From an uncultured Gemmatimonadales bacterium (lineage in GTDB: Bacteria > Gemmatimonadota > Gemmatimonadetes > Longimicrobiales > RSA9): a stretch of DNA of 64,000 nucleotides. The stretch spans positions 448,001 to 512,000 of the forward strand of contig CAVUKA010000003.1 in NCBI GenBank assembly GCA_963741945.1, in the 5' to 3' direction. The first letter of the stretch is position 1; the number at the start of each line of letters is the position of its first letter. The translations under genes were made by a program, and so were the position numbers. Positions 1-64,000 of the stretch are shown in pieces. Below the pieces are notes generated by a model. That model did not search any database. It was given only the letters and a program-made list of their open reading frames with translations, and was not told the origin of the DNA.

Positions 1-855
1 GAAGAGGGTGAACTGTCCCAGGACGACGAGGCCGCTGCCGATCACGGCCTTGCGGGCGCCCCGTAGGTCGGGGGCGGCCAGGAGCCGCTGGACGACCATG
101 TGATCCACGCCGTGCGTCGCCATGGAGAGGAACGTGCCGCCCACCAGCCCGGTGACCAGCCAGCGGGCGCTTGCGGGGCCGCCGCCCAGGTGGACCACGC
201 GGAACGTCCCCGCGGCGTCGCCCGCGGCGCGGATGGCGCTCCACCCGCCGGGGACCCGGTCCGCCAGCACCCAGAGCGCCGCCGCGCCGCCGACGATGTA
301 GAGCCCCATCTGGATCACGTCCATCCACACAACGGAGCGCAGGCCGCCGTACCACGTGTAGAGGAGCGTGGCGACGCCCACCAGCAGGATCACCTGCCAG
401 TACGGCCAGCCGGTGATGAGGGCGATGGGGATGGCTGCGGCGAAGATGCGGACGGAGTCGGCGAACGCCCGGGTCACCATGAAGATGGCGGACGAGAACC
501 GCCTCGCCCCGAGCCCGAAGCGGCGCTCCATGAGGGCATAGGCGGTGGTGAGCTCGCCGCGGAAGTAGCCGGGGAGGAGCACGTACGCCACGGCCACGCG
601 TCCCAGCAGGTAGCCGCCCGCGAGCTGGAGGATCCAGAAGTCGGACGCATACGCGGTGGCGGGGACGGAGATGAAGGTGAGGGCACTGGTCTCGGTGGCC
701 ACCACGGAAAGCATGATGGCCCACCAGGGCATGGCGTGGCCGGCGAGGAAGTAGTCGCGGGCTCCGTGCTGGGAGCGGCCCATGTACGTGCCCACGCCCA
801 CCACGCCCACGAGGTAGACCACGAGGACGACCAGATCCAGACCAGTGAACGCCAT
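1..855 (-). CDS. Sodium:solute symporter (SSS/SLC5 family), 3'-truncated by window edge
   Basis: Own translation from CAT at 853-855: MAFTGLDLVVLVVYLVGVVGVG...RDYFLAGHAMPWWAIMLSVVATETSALTFISVP...YTWYGGLRSVVWMDVIQ...QRLLAA, typical SSS motifs; open to position 1. Not listed in the ORF track. Confidence 0.9.
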   Translation of the reverse strand, partial: MAFTGLDLVVLVVYLVGVVGVGTYMGRSQHGARDYFLAGHAMPWWAIMLSVVATETSALTFISVPATAYASDFWILQLAGGYLLGRVAVAYVLLPGYFRGELTTAYALMERRFGLGARRFSSAIFMVTRAFADSVRIFAAAIPIALITGWPYWQVILLVGVATLLYTWYGGLRSVVWMDVIQMGLYIVGGAAALWVLADRVPGGWSAIRAAGDAAGTFRVVHLGGGPASARWLVTGLVGGTFLSMATHGVDHMVVQRLLAAPDLRGARKAVIGSGLVVLGQFTLF

Positions 856-891
856 CGGCGGCTCGGTTTCGGGTTGTGAGGGGCGGGCCGG

Positions 892-2775
892 TCAGCGCAC
901 CACGAACGCCTCGACAGCGTGGAACTCGGGCAGGCCGAGCCGGTCCAGCTCCTCGGCGGTGCCGCGGTTGCGCCCGTCCACGCGCTGCCAGAACTCGCGG
1001 TTGTCGTGCCCGCCGGGGAACGGCGCCGTGTCCTTCTGCGACTGGTGCTTGAAAATGGCGAAGATCTTACGACGCAGCTCTTCGCGCGAGAGCGGGACGA
1101 AGACATCGGCCTCGTGCACCGGCCATTCCTGCCACGCGCCGCGGTACAGCCAGGTCTCGGGGCGTGGCCCGTGGTATTGCTCGAGCGCCCGGTCGATCGC
1201 CTCCTTGCACTGCCGGTGCGTGCCGTGCGGGTCGGACAGGTCGCCGGCGACGAAGATCACGTCCGGCTTCAGCTCCTCCAGCACAGACCGGATGATCTCC
1301 ACATCCTCGGGGCCCACGGCGTTCTTCTTCACCGTCCCCGTCTGATAGAACGGCAGGTCCAGGAAGCGGCACACTTCGCGGGAGTACCCCAGCGATTCCA
1401 CGGCGCTCACCGCCTCGGTTTCGCGGATGTGGCGCTTGATCGCCTGCACCTCCGGAATGTCGACCTCGCCCGGCTCCTTCCCGGCGAGGAACGCTTCGAC
1501 CTTCCCGATCAGCCGCTCCAGCCGCGCGCTCGAATCCGGGTGGGCCGCGGAGTCCGGAGCGCCGGCCGACCGCGGCTCATCCTCGAGCACGTCCCTGCGA
1601 AAGCGGCGCACGAAATCCAGGTAGCGGCGAACCTCGTGGTCGAACACGGCGATGTTGCCGGACGTCATGTAGGCCACGGCGACATCGTTCCGGTTCTCGT
1701 GCAGCTTGCGGAGCGTGCCGCCCATGCTGATGACATCGTCGTCCGGGTGGGGGCTGAAGACGATGATGGACGCATCGCTCGGGAGCCGCGGGTTGTCGCG
1801 GACCTTGGCCTCGAGGCGGTCGAACGCGGAGGTGTTGAGCGCATCGGCGGACGTCCAGAGCGCCAGGAGCGAGGCCAGGTGGTGCTCCTGGTAGTCGGTG
1901 GCGGAGAGCTGGAGGATCGCGCGACCGGAGACGCGGGCGAGCCAGACCACGGCGCGGAGGGCGAGGTCGTCGTCCCATTCCACGGCCCGTACCAGCCAGG
2001 GCGTCTTCACCCGCGTGAGCTCACCGGCCGCCGCGGCGTCGAGGAAGAAGGTTGCATCCGGGTGCTCCTGCAGGTAGGTGGCGGCCACATCCGGCGAGAT
2101 GTCGCCTTCCACGGCGCGCTTGACGATGGTGGCCTTGTGCTCCCCGGTGGCCATGAGGATGACCTCGCGGGCATCGAGGATGGTGGCCACGCCCATGGTG
2201 ATGGCCTCGCGCGGCACGTTCTCCTCACCGAAGAAGTCGGCGGCCGCGTCCTTGCGCGTGACCGAGTCCAGGTGGATGAGGCGCGTGCGGGACTCGCGCC
2301 CGGAGCCCGGCTCGTTGAACCCCACGTGACCCGTCTTGCCGATGCCCAGCAGCTGGATGTCGATGCCGCCGGCAGCGCGAATGGCGGCCTCGTACTCCTG
2401 GGCGTGGCGCTCGACCTGGTCGCGCGGGATGCCGCCGCGGGGGATATGGACGTTGGCCGAGTCGATGTCGATGTGGTCGAACAGGTTCTCCCACATGAAC
2501 CGGTGGTAGCTGTGGATGCTCTCCGGGTCCATGGGGTAGTACTCGTCGAGGTTGAACGTGACCACGTTGCCGAAGCCGAGCCCGTCCTCGCGGTGCATCC
2601 GGATCAGCTCCCGGTACACGCCAATGGGGGTGGAGCCGGTGGCCAGCCCCAGCACCGCGCTCTCCCCGGACGCCTGGCGCTCCCGGATGAGGTTGGCGAT
2701 CCGCCCCGCAACCCGGCGAGCGATATCCTCGTGCTCCTCCACAATGACGACGTCGACTCGCTCGGTGATCGGCAT
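892..2775 (-). CDS. nagB: Glucosamine-6-phosphate deaminase with C-terminal PIG-L/LmbE-like domain (long NagB)
   Basis: GLATGSTP, TFNLDEY, GIGxxGHVGFNEPGS motifs; C-terminal SPHPDDD and DPHGTH motifs. Confidence 0.95.
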   Translation of the reverse strand: MPITERVDVVIVEEHEDIARRVAGRIANLIRERQASGESAVLGLATGSTPIGVYRELIRMHREDGLGFGNVVTFNLDEYYPMDPESIHSYHRFMWENLFDHIDIDSANVHIPRGGIPRDQVERHAQEYEAAIRAAGGIDIQLLGIGKTGHVGFNEPGSGRESRTRLIHLDSVTRKDAAADFFGEENVPREAITMGVATILDAREVILMATGEHKATIVKRAVEGDISPDVAATYLQEHPDATFFLDAAAAGELTRVKTPWLVRAVEWDDDLALRAVVWLARVSGRAILQLSATDYQEHHLASLLALWTSADALNTSAFDRLEAKVRDNPRLPSDASIIVFSPHPDDDVISMGGTLRKLHENRNDVAVAYMTSGNIAVFDHEVRRYLDFVRRFRRDVLEDEPRSAGAPDSAAHPDSSARLERLIGKVEAFLAGKEPGEVDIPEVQAIKRHIRETEAVSAVESLGYSREVCRFLDLPFYQTGTVKKNAVGPEDVEIIRSVLEELKPDVIFVAGDLSDPHGTHRQCKEAIDRALEQYHGPRPETWLYRGAWQEWPVHEADVFVPLSREELRRKIFAIFKHQSQKDTAPFPGGHDNREFWQRVDGRNRGTAEELDRLGLPEFHAVEAFVVR

Positions 2776-2832
2776 GCAGTACCTGTGGTTCGCGCTTGGA
2801 CCCGGGCGCCACCGGTGGCGAAGTCCCGCGGC

Positions 2833-5800
2833 TCAGCCGCCGGTGGGATGCACGATCGGTTCCTCGCCGATGGCGCGGGCGGCCCAGGTCAGGACGTCAC
2901 GGCGCAGCTCCTGGATACCGTGGCCCTCGCGCGTGGGGTCTACCCGGTTCGTGAGCAGGACCACATACAGGTTTCCGACGGGGTCGATCCAGATCATGGT
3001 GCCGGTGAACCCCGTGTGCCCGAAGGCGGACGGCGAGAGCGCGGCTGCGATCCCGGCCGAGCCGGGTGCCCGGGCCCAGCCGAGGGCCGGCGCCGGAGAC
3101 GTGAACGCGCGCACCGTCCCCGGCTCGATCAGCTGGCGACCATCGCAGCGCCCCGCATCCAGCATCATGCGGGCGAAGCGTGCCAGGTCGGCGGCGGTGG
3201 AAAAGAGCCCGGCGTGGCCGGAAACGCCGCCCATCGCATAGGCGTTCTCGTCGTGGACCACGCCGCGGACGTGCGTGTGGCGGAACGTGGTGTCCACCTC
3301 GGTCGGCGCGATGCGCGCCAACGGCTCGCTCCATGCGACGCCGGGCGGCGCCGGCAGTCCGGCTTCCGACCGGATGGCGGCCATGGCCGCGGGACGGGGG
3401 AGGAACCCGGTGTCGCCCATGCCGAGCGGGGCCCATAGCTCCCTGGCCAGGAACGCGTCCAGGGGCTCGCCCGTGACCCGCCGCACGGCCTCGCCCAGGA
3501 GGATGAACCCCAGGTCACTGTAGACTTCCCGCGTGCCCGGCCGATACGACGCCGGCAGTCCGGCAATGGCGGCTGCCATGGCGCTGTCGCCCCGCAGGCC
3601 GCCGCCGGACGGATGCCAGAATCGGATGAAGGGCGGAAGCCCCGCCGTATGGGTGAGGAGCCGGCGCACGGTGACGGAGTCGCGCCAGCCGCCGCGCGGC
3701 CACGCGGGCAGGTACGCCGCCAGCGGCGAGTCGAGCGCCATCCGGCCGCGGTCCACCAGGAGCATCACGGCGCTGGTGGTCCCCACCGCCTTGGTGAGCG
3801 ACGCCAGGTCGTACAACGTGGAGTCGGTGGCGGGCGGCGACCCGGGCGCCCAGTCCAGCCGGCCATAGCCCCTGAGCCGCAGAAGCCGACCCCCCTGCCC
3901 CACCGCCACCGCCGCGCCCGGCGTCACCCGTGCAGCGATGGCGGCCTCGATGGCGGCGTCCAGGGAGTCCAGGACGTTCTCGGCGGCGCCAGCGGCCTGC
4001 GCTTGCCCGACTTCCCGGACGGCGGGGCCGGCGCGGTCGAGCCCGGCGCCGAGCGGCGCGAGCGGCGGGATCGAGATCGGCAGGCGGCCACCGATGGGAG
4101 CGTCGCCCAGGAGTGCGCGGGCGGCGGCCAGCTGGCTGACGGGCGCGTTCCCCCAGGCGAGGAGGTACGTGCCCGCGTCCGGGATCTGACGGAGGACGTA
4201 CGGGCTGCCGAACGAGACCACCACGGTCGGCTTCGCGGCCACCAGCGCGCGCACGCGGGCGGCCACCGGCTCCTCGATTTCGACACTCCCTTTCGATGAG
4301 CGCGTTCGGACGTCGGAGACGAACACCACCAGGTCGGCGCCGTCGGTCAGCGCGAACACGGAGTCGAGCACCGCCGCGGGCTCCCGGGGGCCGAGCCTCG
4401 CCAGCTGCAACGCGGGCGTCGCCTGAGCGAGAGTGGCCGCGAACTGGCGCGCGGCGAACGGGGCGATGTCGTCGCTGTACGCGATGGCGAGGACGCGCGG
4501 GAAGCGGAGCGGCCGCAGCGGGACGAGTCGCTCGCGGTCGCGGACGAGCGTGATGCTCCGGGCCGCGACCCCGGCCGCCACCTGGCGGTGCGAGGCGGCG
4601 CCCACGTGGTCGGGGACGCGATCCAGGGGAACGGTGGGGGCGAGGCGGAGTCCGGCCCGGACTTTCGCTTCCAGGATCTTCCGCACGGAGCGGTCGATGC
4701 GCGCGGCCGGGACGCGGCCGGACTGGACGGCGTCCACCACGGCGTCGATCACGGCGGCCGGGTCCACCGGCTGGAGCAGGATGTCGGCGCCGGCCTCCAC
4801 GGCGCGGACCGCGGCATCGCGGGGACCGAACGCCTTCACCAGCGCGCCCATGTCGAGGGCGTCCGTGATGACCAGCCCGTGGAACCCCATGACTCCCACC
4901 AGGAGGCTGTCGAGCATGCGACGGGAAAGCGTGGCCGGCAGCGTGGAGTCCCCTGACAGCGCCGGCACGGCGATGTGGGCACTCATGACGGCGTCGACGC
5001 CGGCATGGACGAGCGCCCGGAAAGGGGCCAGCTCCACGGTGTCCAGCCGCGCGCTGTCGAGGCGGAGGATGTATGGTGCGAGGTGGGTATCGCCGCTCAC
5101 GTCGCCATGGCCGGGGAAGTGCTTGGCCGTGGCCAGCATCCCGTGCTCCTGGAGCCCGCGCATCTGCGCGACCGCGAAGCGCGACACGGCTCGCGGGTCT
5201 TCGCCATAGCTCCGGGTGTTGATCACCGGATTCGCCGGGTTATTGTTCACATCCGCGACGGGGGCGAGGGCCAGGCGGATGCCCACGGCGCGTGCCTCCT
5301 CGGCGGTGATCCGTCCGACGGCGTACGCCAGCGACGGGTCACCCGTGGCCGCGATGCCCATGGCAGGCGGGAACTCCGTGCCCCCGCCCAGGTCGGCGCC
5401 CCAGGGGAGCAACACGCCCGCGTCCAGCCGCTGACCCGGCCCGTGCTCGACATCGCTCATGACAAGGAGCGGCACACGGGACATGCGCTGCAGCCGATTG
5501 AGCAGCTCCGCCAGCTCGAGGGGTGGGCCGATGGAGTGGATGATCCCGCCCACGCCCAGCTCCTCGACCCAGGAGCGGAGACGCTCCTGCGCCGTGCTCT
5601 CCGTGGGCACGAACGCGCCGGACGTCCAGGGCACGACCATCTGCGCCACGCGGTGCCGCAGATCGAGCCCGGCGAGGGTGGAGTCGACCCAGCGCCGGGC
5701 GGCGTCGTCGAGAGGCTGGAGGCGGAACGTGTCGGCGGCCGCGCCGGCGGAGGAAGGCCCGCGGGCGGCCGGCGTCTCACCGCTTCCGGCGAGATCGGCC

Positions 5801-5901
5801 CCGGCGACCTCGGTCCGCGGTGCGGAGCGCGCCGGGGCGGGCGCACACGAGAACACGGCCGAGGCCGCCAGCAGCGCGGCCGGAAAGATTCGCAAGCTCA
5901 T
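2833..5901 (-). CDS. Lipoprotein: GH3 beta-N-acetylglucosaminidase fused to serine beta-lactamase-family (AmiE-like) domain
   Basis: Signal MSLRIFPAALLAASAVFSC; GH3 motifs APVADVNNNPANPVINTRS, KHFPGHGD, ITDALDM; C-terminal SxxK (LASLTK), LLTHTAGL, YSDLG, GHTGFTG. Start trimmed to ATG 5901. Confidence 0.9.
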   Translation of the reverse strand: MSLRIFPAALLAASAVFSCAPAPARSAPRTEVAGADLAGSGETPAARGPSSAGAAADTFRLQPLDDAARRWVDSTLAGLDLRHRVAQMVVPWTSGAFVPTESTAQERLRSWVEELGVGGIIHSIGPPLELAELLNRLQRMSRVPLLVMSDVEHGPGQRLDAGVLLPWGADLGGGTEFPPAMGIAATGDPSLAYAVGRITAEEARAVGIRLALAPVADVNNNPANPVINTRSYGEDPRAVSRFAVAQMRGLQEHGMLATAKHFPGHGDVSGDTHLAPYILRLDSARLDTVELAPFRALVHAGVDAVMSAHIAVPALSGDSTLPATLSRRMLDSLLVGVMGFHGLVITDALDMGALVKAFGPRDAAVRAVEAGADILLQPVDPAAVIDAVVDAVQSGRVPAARIDRSVRKILEAKVRAGLRLAPTVPLDRVPDHVGAASHRQVAAGVAARSITLVRDRERLVPLRPLRFPRVLAIAYSDDIAPFAARQFAATLAQATPALQLARLGPREPAAVLDSVFALTDGADLVVFVSDVRTRSSKGSVEIEEPVAARVRALVAAKPTVVVSFGSPYVLRQIPDAGTYLLAWGNAPVSQLAAARALLGDAPIGGRLPISIPPLAPLGAGLDRAGPAVREVGQAQAAGAAENVLDSLDAAIEAAIAARVTPGAAVAVGQGGRLLRLRGYGRLDWAPGSPPATDSTLYDLASLTKAVGTTSAVMLLVDRGRMALDSPLAAYLPAWPRGGWRDSVTVRRLLTHTAGLPPFIRFWHPSGGGLRGDSAMAAAIAGLPASYRPGTREVYSDLGFILLGEAVRRVTGEPLDAFLARELWAPLGMGDTGFLPRPAAMAAIRSEAGLPAPPGVAWSEPLARIAPTEVDTTFRHTHVRGVVHDENAYAMGGVSGHAGLFSTAADLARFARMMLDAGRCDGRQLIEPGTVRAFTSPAPALGWARAPGSAGIAAALSPSAFGHTGFTGTMIWIDPVGNLYVVLLTNRVDPTREGHGIQELRRDVLTWAARAIGEEPIVHPTGG

Positions 5902-7315
5902 GGTGCACCGGAAGGTAGCCGCGATCGCTCGGAGCGGGCAATTCGCCCTCTCGACCACAGTGGCGGGGGCGGTTCTGCCGGTTCTGCTCGGGCTCCTGAC
6001 CGCCTGCGGCACCGGCGGTACGGCGGGGGGCGGTCAGGCGGAGCGCGGCGGGGCCACAACGGCCCGATCCGGCGCGTCGCCCGGCGCGGCCGCATCACCG
6101 GCCACGAGCCGGTCCGCCGGACAGCCCGGGCGCGCCGGTTCCGGGCGTGCGGACGCCCCCGTGCTCCTGGGCGTGGACATCCTGCTGCGCGACAGCCTGT
6201 CGCTCCTGCGCGGCCGCCGCGTGGGGCTCATCACGAACCACACGGGGCGCTCGTACGCTTCGCCCGCCGCGGGCGACACGGGAGTCAGCACGATCGACCT
6301 CCTGGCCAGCTCACCGGGCGTGGCGCTGGTGGCGCTCTTCAGTCCCGAGCACGGGATCAGGGGTGATGTCGACCGGAAGGTGGTGAGCGGAGTGGACGAG
6401 GCGACGGGGCTAGCGATCCACTCGCTCTACGGCGCGACGCGGAAGCCGACGGTGGAGATGCTGCGGGGGATCGACGTCCTGGTGTTCGACATCCAGGACA
6501 TCGGCGCGCGCTACTACAGCTACGTCTGGACCATGGCGCTGGCGATGGAAGCGGCCGCGGAGGCCGGGATCCGGTTCCTGGTGCTGGACCGCCCGGATCC
6601 CATCGGGGGCACGCTGGTCCAGGGCAACGTGGCGCCGTCGTACATGCCCGTGGCATTCTACCGGGCGGCCATGCGCCACGGCCTGACCGCCGCCGAGCTC
6701 GCCCGCTACGTCAATGGCGAATACGGGCTGGGCGTCGACCTCCACGTGATCCCGATGGTGGGGTGGCGCCGGTCCATGTGGTGGGGTGACACCGGCGTTC
6801 CCTGGCGCCCCCCGTCGCCGAACATGCCGGCGGTGGAGTCGGCCACGCACTACCCCGGCACATGCCTGTTCGAGGGAACCAACCTCTCCGTGGGACGGGG
6901 AACCCCGCTGGCTTTCCAGCAGGTCGGCGCGCCATGGCTGGATGCCGACGCCGTGGCCGCGTCGCTGCGCGCCCGCCGGCTCCCGGGCGTGGACGTGGAG
7001 CCCGTGACCTTCACGCCCGAAGCGCCCACCGACGGGAAGTTCGCCGGTGAGCCGGTGCGCGGACTGCGCTTCCATGTCACCGACCGGGAGCGCTACGACC
7101 CGGTCCGCACCGCCGTGGCCGCGCTCGTCGAGATCACCCACCGCCACCCGGACCACTTCCGCTGGCGCACCGCCTGGTTCGACGGGCTGGCCGGCGGCCC
7201 CCGCCTGCGCGAGCGGATCCGCGCCGGTGACAGCCTCGATGCCATCACGGCCCCGTGGGCAGCCGAGCGGTCCGTTTGGGAGGAGACCCGGTCGAAGTAC
7301 CTCATGTACCCGTAG
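5900..7315 (+). CDS. namZ: Exo-beta-N-acetylmuramidase NamZ / DUF1343 (YbbC-like) lipoprotein
   Basis: GLITNHTG, LFSPEHG, SLYG, FDIQDIGARYY, LDRPDP, PPSPN, EGTNLSVGRGT motifs; lipobox LLTAC; start uncertain (ATG 5900 or GTG 5960). Confidence 0.88.
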   Translation: MVHRKVAAIARSGQFALSTTVAGAVLPVLLGLLTACGTGGTAGGGQAERGGATTARSGASPGAAASPATSRSAGQPGRAGSGRADAPVLLGVDILLRDSLSLLRGRRVGLITNHTGRSYASPAAGDTGVSTIDLLASSPGVALVALFSPEHGIRGDVDRKVVSGVDEATGLAIHSLYGATRKPTVEMLRGIDVLVFDIQDIGARYYSYVWTMALAMEAAAEAGIRFLVLDRPDPIGGTLVQGNVAPSYMPVAFYRAAMRHGLTAAELARYVNGEYGLGVDLHVIPMVGWRRSMWWGDTGVPWRPPSPNMPAVESATHYPGTCLFEGTNLSVGRGTPLAFQQVGAPWLDADAVAASLRARRLPGVDVEPVTFTPEAPTDGKFAGEPVRGLRFHVTDRERYDPVRTAVAALVEITHRHPDHFRWRTAWFDGLAGGPRLRERIRAGDSLDAITAPWAAERSVWEETRSKYLMYP

Positions 7316-7661
7316 CGCGCGGAGAACGCGGAGGAACAGCGGTCACGCGGAGGCGCGGAGAACGCGGAGGGGGCAGCGCTGGGATTGGGGGGGAGGGGCG
7401 TCGGGGGGTGGCCAGGGTACCGGGGACTCCGGGCAGCTTCGGGTCACCGGGCCAGCACAGGCCACACGAGGCGGCTCTGGCCGCGACGCCGGATCGGCCG
7501 CGAAGCGCGCTCGCGCCAGCCGAACCGGCTCTCGCCCCGACGCCGGATCCCGCCCCGCAGCCCGTTCGCGCCCCGATGCCCGATCCCGCCCCGATGCCGG
7601 CTGCGCCCCAGCTCCCCGGGGGCGCCCGCGAAGCCCTTCGCGATCTCCGCGTCTCCGCGTG
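7316..7661. repeat. CGCGGAG-arm element, copy 1: 28-bp inverted arms (7344-7371 and 7634-7661) around a 262-bp core that contains an 18-bp-period degenerate tandem repeat (~7552-7610)
   Basis: cacgcggaggcgcggagaacgcggaggg ... cccttcgcgatctccgcgtctccgcgtg; right arm is 27/28 identical to 56132-56159. Confidence 0.85.
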
Positions 7662-7727
7662 CCTCCCGTCTCAGGCCTTTCCCTGCCCGCGCCCATCAGC
7701 GTCGTCGCGCGACGAGCGCTCCGCGCC

Positions 7728-8879
7728 TCACCGCTCCAGCATGGCGGCGATGCTCTCGTCGTGGGCGGCGGGGTGGGCGAGGACGGCCACATCGGCGGGG
7801 ATGCGCACATCCACGGGCTGGTCGCGCACGGCGCGGCGGAATCCTCTGCCTTCCAGGACGCGGTGAATGTAGATCCGGCGGACGATCACCAGCGTACTGG
7901 CGAGGACCGGAACCGCGACGAGCAGCCCGATGATCTCCATGAGGTGCGCCATGATGAGCACGCTCAGGAGCGTGAGCACGGGCGGTAGCGAGACCTGCCG
8001 CTCCATGATCATGGGCGCGACGAAATTGGCTTCCACCAGGTGGACCACCACCCCGAGCAGCGCGACCAGCAAGGCCTGGAGCGCGTGTCCCTGCCCCAGC
8101 ACGAAGACGGCCGGGAGGAGTGTGGAGACAAGCGTGCCGAAGAACGGGACAATGGCGACAATGCCGGTGAACACGCCGAAGGCCAGGGCGTAGGGAACGC
8201 GGAGGATCATGAGGCCCACCCAGGTGAAGGTCGCCAGGGTGAACATGGCCAGGAGCTGGCCCACGATCCAGCTGCGCAGCGTGACGGCGAGGTCGGTGAG
8301 GATGTCGCGCACCAGCTCCCGGTGCACGGGCGGTGCCAGCGCGATCAGCCCCTCGCGGTACATGGCCGGCCGGAGCGTCAGGTAGATGCCCATGACCAGC
8401 ACCGAGAAGAAGTGGATGAGGAACTGCATTCCGCTGAACACATACGGCACCACGCTGCGGAAATAGCTCCCGATCTCGGCGGCGATGTTTCCGACGTAGC
8501 TCTCGTTCTCGTCCAGGTGCCCGAACAGGTTGGCGACGAGCGGCTTGCTCTCCGCCAGGTGCACCATGTCGTCTTCCCAGCGCTCCAGCTGCTCCGGCAG
8601 CTGCTGCACCAGCTCACTCGTCTGCTCGGCGACGGGGGGAACGATCAGGGCGCCGATCCCCACCGTTGCGGCGATGGTGAAGAGGATGGCAAAGAGGAGC
8701 CCCAGCGGCCGCGGTACGGCCAGCCGCCGCTGGAGCGTGTCCGTGATGGCGCCCAGGTAGAGGGAGAAGAGGACGGCGATGAACAGCAGCAGCAGGATCT
8801 CCGCCACGCTGTACACGAACAGCAGGAACAGGAGGAAGAAGATCGTCGCGATGACGACGCCCGCGCCCCTCCGGTTCAT
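7728..8879 (-). CDS. AI-2E family (PerM/YhhT-like) membrane transporter
   Basis: Hydrophobic profile; WIVGQL, IVPFFG, EANFVAPMIM, LPPVLTLLSVL, GLLVAVP motifs. Confidence 0.88.
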   Translation of the reverse strand: MNRRGAGVVIATIFFLLFLLFVYSVAEILLLLFIAVLFSLYLGAITDTLQRRLAVPRPLGLLFAILFTIAATVGIGALIVPPVAEQTSELVQQLPEQLERWEDDMVHLAESKPLVANLFGHLDENESYVGNIAAEIGSYFRSVVPYVFSGMQFLIHFFSVLVMGIYLTLRPAMYREGLIALAPPVHRELVRDILTDLAVTLRSWIVGQLLAMFTLATFTWVGLMILRVPYALAFGVFTGIVAIVPFFGTLVSTLLPAVFVLGQGHALQALLVALLGVVVHLVEANFVAPMIMERQVSLPPVLTLLSVLIMAHLMEIIGLLVAVPVLASTLVIVRRIYIHRVLEGRGFRRAVRDQPVDVRIPADVAVLAHPAAHDESIAAMLER

Positions 8880-8927
8880 CGGCGACTCCGGGAACGGTCC
8901 GCGCGCGGAGGGGGTCGCATCCGGCCG

Positions 8928-9695
8928 CTACTCCTCTTCCAGCTGCGCTTCCTGGATTTCGCCGTCCTCGTCATCGTGCGCGCCGCTGGGCAGCGAGGCC
9001 GGCTGCTTCCGAGGGCTCGGCAGCCCCATCTGCTCCTTGAGTGCGGCGAGCCGCCGCTCCACGTCGCCGCCGTTCCCGCCCTCCAGCTGCTTGAACTCCG
9101 TCTCCAGGGAGTCGCCGGTCAGGGTCTGGGTGACCTCGGAGGCGGCCAGCGCCTTCCGCTCCGATTCCTCGATCTTCTCCGCCACGCGCTCGAAAGCGTC
9201 GAACGCCGAACGATCGGAGAGACCGGACATGGTCTCGTGGATTCGACGCTGTGCCTGCGCCCGCTTCTGCTTCGCGACCAGGAGGTTCTTCTTCCGCTTC
9301 GCCTCCTCGATCTTGTCGTTCAGATCACGCAGCGACGACTTGACCTTCTCCGTCTCCTGGGCCTGACGGCGCCAGGTCTCCTCCATCGCGTGCGCCCGCT
9401 CCGCGTGCTCCTGCTGGCGCAGCAGCGCCTGCTTGGCCAGGTCGTCGCGGTTCTCCTTCACCGCCAGCATGGCCCGGCGCTCCCATTCCGCCGCCTGCCT
9501 CGCCTCCTCCTCCACCTGCGAGCGCAGCTTCTGCTCGTCCGCGATGGCCAGCGCCACTTCCTGCTTCGCCTTGCTCAGCTGCTCGCGCATGTCGGCGATC
9601 AGCTGGTTCAGCACCTTCTCCGGGTTCTCCGCCCGCGCGATGGCGTCATTGATGTTGGAGCGAAGCAGCAGCGATAGCTTCTGGAAAATGCCCAT
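8928..9695 (-). CDS. pspA: PspA/IM30 (Vipp1/ESCRT-III-like) protein
   Basis: MGIFQKLSLLLRSNIN...AENPEKVLNQLIADM...WERRAMLAV...DDLAKQAL...AFDAFERVAEKI; coiled coil; acidic tail. Confidence 0.92.
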   Translation of the reverse strand: MGIFQKLSLLLRSNINDAIARAENPEKVLNQLIADMREQLSKAKQEVALAIADEQKLRSQVEEEARQAAEWERRAMLAVKENRDDLAKQALLRQQEHAERAHAMEETWRRQAQETEKVKSSLRDLNDKIEEAKRKKNLLVAKQKRAQAQRRIHETMSGLSDRSAFDAFERVAEKIEESERKALAASEVTQTLTGDSLETEFKQLEGGNGGDVERRLAALKEQMGLPSPRKQPASLPSGAHDDEDGEIQEAQLEEE

Positions 9696-9700
9696 GACCG

Positions 9701-10108
9701 TCAGCCCTTGTGTGCGACTGGGAGGAGCTCCGCCAGCTCCTTCATGTGACTCGATGCGGCGAAGACAATGCTCTCGAACGACGCCCGCAGCTCCTGGAAG
9801 TCCAGCGTCTCGAGCTCCAGTGCGTCGCTCAGTGCGATGTCCCCCTCTTCGATCCCGTAGCTGCCGTGCACCAGGTCCGACGCGTTCAGCTCCAGCAGCT
9901 TCCGGTACAGCGGCGCCAGCTGCTGATCGCTCGGGTCCTGCGGCAGGTCCATCACCTTCAGCCGGAGCAGCACCACCGGCGGCGAGAACGTCACTACGAC
10001 GTTCGTCCCGCCCTCATCCCCCTGCAGCACCCACATGTTCTCCTCGACCTCTTCCGCCTCCGCGCCCATGCGGATGAAGTACGATTCGAGATCGTCGCGA
10101 TTGATCAT
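9701..10108 (-). CDS. CesT/YbjN-like (type III chaperone-fold) small acidic protein
   Basis: 135 aa, acidic, LYRKLLELNASDLVHGSYGI motif typical of CesT/YbjN-fold proteins; start ATG 10108; ends 5 bp before pspA. Confidence 0.75.
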   Translation of the reverse strand: MINRDDLESYFIRMGAEAEEVEENMWVLQGDEGGTNVVVTFSPPVVLLRLKVMDLPQDPSDQQLAPLYRKLLELNASDLVHGSYGIEEGDIALSDALELETLDFQELRASFESIVFAASSHMKELAELLPVAHKG

Positions 10109-10270
10109 TGGCCTCAGTCTCCATCTCGGGAAAACCTGCCGATCCGTACGGTACCCAAGGAGTTGTGGTTTCGGCAAGGCGGGAGGCGCACGGGGTGCCG
10201 CGTCGCGGGGGCGGGACTGCCCGCGCTGCGCCATGCCCGGTGCCTCGCCCGATTCCGAATGGGCGCATAT

Positions 10271-10286
10271 GTTGACCCCTGTCAAC
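10271..10286. promoter_or_regulatory. Perfect inverted repeat GTTGAC-N4-GTCAAC, candidate CRP/FNR-type operator
   Basis: gttgacccctgtcaac, 23 bp upstream of the bfr ATG in the divergent intergenic region. Confidence 0.5.
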
Positions 10287-10309
10287 TTCATCGTACCCGG
10301 GGGGAATCC

Positions 10310-10795
10310 ATGAGCGAAAAGAGCATCAAGCTGCTGAACCAGGGGCTGGCGGACGAGCTGTGGGCGGTTCACCAGTACATGTATTTCCACGTCCATTGTG
10401 ACGACCAGGGTTACGACCTGCTGGCCGGCCTGTTCAAGCGCACGGCGATCGCGGAAATGCACCACATCGAGGAGTTCGCCGAGCGCATTCTCTTCCTGGG
10501 CGGGGACGTGGAGATGAAGGCGTCGCACGAGGTGGAGGACATCCGGGACCTGCGCGGAATGCTGGAGAAGGCACTGGAAATGGAGCAGGGCGCGGTGAAG
10601 ACGTACAACGCGTCGGCGAACGAGAGCAGCGCCAACTCGGATGCCGGCTCACGGAAGATCTTCGAGGACCTGGTGACGGACGAGGAAGGGCACGCGGACG
10701 CGTTCGATACGGAGCTGGGGCACCTGGACCGGTACGGCGAGCAGTACCTGGCGCTGCAGTCGATCGAGCGGGCGAAGAGCCTCGCGGAGGGGTGA
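10310..10795 (+). CDS. bfr: Bacterioferritin
   Basis: 161 aa; ferroxidase residues DELWAVHQY, EMHH (with haem-ligand Met), LEME, DEEGH. Confidence 0.92.
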   Translation: MSEKSIKLLNQGLADELWAVHQYMYFHVHCDDQGYDLLAGLFKRTAIAEMHHIEEFAERILFLGGDVEMKASHEVEDIRDLRGMLEKALEMEQGAVKTYNASANESSANSDAGSRKIFEDLVTDEEGHADAFDTELGHLDRYGEQYLALQSIERAKSLAEG

Positions 10796-10840
10796 GCGCG
10801 GCCGCGCGACCGCGGCAGGCGGTCTGAGCGCGCGGCACCA

Positions 10841-10879
10841 TGATGGCCCCCGGCGGCGGCTGGCCTCCGGGGGCCATCA
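10841..10879. terminator. 13-bp stem hairpin between convergent bfr and uvrA
   Basis: tgatggcccccgg (10841-10853) / ccgggggccatca (10867-10879). Confidence 0.65.
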
Positions 10880-10893
10880 CCCTCCGTGGGCCA

Positions 10894-13788
10894 TCAGCCG
10901 ACAGGGGCGAGGCCCAGGACGTCCGCGAGGAAGCGACCGGTGTGCGAGACGGGATTCGCGGCCACGGACTCCGGGCTCCCCTCCGCCACGATCCGGCCAC
11001 CGGCCTCGCCGCCTTCCGGGCCGAGGTCGACGATCCAGTCGCCAGTCTTGATCACGTCCATGTTGTGCTCGATCACAATGACCGTGTTCCCCTTGTCCAC
11101 CAGGCGGTGGAGGACGGTCAGGAGCATGCGGACATCCTCGAAATGGAGCCCGGTGGTGGGCTCGTCGAGGATGTAGAGCGTCTGCCCGGTGTCGCGCTTG
11201 GCCAGCTCCGTCGCCAGCTTCACCCGCTGCGCCTCGCCGCCGCTCAGGGTGGTCGCGGACTGCCCCAGGTGGATGTAGCCGAGCCCGACGTCGCTCAGGG
11301 TCTGGAGCCGTCGCCTGATGGAGGGGATGGCATCGAAGAACTCGAGCGCCTCGTCCACGGTCATCTCCAGCACGTCCGCAATGCTGCGGCCCTTGTAGAG
11401 CACTTCCAGCGTCTCGCGGTTGTAGCGCTTTCCGCGGCACACCTCGCACGGGATGTACACATCGGGGAGGAAGTGCATCTCGATCTTCACGAGGCCATCG
11501 CCGCTGCACGCCTCGCAGCGCCCGCCCTTGACGTTGAAGCTGAAGCGCCCGGGCGCGTAGCCGCGGATCTTCGACTCGGGCAGCTCGGCGAAGAGGTTGC
11601 GGATGGGAGTGAAGAGCCCTGTGTACGTGGCCGGATTGGAGCGGGGCGTGCGCCCGATGGGCGACTGGTCGATGTCGATGACCTTGTCCACGCGCTCCAC
11701 GCCATCCAGCCCGTCGTGCGCGCCGGGGATGGTGCGCCGGCGGTAGAAGTGCCGGGCCAGCGCCTCGTAGAGGATCTCGTTCACGAGGGTGCTCTTCCCC
11801 GACCCGCTCACGCCCGTGACGCAGGTGAACGTGCCGAGGGGGAAGTGCACGTCGATGTCCTTGAGGTTGTTGGCGCGCGCGCCCCGGACGACGAGTGTGG
11901 CCTCGGGGTCCGGCGTCCGCCGCTCGGGCGGCGTCGGGATCTCGCGATCCCCGCGCAGGTAGGCGCCGGTGAGCGAGCGCTCGGCGGCCAGGATGTCGTC
12001 CAGCCGCCCTTCCGCCACCACCTCGCCTCCGTGGCGACCGGCCCCGGGTCCCAGGTCGATGACGTGGTCGGCGGCGCGGATGGTCTCCTCATCGTGTTCG
12101 ACCACGATGACGGTGTTCCCCAGGTCCCGCAGCTGCCGTAGCGTGTGCAGCAGCCGCTCGTTGTCGCGCTGGTGGAGCCCGATGCTGGGCTCGTCGAGGA
12201 TGTAGAGGACGCCGACGAGGCGGCTCCCGATCTGCGTCGCCAGCCGGATCCGCTGCGCTTCCCCGCCCGAAAGCGTCTCGGCGCTGCGACCGAGGGTGAT
12301 GTAGTCGAGCCCGACATTGGTGAGGAAGCGGAGCCGCTCGCTCACCTCCTTGAGGATCGGCCGCGCGATCTTGGCCGGCAGCGCGTCGGGGTCGTCGGGC
12401 GTCGTATCGCTGACGGCGAGGGACGTGAAGAACTCGAGTGCGCGGCTGACGCTCAGGTCCGTGGCGAAGCCGATGGACTCGCCGGCGACGGTCACCGCCA
12501 GGCTCTCGGGGCGCAGCCGGTGCCCACCGCAGGCGCGGCACGGCTGTGTCAGCATGTAGTCCCGGAGCTGATCCCGGACGTTCTCGGAGCCCGTCTCCTC
12601 GTAGCGCCGCATCACGTTGGCGAGGACGCCTTCCCACGGCTCCTTGTAGCTCCCCTTGCGGCCGCCCGTGCTGTAGGGAAACGAGACCTCCGTGTCGCCC
12701 GAGCCGAAGAGGACGGCGTGGCGAACGTCCTCGTCCAGGTCACCCCAGTTCGTGTTGGCGTCGAAGCCGTAGTGCTCCTCCAGCCCGGGAATCACCGAGC
12801 GGCGCAGATGGCCGGTGGGCGCGCCCCAGGGCAGGATCACGCCCTCGAGGATGGAGATCGACGGGTCTCCCACCACCAGCTCCTCGCTCACTTCGAGGCG
12901 AGTGCCCAGCCCGCCGCACGCCTCGCACGCGCCGTAGGGCGAGTTGAAGCTGAACTGGCGTGGCTCGATCTCCGGGATGGACGTGCCGCAATGGACGCAG
13001 GCGAAGCGCTCGGAGAAGAGGTAGGTGCCCGGCTCGGCTTCGCCCGGGCCGTCGCCGCCGTTCCGGGGCGCGTGCAGGACGACTTCCACGATGCCTTCTG
13101 CGGTCTTCAGAGCCGTTTCGATGGAGTCGGCCAGCCGCGCACGGTCATCGGGGCGGACCACGAGGCGGTCCACCACGACGGCGATCTCGTGGTTCTCGTA
13201 GCGGTTCAGCGTCGGCGGCTGCTCGAGGTCGTGGGTCTCGCCATTCACGCGCACGCGGACGAAGCCCTTCTTCCGCGCTTCGTCGAACAGCTCCCGGAAC
13301 TCGCCCTTCCGACCCCGCACGAGCGGCGCGAGCACTTCGATCCGTGCGCCCTCGGGCCAGAGGAGGATCCGGTCGGCGATCTGCCCGGCCGTCTGCGGCC
13401 GCACGGGGCGTCCGCAGGTGTGGCAGTGGGGCGTGCCCACGCGCGCCCAGAGGAGCCGCAGGTAGTCGTAGATCTCCGTGACCGTGCCGACGGTCGAGCG
13501 GGGATTCCTGCCGGTGGTCTTCTGCTCGATGGAGATGGCCGGGCTCAGCCCCTCGATCACGTCCACGTCCGGCTTCTCCATCACCCCCAGGAACTGCCGG
13601 GCGTACGCGGACAAGGACTCCACGTAGCGCCGCTGCCCTTCGGCGTAGATGGTGTCGAACGCCAGCGAGCTCTTCCCCGAGCCGCTGATGCCCGTGATGA
13701 CCACCAGGTGATCCCTGGGGATCGATACGTCGATGTTCCGGAGGTTGTGCTCGCGCGCGCCGCGAACGATCAGCTTTTCGTCTGCCAT
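10894..13788 (-). CDS. uvrA: Excinuclease ABC subunit A
   Basis: Two ABC domains ([26 protein letters not shown] x2), zinc-finger CxxC pairs. Confidence 0.98.
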
Positions 13789-13888
13789 ATCACCGGGGCC
13801 AGGAGTGGTGAGCCGAAGGGCAGTGATACACCGGCAGGTGGGTCGTGGTCCAGAGGTGGCCTCAGCCCCGCGCGGGGCTTGTCGGCAC

Positions 13889-13942
13889 GGCCTTGCGGCC
13901 TCGCAGGTCTGCGTCCGGCAGTGCCTGCGAGGCCGTCAGGCC
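13889..13942 (-). terminator. Hairpin just downstream of the S9 peptidase gene
   Basis: cggcctcgcagg (13896-13907) / cctgcgaggccg (13924-13935) with an outer ggcct/aggcc extension. Confidence 0.55.
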
Positions 13943-13949
13943 GAGCGTT

Positions 13950-16370
13950 CTACCGGGCGGCCGCCGGTCGCGCCTCGGCGCCCTTCACGTACCGATCGAA
14001 CCACGCGACCATCTCGTTGAGCGTGGTCATGATGGACTCGCGGGCGCGGTAGCCGTGGCTCTCCGCGGGCAGCATGACCAGGCGGGCCGTGCCGCCGAGG
14101 CCTTTCATGGCGTGGTACATCCGCTCGCTCTGGATCGGGAAGGTGCCGCTGTTGTTGTCCGCGATCCCGTGGATCATGAGGAGCGGCTCGTCGATGTCCT
14201 GGGCGTGCATGAACGGCGACATCTCGTAGTAGATGTCGGGCGCCTCCCAGTACGTTCGCCGCTCGTTCTGGAAGCCGAACGGCGTGAGCGTCCGGTTGTA
14301 GGCGCCACTGCGCGCGATCCCGGCCCGGAACAGATCGGAGTGCGCCAGGAGGTTCGCCGTCATGAACGCGCCGTAGCTGTGGCCACCCACGCCCATCCGG
14401 TCGCGGTCACCGACGCCCATCTCCACCAGCTTGTCCACCGCCGCCTGCGCACTGGCCACGAGCTGCTGGACGTACGTGTTGTTGGCCGTGTCGCCGCCGA
14501 TGATCGGCATGCTCGGCCCGTCGAACACGGCGTAGCCCTGCGTGAGGAAGAAGAGATGGCTCGGGCCGGTGAACGTGGTGAAGCGGTTCTCCGACGAGCG
14601 CACCTGGCCGGCGGCGGCCGCGGAGACGAATTCCCTGGGGTAGGCCCACATGACCACCGGCAGCCGCTGCCCGGCCGTATAGCCGGCGGGCAGGTAGAGC
14701 GTCCCGCTCAGCGGCACGCCATCCGCCCGCTCGTAGACCACGAGCTGCTTCGTAATCCCGTGCAGCTCGGGCGCCGGGTCCTCGAACGACGTCACGGCGC
14801 GATCGCCGTTCGCGGCCAGGTCCAGCACGTGGTAATTGGGCGGCTCGGTCTTCGACTCGCGACGGGTCAGCACCCGCGCGGCACCGGGCTCGAGGACGTC
14901 CACCACCTGCTCGTACTCGTCCGCCCCGGACTGCCAGAGACGCTCGGTCTGGAACGTCGCCAGATCGAGGCGGTCGAGGAACGGCCGGTCGCCCTCGGGT
15001 GAAGCGCCGGCGCCGGTCAGATAGATGGCGTCACCGTCCTGGAGCAGGACCTGCCCGCCCACGGGCGTGCTCACCAGCTCGGGCCGCCCGGGGTCGCCGT
15101 AGGCATCCTCGCGGCTGCGGTCCCAGAGCAGGCGCCGCTCCGCGCGCGGGCGATCGGGATCGAAGACCCACGTCCGCACCCATTCCCGCCTTCGGTCATA
15201 GTCGCTCAGCAGGGCGACGCCGTTCTGGCCCCAGTCGATGCCGGCATAGCGCTCGCCGGTGCGGGCGAGCTCACCGGGCTCACCCGTGAACGGCGCGTCC
15301 AGCTGGAGAACGCGGTCGCGATTCTCCACTTTGCGCTCCGGGTCGCCGCCGTCGAGTGCTTCCGACCACACCAGGGATGCGGGGCGCAGGGGCCGCCACT
15401 CCAGGTTACGCGGTCCGGTGCGAACGCCGCGGATCGGAACGTCGTCGGCGATGGGGAGGTCGGCGAGCAGACGGAGGAGGTCGCCCTGCCGGTTCCAGAT
15501 CTCGTACGCCACTGGGAAGTCGTAAACGGGGACGAGGTACGAGTACGGCCGGTGGACCCGGCGGACCAGCAGGTAGTCCCCGCTGGGCGATGGCGAAACC
15601 CCCTGGAAGACGGCGGGGCTCCCCACCGGCGTGGTCCGGCCGGTGGTCACATCAACCAGCGCCACGCGCGAAGTCATGTAGTAGTCGAACAGCGCTTCGT
15701 CGTGCGGGTTCTCCAGCAGGTCCTCATACGTCCGAACCGGGGCCACGCGCCCGCGGGTCTCCTGAACCACGGGTCCCGCGGGGACGTCCGGCGCCGGCGG
15801 CGGTGCGCCCCGGTCCGCAGGCACCATGAGGCAGACCAGCGAAGCGCCATCCGGCATCCAGTCACAGCCGCCGGCCACGGCGTTCACGTTGCGGGCCACG
15901 AGGCGCCCCTCACCGGTGGCGACGTCCACCACCCACTGGTCCACACCGTCGTCGCGCGTGAGCGGGAACGTGAAGCGAGCCCCGTCCGGCGACCACGACG
16001 CGAGCCCGGGCGAGCCCTGGCCGATCTTCACCGGCCGGCGAGCCCCGTCGGCCAGCCTGACCAGGTCGAAGCCGGTGAGGGTGATGTAGGGGGCGGCGCT
16101 GCCGTTCGTCGCCGGGTTGATCCGCAGCCCCGCGATCCGGAGCATCGGCTGGGCGACTTCGGCGATCGGCGGCATGCTCGCCCGGTTCTGGAGCAGCAGC
16201 CACTCACCTCGTGGACCCGTGGTCCCCACAGGGAACGCGGCCGCGTCGAGGATCTGCGGGATCGGCGCGGGCGGCGTACTGTAGCCGCCCTGCGCGGTGA
16301 GGGGGGCGAACATAAACGCGACCAGCGCGGCCGCAGCGACGGCCGAGCGGAAGGGAGACAACCGAGGCAT
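13950..16370 (-). CDS. Secreted S9 (prolyl oligopeptidase/glutamyl peptidase-like) serine peptidase
   Basis: Signal peptide MPRLSPFRSAVAAAAL...AQ; GHSYG nucleophile, HGIADNNSGT, ESHGY. Confidence 0.9.
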   Translation of the reverse strand: MPRLSPFRSAVAAAALVAFMFAPLTAQGGYSTPPAPIPQILDAAAFPVGTTGPRGEWLLLQNRASMPPIAEVAQPMLRIAGLRINPATNGSAAPYITLTGFDLVRLADGARRPVKIGQGSPGLASWSPDGARFTFPLTRDDGVDQWVVDVATGEGRLVARNVNAVAGGCDWMPDGASLVCLMVPADRGAPPPAPDVPAGPVVQETRGRVAPVRTYEDLLENPHDEALFDYYMTSRVALVDVTTGRTTPVGSPAVFQGVSPSPSGDYLLVRRVHRPYSYLVPVYDFPVAYEIWNRQGDLLRLLADLPIADDVPIRGVRTGPRNLEWRPLRPASLVWSEALDGGDPERKVENRDRVLQLDAPFTGEPGELARTGERYAGIDWGQNGVALLSDYDRRREWVRTWVFDPDRPRAERRLLWDRSREDAYGDPGRPELVSTPVGGQVLLQDGDAIYLTGAGASPEGDRPFLDRLDLATFQTERLWQSGADEYEQVVDVLEPGAARVLTRRESKTEPPNYHVLDLAANGDRAVTSFEDPAPELHGITKQLVVYERADGVPLSGTLYLPAGYTAGQRLPVVMWAYPREFVSAAAAGQVRSSENRFTTFTGPSHLFFLTQGYAVFDGPSMPIIGGDTANNTYVQQLVASAQAAVDKLVEMGVGDRDRMGVGGHSYGAFMTANLLAHSDLFRAGIARSGAYNRTLTPFGFQNERRTYWEAPDIYYEMSPFMHAQDIDEPLLMIHGIADNNSGTFPIQSERMYHAMKGLGGTARLVMLPAESHGYRARESIMTTLNEMVAWFDRYVKGAEARPAAAR

Positions 16371-16618
16371 CGTTGGCACTCCGTTCTTGGCTGGCGTGCA
16401 ATCCGGGCAGCTGGAGCCGGATGCCGCCTGGCACGTGGGCTCGTCCGCGGCCCGCACGACGGCGCGCCACGGCCGGGGTCTCAGCGCGACGCAACATCGC
16501 GCGATCGCTTCGGCTTCGTCTCGGAGAAACACCCCTCAGCGGGAGCCGGTAAGATGAGACGTTCGCCCCCCGGAGGCCACCCCCGCGCGAAGCCGCGCCG
16601 GGAGGTGAGCGCCCCGGT

Positions 16619-17182
16619 CTACCTCACCCGCTCGATGTACGTCCCCTCTTCCGGGTCCACCCGCACGATCTCGCCCTTGTCGACGAACGCAGGGACCTGG
16701 ATGACGACGCCGTTCTCCAGCTTGGCGGGCTTGGTGACGGAGGTGCGCGTGTCGCCGCGGACGCCGGGCTCGGTCTCGACCACCTGGAGCTCCAGCGTGC
16801 GGGGGAGCTGCACGCCGAGGGGAGAGCCTTCGAGGAACTCCACCTGCACGTCCATGTTCGGCACGAGCCACTGCGCGGAGTCGCCCAGGGTGTCATCGCC
16901 GATGGGGAACTGCTCGAAGGTCTCGTTGTTCATGAAGTAGTGGTGATGGCCATCATGGTACAGGAACTGGAGCTCCTGCGTCATCATCTCGGCCTTCTCC
17001 ACCGTGTCGGCGGACCGGAACCGATGCTCGAAGATCGTCCCCGTGAGGATGTTCTTCAGCTTGGTCTGCATGTATGCCGGGCCCTTGCCTGGCTTGATGT
17101 GCTGGAACTCCACGACGCGGCACGGCTCACCATCGTGCATGATCACGGTGCCGCGGCGGAGCTGTGAGGCCGACATCGCCAT
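16619..17182 (-). CDS. efp: Translation elongation factor P
   Basis: QHIKPGKGPA loop, PGVRGDT, KPAKLENG, VQVPAFV; 187 aa. Confidence 0.97.
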   Translation of the reverse strand: MAMSASQLRRGTVIMHDGEPCRVVEFQHIKPGKGPAYMQTKLKNILTGTIFEHRFRSADTVEKAEMMTQELQFLYHDGHHHYFMNNETFEQFPIGDDTLGDSAQWLVPNMDVQVEFLEGSPLGVQLPRTLELQVVETEPGVRGDTRTSVTKPAKLENGVVIQVPAFVDKGEIVRVDPEEGTYIERVR

Positions 17183-17319
17183 GGATGCGCGTGCTCCAGT
17201 TCCCGGTCCAGAATACGACGGCCCCGCGTGCGCGAGGCCTGGAAGCCTTGGAATGTCGCGGGGCTGCGGCCCCCGGGCAAGCCCCGGGTCCGCGCGGCCC
17301 GGTCGGCGGCCGGCGACCG

Positions 17320-18186
17320 CTACTCCTCGCGGGTGTGGCGGTCCAGCCAGGCAACGATGAGCGGCCAGACCTCGCGGTGCGCGGCGCGGCTGACCACGAT
17401 CCCGGGGTGGGTGAAGTCCTCCGTGAAGCCGGTGTCCCGTCCGGCGAGGACGTATTCCGCTTCGGGACTCCCCACCATGTCCACCAGAGCGCGGCACGCG
17501 TCGGACGGGGCGAACGTGTTGTCGCCGGCGCCGCTGATGGCGAGGAGCGGCGTCTGGATGTCGGCCAGTCGCCGCACGTAGTCGATGCCGTCGTCCCCCC
17601 GCCATTCCCGCCGCAGGTTCCAGTTGATCCACTGGATCATGACGCCGGGGAGCTCGTCTTCCGGGCCGAGCCCGAGTCTGCGGGCGGGGAAGCGGCCGAG
17701 GACGCGGGACGTGGCCCGGATGGCCAGGGCGGCCACGCGTCGCCAGCGTTGGAGCCAGGGCACAGGGGTTCCGAGGACCACCACGCTGGCCACCCGCTCG
17801 CGGAGCGCCGGCTCGCCCGCCAGGGCAATGAGCATGGACGCGCCGCCGGCGGAGTGTCCAACGAGGGACACGGGGCGACTGTCGCCGGAGCTTGCGGCCA
17901 CGGCAGCGGGGACATCCAGGCGTCCCCAGTCCTCGAAGCGCCAGTCGCGGCCGCGGGGCCGCTCGCTCCCGCCGTGCCCGCGGGGATCGAGGACCACGGC
18001 CTCGTAGCCGGAATCGGCCAGGTGCCACGCCATCCCCCGCCCCCGGGTCCCGAGCCAGAACGTATGGTTCGAGAACGTGCCGGGCATGAGCAGCACGGGC
18101 GGGGCGTCCGGGTCACCGACGCGGTACAGGGCGAGTCGGGTGCCGTCGGCCGCAACGGCCTCTTCCCGGCGGACGCGCATCGTCAT
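17320..18186 (-). CDS. Alpha/beta hydrolase
   Basis: DPRGHG, GHSAGG nucleophile elbow, GAGD, FTH. Confidence 0.85.
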   Translation of the reverse strand: MTMRVRREEAVAADGTRLALYRVGDPDAPPVLLMPGTFSNHTFWLGTRGRGMAWHLADSGYEAVVLDPRGHGGSERPRGRDWRFEDWGRLDVPAAVAASSGDSRPVSLVGHSAGGASMLIALAGEPALRERVASVVVLGTPVPWLQRWRRVAALAIRATSRVLGRFPARRLGLGPEDELPGVMIQWINWNLRREWRGDDGIDYVRRLADIQTPLLAISGAGDNTFAPSDACRALVDMVGSPEAEYVLAGRDTGFTEDFTHPGIVVSRAAHREVWPLIVAWLDRHTREE

Positions 18187-18211
18187 GGGGTCCACGCTTC
18201 CGGGCCCCCGC

Positions 18212-19156
18212 TCACGAGAGCCCGGGCGCGACAATGCGTACCCCGCGCTCCACGGCGTGGGCCACCATGGGCGTCACGCCGGCCGGGTCACCGTCGATCT
18301 GAACCGGGATGCACGGGTCGCTTTCGATCCTCACGTCCCTGGCCTGGAAGTGGATGAGCCGGTCGTCCGCAGCGCGGAACCGGCGGCCCATGGCCTTCCA
18401 CAGGAGGGGTGGAACATCAATGACGTTGCGCGGCGCCAGGATCACCACATCGAACAACCCATCCTGCCAGGACCGCCGGGGCTGCGGGGCCAGGGCGAGT
18501 CCGAAGGGGATGAACTGGGCGAACAGCTCGCCCACATTGGCCAGCATCACACTCACCGCCCGCACTTCCACGACTTCTCCATCGGCGGTGATGCGGAAAT
18601 CCACGGGCTGCGCGGCGAGCGCCTCCTTCACCGCGGCGAACACGTAGGCGCCGAAGCCCCAGCGTTCTTTCAGTCCGCGGGTGGCGGAGCCCATGACGGC
18701 GGCATCGAAGCCGGCGCCGGCCACGAGGGCGAACACGCGGTCCCCCACGCGCCCCAGGTCCACGGCCGCGGCTTCACCGGTGACCGCCACTGCCACCGCT
18801 TCCTCGATCCCCTCCGGAATGCGGAGGTTGCGGGCGACCTGGTTGCCGGTACCCCGGGGGATGATGGCGAGCGGGGTCTCCGTGCCCGCGAGGCCGGTGA
18901 CGGCCTCGGCGATGGTGCCATCACCACCGACCACGCACACGCACCGGTACCCGAGCGCCGCGGCCTGGCGTGCCAGCGCGGTGGCATGACCCGCGTGGGC
19001 GGTCTCGGCCAGATCGAACGGTGCGCGGCGCGCAGCGAACGCGCCCCCGATGAGCCGGCGCAGACGCGCCGGATCCTCCTGCCCCGCAGCGGGGTTCAGG
19101 ACGATGAATGTGCGGCCGGCGTAGGGGCCGGCCGCAGGTTCGGGATCGTTGGGCAC
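18212..19156 (-). CDS. Diacylglycerol/lipid kinase family (YegS/DagK-like)
   Basis: NPAAG, GGDGT, IPRGTGN, GAGFDA, QIDGD; start set at GTG 19156. Confidence 0.9.
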   Translation of the reverse strand: MPNDPEPAAGPYAGRTFIVLNPAAGQEDPARLRRLIGGAFAARRAPFDLAETAHAGHATALARQAAALGYRCVCVVGGDGTIAEAVTGLAGTETPLAIIPRGTGNQVARNLRIPEGIEEAVAVAVTGEAAAVDLGRVGDRVFALVAGAGFDAAVMGSATRGLKERWGFGAYVFAAVKEALAAQPVDFRITADGEVVEVRAVSVMLANVGELFAQFIPFGLALAPQPRRSWQDGLFDVVILAPRNVIDVPPLLWKAMGRRFRAADDRLIHFQARDVRIESDPCIPVQIDGDPAGVTPMVAHAVERGVRIVAPGLS

Positions 19157-19169
19157 GGGCGTGCGCAGC

Positions 19170-20030
19170 TCAGGCTTCAAGGCCCTGCCGCGCCATTTCT
19201 TCCAGCCGCGCCACACGGTCCTCGGTGGAGGGGTGGGTGCTGAACAGGGAGGCGAACGCCCGCCGCTGCCCGGCGAGCGGGTTGACGATGGCCAGCGAGG
19301 CGGCGGCCGGGTTCACGTCCATGGGGATGCGACGGCTGTACGCGTCCAGCTTCTGCAGCGCGTGCGCCAGTCCCATGGGGTTGCCGCTGATCTCGGCGCC
19401 CGTGCGGTCCGCAACGAACTCGTTCTGGCGACTGATGGCGAACTGGATCATCATGGCCGCGATCGGCGCCACGATGGCCATGGCGAGGGCGCCCAGCCCG
19501 CCGCCCTCGCGGTCGCGCCCGCCATAGCCGCCGAACATGGCGCCCCAGACCGCGATCCGCCCGATCATGGCCACAGCGCCGGCCATGGTGGCGGCGATGG
19601 TGCCAATGAGCATGTGGTGGTGTTTCACATGGGCCAGCTCGTGGGCCAGCACGCCCTCGATCTCGTCCTTGTTCACCAGCTTCAGGATCCCGGCCGTGCA
19701 GCAGACCACCGCATGCTCGGCGTTTCGCCCGGTGGCGAACGCATTCGGCTGCGGCTGCGGCGAGATGGCGATGGTGGGCATGGGCAGCCCGGCCCGCTTG
19801 CGCAGCCGGTCCACGGTGTCGTACAGCTCCGGGGCCTGGGAGCGGTCCACGACCTGCGCCCGGTACATGCGCAGCACCGCCTTGTCGCTCCACCAGTACA
19901 TCCCGAAGTTCATGATGGCGGCGAGCGCGAAGAAGATGACGGCGCCGCTCTGACCACCGATGTAGCCTCCGAGCACGACCAGCAGGGCGGTGAGCCCCGC
20001 CATGAGGAGGAAGATCTTGGTTCTCTGCAT
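19170..20030 (-). CDS. htpX: Zinc metalloprotease HtpX (M48)
   Basis: PNAFATG, AHELAH, ISRQNEFVAD, STHP. Confidence 0.95.
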   Translation of the reverse strand: MQRTKIFLLMAGLTALLVVLGGYIGGQSGAVIFFALAAIMNFGMYWWSDKAVLRMYRAQVVDRSQAPELYDTVDRLRKRAGLPMPTIAISPQPQPNAFATGRNAEHAVVCCTAGILKLVNKDEIEGVLAHELAHVKHHHMLIGTIAATMAGAVAMIGRIAVWGAMFGGYGGRDREGGGLGALAMAIVAPIAAMMIQFAISRQNEFVADRTGAEISGNPMGLAHALQKLDAYSRRIPMDVNPAAASLAIVNPLAGQRRAFASLFSTHPSTEDRVARLEEMARQGLEA

Positions 20031-20104
20031 TGTCGCTCGCTACCGATTCAGGGTGGTTCTACCGCTGCCAGGAGATACCCCTCGGAGACTCCCTCGATCC
20101 ACGC

Positions 20105-23100
20105 TCAGTACCCCCAATCCCGCAGGAGGCTGAGGCCCCACACCTTCCGGTCATCGATCTCCGCGAGCCCGAACGAGGGGGTGCGCGCGAAGCGGTCCTC
20201 CAGATAGAACTCCCCCGTCCAGGTGGGCCGGAACCTGTACTGCACGCGGGCGCCGAACAAGCGCGGGCTCCAGGACTCCTGCTGGGCCGGGATCCGTCCG
20301 CTCAGGATCAGCGTCACGTCGCGGGTGGCATCGACGCCCAGCTCCACCTGCGTGTTCCCGAGGAGGCCATAGCTGCTGTAGTCGCCCAGCTGGTACTCGG
20401 GCGCGCGCAGCGCCAGGTAGTCGATGCCGAGCAGGCTGCTGGCCACGCGCTGGAGCTCGCTGGAGGCGAAGCCGGTGAGGGCGGGGCGAAGGAGCCCGAG
20501 CCCGAGACCGGTCATCACGCCGGTGGAGAGGACATCGGACTCGGACTGGGTCAGCTCCGCGCCGGACCGCCCGAACAGGAGATAGCTTGCGAGGTCGGCC
20601 TGCGAGACCTGGAGGTCGGAGTTGGTGGTGAGCCGGACGCGCGGGTCCTGCAGCGTGCCAGTGAGCACGGCCACCACGTCGATGGGGTCCCCTTCCGCCC
20701 GCCGGACCCGGTATGCCGCCTCGACATTCAGGTTCGGGTCGATTCCCGGCGTGCCGACGAACTCGATGGTCCCGCTGTTGATGTCGAAGCGCCTGGCGGG
20801 CACGCGCTGAGCCACGCGGAGGTCGTACGTCCCGCGAACCGTCTGGAGCGGGCCGGTGAGCCGGAGATCGCCTGCGCCGAGGTCGGCCTCCACTTCGAGG
20901 GAGCCGCTGACTTCCACGTCGAGCTCCCGACTGCGCAGCCACATCTCCCGCGATGCGTTCAGATTGAGATCCGTCACCACCAGGTTCTTCAGGAACGGGT
21001 TGGGCGGGGACGGGCGGTACGTCACGGTGGCGGTGTCGAACAGCTGGAGCATGGACGTGTCCAGCTGAACGATCTGGTACCGCCTCCAGATCTCGTCCAG
21101 GTTCATCTCCGCGCGCACCAGGCGCAGGTCGCCGGAAACCACCGGCCGGTGGTAACGGCCGCCCACGTGCAGCACGCCGTCGGCCACCGCGGCCACGTCG
21201 CGGCGCCGGGAAGCCTCGAACCGGCGCGCGTTGACGTCCAGGTCGAAGCCCGGATCGGCCGGGTGCGTCAGGTCCAGCAGGCCCTTCACATCGGCGGAGC
21301 CCTCCTCCGTTCGCAGTGTGGCGGTGAGCTCAACACGGCGCTCCGGCCGCATGCGGGCGAGGGCCTGGACGCCGTGATATCGGACCAGGAGCGGCTCGAA
21401 GAACGCGCTCCCATCGGACAGCCGCAGCTCGCCCTGCAGCTCGGGGGAGCGAGCGGTGCCCATCATGTCGATGGCAGCGTCCACGCGCCCGTCCAGCCCC
21501 GTGAACCCGGGCGTCAGGAAGCTCAGGAGCCCTGCCGGTACGCTGTCCGCGCGGATCCGGACGTCCAGGGGGAGGTCGAGGACGCGCTGCTGCGTGGACA
21601 TGAGCGTCAGGTCCGCGGGAATGCTGGCGTCCGCCCGCACCACGTCCTCGCCATCCCGCCACCCGGCCAGGTGCGCCGTGACCAGCCGCCCCGAGTAGCG
21701 CATCTCCCCGCCCGCGCTGTCGAGGACGGCGCCGGCGTAGCGGAACGGGCGCGAGGCCAGCCAGCCGCGGATTTCCGGTGACCGGGCCGTGCCGGTGACG
21801 CGGAACTCGCCCGTGACCACGCCATCGACAATGGAGTCGGTTTGAGTGAGGCGCAGGATCTCACCCACGCGCACACGGTCGAGCTCGATGACCAGCGACG
21901 CCGGCAGCGTGTCAGCCGTCTCAGGCTCCCGCCACGGGAGCACGCCGGCGACCCGAATCCGCGCGGGAACGGGGGAGCGCTCCAGCACGAGAGAGTCCAC
22001 TTCAACGCCTCGCCGGCCCACACTGGCCATCACCGTGTCGGCCAAGGCCCAGCGGCCGCTCTTCAGACCCACCGCCAGCCGGTGCAGCTGCAGCCGCATT
22101 CCCCCGGGCGTGCGCTGGAACGCCCCGCTCACCTCCACCTGCTGCGAATCGGCCCCGGTGGCCCGCAAGGACACGTCCCCGCTCCCCCGCGTGTAGCGGA
22201 GGGTCCCGGCGGCCGCGGGCACGCTCCGGCCGGCGGCGAGGAGGGAGTCCACCGCGGCGCGCAGCGTGAAATCGTCGGGTGCGCCCTCGAACTCCGCGCT
22301 GGCCCTGCGGATGTGGACGTCGTCATAGAGAATCCGTTCACCCGAGCCGCGGCCCTGCACGCTCCAGCTGTCGAGCCCCCCTCGCGCGGTGGCGTCCACC
22401 GTCAGGCGCCCCGCCAGTCGTCGCTCGAGCGGCTCTCCCACCGGGTGTTCCACCGGGTCAGGAAAGAAGGCCAGCTCCAGTGGCTCGACCGAATCGGCGC
22501 GGACAGTCAGCTCGAGCTCGCCCGCGCGCCCCTGCGTCAGACCGAAGCTCCCGCGCGCCGAGGCGTCCCCCACGGCCGAGCGTACGGCGAAGCTGTCGAC
22601 CAGGGCCAGTCCGTGATCGACGCGCGCAGAGCCCACGGCCCGGTACACGGGCACGCCAGCGACGCGGGCGGAAGCCACGTCCACGAACAGCGAGGCCTGC
22701 GCGTCGCCCAGCCCGCTGCCCACACCATCCAGCTGGAAGGTGGCGGTGACTCGCGTCTCCGGGAGCGAGGGGACCAGGCGCTCCAGGGAGAAGTCGGTGA
22801 CCTCGCCACGCATGGCGTAGCGGGGGCTCTCGCCTTGCAGCGAACCGTGACCGGTCACCGCCACGCGCCCCGCGGACGTCTGCAGGTCCGCGCCCAGCTC
22901 GAGGCTGTCCAGCGGGCCCCTCAGCGTGATGACGCCGGTGGCTTCCCCGGCCATGGGGAGCAGCGTGGGGAACTGCTCGTCGAGAATGCCGAGAGCGACG
23001 GGGGCGGCTTCCAGCCGCAGGTCCAGCGCGGGCCTGGCCCCGGTGAGGCGCATGCGACCGCCGCCGCGGAAGCGGGACACGTCTCCCGACCGACGGAGCG

Positions 23101-24529
23101 TGGCTTCTCCGTCCAGCGCCAGCCCGCGCGCGAGCGAGCCGTCCGCGCTGAACCGCCCGCTCGCCACGCCGCGGACGCGGATGGCGGGCACCACGTTCGC
23201 CAGCTGTGCCAGCTCGAGGCGCTCCACCGTGGCGTTCAGCCCGCTGGCGCCGTAAGGCTCCCGGGCACGCACACGCCCGTTCCACCGAACGGAAGATCCT
23301 TCCCGGTCGCCTCCGGCGGCCAGGAATTTCATGTTGCCCCGGGTCTCCAGCGCCGAGACCGGGCCCTGGACCTCGATGGTGCCGATGAGCAGCCCATCCA
23401 GCGGGATCTCTCCGGGAATGATGCTGCGCAGCAGGTCGATGTCCAGCGGCGAGGCGCGCAGGTCGACATCGGTGAAGCGGAGGGTGTCCCCGGTGAGGAT
23501 GCCGAAGGATCCGGCCAGGTGCGTGTCGCCCGCGCGGATGTCGGCGTTCCGGAGGAGGAAGAGCGTGCTCCCGGGGCCGCGCGTCTGGAGCCGGAACTCG
23601 AGCTTGCCACCGCCATCGGCGGGAAGGGGGGGATAGATCCAGCGGAGGTCGCTGAAGGCGATGTGGTCGGTGCTGGCGTGGAAGTCGTAGCTCCGCCCTT
23701 CGTCGCCCATCACCATCCGTCCCACGGCCGAGAGCCGTGAGCCTGGCAGCTCGACCCTGGGCAGGTCGAACGTCAGAACGGAGTCCTGGAGCGCGATCGT
23801 GCCCTCCAACCCCCGAACTTCCGCCGGCGTCTCCCAGACGTAGAGGCGCCCGCTCATGTCCTTCACCTGGATCAGGTGGCCGCGCTGGTCCGGCGATTCC
23901 CAGACCACGCGTGGCACGCGGGCGTTCAGGTTCTCGACGCGGATCGTGCGCACGGTCCCGCCCGGGACGTCTTCCAGGATGAGGCGGGCGGTGTCGGAGG
24001 GCTGCACCGGGGCGGTCAGCTCCCAGGGCATGCGCACCACCACCGTCGCATCGGTGATCGTTATGTCATCGATACTGACGAGCCGGGTGGGGGGTCCGGC
24101 GGCCGTGTCCGGCGCCATGGTGTCACCGGGGAAAACCATCTGGTAGTTCCAGCGGTCCTGTCCCGGCAGGCGCTCGATGTAGATTTCCGGCGAATACAGC
24201 GTCAGCCGGTCGAACGCCAGGTCGCCGCCCACCAGTGTGCGGAACCGATACGACAACCGCGCACTGTCCACGCGGATGAATGGCCGGCCCAGCGTGTCAT
24301 CGATGGCCACATCCCTGAGCGTCACGCCGCGGAGGAGACCCTCGCTGGTCACCGCGCCGACGCGCAGGTCGCCGTGCACCATGCCCCGGAGCTGTCCCAC
24401 CGCCAGCCGACCGGCCTGGCCCACGCCGAAGTCCGTGCGGGTCAGCACGAGCGCGGCGGCGGCGAGGAGGACGAGGAGCACGGCCACGCCCCCCAGGATC
24501 CACCGGAGCACTCGTTGTGCGCGCGCCAT
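20105..24529 (-). CDS. Translocation/assembly module TamB-like protein
   Basis: 1474 aa, N-terminal TM anchor, repetitive beta-rich body, DUF490-like C-terminus (IDPNLNVEA, GTLQDPRV, LASYLLFG); TGATG-coupled to TamA. Confidence 0.85.
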   Translation of the reverse strand: MARAQRVLRWILGGVAVLLVLLAAAALVLTRTDFGVGQAGRLAVGQLRGMVHGDLRVGAVTSEGLLRGVTLRDVAIDDTLGRPFIRVDSARLSYRFRTLVGGDLAFDRLTLYSPEIYIERLPGQDRWNYQMVFPGDTMAPDTAAGPPTRLVSIDDITITDATVVVRMPWELTAPVQPSDTARLILEDVPGGTVRTIRVENLNARVPRVVWESPDQRGHLIQVKDMSGRLYVWETPAEVRGLEGTIALQDSVLTFDLPRVELPGSRLSAVGRMVMGDEGRSYDFHASTDHIAFSDLRWIYPPLPADGGGKLEFRLQTRGPGSTLFLLRNADIRAGDTHLAGSFGILTGDTLRFTDVDLRASPLDIDLLRSIIPGEIPLDGLLIGTIEVQGPVSALETRGNMKFLAAGGDREGSSVRWNGRVRAREPYGASGLNATVERLELAQLANVVPAIRVRGVASGRFSADGSLARGLALDGEATLRRSGDVSRFRGGGRMRLTGARPALDLRLEAAPVALGILDEQFPTLLPMAGEATGVITLRGPLDSLELGADLQTSAGRVAVTGHGSLQGESPRYAMRGEVTDFSLERLVPSLPETRVTATFQLDGVGSGLGDAQASLFVDVASARVAGVPVYRAVGSARVDHGLALVDSFAVRSAVGDASARGSFGLTQGRAGELELTVRADSVEPLELAFFPDPVEHPVGEPLERRLAGRLTVDATARGGLDSWSVQGRGSGERILYDDVHIRRASAEFEGAPDDFTLRAAVDSLLAAGRSVPAAAGTLRYTRGSGDVSLRATGADSQQVEVSGAFQRTPGGMRLQLHRLAVGLKSGRWALADTVMASVGRRGVEVDSLVLERSPVPARIRVAGVLPWREPETADTLPASLVIELDRVRVGEILRLTQTDSIVDGVVTGEFRVTGTARSPEIRGWLASRPFRYAGAVLDSAGGEMRYSGRLVTAHLAGWRDGEDVVRADASIPADLTLMSTQQRVLDLPLDVRIRADSVPAGLLSFLTPGFTGLDGRVDAAIDMMGTARSPELQGELRLSDGSAFFEPLLVRYHGVQALARMRPERRVELTATLRTEEGSADVKGLLDLTHPADPGFDLDVNARRFEASRRRDVAAVADGVLHVGGRYHRPVVSGDLRLVRAEMNLDEIWRRYQIVQLDTSMLQLFDTATVTYRPSPPNPFLKNLVVTDLNLNASREMWLRSRELDVEVSGSLEVEADLGAGDLRLTGPLQTVRGTYDLRVAQRVPARRFDINSGTIEFVGTPGIDPNLNVEAAYRVRRAEGDPIDVVAVLTGTLQDPRVRLTTNSDLQVSQADLASYLLFGRSGAELTQSESDVLSTGVMTGLGLGLLRPALTGFASSELQRVASSLLGIDYLALRAPEYQLGDYSSYGLLGNTQVELGVDATRDVTLILSGRIPAQQESWSPRLFGARVQYRFRPTWTGEFYLEDRFARTPSFGLAEIDDRKVWGLSLLRDWGY

Positions 24530-26757
24530 CAGAACGCCTGTCCGATGGAGAAGTGGAGGCGGACGCGCCGGAAGAATGCGGCCACCGGATCGCCCGTGTA
24601 CGTGCCGTAGGTCACCATGTGGTCGAGGAGCACCACATCGTCGGTGTTTCGCAGCGTCCAGATCTGCTGGTCCCCATTCACTTTCTGACAGCCGGGCTGA
24701 TCGAGCATGCAGCTCTCGACGCGCGTGGTGAGCACGGGCAACGACACCGGGCCACGGGTGTTGTAGCCCGCATCGATCCGGATCGGACCGATCGGGCTGT
24801 AGTAGCGGAGCCCCACGCCGGGCGTGGCGACGATGGTCGCCAGGTCCACGTCCGCGGCGGTGGCCCAGACCTGACCCGCATCCAGGAAGACGGCCCCGCG
24901 CAGCTTCCCGCGCAGGACAGGGAGCGGGAAACGCAGCTCCATGCTCCCTTCCAGCAGAACTTCCCCGCCCGCGGGGCGTACGTCAATCACCCCGTTCGGC
25001 AGGTGCTGGAGCACGCACGTCCCGTCGTTGACGCTCGCGGGCGTGCAGCCGGGGCCCTGGTACTCGGTCTGCTCCCCGTTCACCAGATAGGGCACGGCCG
25101 AGATCCCCAGCACCGTGGGTCCCAGGCGGTACTGGTCGAAACCACGCACGCTGTTGGCGCCGCCCGCGAAAAAGCGCTTCAGCGGATTCACCCGAACGCC
25201 GGCATTGCTGCTCGCGTGCGGCCACGCCACGCCGCCGTGGAGACGCGTGGCCAGGATCACGCCGCCGGCCTTCCCCACGTAGGTGCTCGCCTCGCCGGAA
25301 AGGCGAGTGTAGGCGAAATCAGAGCCCGTAAACCGGTCCGCGTACTCGGCATCCGCGCGGACGATGAAGCCGGAGCTGGGCGTGAACTGGGCGTCCGTCC
25401 GGTCCATCGAGAAGGAGAGCGCCAGTGGCGAGAGCCAGTGCGGATCCCGCAGCATGGCCAGCTCGTCGTACGCGCAGGCCAGGAAGTTGACACAGAAGAA
25501 CAGGTCCCCACCGCCCTCGGCCTGGAGCAGTGTGAGCTCGGGACGATAGCTGAGGGCGAGCATGCCCTTCCGGCCCACCGAATGGCCGAGGGAGATGTAG
25601 CCGCCGACGGCGGAGCGGACGAACACCCCGGGCACGCTGCGGCGCTCCGCGAACAGGCCACCGCCGATGCTGTTGCGTGGGCCCAGCAGCCAGGGCTGCG
25701 TGAAATCGACGGATACCAGCCCGGTGAGGCTGTCGTAGGCGACATAGTCGCCCGTGAGCCACGGGACCTGCCGGCAGAGCTCTCCCATCAGCAGGTTCCC
25801 CAGCCGCCCCCGCACTTCCAGCCGGCGACCATCGCCCATGAAATTGCGACTGCTCCAGGACGCTTCCAGGTTGCCGCACTCCACGTTGTTGAAGCCAGCG
25901 CCCACACGGACCCGGTGCAGGTCCCCTTCCGTCACCTGCACGGTCACGGGGATCACGCTGTCGGAGCCCGCGCTCAGGTCGGCCCTCACTTCCGCGTGCC
26001 GGAAGATCTGGAGCGCATAGAGGTTCCGCTGGCTGCGCAGGAGCGCGCTCCGGTCGTACCGGTCCCCCTCTTTGAGCGAGAGCATGCGCCGTACGAGCTC
26101 GGGCGTGGTCTCGTCGTTCCCCACCACGTGGATCTGGCCGAACCGGGCCCGCGTGCCCGGGACCACCTGGTATTCCACGTTCGCCTGCTCCGGTGCGGCG
26201 CTCGGGATCATGTATCCCGGCAGCACTTCGGCCCGCGCGAAGCCGTGATCGTGAAGCCGGTTCAGCAGCGTGTCCCGGGTGGCCTCGTAGGTCACCATGT
26301 CCAGCGCCTCGCCAGCGCGCAGCGGGAGTGAGCCCTGCTTCAGCGACGGCGGCATGCCGGAGACCGCGAGCGTCGCCACCCGCACCGGCTCACCCTCCCG
26401 GATGTGGAACGTGATGCGGACCTGGTCTTCGCCCACGTGGGCGGTGTCCACCGAGACCTGCGCGTTCCGGTAGCCGCGCTCGTAATAATAGACTTTCAGG
26501 CGGAGCGGATCGGAATCCAGCGCCCCGGAGGGGAGGAAGGCTTCCTCCTCCCCCACGCCGGCCCAGCAGACGAGGGCGTACAGCAGGTTGGGGCAGCGGG
26601 TGGCGGAGGTCTCGATGGCCGCAGCCAGCTCCGTGCGGTTGAACGCTTTCGCACCTTCGAAGCGCAGCGACTCGACCTCGATCCCCTGCCCGACCGCGGC
26701 CCGGGCGGTGATGAGAACCAGGATCAGCCCGGCGGCCGCGGCGGTGAAGCGCGTCAC
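24529..26757 (-). CDS. Omp85 family (TamA/BamA-like) outer-membrane protein
   Basis: Signal peptide, POTRA repeats, FFAGGANSVRGF, GVGLRYYSPIGPIRID, C-terminal FSIGQAF. Confidence 0.92.
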   Translation of the reverse strand: MTRFTAAAAGLILVLITARAAVGQGIEVESLRFEGAKAFNRTELAAAIETSATRCPNLLYALVCWAGVGEEEAFLPSGALDSDPLRLKVYYYERGYRNAQVSVDTAHVGEDQVRITFHIREGEPVRVATLAVSGMPPSLKQGSLPLRAGEALDMVTYEATRDTLLNRLHDHGFARAEVLPGYMIPSAAPEQANVEYQVVPGTRARFGQIHVVGNDETTPELVRRMLSLKEGDRYDRSALLRSQRNLYALQIFRHAEVRADLSAGSDSVIPVTVQVTEGDLHRVRVGAGFNNVECGNLEASWSSRNFMGDGRRLEVRGRLGNLLMGELCRQVPWLTGDYVAYDSLTGLVSVDFTQPWLLGPRNSIGGGLFAERRSVPGVFVRSAVGGYISLGHSVGRKGMLALSYRPELTLLQAEGGGDLFFCVNFLACAYDELAMLRDPHWLSPLALSFSMDRTDAQFTPSSGFIVRADAEYADRFTGSDFAYTRLSGEASTYVGKAGGVILATRLHGGVAWPHASSNAGVRVNPLKRFFAGGANSVRGFDQYRLGPTVLGISAVPYLVNGEQTEYQGPGCTPASVNDGTCVLQHLPNGVIDVRPAGGEVLLEGSMELRFPLPVLRGKLRGAVFLDAGQVWATAADVDLATIVATPGVGLRYYSPIGPIRIDAGYNTRGPVSLPVLTTRVESCMLDQPGCQKVNGDQQIWTLRNTDDVVLLDHMVTYGTYTGDPVAAFFRRVRLHFSIGQAF

Positions 26758-27620
26758 TCGGGTTCCAGCGCGGAGAGCGTGACGCTGTCCCGGAAATACG
26801 CCAGCGGCTTGCGCGGGAAGATGTGCCGGCTCACCGACGCGAAGCCCCCCAAGTCCTCCATGAACATGTAGTGGGTGATCCGCACCACCTCGTCCGTGAC
26901 ACGCACCACGTTGAACGAATTCTTCTCCCGCTCACGGACGCGGCCTCGACGGGAGGTGCTGGTGCCGCTCTGTACGATGATGATGCCGTGCTCCCGGTCC
27001 TGGCCGGGATAGAGGTCGAGGGAGTTGCCGATGTACGCGCGGTGCAGGTGCCCGCCCATGATCAGGTCCACACGGAGCTCGGCGAACGCGTCGATGGCAC
27101 GTTTCGCCCGCGGCATGACCTCGCCCCGCTCGTAGTCCGGCGCGGGCGCGAAGTGATGATGTGCCACGACGATCCTCAACAGGTTCGGGGGCGCCGCCTC
27201 CAGCGCACGCCGGCAGAAGTCGAGCTGCCGGGAATCGATGCGCCCGTTCGTGAGCGCGCGGTGAGGCGCCGTGGAGTTCAGGGCCACAACGACGGCGTCA
27301 TCGGTGCGAACGACCTGGTCCAGGTCCCGGGCAATGTACTTCCGATACCAGCGGTAGGGGGAAAAGATCCTCTCCAGTACGCGGTAGAGGGGGACGTCAT
27401 GGTTCCCGGGGATCACCACCCTGGGCACGTCCGGGAGCCGATCGAGGAACGCGCGGGCATCCGCGAACTGCTGCTTCTTCGCTCGCTGGGTGAAGTCGCC
27501 GCTGGCCACCACAAGGCTCGGCTCGATGGCGTTCGCGGCCTTGAGCAGCGCCTCCCCCACGCGCGGGACGTAGGGCGGGCCGAAATGCAGGTCGGAGATA
27601 TGGAGGATCGTCATCATCAT
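26754..27620 (-). CDS. Calcineurin-like metallophosphoesterase
   Basis: SDLHFG, GDFT, PGNHD, HH, GHLH motifs. Confidence 0.9.
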   Translation of the reverse strand: MMMTILHISDLHFGPPYVPRVGEALLKAANAIEPSLVVASGDFTQRAKKQQFADARAFLDRLPDVPRVVIPGNHDVPLYRVLERIFSPYRWYRKYIARDLDQVVRTDDAVVVALNSTAPHRALTNGRIDSRQLDFCRRALEAAPPNLLRIVVAHHHFAPAPDYERGEVMPRAKRAIDAFAELRVDLIMGGHLHRAYIGNSLDLYPGQDREHGIIIVQSGTSTSRRGRVREREKNSFNVVRVTDEVVRITHYMFMEDLGGFASVSRHIFPRKPLAYFRDSVTLSALEPE

Positions 27621-27720
27621 GCCACGTCCGCTCCGGATTCGACGACCGGGGCACCGTTCGGAGCGAGCCCCGCCGGCGGAAGCGCGGGCACGCGGGAATC
27701 ATTCCGTCGGCCGGTGGCGT

Positions 27721-28773
27721 TCACGGCCGTTGCAGCCCGGGGAACGGCAGGTCGGCCCGCGCCGTCAGGTCCGGACCGGCGGTATCCCCCCGCTCGAAGC
27801 GGAACGCGGCCGTCCGGGCGATCATGGCGCCGTTGTCCGTGGCCATGCGTGGGCTAGGATGAAAGAGGTGCCCATCGTCGCCCAGCGCGTCGGTGAACGC
27901 GCGACGCAGCGCGCCACTCGCGGCCACGCCTCCGCCGATCAGGACGCGGCGGCAATCCTTCTGCTCCACGGCCCGCATGGTCTTGCCGACGAGCACGTCG
28001 AGGACCGCCCGCTGGAACGAGCGGGCGACGGCATCGCGCTCCGCGTCCAGCCGGCCCTCGGACTCCAGGGCGGCGACGCGCGTCAGGACGGCCGTCTTGA
28101 GCCCGCTGAACGAGAACGCGTAATAGTCATCGTCGCCGGGGTGCTGGTGGCGCGCGAACATGGGGCGCGGGAACGGGTGGGGGTCGCCGTCCACGCGGGC
28201 GGCAGCGCGCTCGATCGGCGGACCGCCCGGGTAGTCCATGCCGAGTACGCGGGCGACCTTGTCGAACGCTTCGCCGGCGGCGTCGTCGCGGGTTTCGCCG
28301 AGCAGCTCGTAGCGTCCCCATTCCGGGACCCAGAGGAGCAGCGTGTGGCCGCCGGAAACCAGGAGGGCCACGAACGGGGGCACCGCGTCGGGGTCTTCGA
28401 GGCTGGCGGCGAACAGGTGCGCCTCCATGTGGTGGACCCCGACGAGCGGTCGACCCAGTCCCCAGGCGACGCTCTTGGTCCAGGTGAGCCCGACGAGGAG
28501 TGCGCCGATGAGGCCCGGGCCCGCGGTAGCGCCGAACACGGCCACGTCCTGCAATGTGAGCCCCGCCTCGCTCAGCGCCGCACGGGCCACATCGTCAATG
28601 GCACGCATGTGCGCCCTGGCCGCCAGCTCCGGCACGACGCCCGCGTAGACCTTGTGGATGTCCTGCGAGAGGATCACGTGGCCGCGCAGCTTACCCCCTG
28701 CCAGAACCGCCGCGGATGTCTCGTCGCACGAGGTCTCGATTCCGAGCACGGGCCCGGAAACCAGGCGCGACAT
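27721..28773 (-). CDS. tsaD: tRNA t6A37 biosynthesis protein TsaD
   Basis: LGIETSCDET, HHMEAH, SGGHT, DDAAGEAFDK, FSFSGLKT, TDNGAMIA. Confidence 0.97.
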   Translation of the reverse strand: MSRLVSGPVLGIETSCDETSAAVLAGGKLRGHVILSQDIHKVYAGVVPELAARAHMRAIDDVARAALSEAGLTLQDVAVFGATAGPGLIGALLVGLTWTKSVAWGLGRPLVGVHHMEAHLFAASLEDPDAVPPFVALLVSGGHTLLLWVPEWGRYELLGETRDDAAGEAFDKVARVLGMDYPGGPPIERAAARVDGDPHPFPRPMFARHQHPGDDDYYAFSFSGLKTAVLTRVAALESEGRLDAERDAVARSFQRAVLDVLVGKTMRAVEQKDCRRVLIGGGVAASGALRRAFTDALGDDGHLFHPSPRMATDNGAMIARTAAFRFERGDTAGPDLTARADLPFPGLQRP

Positions 28774-29495
28774 CAGAATGGCACGCCTTTGCGGCTCATG
28801 CTGTCGGCTCCCGCCCTGAGCGAGTCCGCCGGCTGGATGCGCAGCACGACGTTCACTTCGGAGGGATCCACGCGCAGCCCGGGCAGCGCCGTGGTGTCCA
28901 CGCCGGCGGGCACATTGGTGTTGGAGCGCAGACCGGCCAGGTCCACCGGGAAGAGCGGAACGGAATCGAGCGCCTGCACGCGCTCCCGCGGTCCGCGCAC
29001 TTCCACGGTGGACGGGTTGGTGGTCACGGGCAGCTCGAGGGCGAGGCCGGCGGGCAACTGCCCCTTCACCTGCACGGCCACAGGGAGCGTGCGCGACACC
29101 AGTCGCTCGTAATGCAGGCGCACGGTGTCGGGCCGCAGATCGAGGATGCGGACATCCCGCAGCCCCTCCGGGATCCGGACCCACTGGGGCGGCACCACCT
29201 GCGTTTGCACGGTGTCGTTCACCCGCTCCACGGGGAGCACGATGCGTGGCGGGTTGTTGGCCAGCGAGACCAGGTCGCCGCGCGGGCCCATCACGCTCAG
29301 GGCGATCACGCTCGGCGACGGCTCGCCCTTCAGGCGCCAGTCCGGGTCACGCAGGTCAACCTGCACCGGGACGTTCCGGAACGTGGCCATCTGGGGCTTG
29401 CTCGACTGCACCGCCAGCCACAGCAGGATGGCGAGCACGAGGGCCGTGAGCTTCAGCGCCCAGTTCTCCGTAAAGAAGCGAATGATCCGCTTCAC
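28773..29495 (-). CDS. YbbR/CdaR-like protein (TM anchor + 2 YbbR domains)
   Basis: ENWALKLTALVLAILLW anchor, NVPVQV, PSTVEVRGP, PSEVNV motifs; GTG 29495 overlaps upstream stop. Confidence 0.8.
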   Translation of the reverse strand: MKRIIRFFTENWALKLTALVLAILLWLAVQSSKPQMATFRNVPVQVDLRDPDWRLKGEPSPSVIALSVMGPRGDLVSLANNPPRIVLPVERVNDTVQTQVVPPQWVRIPEGLRDVRILDLRPDTVRLHYERLVSRTLPVAVQVKGQLPAGLALELPVTTNPSTVEVRGPRERVQALDSVPLFPVDLAGLRSNTNVPAGVDTTALPGLRVDPSEVNVVLRIQPADSLRAGADSMSRKGVPF

Positions 29496-30079
29496 CGGTT
29501 CCTTTCCTCCAGCAGCGACTCCACGAGGTCCGCCTGCGGCGGCGTGTCCCACGTCCGCCCCCCCACTTCCTTGCTCCGTATCCTGCCGGCGCGGTCGATC
29601 AGGACCGTGGTGGGCAGGTACTGCGTCCCGAAGCGCGCCTCCGTCCCGCCCGTCGGGTCCACGGCCACCGGAAACGTCAGGCCGTAGCGCTCCATGAACT
29701 GACTGACCGGCCCCACGATCCGCCCATCGGGCTGGCGCTCGCCCGGGTGGTCATCCACCGCCACGGAGACCACGCGCAGCCCCCGGTCCCGATGGCGCCG
29801 GTACAGCCGCTCGATGGACGGCATCTCCTGCCGGCACGGCCCGCACCACGTGGCCCAGATGTTCAGAAGCACCACGTGCCCCCGTAACGTGTCCAGCGAC
29901 AGCCCGCGGCCGTCGATCGTGGGCAGCGCCAGGGACGGCGCGCGCTCCCCCGCCAATGGCGCGGGTACCGGGCTCCCGGCCGCATCCCGGCTCAGCCAGC
30001 CGACCACCACCAGCGCCCCGACCACTGTCAGCAACACCGCGCTCACGAGCCAGTCCCGCGTCCGCTCCCGCAGCTTCAC
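29492..30079 (-). CDS. TlpA/ResA-like membrane-anchored thiol-disulfide oxidoreductase
   Basis: LNIWATWCGPCRQEMP, LPTTVLIDRAG. Confidence 0.92.
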   Translation of the reverse strand: MKLRERTRDWLVSAVLLTVVGALVVVGWLSRDAAGSPVPAPLAGERAPSLALPTIDGRGLSLDTLRGHVVLLNIWATWCGPCRQEMPSIERLYRRHRDRGLRVVSVAVDDHPGERQPDGRIVGPVSQFMERYGLTFPVAVDPTGGTEARFGTQYLPTTVLIDRAGRIRSKEVGGRTWDTPPQADLVESLLEERNR

Positions 30080-30735
30080 GTCCCCTCCGGCCGCGGCAGG
30101 GCCGGCAAAATCGTATCCGACGGCGGCGACGGCGAGCCCGCGCTCACGAGGATCAGCACGGAGCCGGGCAACGGCAGGACGGCTCCGGCCGACGGCTCCG
30201 TCCCGGTCACGGTGCCACGCGGAAGCCGGCTGTCGCTCACCTGCCGCACTTCAACCGAGAAGCCGGTGCGCTCGAGCAGTGACTGCGCCGTGGCCGCGCC
30301 CAAGCCAACGAGCGCCGGCACGCTCACGCGCGGCGGCCCCGAGCTGACGGCGACGGCTACAGCTCCACCCGGCCGGAGCTCCTGTCCGGGCACTGGGTCC
30401 TGGGCGAGGACCTGACCCGCCGGCGTCCCGGCGCTCGCCATACTGACCACGGTGTCGACGTCCAGGCCGGCTTTGGCCAGCGCCTGCCGCGCTCCGGTGC
30501 TGTCGCGCCCCAGGAGATCCGGCACGGCCAGCCCCGTACCCGCGGTGTCGGGCCGTGGGAAGATCACCTGCGTGGCCAGCAGGAACCCCACACCGAAACT
30601 CACGGCCAGCACACCCGCGGCCAGGACAGTCCAGTGGATCCAGGTGAGCCCGTCCAGGTTTCGGGGGATCCACTCCGGCCGTGATCGACGCGCCCGGTCC
30701 TTCTTCGGTTTCCGGGTCGGATGACGCCGACGCAT
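30076..30735 (-). CDS. PASTA domain-containing membrane protein (2 PASTA repeats, no kinase/PBP domain)
   Basis: TM helix then VPDLLG...GQVLAQDP...VSSG and VPALVG...GTVTGTEP...VSAG. Confidence 0.82.
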   Translation of the reverse strand: MRRRHPTRKPKKDRARRSRPEWIPRNLDGLTWIHWTVLAAGVLAVSFGVGFLLATQVIFPRPDTAGTGLAVPDLLGRDSTGARQALAKAGLDVDTVVSMASAGTPAGQVLAQDPVPGQELRPGGAVAVAVSSGPPRVSVPALVGLGAATAQSLLERTGFSVEVRQVSDSRLPRGTVTGTEPSAGAVLPLPGSVLILVSAGSPSPPSDTILPALPRPEGT

Positions 30736-30854
30736 GGACTCGCCGAGCACGGCCTAGCCCACCCGCGCGGGTCGACCGCGCCCGGCTCTTTCGCGTGACT
30801 GCCTGCTGTCGGTCACCCCACGCCCCTTCACTCGCTCCACGATCGCCCGCAGAA

Positions 30855-30863
30855 TGATACAAT
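30855..30863 (+). promoter_or_regulatory. Extended -10 element (TGnTACAAT) upstream of cdd
   Basis: tgatacaat in an AT-rich patch 62 bp before the cdd GTG. Confidence 0.5.
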
Positions 30864-30925
30864 AGAGGGGCTGCGGCGGGAAACCCAACCCGGCCGCCAG
30901 CGTGGCACCGGGCCCGAGGAGAGAC

Positions 30926-31375
30926 GTGGAAACGCTGCGATACCAGGACCTGTCCGACGACGACCGCGAACTCGTCGATGCGGCGCGGACGGCCACCGAG
31001 ACCGCCTATGCTCCCTACTCCCGGATCCGCGTGGGAGCCGCGCTGCGCACCGGCAGCGGCCGCGTGGTCACGGGATCGAACGTCGAGAACGCCGCCTACG
31101 GCGCCACGCTGTGCGCGGAGCGCATGGCCGTGGGACGGGCGAACGCCGAGGGTGAGCGCGCGTTCACGGCCGTGGCCGTGACCGCCCTCGGGGACTCCCT
31201 CCCGTCCGGGCACCCCGTAGCACCGTGCGGAACGTGTCGGCAGGTGCTCCACGAGATGGCGAGCGTCACGGGGACGAGCACGCGTGTCCTCATGGCGACC
31301 CCCGGCTCCGACGAGATCACCATCGCTTCGCTGCGCGACCTCCTGCCGCTGGCGTTCGACCGCCTCTCACGGTGA
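30926..31375 (+). CDS. cdd: Cytidine deaminase (tetrameric type)
   Basis: AYAPYS, VGAAL, GSNVENA, CAER, PCGTCRQ, LLPLAF; RBS GAGGAG. Confidence 0.93.
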   Translation: METLRYQDLSDDDRELVDAARTATETAYAPYSRIRVGAALRTGSGRVVTGSNVENAAYGATLCAERMAVGRANAEGERAFTAVAVTALGDSLPSGHPVAPCGTCRQVLHEMASVTGTSTRVLMATPGSDEITIASLRDLLPLAFDRLSR

Positions 31376-32217
31376 TCCTCCTCACCCGCCCCGCCGCCCT
31401 CCCGCTGCTGGACGCCATCGAGCGGGGGGACACCCTCGCCACCGCATCGCTCGACCTCGGCCGCTCGACGACATCGCTCGCGTTGGAGGACGGACGCGTC
31501 CGCTTCCCGGATGGGCAGACGATCGGCCTGGACGCGCTGCGCACCGTCGCCGACGCGCCGGAATCCGTGTTCGGCGTGCTCGAGAACCAGGTGGAGAAAG
31601 TCACGTGGTTCTCGCCGGAGACGAACAAGGTGTACACGCTCCGGGCCACGGAGGGGTGGCCGGCGCTGGAGATCTCGGGAATCCTGATGCACCGCATCAA
31701 GGGCACCGACCCGCGGCGTGACGCGGAGTCGAAGACGGCGGCCATCGCGCCCATCCGCGGTCGCGTCCTGGAAACGTGTTGCGGTCTCGGCTACTCCGCC
31801 ATCCACGCAGCGCGCACCGCCACCGAGGTAACCGTGTTCGAGATCGATCCGAACGTGCTGGACATGGCGCGGCTGAACCCGTATTCCTCGCCCATCTTCG
31901 ATCCGACCGGGAACATCGACGTGGTGAACGAGAACATCGCCGAGGCGATCCGCGACCTCCCCGGCGACGCATTCGACTTCATCATCCACGACCCGCCCAC
32001 GCTGGCCGTGGCCGGCGACCTCTACGGCGACGCCTTCTACCATCAGCTCCACCGTGTCCTCCGCCCCGGTGGCCGGCTCTTCCACTACACGGGCGATCCC
32101 GGCAGTCGGCACCGGCGCCAGGACCTGCCCGGCCGCGTCGCCCAGCGGCTGGCGGAAGCCGGGTTCAGCGCCGTCCGCCGCGAGCCGGAAGCGCTGGGCG
32201 TCTCGGCGAGGAAGTAG
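31372..32217 (+). CDS. Class I SAM methyltransferase resembling the 'predicted archaeal methyltransferase' family COG2521
   Basis: LEISGILMHR, VLETCCGLGYSA, FEIDPNVL, IIHDPP, AGDLY, GGRLFHYTGDPG; GTGA overlap with cdd. Confidence 0.78.
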   Translation: MILLTRPAALPLLDAIERGDTLATASLDLGRSTTSLALEDGRVRFPDGQTIGLDALRTVADAPESVFGVLENQVEKVTWFSPETNKVYTLRATEGWPALEISGILMHRIKGTDPRRDAESKTAAIAPIRGRVLETCCGLGYSAIHAARTATEVTVFEIDPNVLDMARLNPYSSPIFDPTGNIDVVNENIAEAIRDLPGDAFDFIIHDPPTLAVAGDLYGDAFYHQLHRVLRPGGRLFHYTGDPGSRHRRQDLPGRVAQRLAEAGFSAVRREPEALGVSARK

Positions 32218-32238
32218 CGCTCGCCCGGTACGGTCGCG

Positions 32239-33045
32239 TCAGTCCAGCATCCCCGTGGTGGGCGAGGACGGGACGGCCCACTCGCGCTTCGGCATGCGGC
32301 CGGCGAGATAGGCGATGCGCCCGGCTTGCACGGCGAAGTTCATGGCGCGGGCCATGGCGGCGGGCTTCCGGGCGGCGGCAAGGGCGGTGTTCATGAGGAT
32401 GCCATCGACGCCCTGCTCCATGGTGAGGCAGGCGTCCGAGGCCGTGCCCACGCCCGCATCCACGATGACGGGGACATCGAGGCGCGCCTTGATCTCACGC
32501 ACGTAGTACGGGTTGACCAGCCCCAGTCCGCTGCCGATGGGGCTGGCCAGCGGCATGACGGCTGCGCAGCCCACGTCCTCGAGCCGGAGGGCGGTGACCA
32601 CATCCTCGTTCGTGTACGCCAGCACCTTGAATCCCTCTCCGACCAGGACCTTGGCGGCCGCGAGCGTGGCCTGGGCATCCGGCAGGAGCGTGCGCTCGTC
32701 GCCGATGACTTCGAGCTTGACGAAGTCGCTCATCCCCGCCGAGCGGGCGAGCCGGGCGTAGCGGATGGCGTCCTCGGCCGTGTAGCAGCCCGCGGTGTTG
32801 GGGAGGAGGAAGATCTTCTTCGGATCCAGGTGATAGAGGAGCCCTTCCTCCCTGGTGCTGTCCAGATCGACGCGGCGCACGGCCACGGTCACGACTTCGG
32901 CTCCGGACGCGGCGATGGCGTCCACCATCTCCTGGTTCGTCGCGTACTTCCCCGTCCCCACGAACAGCCGGGAGCGGAACTCCCGCCCGGCGATCACCAG
33001 CGGCTGGTCCTGGATCTCCGGCGCCTGCACCATCGTCTCAGTCAT
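32239..33045 (-). CDS. thiG: Thiazole synthase
   Basis: SRLFVGTGKY, LPNTAGC, KLEVIGD, MPLASPIGSG, DAGVG. Confidence 0.97.
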   Translation of the reverse strand: MTETMVQAPEIQDQPLVIAGREFRSRLFVGTGKYATNQEMVDAIAASGAEVVTVAVRRVDLDSTREEGLLYHLDPKKIFLLPNTAGCYTAEDAIRYARLARSAGMSDFVKLEVIGDERTLLPDAQATLAAAKVLVGEGFKVLAYTNEDVVTALRLEDVGCAAVMPLASPIGSGLGLVNPYYVREIKARLDVPVIVDAGVGTASDACLTMEQGVDGILMNTALAAARKPAAMARAMNFAVQAGRIAYLAGRMPKREWAVPSSPTTGMLD

Positions 33046-33075
33046 CTCGTTCTATTCGTTCAGGGGTTCACCGTT

Positions 33076-33297
33076 TCAGCTTCCGCCACCCACGAAATGG
33101 ACCAGCTCCAGCACGTCCCCCGCCTCCACTTCCACCGCATCATAGTGCTCCCGGTCCAGGATCTCGCGGTTCCGCTCCACCACCACCAGGCCGGGGTGCA
33201 GGTCCAGCGATTCCAGGAACGCTTTCACCGTCAGTCCCGAATCGATGGTACGCGCCTCCCCGTTCACCGTCACCCCGATGGTCTCACGCCCGCTCAC
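33076..33297 (-). CDS. thiS: Sulfur carrier protein ThiS
   Basis: VTVNGE, VVERNREI, GDVLELVHFVGGG followed by Ser and stop. Confidence 0.93.
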   Translation of the reverse strand: MSGRETIGVTVNGEARTIDSGLTVKAFLESLDLHPGLVVVERNREILDREHYDAVEVEAGDVLELVHFVGGGS

Positions 33298-33923
33298 GTC
33301 CCGACCTCCATCGCTTCCAGATACGCTCCGGCCGACGCCACCGGGTCCGCCGCCGACCAGACGCCGCGGATCACCGCAACGCCGTACGCCCCCGCCTCCA
33401 CCGCCTCCACCGTGCGCTCCGGTGTCACACCGCCAATGGCGACCACCGGCCCGGCCGCGAGCCGCGCGGCCTCCCGCACCAGCTCCGTCCCCGCACCCGG
33501 CCGCCCCGGGTGCGACGCGGTCGCCCAGACCGTGCCCAGCAGGACGAAATCGGCGCCACTGCCCAGCGCCGAGGCCGCTTCCGCCGCGTCATGGGCGGAA
33601 TAGCCGATGGGCACAGCGGTCCCGAGCAGCCCGCGCGCGGCCTGGACCGGAAGCGAGCGAGCGCCCAGCTGCACGCCGCACGGATCCACGGCCAGCGCGA
33701 CGTCCACCCGGTCGTTCACCAGCACGCGTCCGCCCGCGGCGGCGGCTTCCGCCGACAGCGTCCGCGCCAGGTCGAACAGCTTCCGGACGGGCATGCCCGC
33801 GCTGCGCAGGTGGAGCGCCACGCCCGCGCCATGCGCGCGCAGCAGCGCCCGGGCGCGCCCGGTGAAGTCCGGCCGGCCCAGGACATCATCGTTCGTGACG
33901 ACGTGGAGCCGGGGGAGCCTCAC
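33294..33923 (-). CDS. thiE: Thiamine-phosphate synthase / TenI-like
   Basis: VNDRVDVA, GYSAH, GADFV, TASHPG, VAIGGV, GVAVIRG. Confidence 0.85.
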   Translation of the reverse strand: MRLPRLHVVTNDDVLGRPDFTGRARALLRAHGAGVALHLRSAGMPVRKLFDLARTLSAEAAAAGGRVLVNDRVDVALAVDPCGVQLGARSLPVQAARGLLGTAVPIGYSAHDAAEAASALGSGADFVLLGTVWATASHPGRPGAGTELVREAARLAAGPVVAIGGVTPERTVEAVEAGAYGVAVIRGVWSAADPVASAGAYLEAMEVGT

Positions 33924-34867
33924 TCGAGTCGGTCTCCGGGGCGCGCTCCCCGCCCCCGCACCCACTCCGCCGCCGTCATCCGCCGCTTCCCGGCGGGCTT
34001 CACCTCCCGGAGCCAGAGCGCTCCATCGGCGCAGGCGACGAGCAGCCCTTCCTCGACATGGGACGGCTCAGCAGCGACTACGGTGCCCGGCTCCGCGGCG
34101 GTGCCCACCCCAGGCCCGGCCACGCGCGGGCGGTAGACTTTCACCTCCTCGCCCGCGAGCAGCGTCCAGGCGCCCGGGACGGAGTCCATGCCACGCACGT
34201 GATCGGCCACGGCCGCGGCGGGGCGGGCCCAGTCCACGCGGGCATCGTCGCGGGCGATGCGCGGGGCGTACGTGGCCGCGGCGTCATCCTGCGGCCGGGC
34301 GTCCAGTGCGCCCGCTTCCATGAGCGCCAGTGTCTCGATGAGCGTCTCGGCCCCGAGCTCGCTCAGGCGCACCGTCAGGTCGCTGGCCGTCTCCTCCGGC
34401 AGGATCGGCTCCTCCACCTGCATGAGGATGGGCCCGGCGTCGAGGGCTTCCACCATGCGCATGGTGGTGATGCCGGTGGTCCGGTGCCCGCGGATCAGCG
34501 CCCAGTTCACCGGCGCGGCGCCCCGCAGCGCGGGGAGGAGGGAGGCGTGCACGTTGACGGAGCCGAACGACGGCACGTCCAGAACCTCGCGCGACAGGAT
34601 CTGGCCGTAAGCCACGACCACACTCAGCTCCGGCTCCAGCTTGCGGATGACGTCCACGAAGTCGGCGGAGCGCGCCCGCTCCGGCTGCAGGACCGGGAGC
34701 ATCTCGTTCTCCGCGAACTGCTTCACCGGCGGCGCGGTGAGGGTTCGACCGCGACCCCGGTGCCGGTCGGGCTGCGTCACAACGCCGACCACATCGTGGC
34801 CCTCGCCCAGCAGCGCGGCCAGCGACGGGAGCGCGAAATCCGGAGTACCCCAGAAGAGGATCCGCAC
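33920..34867 (-). CDS. fmt: Methionyl-tRNA formyltransferase
   Basis: GTPDFA, VTQPD, NVHASLLP, RGAAP, LDAGP. Confidence 0.97.
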   Translation of the reverse strand: MRILFWGTPDFALPSLAALLGEGHDVVGVVTQPDRHRGRGRTLTAPPVKQFAENEMLPVLQPERARSADFVDVIRKLEPELSVVVAYGQILSREVLDVPSFGSVNVHASLLPALRGAAPVNWALIRGHRTTGITTMRMVEALDAGPILMQVEEPILPEETASDLTVRLSELGAETLIETLALMEAGALDARPQDDAAATYAPRIARDDARVDWARPAAAVADHVRGMDSVPGAWTLLAGEEVKVYRPRVAGPGVGTAAEPGTVVAAEPSHVEEGLLVACADGALWLREVKPAGKRRMTAAEWVRGRGARPGDRLE

Positions 34868-34871
34868 GGCC

Positions 34872-35390
34872 CTACGCGCTCGAGGTCTCGGGCTCCGGCT
34901 TCACCTTCTCCCACTTCTTCAACGCCATCTTCCGCTTCAACGGCGTCAGCCGGTCGAAAAAGAGGATCCCATCGAGGTGGTCCACCTCGTGCTGCAGCAC
35001 GCGGGCGAGCAGCCCCTCGGCCTCGATACGTACGGGGTTGCCATCCAGATCCAGCGCTTCCACCACCGCCGTGGTCGCGCGCTCCACCACGTCGCGAACG
35101 CCCGGGATGCTGAGGCACCCCTCCTCCACCCGGTCCCGCTCCTTCCCGGTTTCCACGACGCTCGGATTCACCAGCGCCACCGGCTCCACACCTTCCTCCC
35201 GCGGGTCCACCACGATCAGGCGCATGAGGAGCCCCACCTGTGGTGCGGCCAGGCCCACGCCATCGGCCTCGTACATGGTGTCGAACATGTCGCGAGCCAG
35301 GCGACGAACCGACTCGTCCACTTCTGGCACTTCGGCCGCCTTCTCCCGCAGCACCGGATCGCCCATCAGGCGGATGTCCAGCGAACCCAT
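34872..35390 (-). CDS. def: Peptide deformylase
   Basis: GVGLAAPQ, EGCLS, QHEVDHLDG. Confidence 0.97.
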   Translation of the reverse strand: MGSLDIRLMGDPVLREKAAEVPEVDESVRRLARDMFDTMYEADGVGLAAPQVGLLMRLIVVDPREEGVEPVALVNPSVVETGKERDRVEEGCLSIPGVRDVVERATTAVVEALDLDGNPVRIEAEGLLARVLQHEVDHLDGILFFDRLTPLKRKMALKKWEKVKPEPETSSA

Positions 35391-35398
35391 CCCTCCTC

Positions 35399-37970
<2,572 letters not shown>

Positions 37971-38004
37971 GGCGGGCGAAAGAAAGCGACACGCCGGTCG
38001 AAAT

Positions 38005-38201
38005 GCAAAGGCGCGAAGGAGGCGAAGAGCGCGGAGAACCCCACGGCTCTCACGCGGAGACGCGAAGAGCGCGGAGGGGCACGCGTGGGCCTGCGGTGCG
38101 CGGGCGGAGTCCGGTCACCGGGCTACGCCCCCAGTCATTCGTAAGGGGGGGCGCCCCGCGGCGTCCGGGAGAGGCAGCGCTTTCGCCCGGGAATGCGCCC
38201 T
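38005..38201. repeat. CGCGGAG-arm element, copy 2: left arm (38051-38078) plus ~120-bp core; right arm absent
   Basis: aaccccacggctctcacgcggagacgcgaagagcgcggaggg resembles the reverse complement of the 38-bp unit at 56.1-56.5 kb; core aligns colinearly with 56016-56135. Confidence 0.8.
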
Positions 38202-39244
38202 CAGCCGTTCCCGAAAAGGTTGATCTGCCCGCGCTCGCCGAGATCCTCGGGGATCGCGTAGCCGAAGCGGTGGAAGGCACGGCGCGTCGCCACCCGTCCC
38301 CGGGGCGTGCGCATCAGGAACCCGTTCTGGATCAGGAACGGCTCGTAGACCTCCTCTATCGTGCCGGGATCCTCGCCCACGGCCACCGCCAGCGTGTTCA
38401 GCCCCGCGGGGCCGCCATCGAAGTTCTCGATGAGCGTTTTCAGGATGCGTCCATCCATCTCGTCGAGGCCGTACTCGTCCACGTCCAGCATCCGGAGCGC
38501 GTCGTCCGCCACCTCGTCCGTGATCACGCCGTCCGCGCGGACCTGGGCGAAGTCCCGGACCCGGCGCAACAGCCGGTTGGCGACGCGCGGCGTGCCGCGA
38601 CTCCGCTTGGCGATCTCCTCCACGCCCGGGGCCGTGGTGCCCACGCCCAGGATCTCCGCGCTGCGGACCACGATGTCCACGAGCTCCTCCGACCCATAAT
38701 AGTTGAGCCGCTGGATGATGCCGAAGCGAGCCCGCATCGGAGGCGTGAGCAGCCCGAAGCGGGTGGTCGCCCCGACCAGCGTGAAGCGCTCCACCGGCAT
38801 GGTGATGGTCTGCGCCTTCGGACCCTCGCTCAGCCGGATGTCGATCCGGTAGTCCTCCATGGCCGGGTAGAGGAACTCCTCTATGATCGGGCGCAGCCGA
38901 TGGATCTCGTCGATGAAGAGGATGTCCCCCGCCTCCAGGTTGGTGAGCAGGCCAACCAGGTCCGCCGGCTTCTCCAGCACCGGTCCCGATGTGGTCTTCA
39001 TCTGCACGCCCAGCTCGCGGGCCATCAGCATGGCCAGCGTGGTCTTCCCCAGCCCCGGGGGGCCATGGAAGAGCGTGTGGTCCAGCGGCTCGCGCCGTTG
39101 CTGCGCTGCGTCGATGGCAATGCGCAGCGACTCCTTCACCTTGGCCTGGCCGATGAACTCCGCCAGCCGCTGCGGCCGCAGCGAGAGCTCGACATCCTGC
39201 TCGTCGGTGATCGGTTCCGGAGTGGTGATCTCGGGGCGGTTCAT
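38201..39244 (-). CDS. ruvB: Holliday junction branch-migration helicase RuvB
   Basis: [47 protein letters not shown]. Confidence 0.98.
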
Positions 39245-39532
39245 TGACCTCGAAGGTATCACACCCGCCGCCCCTTCGGCCAGTCTTCGGGAGGACGGGA
39301 CGCCAGAGCGGGCTACGCTGGCAGCGCGGGCGAAGCAAGCTGCGGTCAACCCCGCGCCGCTTGACGGAATGCCTCGGATGGCTTCGTGTGCCCCCCGGCC
39401 TGCCCCGAGCCTGCCCCCGCAGGCTTTCCACGATGTCGTCCTTCGTGCCTTCCCCCTTGCCCGCGAACTTCCATTCGTGAATCTGTGTACAAAGCCCCGG
39501 ACACATACATCCCTGTCCCTGGAGAGAGAGCA

Positions 39533-40144
39533 ATGAACCGTTCCGGTAGAGCGATCGGAGTGCTGCTGCTGGCGCTCCTGGCCGTCGGGGGGACGGCGTG
39601 CGCGAAGCGCGTCTCGCGCATCGACCCATCCAGCGTCACCGACCTGTCCGGCCGCTGGAACGACACGGACTCGCGCCTGGTGGCGAACGCGCTGATCGAG
39701 CAGACGCTCGGCGGCGGCTGGGTCTCGCGGTACACGGGCGCGCACGGCGGGGAGTCGCCGGCAGTGATCGTGGGCGGCTTCCGCAACCGGACGATGGAGC
39801 ACATCCCGGTGAACACGTTCATCAGTGACCTGGAGCGGGCGCTGATCAACTCGGGCGCGGTGACCATGGTGGCGAGCCCTGGGGCGCGGGACGAGATCCG
39901 TGGGGAGCGGACGGACCAGCAGGAGAACGCGCGTGCGGACACGCGGGCGAGGATGGCGCAGGAGCTCGGGGCGAACTACATGCTCCAGGGCGAGATCACG
40001 GCCATCGAGGACGAGGAGGGCCGGGAGAAGGTGGTCTACTACCAGGTGGATGCCACGCTGACGGACGTGGAGAGCAACGTGAAGGTCTGGGCCGGGCAGC
40101 ACCGGATCAAGAAGTATATCGAGCGGCCCCGTATCGGATGGTGA
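39533..40144 (+). CDS. LpoB-like (penicillin-binding protein activator / CsgG-like fold) lipoprotein
   Basis: Lipobox [44 protein letters not shown] motifs. Confidence 0.8.
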
Positions 40145-40155
40145 GGAGACGCCCC

Positions 40156-40974
40156 ATGAGGAAGACGACCATGAAGACGCTGCCGCTGCTGTCGCTGGCC
40201 GCGCTCGTGACGGCGGCGGGATGCGCGCCGAAGCGCGTGAACCAGGCACCGATCCTGGAGAACGATGATCGGGTGCCGGAAGTGAGCACGGGCTCCGCGG
40301 CGGCGGAGGCGGCGAGCCAGCAGGCATACCAGCAGATGGACCGGGATTCCATCGCCGCGGCGGCGCTGGCCTCCTGCGCCGGTGAGATCTGCACCGCGGT
40401 CACGCGCGGCGAGCTGGCGCTGGGAATGAACGAGACGCAGGTGCTGGCGGCCACGCGCACCACGTACTCCGCCTGGACGGTGCGACGCGCGGCCGGCACG
40501 TCCGTCATGGTGCCCCGGAGCCTGCAGTACGCCCCGGACGATGCCACGGGTGAGGTCGCCATGGTGCAGGTGGCGGACGGGCGGGTCCGCTCCTACAGCT
40601 ACCGGGAGCCGCAGGGGATCCGGGTGGTCAGCACGCCGGCGGACGCCACTACGGCGGGCCGGGCGGCGGCGATGGCGGACATGCTCGTGCGCGAGGGCGA
40701 CGACTACATGGCGCGCGGGGAGTTCGACCTGGCGCTCAACCGCTATGACCGCGCGTCGGTGCTGAAAGTGGACGACCCCGAAGTCACGTACCGGATCGCC
40801 ACGACGCTGGACAAGGCACTGCGACCCATCGAGGCGCAGATCCAGTACGAGCTGTTCCTGCACCAGATGGATCTGGAGAAGATCCAGGCGTATGGCGACA
40901 TGTACGCGAAGATGGCGGACGCCATCGCGCACGCCCGGGAGCGGTTGATCGTGCTCGAGAAGCGGAACCCCTGA
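40156..40974 (+). CDS. Uncharacterised lipoprotein with a BamE/SmpA-like motif and C-terminal TPR-like helices
   Basis: Lipobox [37 protein letters not shown]-like; RBS GAGGAG. Confidence 0.65.
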
Positions 40975-40987
40975 GGCGGGGACGGCC

Positions 40988-42529
40988 GTGCGCCTGAAGC
41001 GCGCGCGGTGGGCCGTGGCGCTGGCCGCGGCCCTCCCGCTGTCCGGCTGCGCCGCCATGCTCGGCGGCTACGACCTCGCGCCCAGCGGGCTGCCTCGATC
41101 CGAGGACGCCCTGCGGCGCGACCTGGCCACGCGCGCGCCGGTCACGTACCGGAGCATGATCGACGGGGAGCGGGCGCTCCCGGACGACGACCTGCTCCGG
41201 CTCCTCTACGCGGCCCTCGCCGGGCGCTACGCCGGCGCGTACGACGAGAGCAGTCATCTCCTCGACGTGGCCTCCTACCTGGCCGAGGACCGGGTCACCA
41301 CCAGCGTGAGTCGCCAAGCGCTCAGCCTGATCACCAACGACCGCGCCCTGGCGTACGTGCCCGGGCGGACCGAGCGGCTGATGATCCCCTACACCGCCGC
41401 GGTCGACTACCTGTCGGCGGGTGATCCTGACGGCGCCGCCGTGGAAGCCCGCCGCATCGAGGCGCTGCTGGACCGGTTCGATGACGGCGTCGCGCCGGCC
41501 GACGTCCCGGCCGGAAGCCGGTTCCTCCACTATTTCGCGGGCACGGTGTTCGAGGCCGCCCACGACTGGAACGCCGCGGACGTGGCGTATCGCAGGGCCC
41601 GACCGATGACCGCGATGCTCCGTGCGCCGGCGGACGATGGCGCGAAGGCGGACTCCGGGGCAGCCACGCTCCTGCCGGGCGAGGATTCCGCCGGAGGCAG
41701 CGGCCTTGCCAGTCACGGCCCGGTCACCGACGCGCTCGCCGCCGGGGATTCAGTCGGGGAGGTGGTGGTGCTGGTGGAGCACGGCTTCGTGCCGCACCGG
41801 GTCGAGCAGTCGGTGATCGTGGTGGTACCGTCGTTCCAGATGGCCCACCTGACGGGCGGCTCCATCGGCGAGCGAGCCGCCGTGGCCGCAGAGGCCGCGA
41901 CACGGCTGCTGGTGACGGCCAGCCAGCAGTACGGGGACCGGAGCGGCTTTTACCGGGATCCCGGATACCAGCGGCCGATCCGTCTCGCGCCCTGGCGGGA
42001 CGACTGCGGTCCGGGCGAGAGCCGCTGCGACGGCGACTCGGACCCCTACCTCCTCCGGATCTCCTGGCCCGTGCTGTACCAGGAGCCCGCTCCGGCGCCG
42101 CGGGTCCGGGTCCGGGCCGGCGAGTACGGGGCGGATGCCGTCGCCCGATTCGACCTGGCCGAGAGCGCGCGCGCCGATTTCGCCGCGGAGCGGGCCACCA
42201 TCGTGGCGCGCACGATGCTGCGGGCCGTGGCGAAGGTGGCCGTCTCGGCGGGCGTGAAGGAAGCCGTTTCGAAGAAGGACGAAGTGGCGGGCGACGTGGC
42301 GGGGCTGCTGACGAACCTGGGCACAATGCTGACGGAGCGGGCCGACACCCGGTGCTGGCAGCTGCTCCCGGGCTCGATCACCATGGTCCGGCTGCGACTG
42401 CCAGCGGGGACGCACGAGCTGACGCTGGAGCCGGACGGGCCGCGCGATGGCGGCCGCGTCACGTCGCTCGGTGCCGTCACCGTGAGACCGGGTGGAATCA
42501 CGTTCGTGGCCACGCGCCAGTGGCGGTGA
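40988..42529 (+). CDS. COG3014-like TPR lipoprotein
   Basis: Lipobox LSGC; SLITNDRALAY, AAVEARR, EHGFVP, TERADTRCWQLLP motifs. Confidence 0.75.
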   Translation: MRLKRARWAVALAAALPLSGCAAMLGGYDLAPSGLPRSEDALRRDLATRAPVTYRSMIDGERALPDDDLLRLLYAALAGRYAGAYDESSHLLDVASYLAEDRVTTSVSRQALSLITNDRALAYVPGRTERLMIPYTAAVDYLSAGDPDGAAVEARRIEALLDRFDDGVAPADVPAGSRFLHYFAGTVFEAAHDWNAADVAYRRARPMTAMLRAPADDGAKADSGAATLLPGEDSAGGSGLASHGPVTDALAAGDSVGEVVVLVEHGFVPHRVEQSVIVVVPSFQMAHLTGGSIGERAAVAAEAATRLLVTASQQYGDRSGFYRDPGYQRPIRLAPWRDDCGPGESRCDGDSDPYLLRISWPVLYQEPAPAPRVRVRAGEYGADAVARFDLAESARADFAAERATIVARTMLRAVAKVAVSAGVKEAVSKKDEVAGDVAGLLTNLGTMLTERADTRCWQLLPGSITMVRLRLPAGTHELTLEPDGPRDGGRVTSLGAVTVRPGGITFVATRQWR

Positions 42530-42655
42530 GGCGCCCTTTGCCGCCGCCCCCCCTGCTGGTACCTTTCCCCTTCACTTTGCCCCGAACCCGCGCCCGAGCA
42601 TGCCTCGCCCTCGCCGCCTGGCATTGAACGACCCCGTGGCGGACGACCGCTGACC

Positions 42656-44392
42656 GTGCCCACCCGCACCGCCCGGAGCCTGCCCGTGTACCCGGCCGTA
42701 GCACCGCCTCGGGGCGACGCGACGCGCGCGCCGCTGCTGGGATGGTTCCTGCGCTGGAAGCACGCCCGCACGGCCGTCCAGATCCCGCTCCTCCTGCTCG
42801 CGGCCGTGATCGTGGCGGACGGGCTGTTCGGTCCGCAGGTGGCGCCGGAGAACGCGGCGGGCGTGGGGCCGTGGGTGCAATGGCGAGGACTCGTGGCGCT
42901 GGCGCTGCTCGTGGCCGGGAACCTGTTCTGCATGGCCTGCCCGTTCATGCTCCCCCGGCGTCTGGCGAAGAAGCTGATGCCGGCAACCCGGAGCTGGCCG
43001 GCGTGGCTGCGCGGGAAATGGCTGGCGCTGGCGCTCCTCGTCACCTTCTTCTGGGCGTACGAGGCGTTCGACCTCTGGAACAGCCCGTGGCTCACCGCGT
43101 GGCTCGTGCTGGCATACTTCGCGGCCGCGTTCGTAGTGGACGGGTTCTTCAAGGGCGCGGCATTCTGCAAGTACGTCTGCCCGATCGGCTCGTTCAACTT
43201 CGTGAACGCCCTCGCCTCACCGGCGGAAGTGCGCGTCCGGGACGTGGACGTGTGCGCCGCGTGCGAGACCAAGGACTGCATCACCGGCAGGCACGCGATC
43301 GACGCCCGCACCGGCGAGGCGAGAGTCGTCCAGTCGGGGTGCGAGCTGTGGCTCTTCCAGCCTCGTAAGACAGGAAACCTGGACTGCACTTTCTGTCTCG
43401 ACTGCGTCCAGGCGTGTCCCTACGACAATGTCGGGATCATGCCGCGGATCCCGGGGGCGGAGCTGGTGCGCGACCCCCGCCGCTCCGGCATCGGCCGCCT
43501 CACGGAGCGTCCCGACTTCGTGGCCCTCCTCATGGCCGTGGTCTTCCTGGCGTTCGTCAACGCGGCGGGGATGATCGGCCCCGTACAGCCGGTCCTGGAC
43601 GGAATCGGCCGCGCGCTCGGGACCGACAGGGAGTGGGTGACCTGGACCGTTTTCCTGCTGGCGACGCTGGGCATCGCGCCCGCACTGCTCCTGGCCAAGG
43701 CGACCGCCGCCAGCTGGTGGCTCACCGGCGGTGTGGTCCCCGCGCGCCGGCTGGGGCTCCGGATGGCCGCGGGGCTGGTGCCCGTGGGCTTCGGGATGTG
43801 GGTGGCTCACTACGGGTTCCACCTGCTGGCCAGCGGGTTGACCCTGGTCCCCGTGCTCCACCGCGTGGGCAACGATGTCGCCTTCGTGGGCGGCACGCCC
43901 GACTGGTCGCTGGGCCCCATCCTCCCGGCGGCGTGGCTCCTCCCCGTCGAGCTGCTGGCCGTGGAAGGAGGGCTGCTGGGGAGCATTCTGCTTCTCCATT
44001 ACATTTCGCGCGCGACGCTCCCCTCGGGGCGCCTGGCGCGGCGAGCGTTCGCACCCTGGGCCCTGCTCGCCCTGGGCCTGGGCGCGCTCGGCGGGTGGAT
44101 CATGGTCCAGCCCATGGCCATGCGCGGGATGATGATGCCCGGCATGGAAGCGACCATGCCAGGGATGGGTGCGGAAGGGACCATGCCCGGGATGACGGAC
44201 GGCGTCCCCATGCCCGGGGGAATGCGGCTGGAGGCAGAGCCGGCGGCAAGCGGGGAGCCGGCGGACGGAGGCGCAGCGGCCTCGGGCGCCCACACGGACG
44301 AGGAGCAGGGAATGGACGGAAGCCGGAAAGAGGCGGCGTCGCCGACAACGCACACGGCCAGCCCGGCGGAGCACGGGGGCGGCGATGGGTGA
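42656..44392 (+). CDS. Polytopic 4Fe-4S membrane protein (FesM/CcoG/NapH-like) with Met-rich C-terminal tail
   Basis: FCMACP, FCKYVCPIG, CAACxxxDC, DCTFCLDCVQACP; many TM helices; tail MAMRGMMMPGMEATMPGM... Confidence 0.8.
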   Translation: MPTRTARSLPVYPAVAPPRGDATRAPLLGWFLRWKHARTAVQIPLLLLAAVIVADGLFGPQVAPENAAGVGPWVQWRGLVALALLVAGNLFCMACPFMLPRRLAKKLMPATRSWPAWLRGKWLALALLVTFFWAYEAFDLWNSPWLTAWLVLAYFAAAFVVDGFFKGAAFCKYVCPIGSFNFVNALASPAEVRVRDVDVCAACETKDCITGRHAIDARTGEARVVQSGCELWLFQPRKTGNLDCTFCLDCVQACPYDNVGIMPRIPGAELVRDPRRSGIGRLTERPDFVALLMAVVFLAFVNAAGMIGPVQPVLDGIGRALGTDREWVTWTVFLLATLGIAPALLLAKATAASWWLTGGVVPARRLGLRMAAGLVPVGFGMWVAHYGFHLLASGLTLVPVLHRVGNDVAFVGGTPDWSLGPILPAAWLLPVELLAVEGGLLGSILLLHYISRATLPSGRLARRAFAPWALLALGLGALGGWIMVQPMAMRGMMMPGMEATMPGMGAEGTMPGMTDGVPMPGGMRLEAEPAASGEPADGGAAASGAHTDEEQGMDGSRKEAASPTTHTASPAEHGGGDG

Positions 44393-45332
44393 TGTCCGCG
44401 CATTCCTGCTGTCCTGGGAGTTCGAGCCCACCATCATCCTCGGCATCGCCATTGCCGCCGGGCTCTACATCCGGGGGTGGCGACGGCTGCGGAAGCGGGG
44501 GCGTGGCGGACGCGTACTGCGCCCCTGGCGCGCGTGGTCGTTCGCCGGCGGGCTCGCGGCGGTGGCGCTGGCGCTCCTTTCGCCGATCGCCACGTTCGAC
44601 TCGATCTTCTTCTTCATGCACATGATCCAGCACGTGCTGCTGATCATGATCGCGGCGCCGCTCATCTGGCTGGGGGCGCCCATGCTGCCTACGCTGTGGG
44701 CCTTCGATCGCCGCACGCGGCGACAGCTGGGCAAGCTCTTCCGCCCGGACAATCCGGTCCACCGCGTGCTCCACTTCCTCACCCGCCCCAGTGTGGCGCT
44801 CCCGCTGTTCGTTCTCGTGCTCCTGGGATGGCACTTCCCGCCGCTCTACGATGCCGCACAGGGGCGCACGCTGCTGCACGACCTGGAGCACGCCCTCTTC
44901 TTCGCCACCGCACTCCTCTTCTGGTGGCCCGTCATCCATCCGTCCGGGGGCAAGCGCCGCCTCAGCTACGCCGCCGCGATCCTCTACATCTTCCCGGCCA
45001 AGCTCGCGGGACTCGTACTGGGCGCCGGCCTCTCCCTCGCCCGCACCCCCATCTACGACTTCTACGCCCGGCAGCCCCGGGTCTGGGGGATCTCCGCTCT
45101 GACAGACCAGCAGGCGGGCGGGCTGATCATGTGGGTGTTCGTGGGCGTCCTCTTCATCCTCCCGCTCTTCGGGCTCGTGCTCATGATGATGCGGGAAGAT
45201 GAGGGCGACCTCTGGGTGCCCGAGGTCGTGCGCCAGGCGGAGGCGGACGGACGACCGGGGACCGTTGTGCCGCCCAGGACGGGCGCGGGCGGCATCCGCC
45301 CCGGATCGCCCACGCCCGAGCCCGGCCGATGA
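44385..45332 (+). CDS. Cytochrome c oxidase assembly factor CtaG (caa3-type) family
   Basis: LLSPI, HMIQHVLLIMIAAPL, WHFPPLYD, HDLEH, FWWPV, DQQAGGLIMW. Confidence 0.88.
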   Translation: MGDVRAFLLSWEFEPTIILGIAIAAGLYIRGWRRLRKRGRGGRVLRPWRAWSFAGGLAAVALALLSPIATFDSIFFFMHMIQHVLLIMIAAPLIWLGAPMLPTLWAFDRRTRRQLGKLFRPDNPVHRVLHFLTRPSVALPLFVLVLLGWHFPPLYDAAQGRTLLHDLEHALFFATALLFWWPVIHPSGGKRRLSYAAAILYIFPAKLAGLVLGAGLSLARTPIYDFYARQPRVWGISALTDQQAGGLIMWVFVGVLFILPLFGLVLMMMREDEGDLWVPEVVRQAEADGRPGTVVPPRTGAGGIRPGSPTPEPGR

Positions 45333-45877
45333 GGCGACGCCGATACGCGAGCGGACACATCCTCGTCGCCATCCTTTTCCTGCTGCTGACGGCGCTTCCG
45401 CTGCTGGCGAACGGCGGCAAGGTCCGCATTTCCCGGGCGCCCGTGGGACCGTACTTCGTCTCCGTCTACAGCAGCCCCACGCCCGCGCGGACGGGAAAGC
45501 AGGACGTGAGCGTGCTGGTGCAGGACTCGGCGGACCGGCAGGTCGACGTGCCGCTGACGCTCGAGCTCCAGGCTGCGGGCGGCGGACCCGCCAGGACGTT
45601 CGCCGTGACGCGTCAGGCCGCCACGAACAAGCTCTTCAAGGCCGCGAAGTTCTCCATCGATGCACCGGGAGAATGGGTGTTCAGGATCCGGGTTGGTGAT
45701 GTGGGCGAGGTCTCCTTCCAGGCGACGGTGGAGCGGTCCACGATCCTGGACCGCCCTTACCTCATCGCCGCCCTGATCCTTCTCCCCCTCCTGCTCGTGG
45801 GCTGGCTGGTGAGTCGACGGGATGACGCGCCCGCACAGGCACCGGTGCAGGGGCGGAGCCCGGGCGAGACCCGGTAG
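45329..45877 (+). CDS. Exported FixH/YtkA-like Ig-fold protein with C-terminal TM helix
   Basis: Signal peptide; SPTPARTG..DVSVLVQD, ATNKLFKAA, PGEWVFRIRV; ATGA overlap with ctaG. Confidence 0.6.
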   Translation: MRRRRYASGHILVAILFLLLTALPLLANGGKVRISRAPVGPYFVSVYSSPTPARTGKQDVSVLVQDSADRQVDVPLTLELQAAGGGPARTFAVTRQAATNKLFKAAKFSIDAPGEWVFRIRVGDVGEVSFQATVERSTILDRPYLIAALILLPLLLVGWLVSRRDDAPAQAPVQGRSPGETR

Positions 45878-45911
45878 GCCCGCAGCGCGAGCCGTCCCCG
45901 GCGGTCTACCG

Positions 45912-46307
45912 TCAGTCCCGGAGCGCAGCCACCACGTAGCCGGCCACGAACGCAATGACCAGTGACCGCCACGGCTCCTGCGAGATCGTGTGGCGGAAGT
46001 CGCGCAGCGTGGCCTTCGCGACGAGGTCGTCCTTCCTGCGGTTCAGCTCGGCCTTCTCTCGCCCGAGCCGCGCCTCCAGCGCGTCCAGCGTGTCCGACAT
46101 CCGGGCCCGCGTATGCTGGATTTCATCGCGCATTTCGTCCGGGTTGCTGGCGACGATCCTTCCTCGCCCATCCTGGGCCCCTGTCGCGTAGCCGCGGGCG
46201 CTCGCGCCGTCGCTCCTGCCTTGCCGGACTTCACGAGGGCTGACCTGCCCCTGCCGGGGCAGCGCGTGAGCGGGGTCCGGACTCTTGAACTCGATGGAAT
46301 CGGCCAT
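45912..46307 (-). CDS. DUF3618-like small tail-anchored stress protein
   Basis: PDEMRDEIQHTRARMSDTLDALEARL; C-terminal PWRSLVIAFVAGY helix. Confidence 0.7.
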   Translation of the reverse strand: MADSIEFKSPDPAHALPRQGQVSPREVRQGRSDGASARGYATGAQDGRGRIVASNPDEMRDEIQHTRARMSDTLDALEARLGREKAELNRRKDDLVAKATLRDFRHTISQEPWRSLVIAFVAGYVVAALRD

Positions 46308-46344
46308 GGCTCGTCCTGATGAGAGTCGTTCGATGTTCTCCGGT

Positions 46345-46360
46345 TGCAAGAGCCGCGCCC
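46345..46360 (-). promoter_or_regulatory. Putative sigma54 -24/-12 promoter for the DUF3618-like gene
   Basis: Minus strand GGGCGCGGCTCTTGCA with exact GG-N10-GC spacing. Confidence 0.5.
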
Positions 46361-46399
46361 CCCGCCCCCGGCGTGGCTCCCGTGCTGTCTCCCCGCATC

Positions 46400-46415
46400 C
46401 GGCACAGGCATTGCA
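46400..46415 (+). promoter_or_regulatory. Putative sigma54 -24/-12 promoter for the YqjE-like/ElaB-like genes
   Basis: CGGCAC-AGGCA-TTGCA, close to consensus TGGCAC-N5-TTGCW. Confidence 0.6.
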
Positions 46416-46570
46416 CCACTGGATCGATCGCACACCCCGGCTCCCGACATCGGTGGAGGAATGGCATGGCATCCCCGGAATCCCCGTCGCGCGCTCCATC
46501 GCGCTGGCGCTCCCGACCTCCCGACCATCAGCTCCCTCGCGGCGAGGGACCGCCAGAGCGCGAGGAGCCC

Positions 46571-47053
46571 ATGGCGCCGGAACGGCCCCTCGGGCCGCCG
46601 CGGGCGCTCGAGGCTGAGCCGGCGCTCGAGCCGGGGCGGACCGTGGAGACCGAGCCGAGTCTCGGCACGCTGGTTCGCAGCCTGGCCGAGGACACCCGCA
46701 CGCTCGTGCAGCAGGAGCTTGAGCTGGCCCGCATGGAGGTGTTCCGGACCGGCCGCGAAGTGGCCATGGACGGGATCTGGCTCGCCGCGGGTGCCAGCAT
46801 CCTCGCGCTGGGGGGCATCGTGGTGGTGCTCGGACTGGCGCTGCTGGTCGGCTATTTCCTCGACTCGTACTGGCTCGGGACGCTGATCGTGGGCGCGTTC
46901 CTGCTCCTCGTGGGCGGCGTGGCCGCGCTGGTGGGATTCCAGCGGATGCGATCCCGGGAGTTCGCGCCCAGTAGGACCGTGGAGTCGCTCCGGGCCGACG
47001 CGACATGGGCTCGCAGGGAGGCAGAAGACATGAAGCAGGCATTCAAGGAGTGA
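46571..47053 (+). CDS. YqjE/'phage holin family' (DUF1469-like) membrane protein
   Basis: SLGTLVRSLAEDTRTLVQQELELARME, two TM helices, PSRTVESLRADATW; RBS GAGGAG. Confidence 0.8.
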   Translation: MAPERPLGPPRALEAEPALEPGRTVETEPSLGTLVRSLAEDTRTLVQQELELARMEVFRTGREVAMDGIWLAAGASILALGGIVVVLGLALLVGYFLDSYWLGTLIVGAFLLLVGGVAALVGFQRMRSREFAPSRTVESLRADATWARREAEDMKQAFKE

Positions 47054-47055
47054 GC

Positions 47056-47508
47056 ATGGCGGAACACACCGACGGACGGAGCGAGTACACCGAGGGTCCG
47101 GAGCCGACCACGCCCGGTTATCCCGAGCACGAAACGCGGCGCGCCACCGGGATGGGGAACCCCGGCCGGTTCAGCGACGATCCGGAGCGGGAGCCCGGGC
47201 TGCGGCACGATGGGCGGGATGGGGGGGCCGAGGCACGCGTCCGGCACGCGGCCGGAAGCCGGATCGCCGAGACCGCCGACCGCGTTCGGGTTCTGGGCGA
47301 CAGGGCGGCGGAGAAGAACCGGTTCCTCTCACCCACGCGTCCACTGGCCCGCGGCGCAGCCCAGGGGATGGACACGGCGGCCGAGTACGTGAGATCGCAC
47401 CCGGTGACCGAGATGCGCGATGACCTCGAGTCCCAGGTGCGACGGCATCCGCTGGCCGCCATTGCGGTGGCGTTCCTGGCCGGCTACACCCTGCGCCGGG
47501 TGTTCTGA
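47056..47508 (+). CDS. ElaB/YqjD/DUF883-like tail-anchored protein
   Basis: AAEYVR...VRRHPLAAIAVAFLAGYTLRR C-terminal anchor; RBS AAGGAG. Confidence 0.72.
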   Translation: MAEHTDGRSEYTEGPEPTTPGYPEHETRRATGMGNPGRFSDDPEREPGLRHDGRDGGAEARVRHAAGSRIAETADRVRVLGDRAAEKNRFLSPTRPLARGAAQGMDTAAEYVRSHPVTEMRDDLESQVRRHPLAAIAVAFLAGYTLRRVF

Positions 47509-47533
47509 GCCGGGGCGGCGGCGAGTCGAGCGC

Positions 47534-47569
47534 GCGGACCCGGCCGGTGGGGCCGGTCGGCCGGGCCGC
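47534..47569. terminator. GC hairpin between convergent ElaB-like gene and lepB
   Basis: cccggccg/cggccggg with gcgg/ccgc extension. Confidence 0.4.
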
Positions 47570-47580
47570 TGCGGCTCACG

Positions 47581-48429
47581 TCAATGGATGACGTGCCCGA
47601 TGCGCTGCGGTCTCACGTTGCGGAGGAAGGCGAACGGGCGCCGGTGCTGCGGGTCGTACGAGTAGTAGATGATGTCGGCCTTTCCGCGCAGCCGCCACCC
47701 GGCGAGGAAGCCCCAGTAGCGCGAGTCCACGCTGTCGTCCCGGTTGTCGCCCATCATGAAGTAGTGGGCGGGCGGCACCACCAGCGGGCCCCAGTTGTCG
47801 CGCGTGGGATGACACCCTGGCTCGCTGGCCGTGCCTTCCGGCACCCGGTACGCCCCCGAGATATCCGGACTGAGGTGCACCGGCTCTCCGCACTGCCACC
47901 GCATCCACGGGTGCGCCACGTCGCCCTCCGTGTCCGTGTGGTGCACGTACGGCTCGTCCTGCGGCACCCCGTTGATGTAGAGCACCTTGTCCGTCATGGA
48001 GAGCGTGTCGCCGGGCATGCCGATGATGCGCTTCACCACGTCCAGGCCGGGGTCGTGGGGCGGCCGGAACACCGCCACGTCGTGCCGCTTCGGGTGGCTG
48101 TAGCCGGGGAAGTGCGTCTCGGTGAACGGGATCAGCGGTCCGTAGGACAGCTTGTTCAGGATCAGGAAGTCGCCCACGAGGAGCGTGTCCTCCATGGACG
48201 ACGACGTGATCACGAACGTCTGCACGATGAACGTGCGGAGCACCAGGAAGAGCAGGAGCGCAGCGCCCAGCGACCTGGCCCAGTCCAGCGCCACCTCGCC
48301 GCCCGTGCGCGGACGGCGGCGTCGCGACCCGCCGGCGCCATCTCCGCCCGCCTGCCCCGCCGTCTCCTTCTGCTCCGGCGCCTTGGCGCCACCGGCCGAT
48401 TGTTCCGACCCCTTCCGCTGCTTCGTCAC
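47581..48429 (-). CDS. lepB: Signal peptidase I
   Basis: TM helix, SSSMEDTL (Ser), VKRIIGMPGD (Lys), GDNRDDSVDSRYWG. Confidence 0.95.
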   Translation of the reverse strand: MTKQRKGSEQSAGGAKAPEQKETAGQAGGDGAGGSRRRRPRTGGEVALDWARSLGAALLLFLVLRTFIVQTFVITSSSMEDTLLVGDFLILNKLSYGPLIPFTETHFPGYSHPKRHDVAVFRPPHDPGLDVVKRIIGMPGDTLSMTDKVLYINGVPQDEPYVHHTDTEGDVAHPWMRWQCGEPVHLSPDISGAYRVPEGTASEPGCHPTRDNWGPLVVPPAHYFMMGDNRDDSVDSRYWGFLAGWRLRGKADIIYYSYDPQHRRPFAFLRNVRPQRIGHVIH

Positions 48430-48494
48430 GCTCCGTGCCTGCTCCTGTGTCTCGGCCGATCCTTACGTGGATCCGGCGCGCCAGGTTCCGCCCG

Positions 48495-49088
48495 TCACTT
48501 GCCGGCCAGGGCCAGCGCTTTCCGGATGAGCGCCTTCGGGTCCTCCTCCGGGCCGCTCTGCTCAATGCTTCGCCGCACTGCCGCGCTCGCCTCGAACGAC
48601 GAATAGCCCAGCGCCACGAGCGCGCCCACAGCTTCCTGCGCCGCCGCGCCCTTCACCGACGGCCCGACCGACGTGAGCGCCAGGTCGTCCAGCTTGTCGC
48701 CCAGCTCCAGGGCGATGCGCTCGGCGGTCTTCCGCCCCACGCCGGGCACCCGCACGAGGGTCGCCAGCTCGCGGTCGGTGATGGCGCGCACCAGGGCGGC
48801 GGGGGTCAGCGTGGACATCATGGCGAGAGCCAGGCGCGGGCCGACCCCCGAAGCGCTCAGCAACCGCCCGAACAGCGCCCGCTCCGGCTCGGCCAGGAAG
48901 CCGAACAGGAGCAGGTCGTCCTCCCGCACCACCTGGTGCGTCAACAGCTCCGTCTCCTGCCCCACGCGCGGCAGCTTCTCGAACACGGAGAGCGGGATCT
49001 CGATCTCGTAGGCGACGCCGCCCGCTGTCATCACTTCCACCTGCTCCGGTTCCCGCCGCAGCAGCGTGCCCCGGATCCGGCTGATCAT
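48495..49088 (-). CDS. ruvA: Holliday junction protein RuvA
   Basis: MISRIRG, VREDDLLLFGF, GVGPRLA, PGVGRKTAERI, ALVALGY. Confidence 0.97.
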   Translation of the reverse strand: MISRIRGTLLRREPEQVEVMTAGGVAYEIEIPLSVFEKLPRVGQETELLTHQVVREDDLLLFGFLAEPERALFGRLLSASGVGPRLALAMMSTLTPAALVRAITDRELATLVRVPGVGRKTAERIALELGDKLDDLALTSVGPSVKGAAAQEAVGALVALGYSSFEASAAVRRSIEQSGPEEDPKALIRKALALAGK

Positions 49089-49582
49089 GACCGCGCCCCC
49101 AGCGCCGGCAGATGGCCCGCATTCACGTGACACAGCGCCACGGCCACGCCATCGGCCGCATCCGAGGGAGACGGCGCCTCCTTCAGACGCAGCAGCTTCT
49201 TCACCATGAACTGTACCTGCTCCTTCGTCGCTCGGCCGGTTCCCACGACGGCGTTCTTCACTTCCGCGGGCGAGTAGTCCACCACCGGCAGGTGCCGCAG
49301 CGCCGCCGTGAGCAGTATCGCCCCTCGCGCGTGCCCCAGCATCACCGTGCTCCGCACGTTCTTGCCGTAGAAGATGCTCTCCACCGCCACCACGTCCGGC
49401 GCGTGCCGGTCCATCACTTCGCCCAGACCTTCGTGGATGTCCAGCAGCCGCTCCGACAGCTCCGCCGCCGGACGCGTGCGGACCACGCCGCACTCCACCA
49501 GCGAGACGGCGCCGCCGTCCTCGCGGACGACGACGCCGTAGCCTGTCGCAGCCGTTCCCGGGTCGATGCCGAGAACCTTCAA
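49085..49582 (-). CDS. ruvC: Holliday junction resolvase RuvC
   Basis: LGIDPG, VAVE, GHARG, ATKEQV, DAADGVAVALCH; TTG start overlapping the yebC stop. Confidence 0.96.
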   Translation of the reverse strand: MKVLGIDPGTAATGYGVVVREDGGAVSLVECGVVRTRPAAELSERLLDIHEGLGEVMDRHAPDVVAVESIFYGKNVRSTVMLGHARGAILLTAALRHLPVVDYSPAEVKNAVVGTGRATKEQVQFMVKKLLRLKEAPSPSDAADGVAVALCHVNAGHLPALGARS

Positions 49583-50328
49583 GCTTCCACCTCGTTCAGC
49601 ACCTTCTCGTCGATGTCGGCGTTCGTGTGCACCTTCTGGATGTCGTCAAGGTCATCCAGCCCGTCGAGCAGCCTCAGCAGCTTCTCCGCCTCGTGCCCCT
49701 CCACGCGCACGGTGGCCTTGGGCACCATGGCGAGCTCCGCATCGTCGAACTCGATCCCCTGCGCCTTCAGGCCGTCCTGGACGGCATGGAAGCTCGCCAC
49801 GTCCGTGATCACCTCGAACGCGTCGTCCTCCCGCGTCAGGTCCAGCGCGCCCGCCTCCAGCGCGGCCATCATCGTCGCATCCTCGTCGTAGCGCGTGGCA
49901 TCCACGTAGATCCTGCCTCGCCGCTCGAACTGCCACGCCACCGATCCACTCTGCCCCAGATTGCCGCCGTGCCGCTCCAGCACGTGGCGCAGCTCCGCCA
50001 CCGTGCGGTTGAGGTTGTCGGTCAGCGCTTCCATGTACAGCGCCACACCGGCCGGACCATAGCCCTCGTAGGAGACCTCCTCGTAATTCACCCCCTCCAG
50101 CGCGCCCGTGCCCCGGTCGATGGCCCGGTCGATGTTGTCCTGCGGCATGTTGGCCGCTTTCGCCGTGTCCACCGCAAGCCGCAGCCTGGGGTTGAGATCA
50201 GGGTCGCCACCCGCTTCCCGGGCGGCCACCGTGATCTCACGGATCAGTTTCGTGAAATGCTTGCCCCGACGGGCATCGTTCACGGCCTTCTTGCGCTTGA
50301 TCTGCGCCCACTTGGAATGTCCAGCCAT
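49579..50328 (-). CDS. yebC: YebC/PmpR (TACO1) family protein
   Basis: MAGHSKWAQIKRKK, NPRLR, YEGYGP, TDNLNRT, DDIQKVHTN. Confidence 0.97.
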   Translation of the reverse strand: MAGHSKWAQIKRKKAVNDARRGKHFTKLIREITVAAREAGGDPDLNPRLRLAVDTAKAANMPQDNIDRAIDRGTGALEGVNYEEVSYEGYGPAGVALYMEALTDNLNRTVAELRHVLERHGGNLGQSGSVAWQFERRGRIYVDATRYDEDATMMAALEAGALDLTREDDAFEVITDVASFHAVQDGLKAQGIEFDDAELAMVPKATVRVEGHEAEKLLRLLDGLDDLDDIQKVHTNADIDEKVLNEVEA

Positions 50329-50420
50329 GCGTCCTCAGCTCGTTGCGTTCAGCACCTCGTCAGGATACGGGCCCGGAAACAGGCCCGCCGATTCCGTCGG
50401 GGGCGGATACCCCCGCGCCT

Positions 50421-50507
50421 TCAGGAGGTCCCCGGCGGAGGGGTCCAGAGGATGGTGCCAGCGGCGCGGCCGCGGGCGGAGTCCATGCTGTGCTCGAGCC
50501 GTTTCAT
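50421..50507 (-). other. Candidate upstream ORF MKRLEHSMDSARGRAAGTILWTPPPGTS in the yebC leader
   Basis: ATG 50507 (alternative 50486) to TGA 50421; downstream of a TATACT -10 at 50549-50554; no clear SD. Confidence 0.3.
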
Positions 50508-50687
50508 CGGGCGTTCGGGGGAGGACAGACCGGTCACTCCAGCCCGTAAGTATACCCGGGGGTCGCGTCTGACAAAAGGCCACGCGGGGTTCAACGGCGC
50601 GGCGCGTGGTGCGAGCTTCAATGGCGGGGTGCGGAGCGCGGGGCGTGGACGCCCGCGCCCGCCGGCTGGAACGGGCGTTGCGGCCTT

Positions 50688-50716
50688 TTGACACCCGCCG
50701 CCTTCGGCGGTAGATT
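50688..50716 (+). promoter_or_regulatory. sigma70-type promoter for rpsU (TTGACA-N17-TAGATT)
   Basis: ttgaca 50688-50693, tagatt 50711-50716, 35 bp before the ATG. Confidence 0.8.
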
Positions 50717-50751
50717 GGTGTGCTTTTGTAACCACGAGCGAAGGGAGAATA

Positions 50752-50949
50752 ATGGTCGAGGTCGTACTGGGGGAGAACGACCGCCTGGACTGGGCGCTGA
50801 AGAAGTTCCGGCGCAAGATGCTGCGGTCCGGTCGGTTCAAGGACATGAAGAAGAAGCGCTACTACGAGAAGCCCAGCGAGGCGAAGAAGCGGAAGGCAGC
50901 TGCCTCCCGTCGTCGTAACGCGCGAGCTCGTCGTCGTCGGTCCCGTTGA
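50752..50949 (+). CDS. rpsU: 30S ribosomal protein S21
   Basis: ALKKFRRK...KRYYEKPSEAKKRK; RBS AAGGGAG. Confidence 0.95.
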   Translation: MVEVVLGENDRLDWALKKFRRKMLRSGRFKDMKKKRYYEKPSEAKKRKAAASRRRNARARRRRSR

Positions 50950-52238
50950 TCCCCGCCCATCCCGACGACCGCACCCCTGAGACAGCCGCCGAGGCGCCGA
51001 TTTCGTTCGAAGATCTGACGTCATCGCCGGCCCTGCTGAGCGCCGCCCGCGATCTGGGCTGGACGGTGCCCACGCCGATCCAGCGCAAGGCGATCCCCGC
51101 CGCGCGCGAAGGTCGCGACGTGATCGGCATCGCGCAGACGGGGACGGGGAAGACGGGTGCGTTTCTGATCCCGACCATCGAGCGGCAGGAGGACCGGGAG
51201 GGGCTTCGCACGCTGGTGCTGTGCCCCACGCGGGAGCTGGCGCAGCAGGTGGCGGCGGACGCGCGTGATCTGTGTGCCCACACGGAGATGTTCGTGGGCG
51301 AGGTGTACGGAGGCGTGCCGTACGAGCCGCAGATCCGGGATCTGCGTGCGGGCTTCGACATCCTGGTGGCGACGCCCGGGCGGCTGATCGACCACCTGGA
51401 GAAGGGGAACGTGGACCTCTCGCAGGTGGAGGTCCTGATCCTGGACGAGGCGGACCGCATGCTGGACATGGGATTCCGGCCCCAGATCGACAAGGTGCTG
51501 GCCCGGGTCCCGAGAGAGCGGCAGACACTGCTGTTCAGCGCGACCATGCCGAACGGTGTACACGCGCTGGCGCTCCGCATCCAGAAGGACCCGGTGTGGG
51601 TGCAGGCGACGCCGTCGGTGACCGCGGCGGAGACCGTGGCGCAGGTGGTCTACTCCGTGCGGCCGGACCGGAAAGTGGACCTGCTGCTGTCGCTCATGGA
51701 GGATCCCGAGTGGGACCAGGTCCTGGTCTTCACGCGCACGAAGCGCGGGGCCGACCTGCTGTACCACCGGCTGCGCTCGGCCGGGATCGCGGTGAACGTG
51801 ATCCATGGCGATCGCAACATGAAGCAGCGTGGCGGCGCCATGGAGGGGTTCGCCGAAGGGCACGTGCAGGTGCTCGTGGCCACGGACGTGGCGCAGCGCG
51901 GCCTGGACATCGAGGGGATCAGCCACGTGGTCAATTACGACGTCCCGAACGATCCGGAGGACTACGTGCACCGGATCGGCCGCACGGGACGCGCGGGCGC
52001 CAGCGGCCAGGCCGTGACATTGATGACGGCCGCGGAGCTGGGCCAGGTGCGGAGCATCGAGCGCGTGCTCGGCTACGCGCTGCCCCGCGTTTCTCTCGAA
52101 GGGTTCGATTATGCCGGCGCGCCGGCGGAGCCCAACAGCGCCGCCAGTCGCTGGAACCGGTCGGGGCGCCGCCTCGGTTCCCGCAGCACCGCCGACCTCT
52201 CACCGGAAGAGCTCCAGCGGCTGCTGGACGTGGGCTGA
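50946..52238 (+). CDS. DEAD-box RNA helicase (RhlE-like)
   Basis: PTPIQ, AQTGTGKT, PTRELA, TPGRL, DEAD, SAT, HRIGRTGR. Confidence 0.95.
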   Translation: MIPAHPDDRTPETAAEAPISFEDLTSSPALLSAARDLGWTVPTPIQRKAIPAAREGRDVIGIAQTGTGKTGAFLIPTIERQEDREGLRTLVLCPTRELAQQVAADARDLCAHTEMFVGEVYGGVPYEPQIRDLRAGFDILVATPGRLIDHLEKGNVDLSQVEVLILDEADRMLDMGFRPQIDKVLARVPRERQTLLFSATMPNGVHALALRIQKDPVWVQATPSVTAAETVAQVVYSVRPDRKVDLLLSLMEDPEWDQVLVFTRTKRGADLLYHRLRSAGIAVNVIHGDRNMKQRGGAMEGFAEGHVQVLVATDVAQRGLDIEGISHVVNYDVPNDPEDYVHRIGRTGRAGASGQAVTLMTAAELGQVRSIERVLGYALPRVSLEGFDYAGAPAEPNSAASRWNRSGRRLGSRSTADLSPEELQRLLDVG

Positions 52239-52240
52239 CG

Positions 52241-53992
52241 ATGCGCGCCCGGGCGGTGATGCCCCTGGTCGGGCGTGTCGCCCCGCTCCTCCTGATGGCC
52301 GCGGCGGCGTGCGGCACCGACGTGAGCGGCCCTCCCGCCACACTGGTCTCGTGCGTCTTCGCCGACCCGACGCAGCTTGCGACGGGGCAGGTGCTCCAGG
52401 TTCGCGGTGAAGGCCACCGCGACGTCTGCCTCACCACCGGCGACGGTCCTGGCGTGTTCCTGTACGTCCCGTTCAACGCGTCGCCTGCCCCGGACGGGGA
52501 AAAGCCGGCGCCGCGCCTCGCCCTCGACCTGCAGACGGCGGGTGCCATCCCCGTCAACGATTCGCTCCTCCCCGCACCCGTGCCGGGGGGCATTCTCCTC
52601 GGCGCGGCCCGGGCCGAGCCGTGGCGTCGCCGCGACGCGGATTTCGACGCGCGGCTCCGCCAGCGCGAGATCCGGGAGCTGGAACCGCTGATCCACCCGC
52701 GCGGGTTCACCGCCGCGACGGATCGGGGTGGCCAGGGCCCGGCCGAGAGCGCGGCCATGACGCCGCCGCTGGCCCCGGACGTGCCGGCGATCGGGGACCT
52801 GGTGGACTACAACGTCGCCATCAGCTGCAGTCAGGAGAATATCCGCACCGGGCGAGTGGGCTACGTGTCTCAGCACGCCATCGTGGTGGCGGACACGGGT
52901 AATCCGGCGGCTTTCTCGCCGGCGGACCTTGCCTCGATCGCGGCCACGTTCGACACGCTGGTCTATCCGGTGGACACGGAGAGCTTCGGCGAATCGACGG
53001 ACATCGACGGGAACGGCCGCGCGATCATCTTCTTCACCCGTGCGGTGAACCAGCTGAACGCCCATCACTCCGGCTCGATCACGGTCGGGTTCTTCTGGTC
53101 GGGCGACCTGTTCCCGGCCGCGGCCACATCGCGGCTGGAAGCGTGTGCGGGGGGCAACCGGGCGGAGATGTTCTACATGATCGCGCCAGATCCGGCCGGC
53201 GCCTACGGTCCGTCGATAAAGACGGAGGAGGTCCTGCGTCGCTCGGTGGGGATCATCGCCCACGAGTACCAGCACCTGATCAACGCTGGCCGCCGCCTGT
53301 ACGTGAACGAAGCGCCCGTGTTCGAGGAGCCGTGGCTGAACGAGGGGCTGAGCCACACGGCGGAAGAGCTGGTGTTCTATCGGGTCACCGGGCTGCACCC
53401 GGGCGCCGACCTGACGGCCGCCGACCTCCGGGCCATCCCGGGCGCCATTGACGCGTTCAACCGGTTCGCGGCTCCGGATTTCGACCTGCTGCATTCGTAC
53501 CTGGAGGACCCGGACACCACCTCGCTCATGGGCGTGCCCGGGCTGTCCACGCGCGGGGCGGTGTGGTCGTTCCTGCGCTACGCGGCCGACCGGAGCGGGC
53601 GCTCGGACCCGGCGTTCTTCCATGACGTGGTCAATTCCACCACCTCCGGGCTCGACAACCTGTCGGCCGTGCTGGGCGCCTCCGCACTGTCCTGGATGCA
53701 GGACTGGACGGTGGCCGTGTTCGCCGACAACGCGGTCCCGGGCGTGGACGCCCGCTTCACGCAGCCGAGCTGGAACTACCGTGACATCTTCGAGAACTCG
53801 TCGTTGGGCGAGTTCCCGCTGCAGACCCGCACGCTCCCGGCGCAGGGGACGCGCAGCTTTTCGCTGCTTCCTGGCGGCGCCGCGTTCCCCCTGTTCCAGA
53901 CCGGAGCGGGGACGCAGGCTACGCTGCACGTGGAATCCGACGGGGGCGCGCCGCCGTCGATCCTGCGCGGCTCATTCCTGCGAGTGCACTAG
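52241..53992 (+). CDS. Lipoprotein zinc metallopeptidase (M30/hyicolysin-like)
   Basis: Lipobox AAAC; DIDGNG, GFFWSGDL, AHEYQHLI, WLNEGLSH. Confidence 0.75.
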   Translation: MRARAVMPLVGRVAPLLLMAAAACGTDVSGPPATLVSCVFADPTQLATGQVLQVRGEGHRDVCLTTGDGPGVFLYVPFNASPAPDGEKPAPRLALDLQTAGAIPVNDSLLPAPVPGGILLGAARAEPWRRRDADFDARLRQREIRELEPLIHPRGFTAATDRGGQGPAESAAMTPPLAPDVPAIGDLVDYNVAISCSQENIRTGRVGYVSQHAIVVADTGNPAAFSPADLASIAATFDTLVYPVDTESFGESTDIDGNGRAIIFFTRAVNQLNAHHSGSITVGFFWSGDLFPAAATSRLEACAGGNRAEMFYMIAPDPAGAYGPSIKTEEVLRRSVGIIAHEYQHLINAGRRLYVNEAPVFEEPWLNEGLSHTAEELVFYRVTGLHPGADLTAADLRAIPGAIDAFNRFAAPDFDLLHSYLEDPDTTSLMGVPGLSTRGAVWSFLRYAADRSGRSDPAFFHDVVNSTTSGLDNLSAVLGASALSWMQDWTVAVFADNAVPGVDARFTQPSWNYRDIFENSSLGEFPLQTRTLPAQGTRSFSLLPGGAAFPLFQTGAGTQATLHVESDGGAPPSILRGSFLRVH

Positions 53993-53993
53993 G

Positions 53994-54647
53994 ATGATCG
54001 CCCGCCCGTCCGTACGCGCGCTGCCGACCGCGGCTGTCGCTCTGGTCATGGCCATGGGGGCGTCCAGCGCGGCCGCGCAGGCGTGCGCGCCCCGTGGCTT
54101 CTCCGCGGGCGGGGCCGCCGCCGCGGTGCACTACGACATGGCGGGTGGCGTGAGCGGGACCGAAGTGGGCGCCGTGGTCCGCATGGCGGGCGCGGGACTG
54201 GCGCTGGAGGGCCTCTACGGGCGGCTGCTCCTGTCCGACGGGCGCCCGGAGCCGGACGTGGTGCGCGTGGTCGTCCGCGCGCCGCTGGCCTCGGTTCTCG
54301 GGGTCCATTTCTGCGCTGTGGCGCACGGCGGGGCCACGCGATTCAGCGTCGAGCGGGCGGATGGCCGCGTGGTCGCGGGCGGAGTGGGGCTGAGCGCGCG
54401 CCGGACGATCGGTCGGCTCACGCCATTCGGGGAGGTCCGCGCCCTGGCAGCGAAGAGCTCGGGCGCGATCCTGGACGTGGACGCGAGCGCGTCCGGGCAG
54501 GCCATCGGTGGCGACGCGGGGGCGGAGCTGGATCTCGGGCACCTGCAGCTCCGGGGGTCGGCCTCGTTCGACGGCCTTGCCGCCGGACTCGGCGCCACGC
54601 CGTACCCGACGCGCGCGATCCGGCTGGAGCTGCTCTACCGGTTCTGA
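53994..54647 (+). CDS. Small outer-membrane beta-barrel-like protein
   Basis: Signal peptide ending SAAAQ; alternating beta pattern; C-terminal LELLYRF. Confidence 0.6.
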   Translation: MIARPSVRALPTAAVALVMAMGASSAAAQACAPRGFSAGGAAAAVHYDMAGGVSGTEVGAVVRMAGAGLALEGLYGRLLLSDGRPEPDVVRVVVRAPLASVLGVHFCAVAHGGATRFSVERADGRVVAGGVGLSARRTIGRLTPFGEVRALAAKSSGAILDVDASASGQAIGGDAGAELDLGHLQLRGSASFDGLAAGLGATPYPTRAIRLELLYRF

Positions 54648-55702
54648 GCGTTCGCGCCATCACGCAGCACGCTGAGCGCGCCGCTCCCTTCCCCACCCAC
54701 CTGCTCGTACGTGCACTGGCGCGGGTCCTTGTCCGGCCGCCAGCGCTCCAGCGCGGTGCCGTGGCGGAAGCGTCCGCCCGTGAAGTGGTCGTACGTGACC
54801 TCCACCACCAGCTCGGGGCGGAGCGGCTGCCACTCCGCCGAGCGCTCCGTGGCCCAGCGGCTGGGGCCGCCCGGCCGTGAGCCGGTGAACCCCGGCTCCT
54901 CGATCAGCGGCTCCACCACGCTCCGGAGCCGGCGCCGGTCGCGGTCCGAGAAGCTGGAGCAGAAGCCCACGTGGTCGAGGCGCCCGGCGTCGTCGTAGAG
55001 ACCCAGGAGGAGCGAGCCGATGCCGCCGCCGGAGCGCGAGTAGCGGAATCCGCCCACCACGCAGTCGGCCGTCCGGCGCCGCTTCACTTTCAGCATGGCA
55101 TCGCGGGAGCCGGAAGCGTATCGACGCGACGGGTCCTTCGCCATCACGCCGTCCACGCCCGAAAGCCCGCGCAGCCAGTGGTCCGCGAGGTCCGGATCCG
55201 TGGTCGCCCGGGACAGGTGGAAGCCGGGCGCGTCCCCGAGGAACCGCGCCGCGAACCGCTCGAGGGCATCCCGGCGGTCGCGCAGCGGCCAGTCCAGGAG
55301 TGATCGGGTCGAGCCGCGCGCCAGCAGGTCGAACGCCACGAGCCAGGCCGGGGTCTCCCGCGCCAGCTTCCGGACCCGGCTCTCGGCCGGATGGATGCGC
55401 TGCAGGAGAAGGTCGAACGCCACATCGTCGCCGCGCGGCACCAGCAGCTCACAATCCAGGACGAACTGGCGGGCGCGGACCGCGCGCACGGCATCCACGA
55501 CTTCCGGGAAATAGCGGGTCAGCGGCTTGCACGACTTCGACTGGAGCTCGACCGTGCTGTGGTCGCGGAATACGACGCAGCGGAAGCCGTCCCATTTCGG
55601 CTCGTACAGCCACTCCCCCTCCGTCGGCACCACGTCCGCGCGCCTCGCCTCCATGGGCGGGAGCGGCGGCTCGACGGCCAGGTTCAGCGGCTGGAACGAC
55701 AT
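54635..55702 (-). CDS. ligC: ATP-dependent DNA ligase, LigC type
   Basis: PPLPPME, YEPKWDGFR (adenylated Lys), AFDLL, DGVMAK, LKVK, SLLLGLYD, VVEVTYDH, RFRH, WRPDK; start ATG 55702. Confidence 0.9.
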   Translation of the reverse strand: MSFQPLNLAVEPPLPPMEARRADVVPTEGEWLYEPKWDGFRCVVFRDHSTVELQSKSCKPLTRYFPEVVDAVRAVRARQFVLDCELLVPRGDDVAFDLLLQRIHPAESRVRKLARETPAWLVAFDLLARGSTRSLLDWPLRDRRDALERFAARFLGDAPGFHLSRATTDPDLADHWLRGLSGVDGVMAKDPSRRYASGSRDAMLKVKRRRTADCVVGGFRYSRSGGGIGSLLLGLYDDAGRLDHVGFCSSFSDRDRRRLRSVVEPLIEEPGFTGSRPGGPSRWATERSAEWQPLRPELVVEVTYDHFTGGRFRHGTALERWRPDKDPRQCTYEQVGGEGSGALSVLRDGANAQNR

Positions 55703-55768
55703 GGTGGCGGGTCTCCTCGGGTTCCGGTGGCCTCCCGCTCCGGCTCCGCGCAAATACTCCGCCAACGG

Positions 55769-56015
55769 CGCGGAGAGCGCGGAGGCGGCGGAGGACGCGG
55801 AGAACTGCAACACCGGGGCACGCGGAGGCGCGGAGGACGCGGAGAACTGCAACACCGGCGCACGCGGAGGCGCGGAGGACGCGGAGAACTGCAACACCGG
55901 GGCACGCGGAGGCGCGGAGGACGCGGAGAACTGCAACACCGGGGCACGCGGAGGCGGCGGAGGACGCGGAGAACTGCAACACCGAGGCACGCGGAGGCGC
56001 GGAGGACGCGGAGGG
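55769..56015 (+). repeat. Tandem array A: 42-bp unit cacgcggaggcgcggaggacgcggagaactgcaacaccgggg, ~5 copies plus terminal arm
   Basis: Units start 55819, 55861, 55903, 55945 (+1 nt) and 55988 (arm only), with a degenerate unit before 55819. Confidence 0.95.
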
Positions 56016-56131
56016 CTACGCGGGGTTGTGATCCACCGGAGAAGTCCGGTGACCGGGCTGGCCCGTTCATTATTTTTGGGGGGGGATCCCCCCGCAGAGT
56101 CCTGGCGAGACAGCTCCCTCGCCCCGGAACG
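56016..56131. other. Conserved 116-bp core of the CGCGGAG-arm element (copy 3)
   Basis: Contains AGTCCGGTGACCGGGCT (56043-56059) and GGGGGGATCCCCCC; colinear with 38079-38201. Confidence 0.75.
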
Positions 56132-56470
56132 CCCTTCGCGATCTCCGCGCCTCCGCGTGAGAGCCGTGGTTCTTCGCGATCTCCGCGCCTTCGCGTGAGA
56201 GCCGTGGTTCTTCGCGATCTCCGCGCCTCCGCGTGAGAGCCGTGGTTCTTCGCGATCTCCGCGCCTCCGCGTGAGAGCCGTGGTTCTTCGCGATCTCCGC
56301 GCCTCCGCGTGAGAGCCGTGGTTCTTCGCGATCTCCGCGCCTCCGCGTGAGAGCCGTGGTTCTTCGCGATCTCCGCGCCTCCGCGTGAGAGCCGTGGTTC
56401 TTCGCGATCTCCGCGCCTCCGCGTGAGAGCCGTGGTTCTTCGCGATCTCCGCGCCTCCGCGTGAGAGCCG
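56132..56470 (-). repeat. Tandem array B: 38-bp unit ttcgcgatctccgcgcctccgcgtgagagccgtggttc, 8 full + 1 partial copy, inverted relative to array A
   Basis: Units start 56135 + 38n up to 56439; one substitution seen (second copy). Confidence 0.95.
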
Positions 56471-56595
56471 CGGGGCACCGATCTTTGCGTGACGGGAAGC
56501 TGGGGGGCGAGTGGCGCGGGCTGGAGCGGCCATCCATATTCCCGCCCCGTACCTGATCCGATCCCACCGCATCCAGGACCATCGGAGGTTGCACC

Positions 56596-59085
56596 ATGCA
56601 TCGACTGCTGGCCGGCGCGCTGCTGATCGGCTCCGCCGCTGCGTGCGCGCATGCGGGGGCCACGGCGCCCACGCCCCCGTCCGCCGCCAAGCCACTCCCC
56701 TCCATCGCATCGAAGACGCAGGGCTTCGAGAGGATGGATGGCTTCCTGCCGCTGTACTGGGACGAAGCGGAGGGGAAGCTGTGGATGGAGGTGCCGGAAA
56801 CGGGGACCGAGCTGCTCTACGTCGAAGGGCTCACGGCCGGGGTCGGCTCGAACGACATCGGCCTGGACCGGAATCAGCTCGGTCGCACGCGCGTGATCCG
56901 CTTCGACCGCATCGGTCGGAAGCTGCTCGTGGTGGAGCCGAACTACGACTACCGCGCCGGAACGCAGAATGCGGCGGAGCGCCGGGCGGTGGACGACGCG
57001 TTCGCGCGCTCGGTCCTGTGGGGATTCCCGATCGCCGCGGAGACCGAGGGTCGACTGCTCGTGGACGCCACGGATTTCCTGATCCGGGATGTCCACGGCG
57101 TGGCCCGGCAGCTGAAGCAGACGAAGCAGGGGAGCTACAAGCTGGACAAGTCGCGCAGCGCGGTGGACCTCTCGCGGACGCGGGCCTTCCCGCGCAACAG
57201 CGAGGTGGAGGTGATCCTGACGTTCGAGGGCGAGCCCGAGGGCGGCTGGATCCGCTCGGTCACGCCGTCGCCGGAGGCGGTCACGGTTCGCGAGCGCCAT
57301 TCCTTCGTGCACTCGCCCCCGCCCGGCTACGAGCCCCGGCGCTTCGACCCGCGCGCGGGCTACTTCGACGTGGCGTGGAAGGACTACGCGGTGCCACTGG
57401 GCGAGCCGCTGGAGCAGCGATTCATCACGCGGCACCGGCTGCAGAAGAAGGACCCGGGCGCGGCCATGAGCGATCCGGTGGAGCCGATCGTGTATTACGT
57501 GGATCCGGGCGTGCCGGAGCCGATCCGGTCGGCGCTGGTGGAGGGCGCCGGCTGGTGGAACCAGGCGTTCGAGGCCGCGGGGTACCGGAACGCCTTCCAG
57601 GTGAAGGTGCTCCCGGATACCGCCGATCCCATGGATGTCCGCTACAACATGATCAACTGGGTGCACCGCTCCACACGCGGCTGGAGCTATGGCAGCTCGG
57701 TGGCAGACCCGAGGACGGGTGAGATCATCAAGGGGCACGTGCTCCTCGGATCGCTGCGGGCGAGGCAGGACTACCTGCTGGCGGAAGGGCTGCTTTCCCC
57801 GTACGACTCCACCGGTGAGGTCCCTTCGGCCATGCGCGAGCTGGCGCTGGCGAGGATCCGTCAGCTTTCGGCCCACGAGGTCGGGCACACGCTCGGGCTG
57901 GCGCACAACTACCTGGCGAGCAGCGAGGGACGAACGTCCGTGATGGACTACCCGCACCCGTTGGTGAAGCTGACGGCGGACGGCTCCATCGACCTGTCGG
58001 ACGCCTATGACACGGGGATCGGCGAGTGGGACAAGGTCTCCATCGCCTATGGATACTCCGATTTTGCCGATGGCGCCGATGAGGCGAAAGCGCTCGAGCG
58101 GATCATCCGGGCGGCGAGGGAGGACGGGCTGCTCTACCTGACGGATCAGGACGCGCGGCCGGCCGGGAGCGCGCATCCGCAGACGCATCTCTGGGACAAC
58201 GGCGTGGATGCCGCGCAGGAGCTGCGGCGGATGCTGACGGTGCGCAAGGCGGCGCTCGACCGTTTCGGCGAGCGGGCCATCCGCATGGGAATGCCGCTCG
58301 CGACCATGGAAGAGGCGCTGGTCCCGCTCTACCTCCACCACCGATACCAGGTCGAGGCGGCCACCAAGGTGATCGGGGGGCAGTACTACACCTACGCCAT
58401 TCGCGGCGACGGGCAGGTCCCGGTCCGGAGCGTGCCAGCGGAGCAGCAGAGCGCCGCGCTGGACGCTGTGCTCGAGACGCTCTCGCCGTCCGTGCTCGCG
58501 CTGCCGACGGAGCTGCTGAAGCGGATTCCGCCCCGGCCGGCGGGCTTCCCGTCGCACCGTGAGCTGTTCGATCGCTATACGGGGATCACGTTCGATGCCG
58601 TCTCGCCGGCGGCTGCGGCCGCCGACCTGACCCTGTCGTTCCTGCTCCAGGAGGAGCGGGCAGCGCGGCTGGTGGAGCAGCACGCCCTCGATCCGTCGCT
58701 CCCCGGATTCCAGGACGTGCTGGAGCGGCTCGAGCAGGGCTCGTTCGGCGCGGCCGCGGCCAACCCCTACGAGGCGGAGATCAAGCGCGTGGTCGAGGAA
58801 GCGATGGTGGAGCGTCTGATGGGGCTGGCCGCGAGCGCGCCGATGCCCCAGGTTCGGTCCGCCAGTGAGCTGGAGCTGCGACGGCTCCGTGACCGGCTGC
58901 AGGCGGCGGCGCGGGGCGCGAGCGACGAGGACCGGGCCACCGACCTCCGCCTGGCGAGCGACATCCAGCGCTTCCTCGACCGGCCAGCGGGCCCGTGGTC
59001 ACCAGCCGGTCCGTTGCCGGCGCCGCCGGGGAGCCCGATCGGGGGAGGCGGCGACTTCATTCAACCCTGGAACGGAACGCCATGA
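56596..59085 (+). CDS. Secreted zinc-dependent metalloprotease (DUF5117/DUF4953, EcxA-like met-zincin)
   Basis: Lipoprotein-like signal (AAAC); FDPRAGYF, DPRTGEIIKG, HEVGHTLGLAHN, SVMDY Met-turn; RBS GGAGG. Confidence 0.9.
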   Translation: MHRLLAGALLIGSAAACAHAGATAPTPPSAAKPLPSIASKTQGFERMDGFLPLYWDEAEGKLWMEVPETGTELLYVEGLTAGVGSNDIGLDRNQLGRTRVIRFDRIGRKLLVVEPNYDYRAGTQNAAERRAVDDAFARSVLWGFPIAAETEGRLLVDATDFLIRDVHGVARQLKQTKQGSYKLDKSRSAVDLSRTRAFPRNSEVEVILTFEGEPEGGWIRSVTPSPEAVTVRERHSFVHSPPPGYEPRRFDPRAGYFDVAWKDYAVPLGEPLEQRFITRHRLQKKDPGAAMSDPVEPIVYYVDPGVPEPIRSALVEGAGWWNQAFEAAGYRNAFQVKVLPDTADPMDVRYNMINWVHRSTRGWSYGSSVADPRTGEIIKGHVLLGSLRARQDYLLAEGLLSPYDSTGEVPSAMRELALARIRQLSAHEVGHTLGLAHNYLASSEGRTSVMDYPHPLVKLTADGSIDLSDAYDTGIGEWDKVSIAYGYSDFADGADEAKALERIIRAAREDGLLYLTDQDARPAGSAHPQTHLWDNGVDAAQELRRMLTVRKAALDRFGERAIRMGMPLATMEEALVPLYLHHRYQVEAATKVIGGQYYTYAIRGDGQVPVRSVPAEQQSAALDAVLETLSPSVLALPTELLKRIPPRPAGFPSHRELFDRYTGITFDAVSPAAAAADLTLSFLLQEERAARLVEQHALDPSLPGFQDVLERLEQGSFGAAAANPYEAEIKRVVEEAMVERLMGLAASAPMPQVRSASELELRRLRDRLQAAARGASDEDRATDLRLASDIQRFLDRPAGPWSPAGPLPAPPGSPIGGGGDFIQPWNGTP

Positions 59086-59468
59086 GCCATCTCCTCTTCT
59101 ACGCCCATTCGGGGCTGCGGTACGTGGTGCTCGTCATCGCGTTTCTGACATTCCTGTATGCCCTGGTCCGCTCGGTCCAGGGAGCCCAGCAGGACCGGTC
59201 GGGGCGCGCGCTTACAGCCGCGTTCACGGGACTGCTGGATCTGCAGGTTCTGCTCGGCATCCTGCTTGTCTTCTTCCGCCCCTGGTTCCCTGCCCTGGCC
59301 GGCCACATCACCATGATGGTGCTGGCGGCCGCCACGGCCCACACCACCAGCGTGCTCGCCCGGCGGCGGCCGCCGGAGCGCGCGCACCGCGTTACGGCGG
59401 TGGGCATCGGCGTGACCATCCTGCTGATCGTGGGAGGGATCCTCTCCATCGGGCGCCCGATCTTCTGA
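59082..59468 (+). CDS. Small 4-TM membrane protein with conserved-looking His residues (cytochrome b-like)
   Basis: HSGLRY, DLQVLLG, HITMM, AH; ATGA overlap with protease. Confidence 0.65.
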   Translation: MSHLLFYAHSGLRYVVLVIAFLTFLYALVRSVQGAQQDRSGRALTAAFTGLLDLQVLLGILLVFFRPWFPALAGHITMMVLAAATAHTTSVLARRRPPERAHRVTAVGIGVTILLIVGGILSIGRPIF

Positions 59469-59505
59469 CGCCTGGCTGCCGCATGCGCGGCACCGCAGCC
59501 AGAGA

Positions 59506-59539
59506 AGCGCCCCACCGGCCGATCGGCCGGTGGGGCGCT
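59506..59539. terminator. Perfect 34-bp palindrome between convergent genes
   Basis: agcgccccaccggccgatcggccggtggggcgct. Confidence 0.7.
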
Positions 59540-59565
59540 CGCTTCCCGCTCGGGATGTCCGCGAA

Positions 59566-60927
59566 TCAGTGCTGGTTCCCGCCGCCCCCGCCTCCCGGCT
59601 TCGTGGGCTTCGACGGCTTCGACGACGTCGAGGAGGACGACGACGGTCGCGGCGCCGGTGATGCCGCCGGCCGCGACGGCGGCGAGGAGTGCTGCACGCG
59701 GGGCGGTGAGGCATGGCGCTCCGCCCTCGGCGTGGCGCGCGGCTGCGGCCGGGGCGGGGAGCGGCGCTCCACGCGCGGTGCCACGGCGCGCGGCTCCCTG
59801 GCCGGCTCCGCCGGGCGGTCGACACGGGGCGGCGCGGCCGTCGCCGTGGGACTGGCCTTCTCGCCGCGTGACGGCAACAGCTCCGGAAGGGCCGGGCGCT
59901 CACGAGCCTGCCGCGGGTTGGACGCCTCCGACGGTTGCGCCGTACGGCCCTCCGCGTCCGCCCGTCGACCCACCTCCGGCCGGTCGGGGATCAGCGTCCT
60001 GAGCACGGGCCGCTCCGTTGTCACGCGCTCGCCAGTCCTCGGGCCGGGCGGCAGCGCCTTCTTCACGGTGCCAGCCTTCCCATCGCCGCGGCCGGGGATG
60101 CCGGGAATCACCTTGGCCGGATGACCGTTCTCACCGTCATCCGTCGCGATCCACCCGGTGGGCACGGGCGGCCGCTTCGGCAGCTTCTTCTTCAGTTCCG
60201 GCAACCGCCGGGCGCTGTCGGCGGGCGGCACGGTCCTGTCGTTCCGCGGGCAGACGAACCACCCCTGGTAATAGGCATAGGCCGGCACGGACATGAACAC
60301 GCCGTTGCAGTTGACCCACACGTACGACGGCTGCGCCCTGTTCGAACCGTACAGCCAGTTCGTGGGCCAGACCACGTGGTAGGCCAGCGTATACTCCGTC
60401 ATCCCGGGCTGCGGAACGATCTCCCGGGCCAGCATCTCCGCGGCGCCGTACGGGCTGCGCGTGAGGATCTGGTGGTCGATCCACGGGGAACGCCCCGTGG
60501 CCATGAACTGCGCCACGTCCAGCGGTCGCTCCGCCGCCACCAGCACGATGTACGTGGGCGCGGAGCCGTAGACCAGCGAGCGGTTGCTGGCGAACCGGTA
60601 TGCCGAGGCCTCCGTGCGCACGGTGTGGCGGCCGTACGAGAAGCGCTGCTGCCCGCCATAGCCGATGGCGGGGTAGAGCATACGGGCCGAGCCGAACTCG
60701 CTGATGGCGAAGATGGCCACGTGGGCCGGACGGTTCACGTTGAACGACGCGAAGCCGGTGTACTCGTCGTACCAGATCGTCGCCTGCAGCGGGGGTTGGT
60801 CGTACGAGCGCGCCCCGTACGGGGACGCGTCCGGGTAATCCGGGTAATCTCCTGGCCCGGGGCCGTATGCCCGGGGAGCATAGCACGCCGTGGTCCCCAG
60901 GAGGAGGAGCGGGAGCAGGTATCGCAT
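59566..60927 (-). CDS. Lipoprotein with DUF4384-like beta domain and long Pro/Arg/Ser-rich disordered tail
   Basis: MRYLLPLLLLGTTAC lipobox; FNVNRPAHVAIF..ARMLYP, YIVLVAAERPL; RBS GGAGG. Confidence 0.65.
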   Translation of the reverse strand: MRYLLPLLLLGTTACYAPRAYGPGPGDYPDYPDASPYGARSYDQPPLQATIWYDEYTGFASFNVNRPAHVAIFAISEFGSARMLYPAIGYGGQQRFSYGRHTVRTEASAYRFASNRSLVYGSAPTYIVLVAAERPLDVAQFMATGRSPWIDHQILTRSPYGAAEMLAREIVPQPGMTEYTLAYHVVWPTNWLYGSNRAQPSYVWVNCNGVFMSVPAYAYYQGWFVCPRNDRTVPPADSARRLPELKKKLPKRPPVPTGWIATDDGENGHPAKVIPGIPGRGDGKAGTVKKALPPGPRTGERVTTERPVLRTLIPDRPEVGRRADAEGRTAQPSEASNPRQARERPALPELLPSRGEKASPTATAAPPRVDRPAEPAREPRAVAPRVERRSPPRPQPRATPRAERHASPPRVQHSSPPSRPAASPAPRPSSSSSTSSKPSKPTKPGGGGGGNQH

Positions 60928-61055
60928 GTGTTGCCTCCGGGTGGTGTCCATGGAAACTACATTACCCCCGGTCATTTTGTTCCGTGACCACCGGAACGCT
61001 TCGAAAACGCGCCCGCAGCCGCTTTCCCTTCCAATATAGGGCCAGCGCCCGGTCA

Positions 61056-61071
61056 CGGCAGGGTCGTTGCA
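61056..61071 (+). promoter_or_regulatory. Putative sigma54 -24/-12 promoter upstream of csp
   Basis: CGGCAG-GGTCG-TTGCA with exact GG-N10-GC spacing. Confidence 0.45.
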
Positions 61072-61147
61072 GGATCGTGGGGTGGATCCGGGCGCGACGC
61101 AGGACACCGGTCCGCCCGGCCGAACCGAACCAGGGGGAGGTCCGCCA

Positions 61148-61429
61148 GTGCCACGGCAGAACGGGAAGGTGAAGTGGTTCTCCGACGCGAAGGGATACGG
61201 GTTCATCACCGCGGAGGATGGCGATGATGTGTTCGTCCACCACTCGGGGATCGAGGGGTACGGGTACAAGACGCTGAGTGAGGGTGAGCGCGTCGAGTTC
61301 GAGCTGGTCGAGGAGCCCCGGGGGCGGAAAGCCACGGGCGTGGTCCGGCTGGAAGCGGCGGACGGTCCTCCGGACCGCAACCGGGACCAGGCCATCCAGA
61401 GCCCGATGGACCACAAGCCCCGGCGCTAG
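61148..61429 (+). CDS. Cold-shock domain protein with ~25-aa C-terminal extension
   Basis: GKVKWF, KGYGFI (RNP1), DVFVHH (RNP2), GYKTL; RBS GGAGG. Confidence 0.93.
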
Positions 61430-61505
61430 GCGGACTGCCCGGCGTGGCCGCGGCGGCGGCCCCGCCCGTCATCGTCGGCACCGGCACCTGCTCGGGGCGC
61501 GCGCG

Positions 61506-62600
61506 TCACTGTTCGAACAGCCCGAGCTGGCCGTCCACCCGCGGCCTGCGGAACGCTTCCGCGGACAGCGCGATACGGCCGTCCCGCAGGCCGTGCCGGC
61601 GGAGCGCGGCCCGGAAGAGCTGGTGCAGCTGCTCCGCGTACGGTCCCTCCCCGCGCATGCGGGACCCGAAGCGCGCGTCGTTCAGCGCGCCGCCGCGGAT
61701 CTCGCGGATCCGGTGCAGCACCCTCGCCTTTCGATCGGGGAAGTGCGCCTCGAGCCATTCGGTGAAGAGCGCCTTGACGCCATGCGGCAGCCGCACCAGC
61801 AGCATGGATGCGGCCACCGCGCCGGCGGCGGCCGCGGCCTCCACGAGCGCGGGAACCTCCTCATCAGTCAGTCCGGGGATGATGGGCGCGATCATGGCGC
61901 GGACGGGCACGCCGGCGGCCGCGAGGCGCCGGATGGCGTCCAGGCGGCGGGCGGGCGAGGCGGTGCGCGGCTCCATGGCGCGCTGGAGGTCGGGGCGGAG
62001 CGAGGTCAGCGACACCGCGACGGCGGCGGCGCGGTGCGTCGCCAGCTCCCCGAGCAGGTCGGCGTCGCGCGTGACCAGGTGGTTCTTCGTGATGACCGAG
62101 ACGGGGTGGCGGCACTCGGCCAGGACTTCCAGACAGGCGCGTGTGAGGCGCAGCCGCCGCTCCACCGGCTGGTACGGGTCCGTGACGCCGCTCAGGCCGA
62201 TGGGCTCGGGCTTCCAGCGCGAGGATGAGAGCGCCTTCCTGAGCAGCGCCGGGGCGTCCTCCTTCACCAGGATGCGGGTCTCGAAATCCAGGCCCGCGGA
62301 GAAGCCCAGATACTCGTGCGTGGGACGGGCGTAGCAGTAGATGCACCCGTGCTCGCACCCCCGGTACGGGTTCAGCATCCAGGCGCACGGCACGTCCGGG
62401 CTGTCGTTCCGGTTGAGGATCGTGCGGGAGGAATCGCGGAAGAAGAGGGTGGGACGCGCCGGATCGTCCGGGTCCGTCCACGACTCCGTGGCCACGGTGT
62501 GGAGCCGCTCGAACCGGTTCGGCGGGTTGTCCGTGGCGCCCCGACCCCGGAGCGCGCGGTCCCCGGGCGGCTGCCCTTCGGGCGCACCGATCCCGGTCAT
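61506..62600 (-). CDS. PA0069/SplB-like DNA-repair radical SAM protein
   Basis: NPYRGCEHGCIYCYARP (CxxxCxxC), TDPYQPVE, EPRTASP, APIIPGLTD; C-terminal QLGLF clamp-binding-like motif. Confidence 0.92.
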   Translation of the reverse strand: MTGIGAPEGQPPGDRALRGRGATDNPPNRFERLHTVATESWTDPDDPARPTLFFRDSSRTILNRNDSPDVPCAWMLNPYRGCEHGCIYCYARPTHEYLGFSAGLDFETRILVKEDAPALLRKALSSSRWKPEPIGLSGVTDPYQPVERRLRLTRACLEVLAECRHPVSVITKNHLVTRDADLLGELATHRAAAVAVSLTSLRPDLQRAMEPRTASPARRLDAIRRLAAAGVPVRAMIAPIIPGLTDEEVPALVEAAAAAGAVAASMLLVRLPHGVKALFTEWLEAHFPDRKARVLHRIREIRGGALNDARFGSRMRGEGPYAEQLHQLFRAALRRHGLRDGRIALSAEAFRRPRVDGQLGLFEQ

Positions 62601-64000
62601 GAGACGCCCCCGGCCGTGCGCCGCGCCGGCCGCTTGCGCCGCTCCATCTCCCGGAACCGGCTCGCCACCACGTTCAGCACCCGCCCCTCCCGCTCGAAGC
62701 GGCCCTGGACCAGCAGGAAGGGCGAGGTGTTGATCGCCTCCCTGTACGACTGGTAGACGGGCGGCGGGATGATCACGTTGATGAAGCCCGATTCGTCCTC
62801 CATGAGGATGAACACGGTGCCGTTCGCCGTGGCGGGATGCTGCCGGGCGACGACCAGCCCCGCCACCACCACGGGCGCCCGGTCCGCCAGCCCCGGCAGG
62901 TCCACGGATGCGGCCACGCCGTACTCCCGGAGCCGTGGCCGGATGTGCTCCATGGGGTGTCCGGCCACGGAGATGCCGGTGGCGAGATAGTCGAGGAAGA
63001 TGAGGTCCTCGTCGTCCATCTCGTCGGGCCGGAACGGGAGCCGACGGGCCGGGGCCAGCGGGAGCGTGTCGCCGGCGGCGCGCAGCGCCTCCCACGCCGC
63101 TTTCCGGCGGCCGGGCTCGAACGCTTCGAACGCGCCCGCCCGTGCCAGGTGGAGCGCGTCGGCCCGGGTGAGGCCGGCACGGCGGACCACGTCGGAGACC
63201 GACGCGAACGGGCCGCCGGCGCCCGCCCGCTGCAGCCGGTCGCGCGCCTCCTCGCCCAGTCCCCGGATGTGCTTCCAGCCGATGCGGACGGCGGGCTCCT
63301 CCCCCTCCAGCGTGCAGTCCCACTCGCCGTGACGGAGACAGGGCGGGCGCACCTCCACGCCGTTGCGCCGGGCCTCGTGGACCAGTGTGGCGGGCGGGTA
63401 GAAGCCCATAGGCCACGCGTTGAGGAGCGCCATGAGGAAATCGGCCGGGTAGTGCGCCTTCAGGTACGCGGTGGCGTAGGCGATGAGGGCGAAGCTCCAG
63501 GCGTGGCTCTCGGGGAAGCCGTAGTTGGAGAAGGAGTAGAGGTCGTCGGTGATGCGCTCCGCGTCCTCCGGCGGCACGCCGTTCCGCGCCATCCGCTCCC
63601 GCAGCCGCTGGATGGCCGCGTGCAGCTTCGGCAGCTTGCGACGGTGCCCCATGGCGCGCCGGAGCTCGTCCGCCTCCGCGGCCGTGAACCCGCCCAGCGC
63701 CATGGAGATGGCCATGGCCTGCTCCTGGAAGATGGGGATGCCGTACGTGCGCCGGAGGATCGGCTTCAGCCGCTCGTCCAGGTACTCCACCTCCTCCAGC
63801 CCGAGCCGGCGACGCGTGTAGGGGCGGACGAACCGGGCCTGGATCGGGCCCGGCCGGATCAGCGCCACCTGGACCACGATGTCGTAGAGCCGCCGCGGCT
63901 GCGTCTGGAGGATGGACTGGATCTGCGCCCGGGACTCGATCTGGAACGTGCCCAGCGTGTCCCCCCGGCCGATCATGTCGTACGTGGCCGGGTCGTCCAC
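62597..64000 (-). CDS. dnaE2: Error-prone DNA polymerase DnaE2/ImuC (C-terminal part, truncated by window edge)
   Basis: FQIESRAQ, ALIRPGPIQ, YGFPESHA, PMGFY, RQHPATANG, EDESG; FQIESRAQ and FPESH are DnaE2-type. Confidence 0.92.
   Translation of the reverse strand: MDDPATYDMIGRGDTLGTFQIESRAQIQSILQTQPRRLYDIVVQVALIRPGPIQARFVRPYTRRRLGLEEVEYLDERLKPILRRTYGIPIFQEQAMAISMALGGFTAAEADELRRAMGHRRKLPKLHAAIQRLRERMARNGVPPEDAERITDDLYSFSNYGFPESHAWSFALIAYATAYLKAHYPADFLMALLNAWPMGFYPPATLVHEARRNGVEVRPPCLRHGEWDCTLEGEEPAVRIGWKHIRGLGEEARDRLQRAGAGGPFASVSDVVRRAGLTRADALHLARAGAFEAFEPGRRKAAWEALRAAGDTLPLAPARRLPFRPDEMDDEDLIFLDYLATGISVAGHPMEHIRPRLREYGVAASVDLPGLADRAPVVVAGLVVARQHPATANGTVFILMEDESGFINVIIPPPVYQSYREAINTSPFLLVQGRFEREGRVLNVVASRFREMERRKRPARRTAGGVS

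Follow-up and report, generated by a model that had tools for sequence, protein, structure and literature searches.

The window analysed here, a stretch of 64,000 nucleotides from a Gemmatimonadota genome, holds a 702-bp block that takes up most of the spacer between two divergent genes, one for an ATP-dependent DNA ligase and one for an exported Met-zincin metalloprotease. The block makes up 702 of the 893 bp separating the two gene starts, which lie 66 bp from array A (ligase) and 125 bp from array B (Met-zincin). The features of the region are:

54635-55702, minus strand: left neighbour, ATP-dependent DNA ligase gene, the ligC of the original prediction (DNA_ligase_A_M, 95.5 bits; DNA_ligase_A_C, 54.9 bits)
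55769-56013, plus strand: array A, 42-bp unit, 5.6 copies
55769..55802, plus strand: degenerate outermost unit of array A, with four CGCGGAG-like heptamers and the CAC terminus absent (from reading of the sequence)
55803..56013, plus strand: array A proper, with five plus-strand arms
55819-55844, 55861-55886, 55903-55928, 55945-55971 and 55988-56013, plus strand: arms of array A
56014..56133, no strand assigned: core of 120 nt, AT-richer at its centre; contains a G8/C6 hairpin plus the motifs GTCCGGTGACCGGGCT and GGCGAG-N8-CTCGCC
56134-56470, minus strand: array B, 38-bp unit, 8.9 copies
56134-56159 and then each 38 bp up to 56438-56463, minus strand: the nine arms of array B
56596-59085, plus strand: right neighbour, exported Met-zincin gene with DUF5117 and DUF4953 (DUF4953, 243.9 bits; DUF5117, 127.3 bits)

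Both arrays are built from a common 26-nt arm and face each other across the 120-bp core. Tandem Repeats Finder places array A at 55778-56013 (period 42, 5.6 copies, 96% matches) and array B at 56134-56470 (period 38, 8.9 copies, 99% matches). Direct reading of the sequence starts array A at 55769 with the degenerate outermost unit, which falls within the Tandem Repeats Finder array and is not picked up by the arm pattern at up to four mismatches. In array A a 16-nt linker, aactgcaacaccgggg or a variant of it, comes before each arm, and the arm at 55945-55971 is 27 nt long, with one extra base. The arms of array B are separated by a 12-nt linker, agagccgtggtt, and a 7-nt partial linker closes the array; on the same strand as array A's aactgcaacaccgggg, the array B linker reads aaccacggctct. 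The 17-mer CACGCGGAGGCGCGGAG lies on the plus strand in array A and on the minus strand in array B. With up to two mismatches allowed, the window contains it 16 times, against 0.20 expected (100 shuffles, none of which reached 16). Within each array the linkers are identical or almost so, unlike the unique spacers of a CRISPR array, and the block does not read as one.

By repeat search, each listed array A unit pairs with each array B unit through 29-nt arms that are 90% complementary, and the innermost pair is 82% complementary over 38 nt. Folded as single-stranded DNA, the 702-nt block reaches -272.1 kcal/mol, against -191.5 ± 6.8 kcal/mol for 20 shuffles (z = -11.9). The original prediction had described two facing arrays (about 5 × 42 bp and 9 × 38 bp) with a 26-nt arm in opposite orientation, an identical 17-mer and differing linkers, able to form a hairpin in multiple registers and filling most of the divergent promoter region, and this description holds. 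It had also taken the core to be unique, which is not the case: cores of the same subfamily recur at window positions 38077-38200 and at G000:C6:217389. The core motif was considered as a repeat in its own right, with 13 of the 17 matches to GTCCGGTGACCGGGCT (up to two mismatches) lying away from arm loci, and was rejected as such; most of these 13 are in long ORFs, and they appear to be chance matches.

The block is one of many such structures in the source genome (G000, 4.09 Mb in 8 contigs). Within its 26 nt the arm holds three CGCGGAG heptamers at 8-9-nt spacing and an outward CAC/GTG terminus, and its outer linker begins with AAC. The core between two facing arms measures about 110-120 nt. 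At up to four mismatches the genome has 138 arms (53 of them exact) in 40 clusters, at about 30 mostly intergenic loci. The 17-mer at up to one mismatch gives 47+35 matches against 0+1 for the reversed control, and the 26-nt pattern gives 55+42 against 0+0. Polarity is fixed, plus arms coming before minus arms at all 20 loci that hold both orientations (20/20); the only minus/plus neighbour pair within 2 kb is 1480 bp apart and includes a three-mismatch singleton. The window itself carries two further copies:

7318..7661, no strand assigned: second copy, with an outer partial arm, a plus arm at 7344-7369, a 266-nt core and a minus arm at 7636-7661
38012..38200, plus strand: third copy, one-armed, with a partial outer arm, linker aaccccacggctct and a plus arm at 38051-38076

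The 266-nt core of the second copy has 54-bp and 18-bp tandem repeats of its own, and the third copy, whose core (38077-38200) is of the same subfamily as that of the block, has no recognisable right arm. The block at 55769-56470 is a gene-less member of this dispersed family of hairpin-type elements, with which it shares inverted arms of reiterated heptamers at an 8-9-nt period and CAC facing outward. It had been pictured as a one-off device of this promoter region; with about 30 dispersed copies, and none in the corresponding spacer of the relative G001, that picture does not stand. A protein-loading or iteron platform peculiar to the block is likewise unlikely, and an iteron-type replication or partition site was rejected on the genome-wide copy number and on the neighbours, which are a DNA ligase and a Met-zincin. 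No support emerged for the suggested invertible core or for an invertible promoter switch: no recombinase gene is found among the block's neighbours, and no read or contig spans the core.

With a crude ORF caller, 28 of the 31 retained arm clusters have no spanning ORF, 18 begin no more than 90 nt past the end of a plus-strand ORF and 10 lie between convergent ORFs. That most copies lie just past gene ends is a point for an RNA-level element. In this reading the copies would be transcribed, with their long stems serving as terminators, stabilisers or sites for RNase III, or else with the core as a small RNA, and the arrays would form multi-register dsRNA. In the same direction, the inner unit folded as RNA reaches -114.5 kcal/mol against -79.6 ± 4.4 kcal/mol (z = -8.0), and the core motifs GGTGACCGGGC and GGCGAG-loop-CTCGCC are retained at several loci in the alignment. 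However, the core stems are conserved in sequence with compensatory change absent from the core alignment, a scan of 55500-56750 found no terminator-like site, and an Rfam 15 covariance scan of 54500-57500 (E ≤1) returned just two chance hits to eukaryotic families, below the gathering score. The block, moreover, lies upstream of both neighbours and not behind a gene. We regard the RNA-level reading as an unlikely account of the block; it is compatible with the element reading and does not exclude it.

Comparison with G001, a close relative (sister genus or same genus), shows when the block may have arisen. The G001 ligase/Met-zincin spacer is armless and 211 bp long, against 893 bp in G000. 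Hence, the 702-bp block is an indel and not an ancestral promoter feature, and it would have entered, or been kept in, the spacer after the sister-genus split. Three further sites measure 68, 78 and 62 bp in G001 against 661, 460 and 425 bp in G000, the site of the window copy at 7318..7661 being armless and about 78 bp long in G001, and a fifth site, also armless in G001, measures 477 against 718 bp. Recognisable arms are absent from G001 at all five orthologous sites (5/5). The 68 bp left at one 'empty' G001 site may be a decayed relic, and some copies could therefore be old and not newly inserted. No direct repeat indicating a target-site duplication is visible at the flanks of the block, and its junctions cannot be placed, because the flanks are just 78-92% identical to G001. 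Exact metagenome scans with the left flank and with the right flank each returned 0 stretches, and thus metagenomes supplied no strain variants or empty sites.

Many phyla have genomes with the 26-nt arm, which is found even where the flanks are AT-rich; among relatives it is patchy, with any arms in 9 of 40. The relative G038 has 45+48 arms, with start-to-start distances of mostly about 51 nt, and the 420-contig assembly of G007 has 37 of the CGCGGAG type; a pattern meant for the CACGGAG arms of G001, CACGGAGNNCACGGAG, was ill-chosen (0 matches in G001, 47 in G007 and 0 in G000). This distribution weighs against a host regulatory platform, in which the heptamer arrays would be bound by a nucleoid protein or chromosomal regulator, and the facing arrays would determine how the divergent promoters are spaced or looped. 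The block does lie between two divergent starts, and in the relevant passages of Aklujkar et al. 2009 (PMC2700814) the same architecture in Geobacter metallireducens carries the annotation 'predicted global regulator binding sites'. However, most copies lie past gene ends, the block is absent from the sister genus here and similar copies are absent at three further sites, an identical arm is common to many phyla, and no sigma-70-like promoter was found in 55500-56750. A regulatory platform is accordingly improbable as an explanation of the block, which we continue to read as a dispersed element.

The element family is linked to a nuclease gene. The CGCGGAG arm brackets a small PDDEXK_3/TIGR04256 gene once in the source genome and once in the relative G038, the former being:

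G000:C3:851453-851920, minus strand: GxxExxY nuclease gene (PDDEXK_3, 121.1 bits; TIGR04256, 121.4 bits)

A perfect arm (851939-851964) stands before this gene and further arms after it, the latter running in direct and not in inverted orientation. G038 (contig C303) shows the clean arm-gene-arm arrangement, with a plus arm at 11263-11288, the gene at 11332-11682 and a minus arm at 11745-11770. Arms of such design flank all 12 PDDEXK_3 genes examined in six genomes (10 read in G001, G007, G030, G032 and G038, and both in G000), each gene with its own heptamer and 11 of them with inverted arms; the G001 gene has CACGGAG-type arm arrays on both sides. The arms are thus linked to GxxExxY genes. 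From the side of the arms, a PDDEXK_3 gene lies within 300-400 nt at 6 of 126 cross-phylum arm loci (5 places), and none of the six PDDEXK_3 genes of G007 has CGCGGAG arms despite the 37 arms in its 420 contigs, the closest being CGCGAAG.

Arm type and protein go together to a degree. The arm-linked G000 protein is 62-67% identical to other CGCGGAG-armed proteins, with exceptions at 60% (L076) and 56% (L139), and only 48% identical to the paralog in its own genome, whose arms are of another type (CGAAGG). All seven CGCGGAG-armed proteins fall on one side of a tree split with a support of 0.999. CGCAGAG arms are present in both protein clades, and arm type is therefore not one-to-one with protein clade. 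Between the orthologous cassettes of G038 (CGCGGAG) and G032 (CGCAGAG), all heptamers of both arms differ in concert. A PDB sequence search with the nuclease protein gave nothing at E ≤1, and Foldseek on its AF2 model (pLDDT 88.4) gave only weak PD-(D/E)XK matches, led by Cas4 SSO0001 (E 7.5e-3); these confirm the PD-(D/E)XK fold class and name no subfamily. A reading of the cores as decayed nuclease genes was also considered and rejected, the best E being 7.4 in a profile search of their six-frame translations and blastn against the cassette giving just 18-28-nt matches. A tblastn search of 72,556 plasmid records found GxxExxY genes on 8, every one of them typed non-mobilizable; 50,697 phage records gave none, and no obvious vector emerges from these records. 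On the 1.1-Mb plasmid of a cultured relative, Gemmatirosa kalamazoonensis KBS708, a GxxExxY gene has CGCAGAG hairpins to either side. We know of no activity for any GxxExxY protein. One paper lists the function as unknown in a passage on the family. We infer that the nuclease acts on the arms and mobilises and spreads the copies, or maintains them.

The arms are also where many of this genome's strong tandem arrays lie. Among 54 strong arrays in G000 (period 20-150, three or more copies, score of 100 or more), 19 are arm arrays, with most of the top scores among them. Their within-array matches are 87-100%, linkers vary between loci, and periods of 35, 36, 37, 38, 42, 43, 44 and 95 bp occur at other family loci. 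The arrays are local, recent amplifications. At the block, whole arms with their linkers have been amplified to facing arrays of 6 and 9 units, and the near-identical units and differing linkers fit the independent local amplification on each side, as a VNTR, that had been proposed. Each side would have expanded separately by tandem duplication of 'arm + linker', most likely through unequal exchange or replication slippage between the outer and inner direct arms built into every copy, perhaps promoted by arms that break or that extrude as hairpins or cruciforms; the exact mechanism is one that we infer.

Another route in the original prediction was iterative end extension by an unknown enzyme, considered here as templated or enzymatic extension in which a dedicated enzyme adds arm units stepwise at the element ends. 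The frequency of arm arrays among the strong arrays and the concerted heptamer change between G038 and G032 would suit it. However, such an enzyme is not needed, because in non-amplified copies an outer partial arm and linker already adjoin the full arm. Unit length and linker also vary by locus and between the sides of one locus, some units of 95 and 108 bp contain 54-82 nt of core and look like ordinary tandem duplications, and outermost units are in many cases truncated or degenerate, which ordinary tandem duplication starting from a two-arm seed would produce. With no candidate enzyme beside the arrays, we consider end extension very unlikely and retain tandem duplication.

An assembly artefact, with only one or two units truly present on each side, is more improbable still. 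In its favour, none of the Logan contigs of three DNA runs crosses the block; large parts of array B and of the core are also without cover. Against this, the genome is assembled in 8 contigs with 19 similar arrays at other loci, and two runs contain collapsed pieces whose length is exactly the period + 30 nt (array B, 68 nt; array A, 72 nt) and which have the locus-specific linkers. The depth of the 68-nt piece is 27 against 3.5-5.5 in the flanks (run X1) and 6.7 against 2.5-3.9 (run X2), which says only that the unit is multi-copy and is not read as copy-number variation. One of these two runs may be the source sample.

Taken together, the block is probably a gene-less hairpin element of the GxxExxY-cassette family that entered the spacer, or was kept there, after the sister-genus split and whose arms have been tandemly amplified on each side. 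Since the same arms bracket the nuclease gene, the block would stand to the cassette as REPINs do to RAYT genes or MITEs to their transposons. More speculatively, the arms may be recognition or cleavage sites of the cognate GxxExxY nuclease; the cassette and its gene-less hairpins could then form a selfish REPIN/RAYT-like system with a different enzyme fold that moves between many bacterial phyla as a unit, and the arrays could be scars of repeated breaks at the arms, repaired by unequal sister exchange. If so, the arrays would be fast-changing minisatellites able to remodel spacers such as the ligase/metalloprotease region. The block might also affect both promoters.

Amplified arms show that such elements can seed a genome's strongest minisatellites and put hundreds of base pairs of hairpin-forming DNA into promoter regions. 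They are useful to recognise, as arm arrays break short-read assemblies and translated heptamers are liable to be mis-annotated as protein N-termini. Should the nuclease link prove functional, the family would be a kind of bacterial repeat element that is very widespread yet apparently undescribed, and the large function-unknown family GxxExxY/PDDEXK_3 would gain a testable role. We found no published account of the element, and the papers matched by GxxExxY do not deal with repeats. Among the matches listed for PDDEXK_3 and 23S_rRNA_IVP, titles and abstracts give no account of it, and the 15-mer arm string CGCGGAGGCGCGGAG has 0 occurrences among the matches listed, hits to a 9-mer being unrelated.

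Among the nearest known counterparts is the REPIN/RAYT system. REPs and REPINs are short intergenic inverted-repeat hairpins, many per genome, and the same repeats flank the gene of a small RAYT enzyme. The family described here is alike in its many intergenic hairpins, in repeats flanking one or a few small enzyme genes and in its patchiness among relatives. It differs in that the linked gene encodes a PD-(D/E)XK fold (PF13366/TIGR04256) where RAYT is a Y1 HUH transposase, in arms of reiterated heptamers where REPs are single palindromes, and in an identical arm found across phyla. A RAYT link was rejected: the sole Y1_Tnp match in G000 is weak (28.9 bits, a 334-aa frame at C1:755443) with no arm cluster nearby, and G007 has no match despite its arms.

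The sites of classes 1-4 in G. metallireducens, as described in the passages on them (PMC2700814), are paired on opposite strands at variable distance, with four or five tandem hepta- or octanucleotides each, and resemble the present arms in this pairing and in their many copies per genome. Their repeat words are different (GTTGCTYN, MTYCTGA) and are interpreted as regulator sites, and those passages mention no nuclease-gene link and no whole-arm tandem arrays. With MITEs, the block shares the gene-less state, terminal inverted repeats of fixed polarity, dispersed intergenic location and presence/absence between close genomes. No target-site duplication can be read at its diverged flanks; it differs from MITEs in that no transposase is seen with these ends and that its core does not derive from the cassette gene by internal deletion.

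In the foldback (FB) transposons of eukaryotes, long inverted termini consist of tandem arrays of short units around a central loop. The block has the same tandem-array termini, copy numbers differing by side and central loop, whereas FB transposons belong to eukaryotes, their arrays are much longer and their sequences different, and the likeness is one of form only.

Tandem Repeats Finder (TRF) recovers, between the ligase and metalloprotease genes, the two facing tandem arrays with 42-bp and 38-bp units that had been noticed by eye. The features, in window coordinates, are:

54635-55702, - strand, ATP-dependent DNA ligase gene (left neighbour)
55778-56013, array A, period 42, 5.6 copies, 96% matches
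56134-56470, array B, period 38, 8.9 copies, 99% matches
56596-59085, + strand, DUF5117/DUF4953 Met-zincin gene (right neighbour)

Copy numbers are as assembled; three sequencing runs give short contigs, and none of the three spans the block. The 17-mer CACGCGGAGGCGCGGAG has 16 matches in the window at up to two mismatches (0.20 expected); those within array A are on the + strand, those within array B on the - strand. The linkers of the two arrays are unlike each other, as had been described, and the proposed pairing of any A unit with any B unit agrees with 90% complementarity over 29 nt in all pairs listed. Folding of the whole 702 nt as single-stranded DNA gives -272.1 kcal/mol (z = -11.9 relative to 20 shuffles), and the innermost arm-core-arm unit, folded as RNA, reaches -114.5 kcal/mol (z = -8.0). 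The block takes up 702 of the 893 bp from ligase start to Met-zincin start, most of the divergent promoter region. However, the core had been taken as unique sequence, and it is not: it forms one subfamily with window 38077-38200 and C6:217389 of the source genome. At window 56072-56093 the core carries a T-run followed by a G8-AT-C6 hairpin (ttatttttggggggggatcccccc), for which a simple scan gave no terminator call on either strand and in which the G8 tract could permit slippage.

The block is a member of a dispersed repeat family. Further sites of the 17-mer lie at 7344 (+), 7645 (-) and 38051 (+) in the window, and in the source genome (G000; 4.09 Mb, 70% G+C, 8 contigs, numbered from C1) it has 47 + 35 matches on the two strands at up to one mismatch, compared with 0 + 1 for the reversed control. 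The arm is 26 nt long, CACGCGGAG-n-CGCGGAG-nn-CGCGGAG, and consists of three CGCGGAG heptamers with a period of 8-9 nt; GCGGAG is the commonest 6-mer of the genome among those repeated three times at that period. At up to four mismatches there are 138 arms (53 exact, 44 with one mismatch, 18 with two and the rest with more), which group into 40 clusters. The element has a fixed polarity, CAC/GTG pointing outward and GGAG(GG) pointing inward, given that all 20 two-orientation clusters have the order + block, core, - block, and that -/+ neighbours occur only once within 2 kb, at a distance of 1480 bp and with a 3-mismatch singleton as one of the two. Most cores measure about 110 nt (range 62-430), and their sequences are diverse. 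In the second window copy, the long core (7480-7609) itself consists of tandem repeats, 54 bp x 2.4 and 18 bp x 4.2, and the 424-nt core at C3:312604-313027 holds about three units of roughly 75 bp.

Genomic context was counted roughly, with a crude ORF caller that missed the ligase gene, over 31 clusters after nine singletons with more than two mismatches were dropped. No ORF spans 28 of the 31; 18 begin within 90 nt past the end of a + strand ORF, and 10 lie between convergent ORFs. The present copy, between divergent starts, is a minority placement. The ligase and metalloprotease genes are likewise adjacent in the congeneric genome G001, where their spacer is 211 bp long without an arm, compared with 191 bp in the source genome minus the block. 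Four further spacers compare as follows:

C5:161510, 661 bp in G000, 68 bp in G001, the latter possibly a decayed relic
C3:455344 (window 7344), 460 bp in G000, 78 bp without arms in G001
C1:1171869, 425 bp in G000, 62 bp without arms in G001
C1:1323260, 718 bp in G000, 477 bp without arms in G001

Exact junctions and any target-site duplication are unreadable in this comparison, in which the flanks are only 78-92% identical. The spread of the arm is patchy: it is present in 9 of 40 relatives, with counts of 0 in G001, 37 in G007 and 93 in G038, a member of another family of the order.

Non-amplified copies carry an AAC-starting linker and a partial second arm outside the full arm (for example, window 7318-7369 and C5:268415), and so have a built-in direct repeat pair 35-45 bp apart. 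When TRF was applied to the whole genome (period 20-150, at least 3 copies, score at least 100), 54 tandem arrays resulted, of which 19 are arm arrays, including most of the top scores:

C5:623587, 95 bp x 7.9, 100% matches
C5:161706, 43 bp x 10.3
array B, 38 bp x 8.9
C1:92559, 42 bp x 8.2
C3:78694, 36 bp x 8.6

The arrays probably arose by ordinary tandem duplication and by slippage or unequal exchange, with the two direct arms as the seed. We favour this reading because period and linker vary between loci and also across the core of a single locus, the units of any one array match each other at 87-100%, the outermost units are often truncated or degenerate (array A unit 0; the first units at C1:92554, C1:831576 and C5:182891), and the units of two arm arrays take in 54-82 nt of core. 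Given that 19 of the 54 arrays fall within about 0.8% of the genome, the arms are suggested to promote array formation, perhaps via hairpin extrusion or breaks at the arms. The scarcity of arm arrays in the other genomes of the cross-species arm scan (below) is uninformative, since short-read assemblies would break there. The largest array of the family (C5:623587-624581) has a unit of linker, arm and 54 nt of core, faces 42 bp x 4.3 on the opposite side, and has a core 98% identical to one at C2:111332-111503. Strong arrays of other, non-CGCGGAG sequence occur at C5:113000-113375 (101 bp x 3.7, 98%) and C3:627414-627748 (78 bp x 4.3, 93%, unit CGAACGGAGGGAAAGGCGCCGCGCCA...).

The arms belong to GxxExxY nuclease cassettes. 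The source genome has two PDDEXK_3 genes, the first of which (C3:851453-851920, - strand, 121.4 bits on TIGR04256) is preceded by a perfect CGCGGAG arm at 851939-851964 and followed by more arms; its protein retains D86, E96, K98 and the GxxExxY positions in our alignment of these proteins (A1). The second (C2:6984-7331) has inverted arms of a CGAAGG type on both sides, and gene-less pairs of this type also occur elsewhere in the genome. Arms of the same design flank all 10 PDDEXK_3 genes read in five relatives (G001, G007, G030, G032 and G038), each gene with its own heptamer (CGCAGAG, CACAGAG, CGCCGAG, CACGAAG, CGCGAAG, CACGGAG). The gene in G001 has CACGGAG-type arm arrays on both sides, and G038 C303:11263-11770 shows a clean layout of arm, 43 nt, gene, 62 nt and inverted arm; the remaining approximately 45 arm pairs of G038 are gene-less hairpins with arm starts about 51 nt apart. 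The six GxxExxY genes of G007 each have a different arm word, and this genome also has, beside its CGCGGAG arms, 47 matches to CACGGAGNNCACGGAG, often in facing pairs; several arm families therefore coexist in one genome. Between G038 (C303:10700-12300) and G032 (C53:165400-166950) a cassette occupies the same site, with all heptamers of both arms differing in concert (CGCGGAG versus CGCAGAG), only 72% protein identity and the last approximately 90 aligned right-flank columns identical, a pattern that suggests, at a fixed site, either replacement of the cassette or a concerted change of its arms. On plasmid 1 of the cultured Gemmatimonadota bacterium Gemmatirosa kalamazoonensis KBS708 (993307-994659), a GxxExxY gene matched in two pieces, and possibly frameshifted, lies between two complete small CGCAGAG hairpins and not within one. 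Direct arrays of a further short-unit repeat (23-29 bp, CGTTTTCGTGTCCGTG... type) flank both sides of the single 23S_rRNA_IVP (four-helix-bundle) gene of the source genome (638976-639287, within C1:638506-639450), and a kindred array lies at C3:60319-60524.

When one genome per species was scanned for exact matches, the CGCGGAG arm pattern appeared in at least 126 stretches, for which we estimate about one chance match even with all 596 Gb at 70% G+C. Named isolates among the matches are Holophaga foetida DSM 6591, Trichlorobacter thiogenes ATCC BAA-34 and a Desulforhabdus isolate, and MAG labels include Verrucomicrobia, Planctomycetes, Thermoanaerobaculia, Chloroflexi, Armatimonadota, Nitrospirae, Leptospira, Flavobacteriales and many Proteobacteria. 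Many cross-phylum matches form + then - pairs whose loops measure 2 to approximately 160 nt, some with AT-rich flanks. Among the matches listed, a PDDEXK_3 gene (profile from 11 proteins) lies within 300-400 nt at 6 of 126 loci, in five places. In a FastTree of 16 proteins, some partial, all seven CGCGGAG-armed proteins fall on one side of a split with support 0.999. The arm-linked protein of the source genome is 62-67% identical to CGCGGAG-armed proteins of G038 and of Rhizobium, Rhizomicrobium and Dongiaceae MAGs, and 60% and 56% identical to those of two loci from other genomes (L076 and L139). Because CGCGGAG-armed proteins cluster and the own-genome paralog is only 48% identical, gene and arms seem to travel together. 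The mapping of arm type to protein clade is not strict, given that CGCAGAG arms occur in both clades.

To our knowledge, no activity is known for any GxxExxY protein. An AlphaFold2 model of the arm-linked protein (10-sequence alignment) has a mean pLDDT of 88.4. A Foldseek search of the PDB gave no match at E ≤0.001 and a PDB sequence search no matching chain; the weak Foldseek rows are all PD-(D/E)XK nucleases (Cas4 SSO0001 at 7.5e-3, splicing endonucleases, CinB, Hjc, MGME1 and lambda exonuclease). Steczkiewicz et al. 2012 give the function of PDDEXK_3 as unknown and mention 'multiple transfers'.

In layout, the elements work like REPIN/RAYT and MITE/transposon pairs. However, the RAYT gene that defines the former is not linked to the arms, and neither a target-site duplication nor a transposase, as in the latter, is seen, with flanks too diverged for junctions. 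Literature on GxxExxY, PDDEXK_3, IVP and the arm strings, in part titles and abstracts, held no account of these elements. The closest published description found is that of the 'predicted global regulator binding sites' of Geobacter metallireducens (PMC2700814), which come in pairs on opposite strands, a variable distance apart, each site consisting of four or five tandem hepta- or octanucleotides. To this picture the present locus adds that whole arms are amplified into facing arrays, a genome-wide habit in the source genome.
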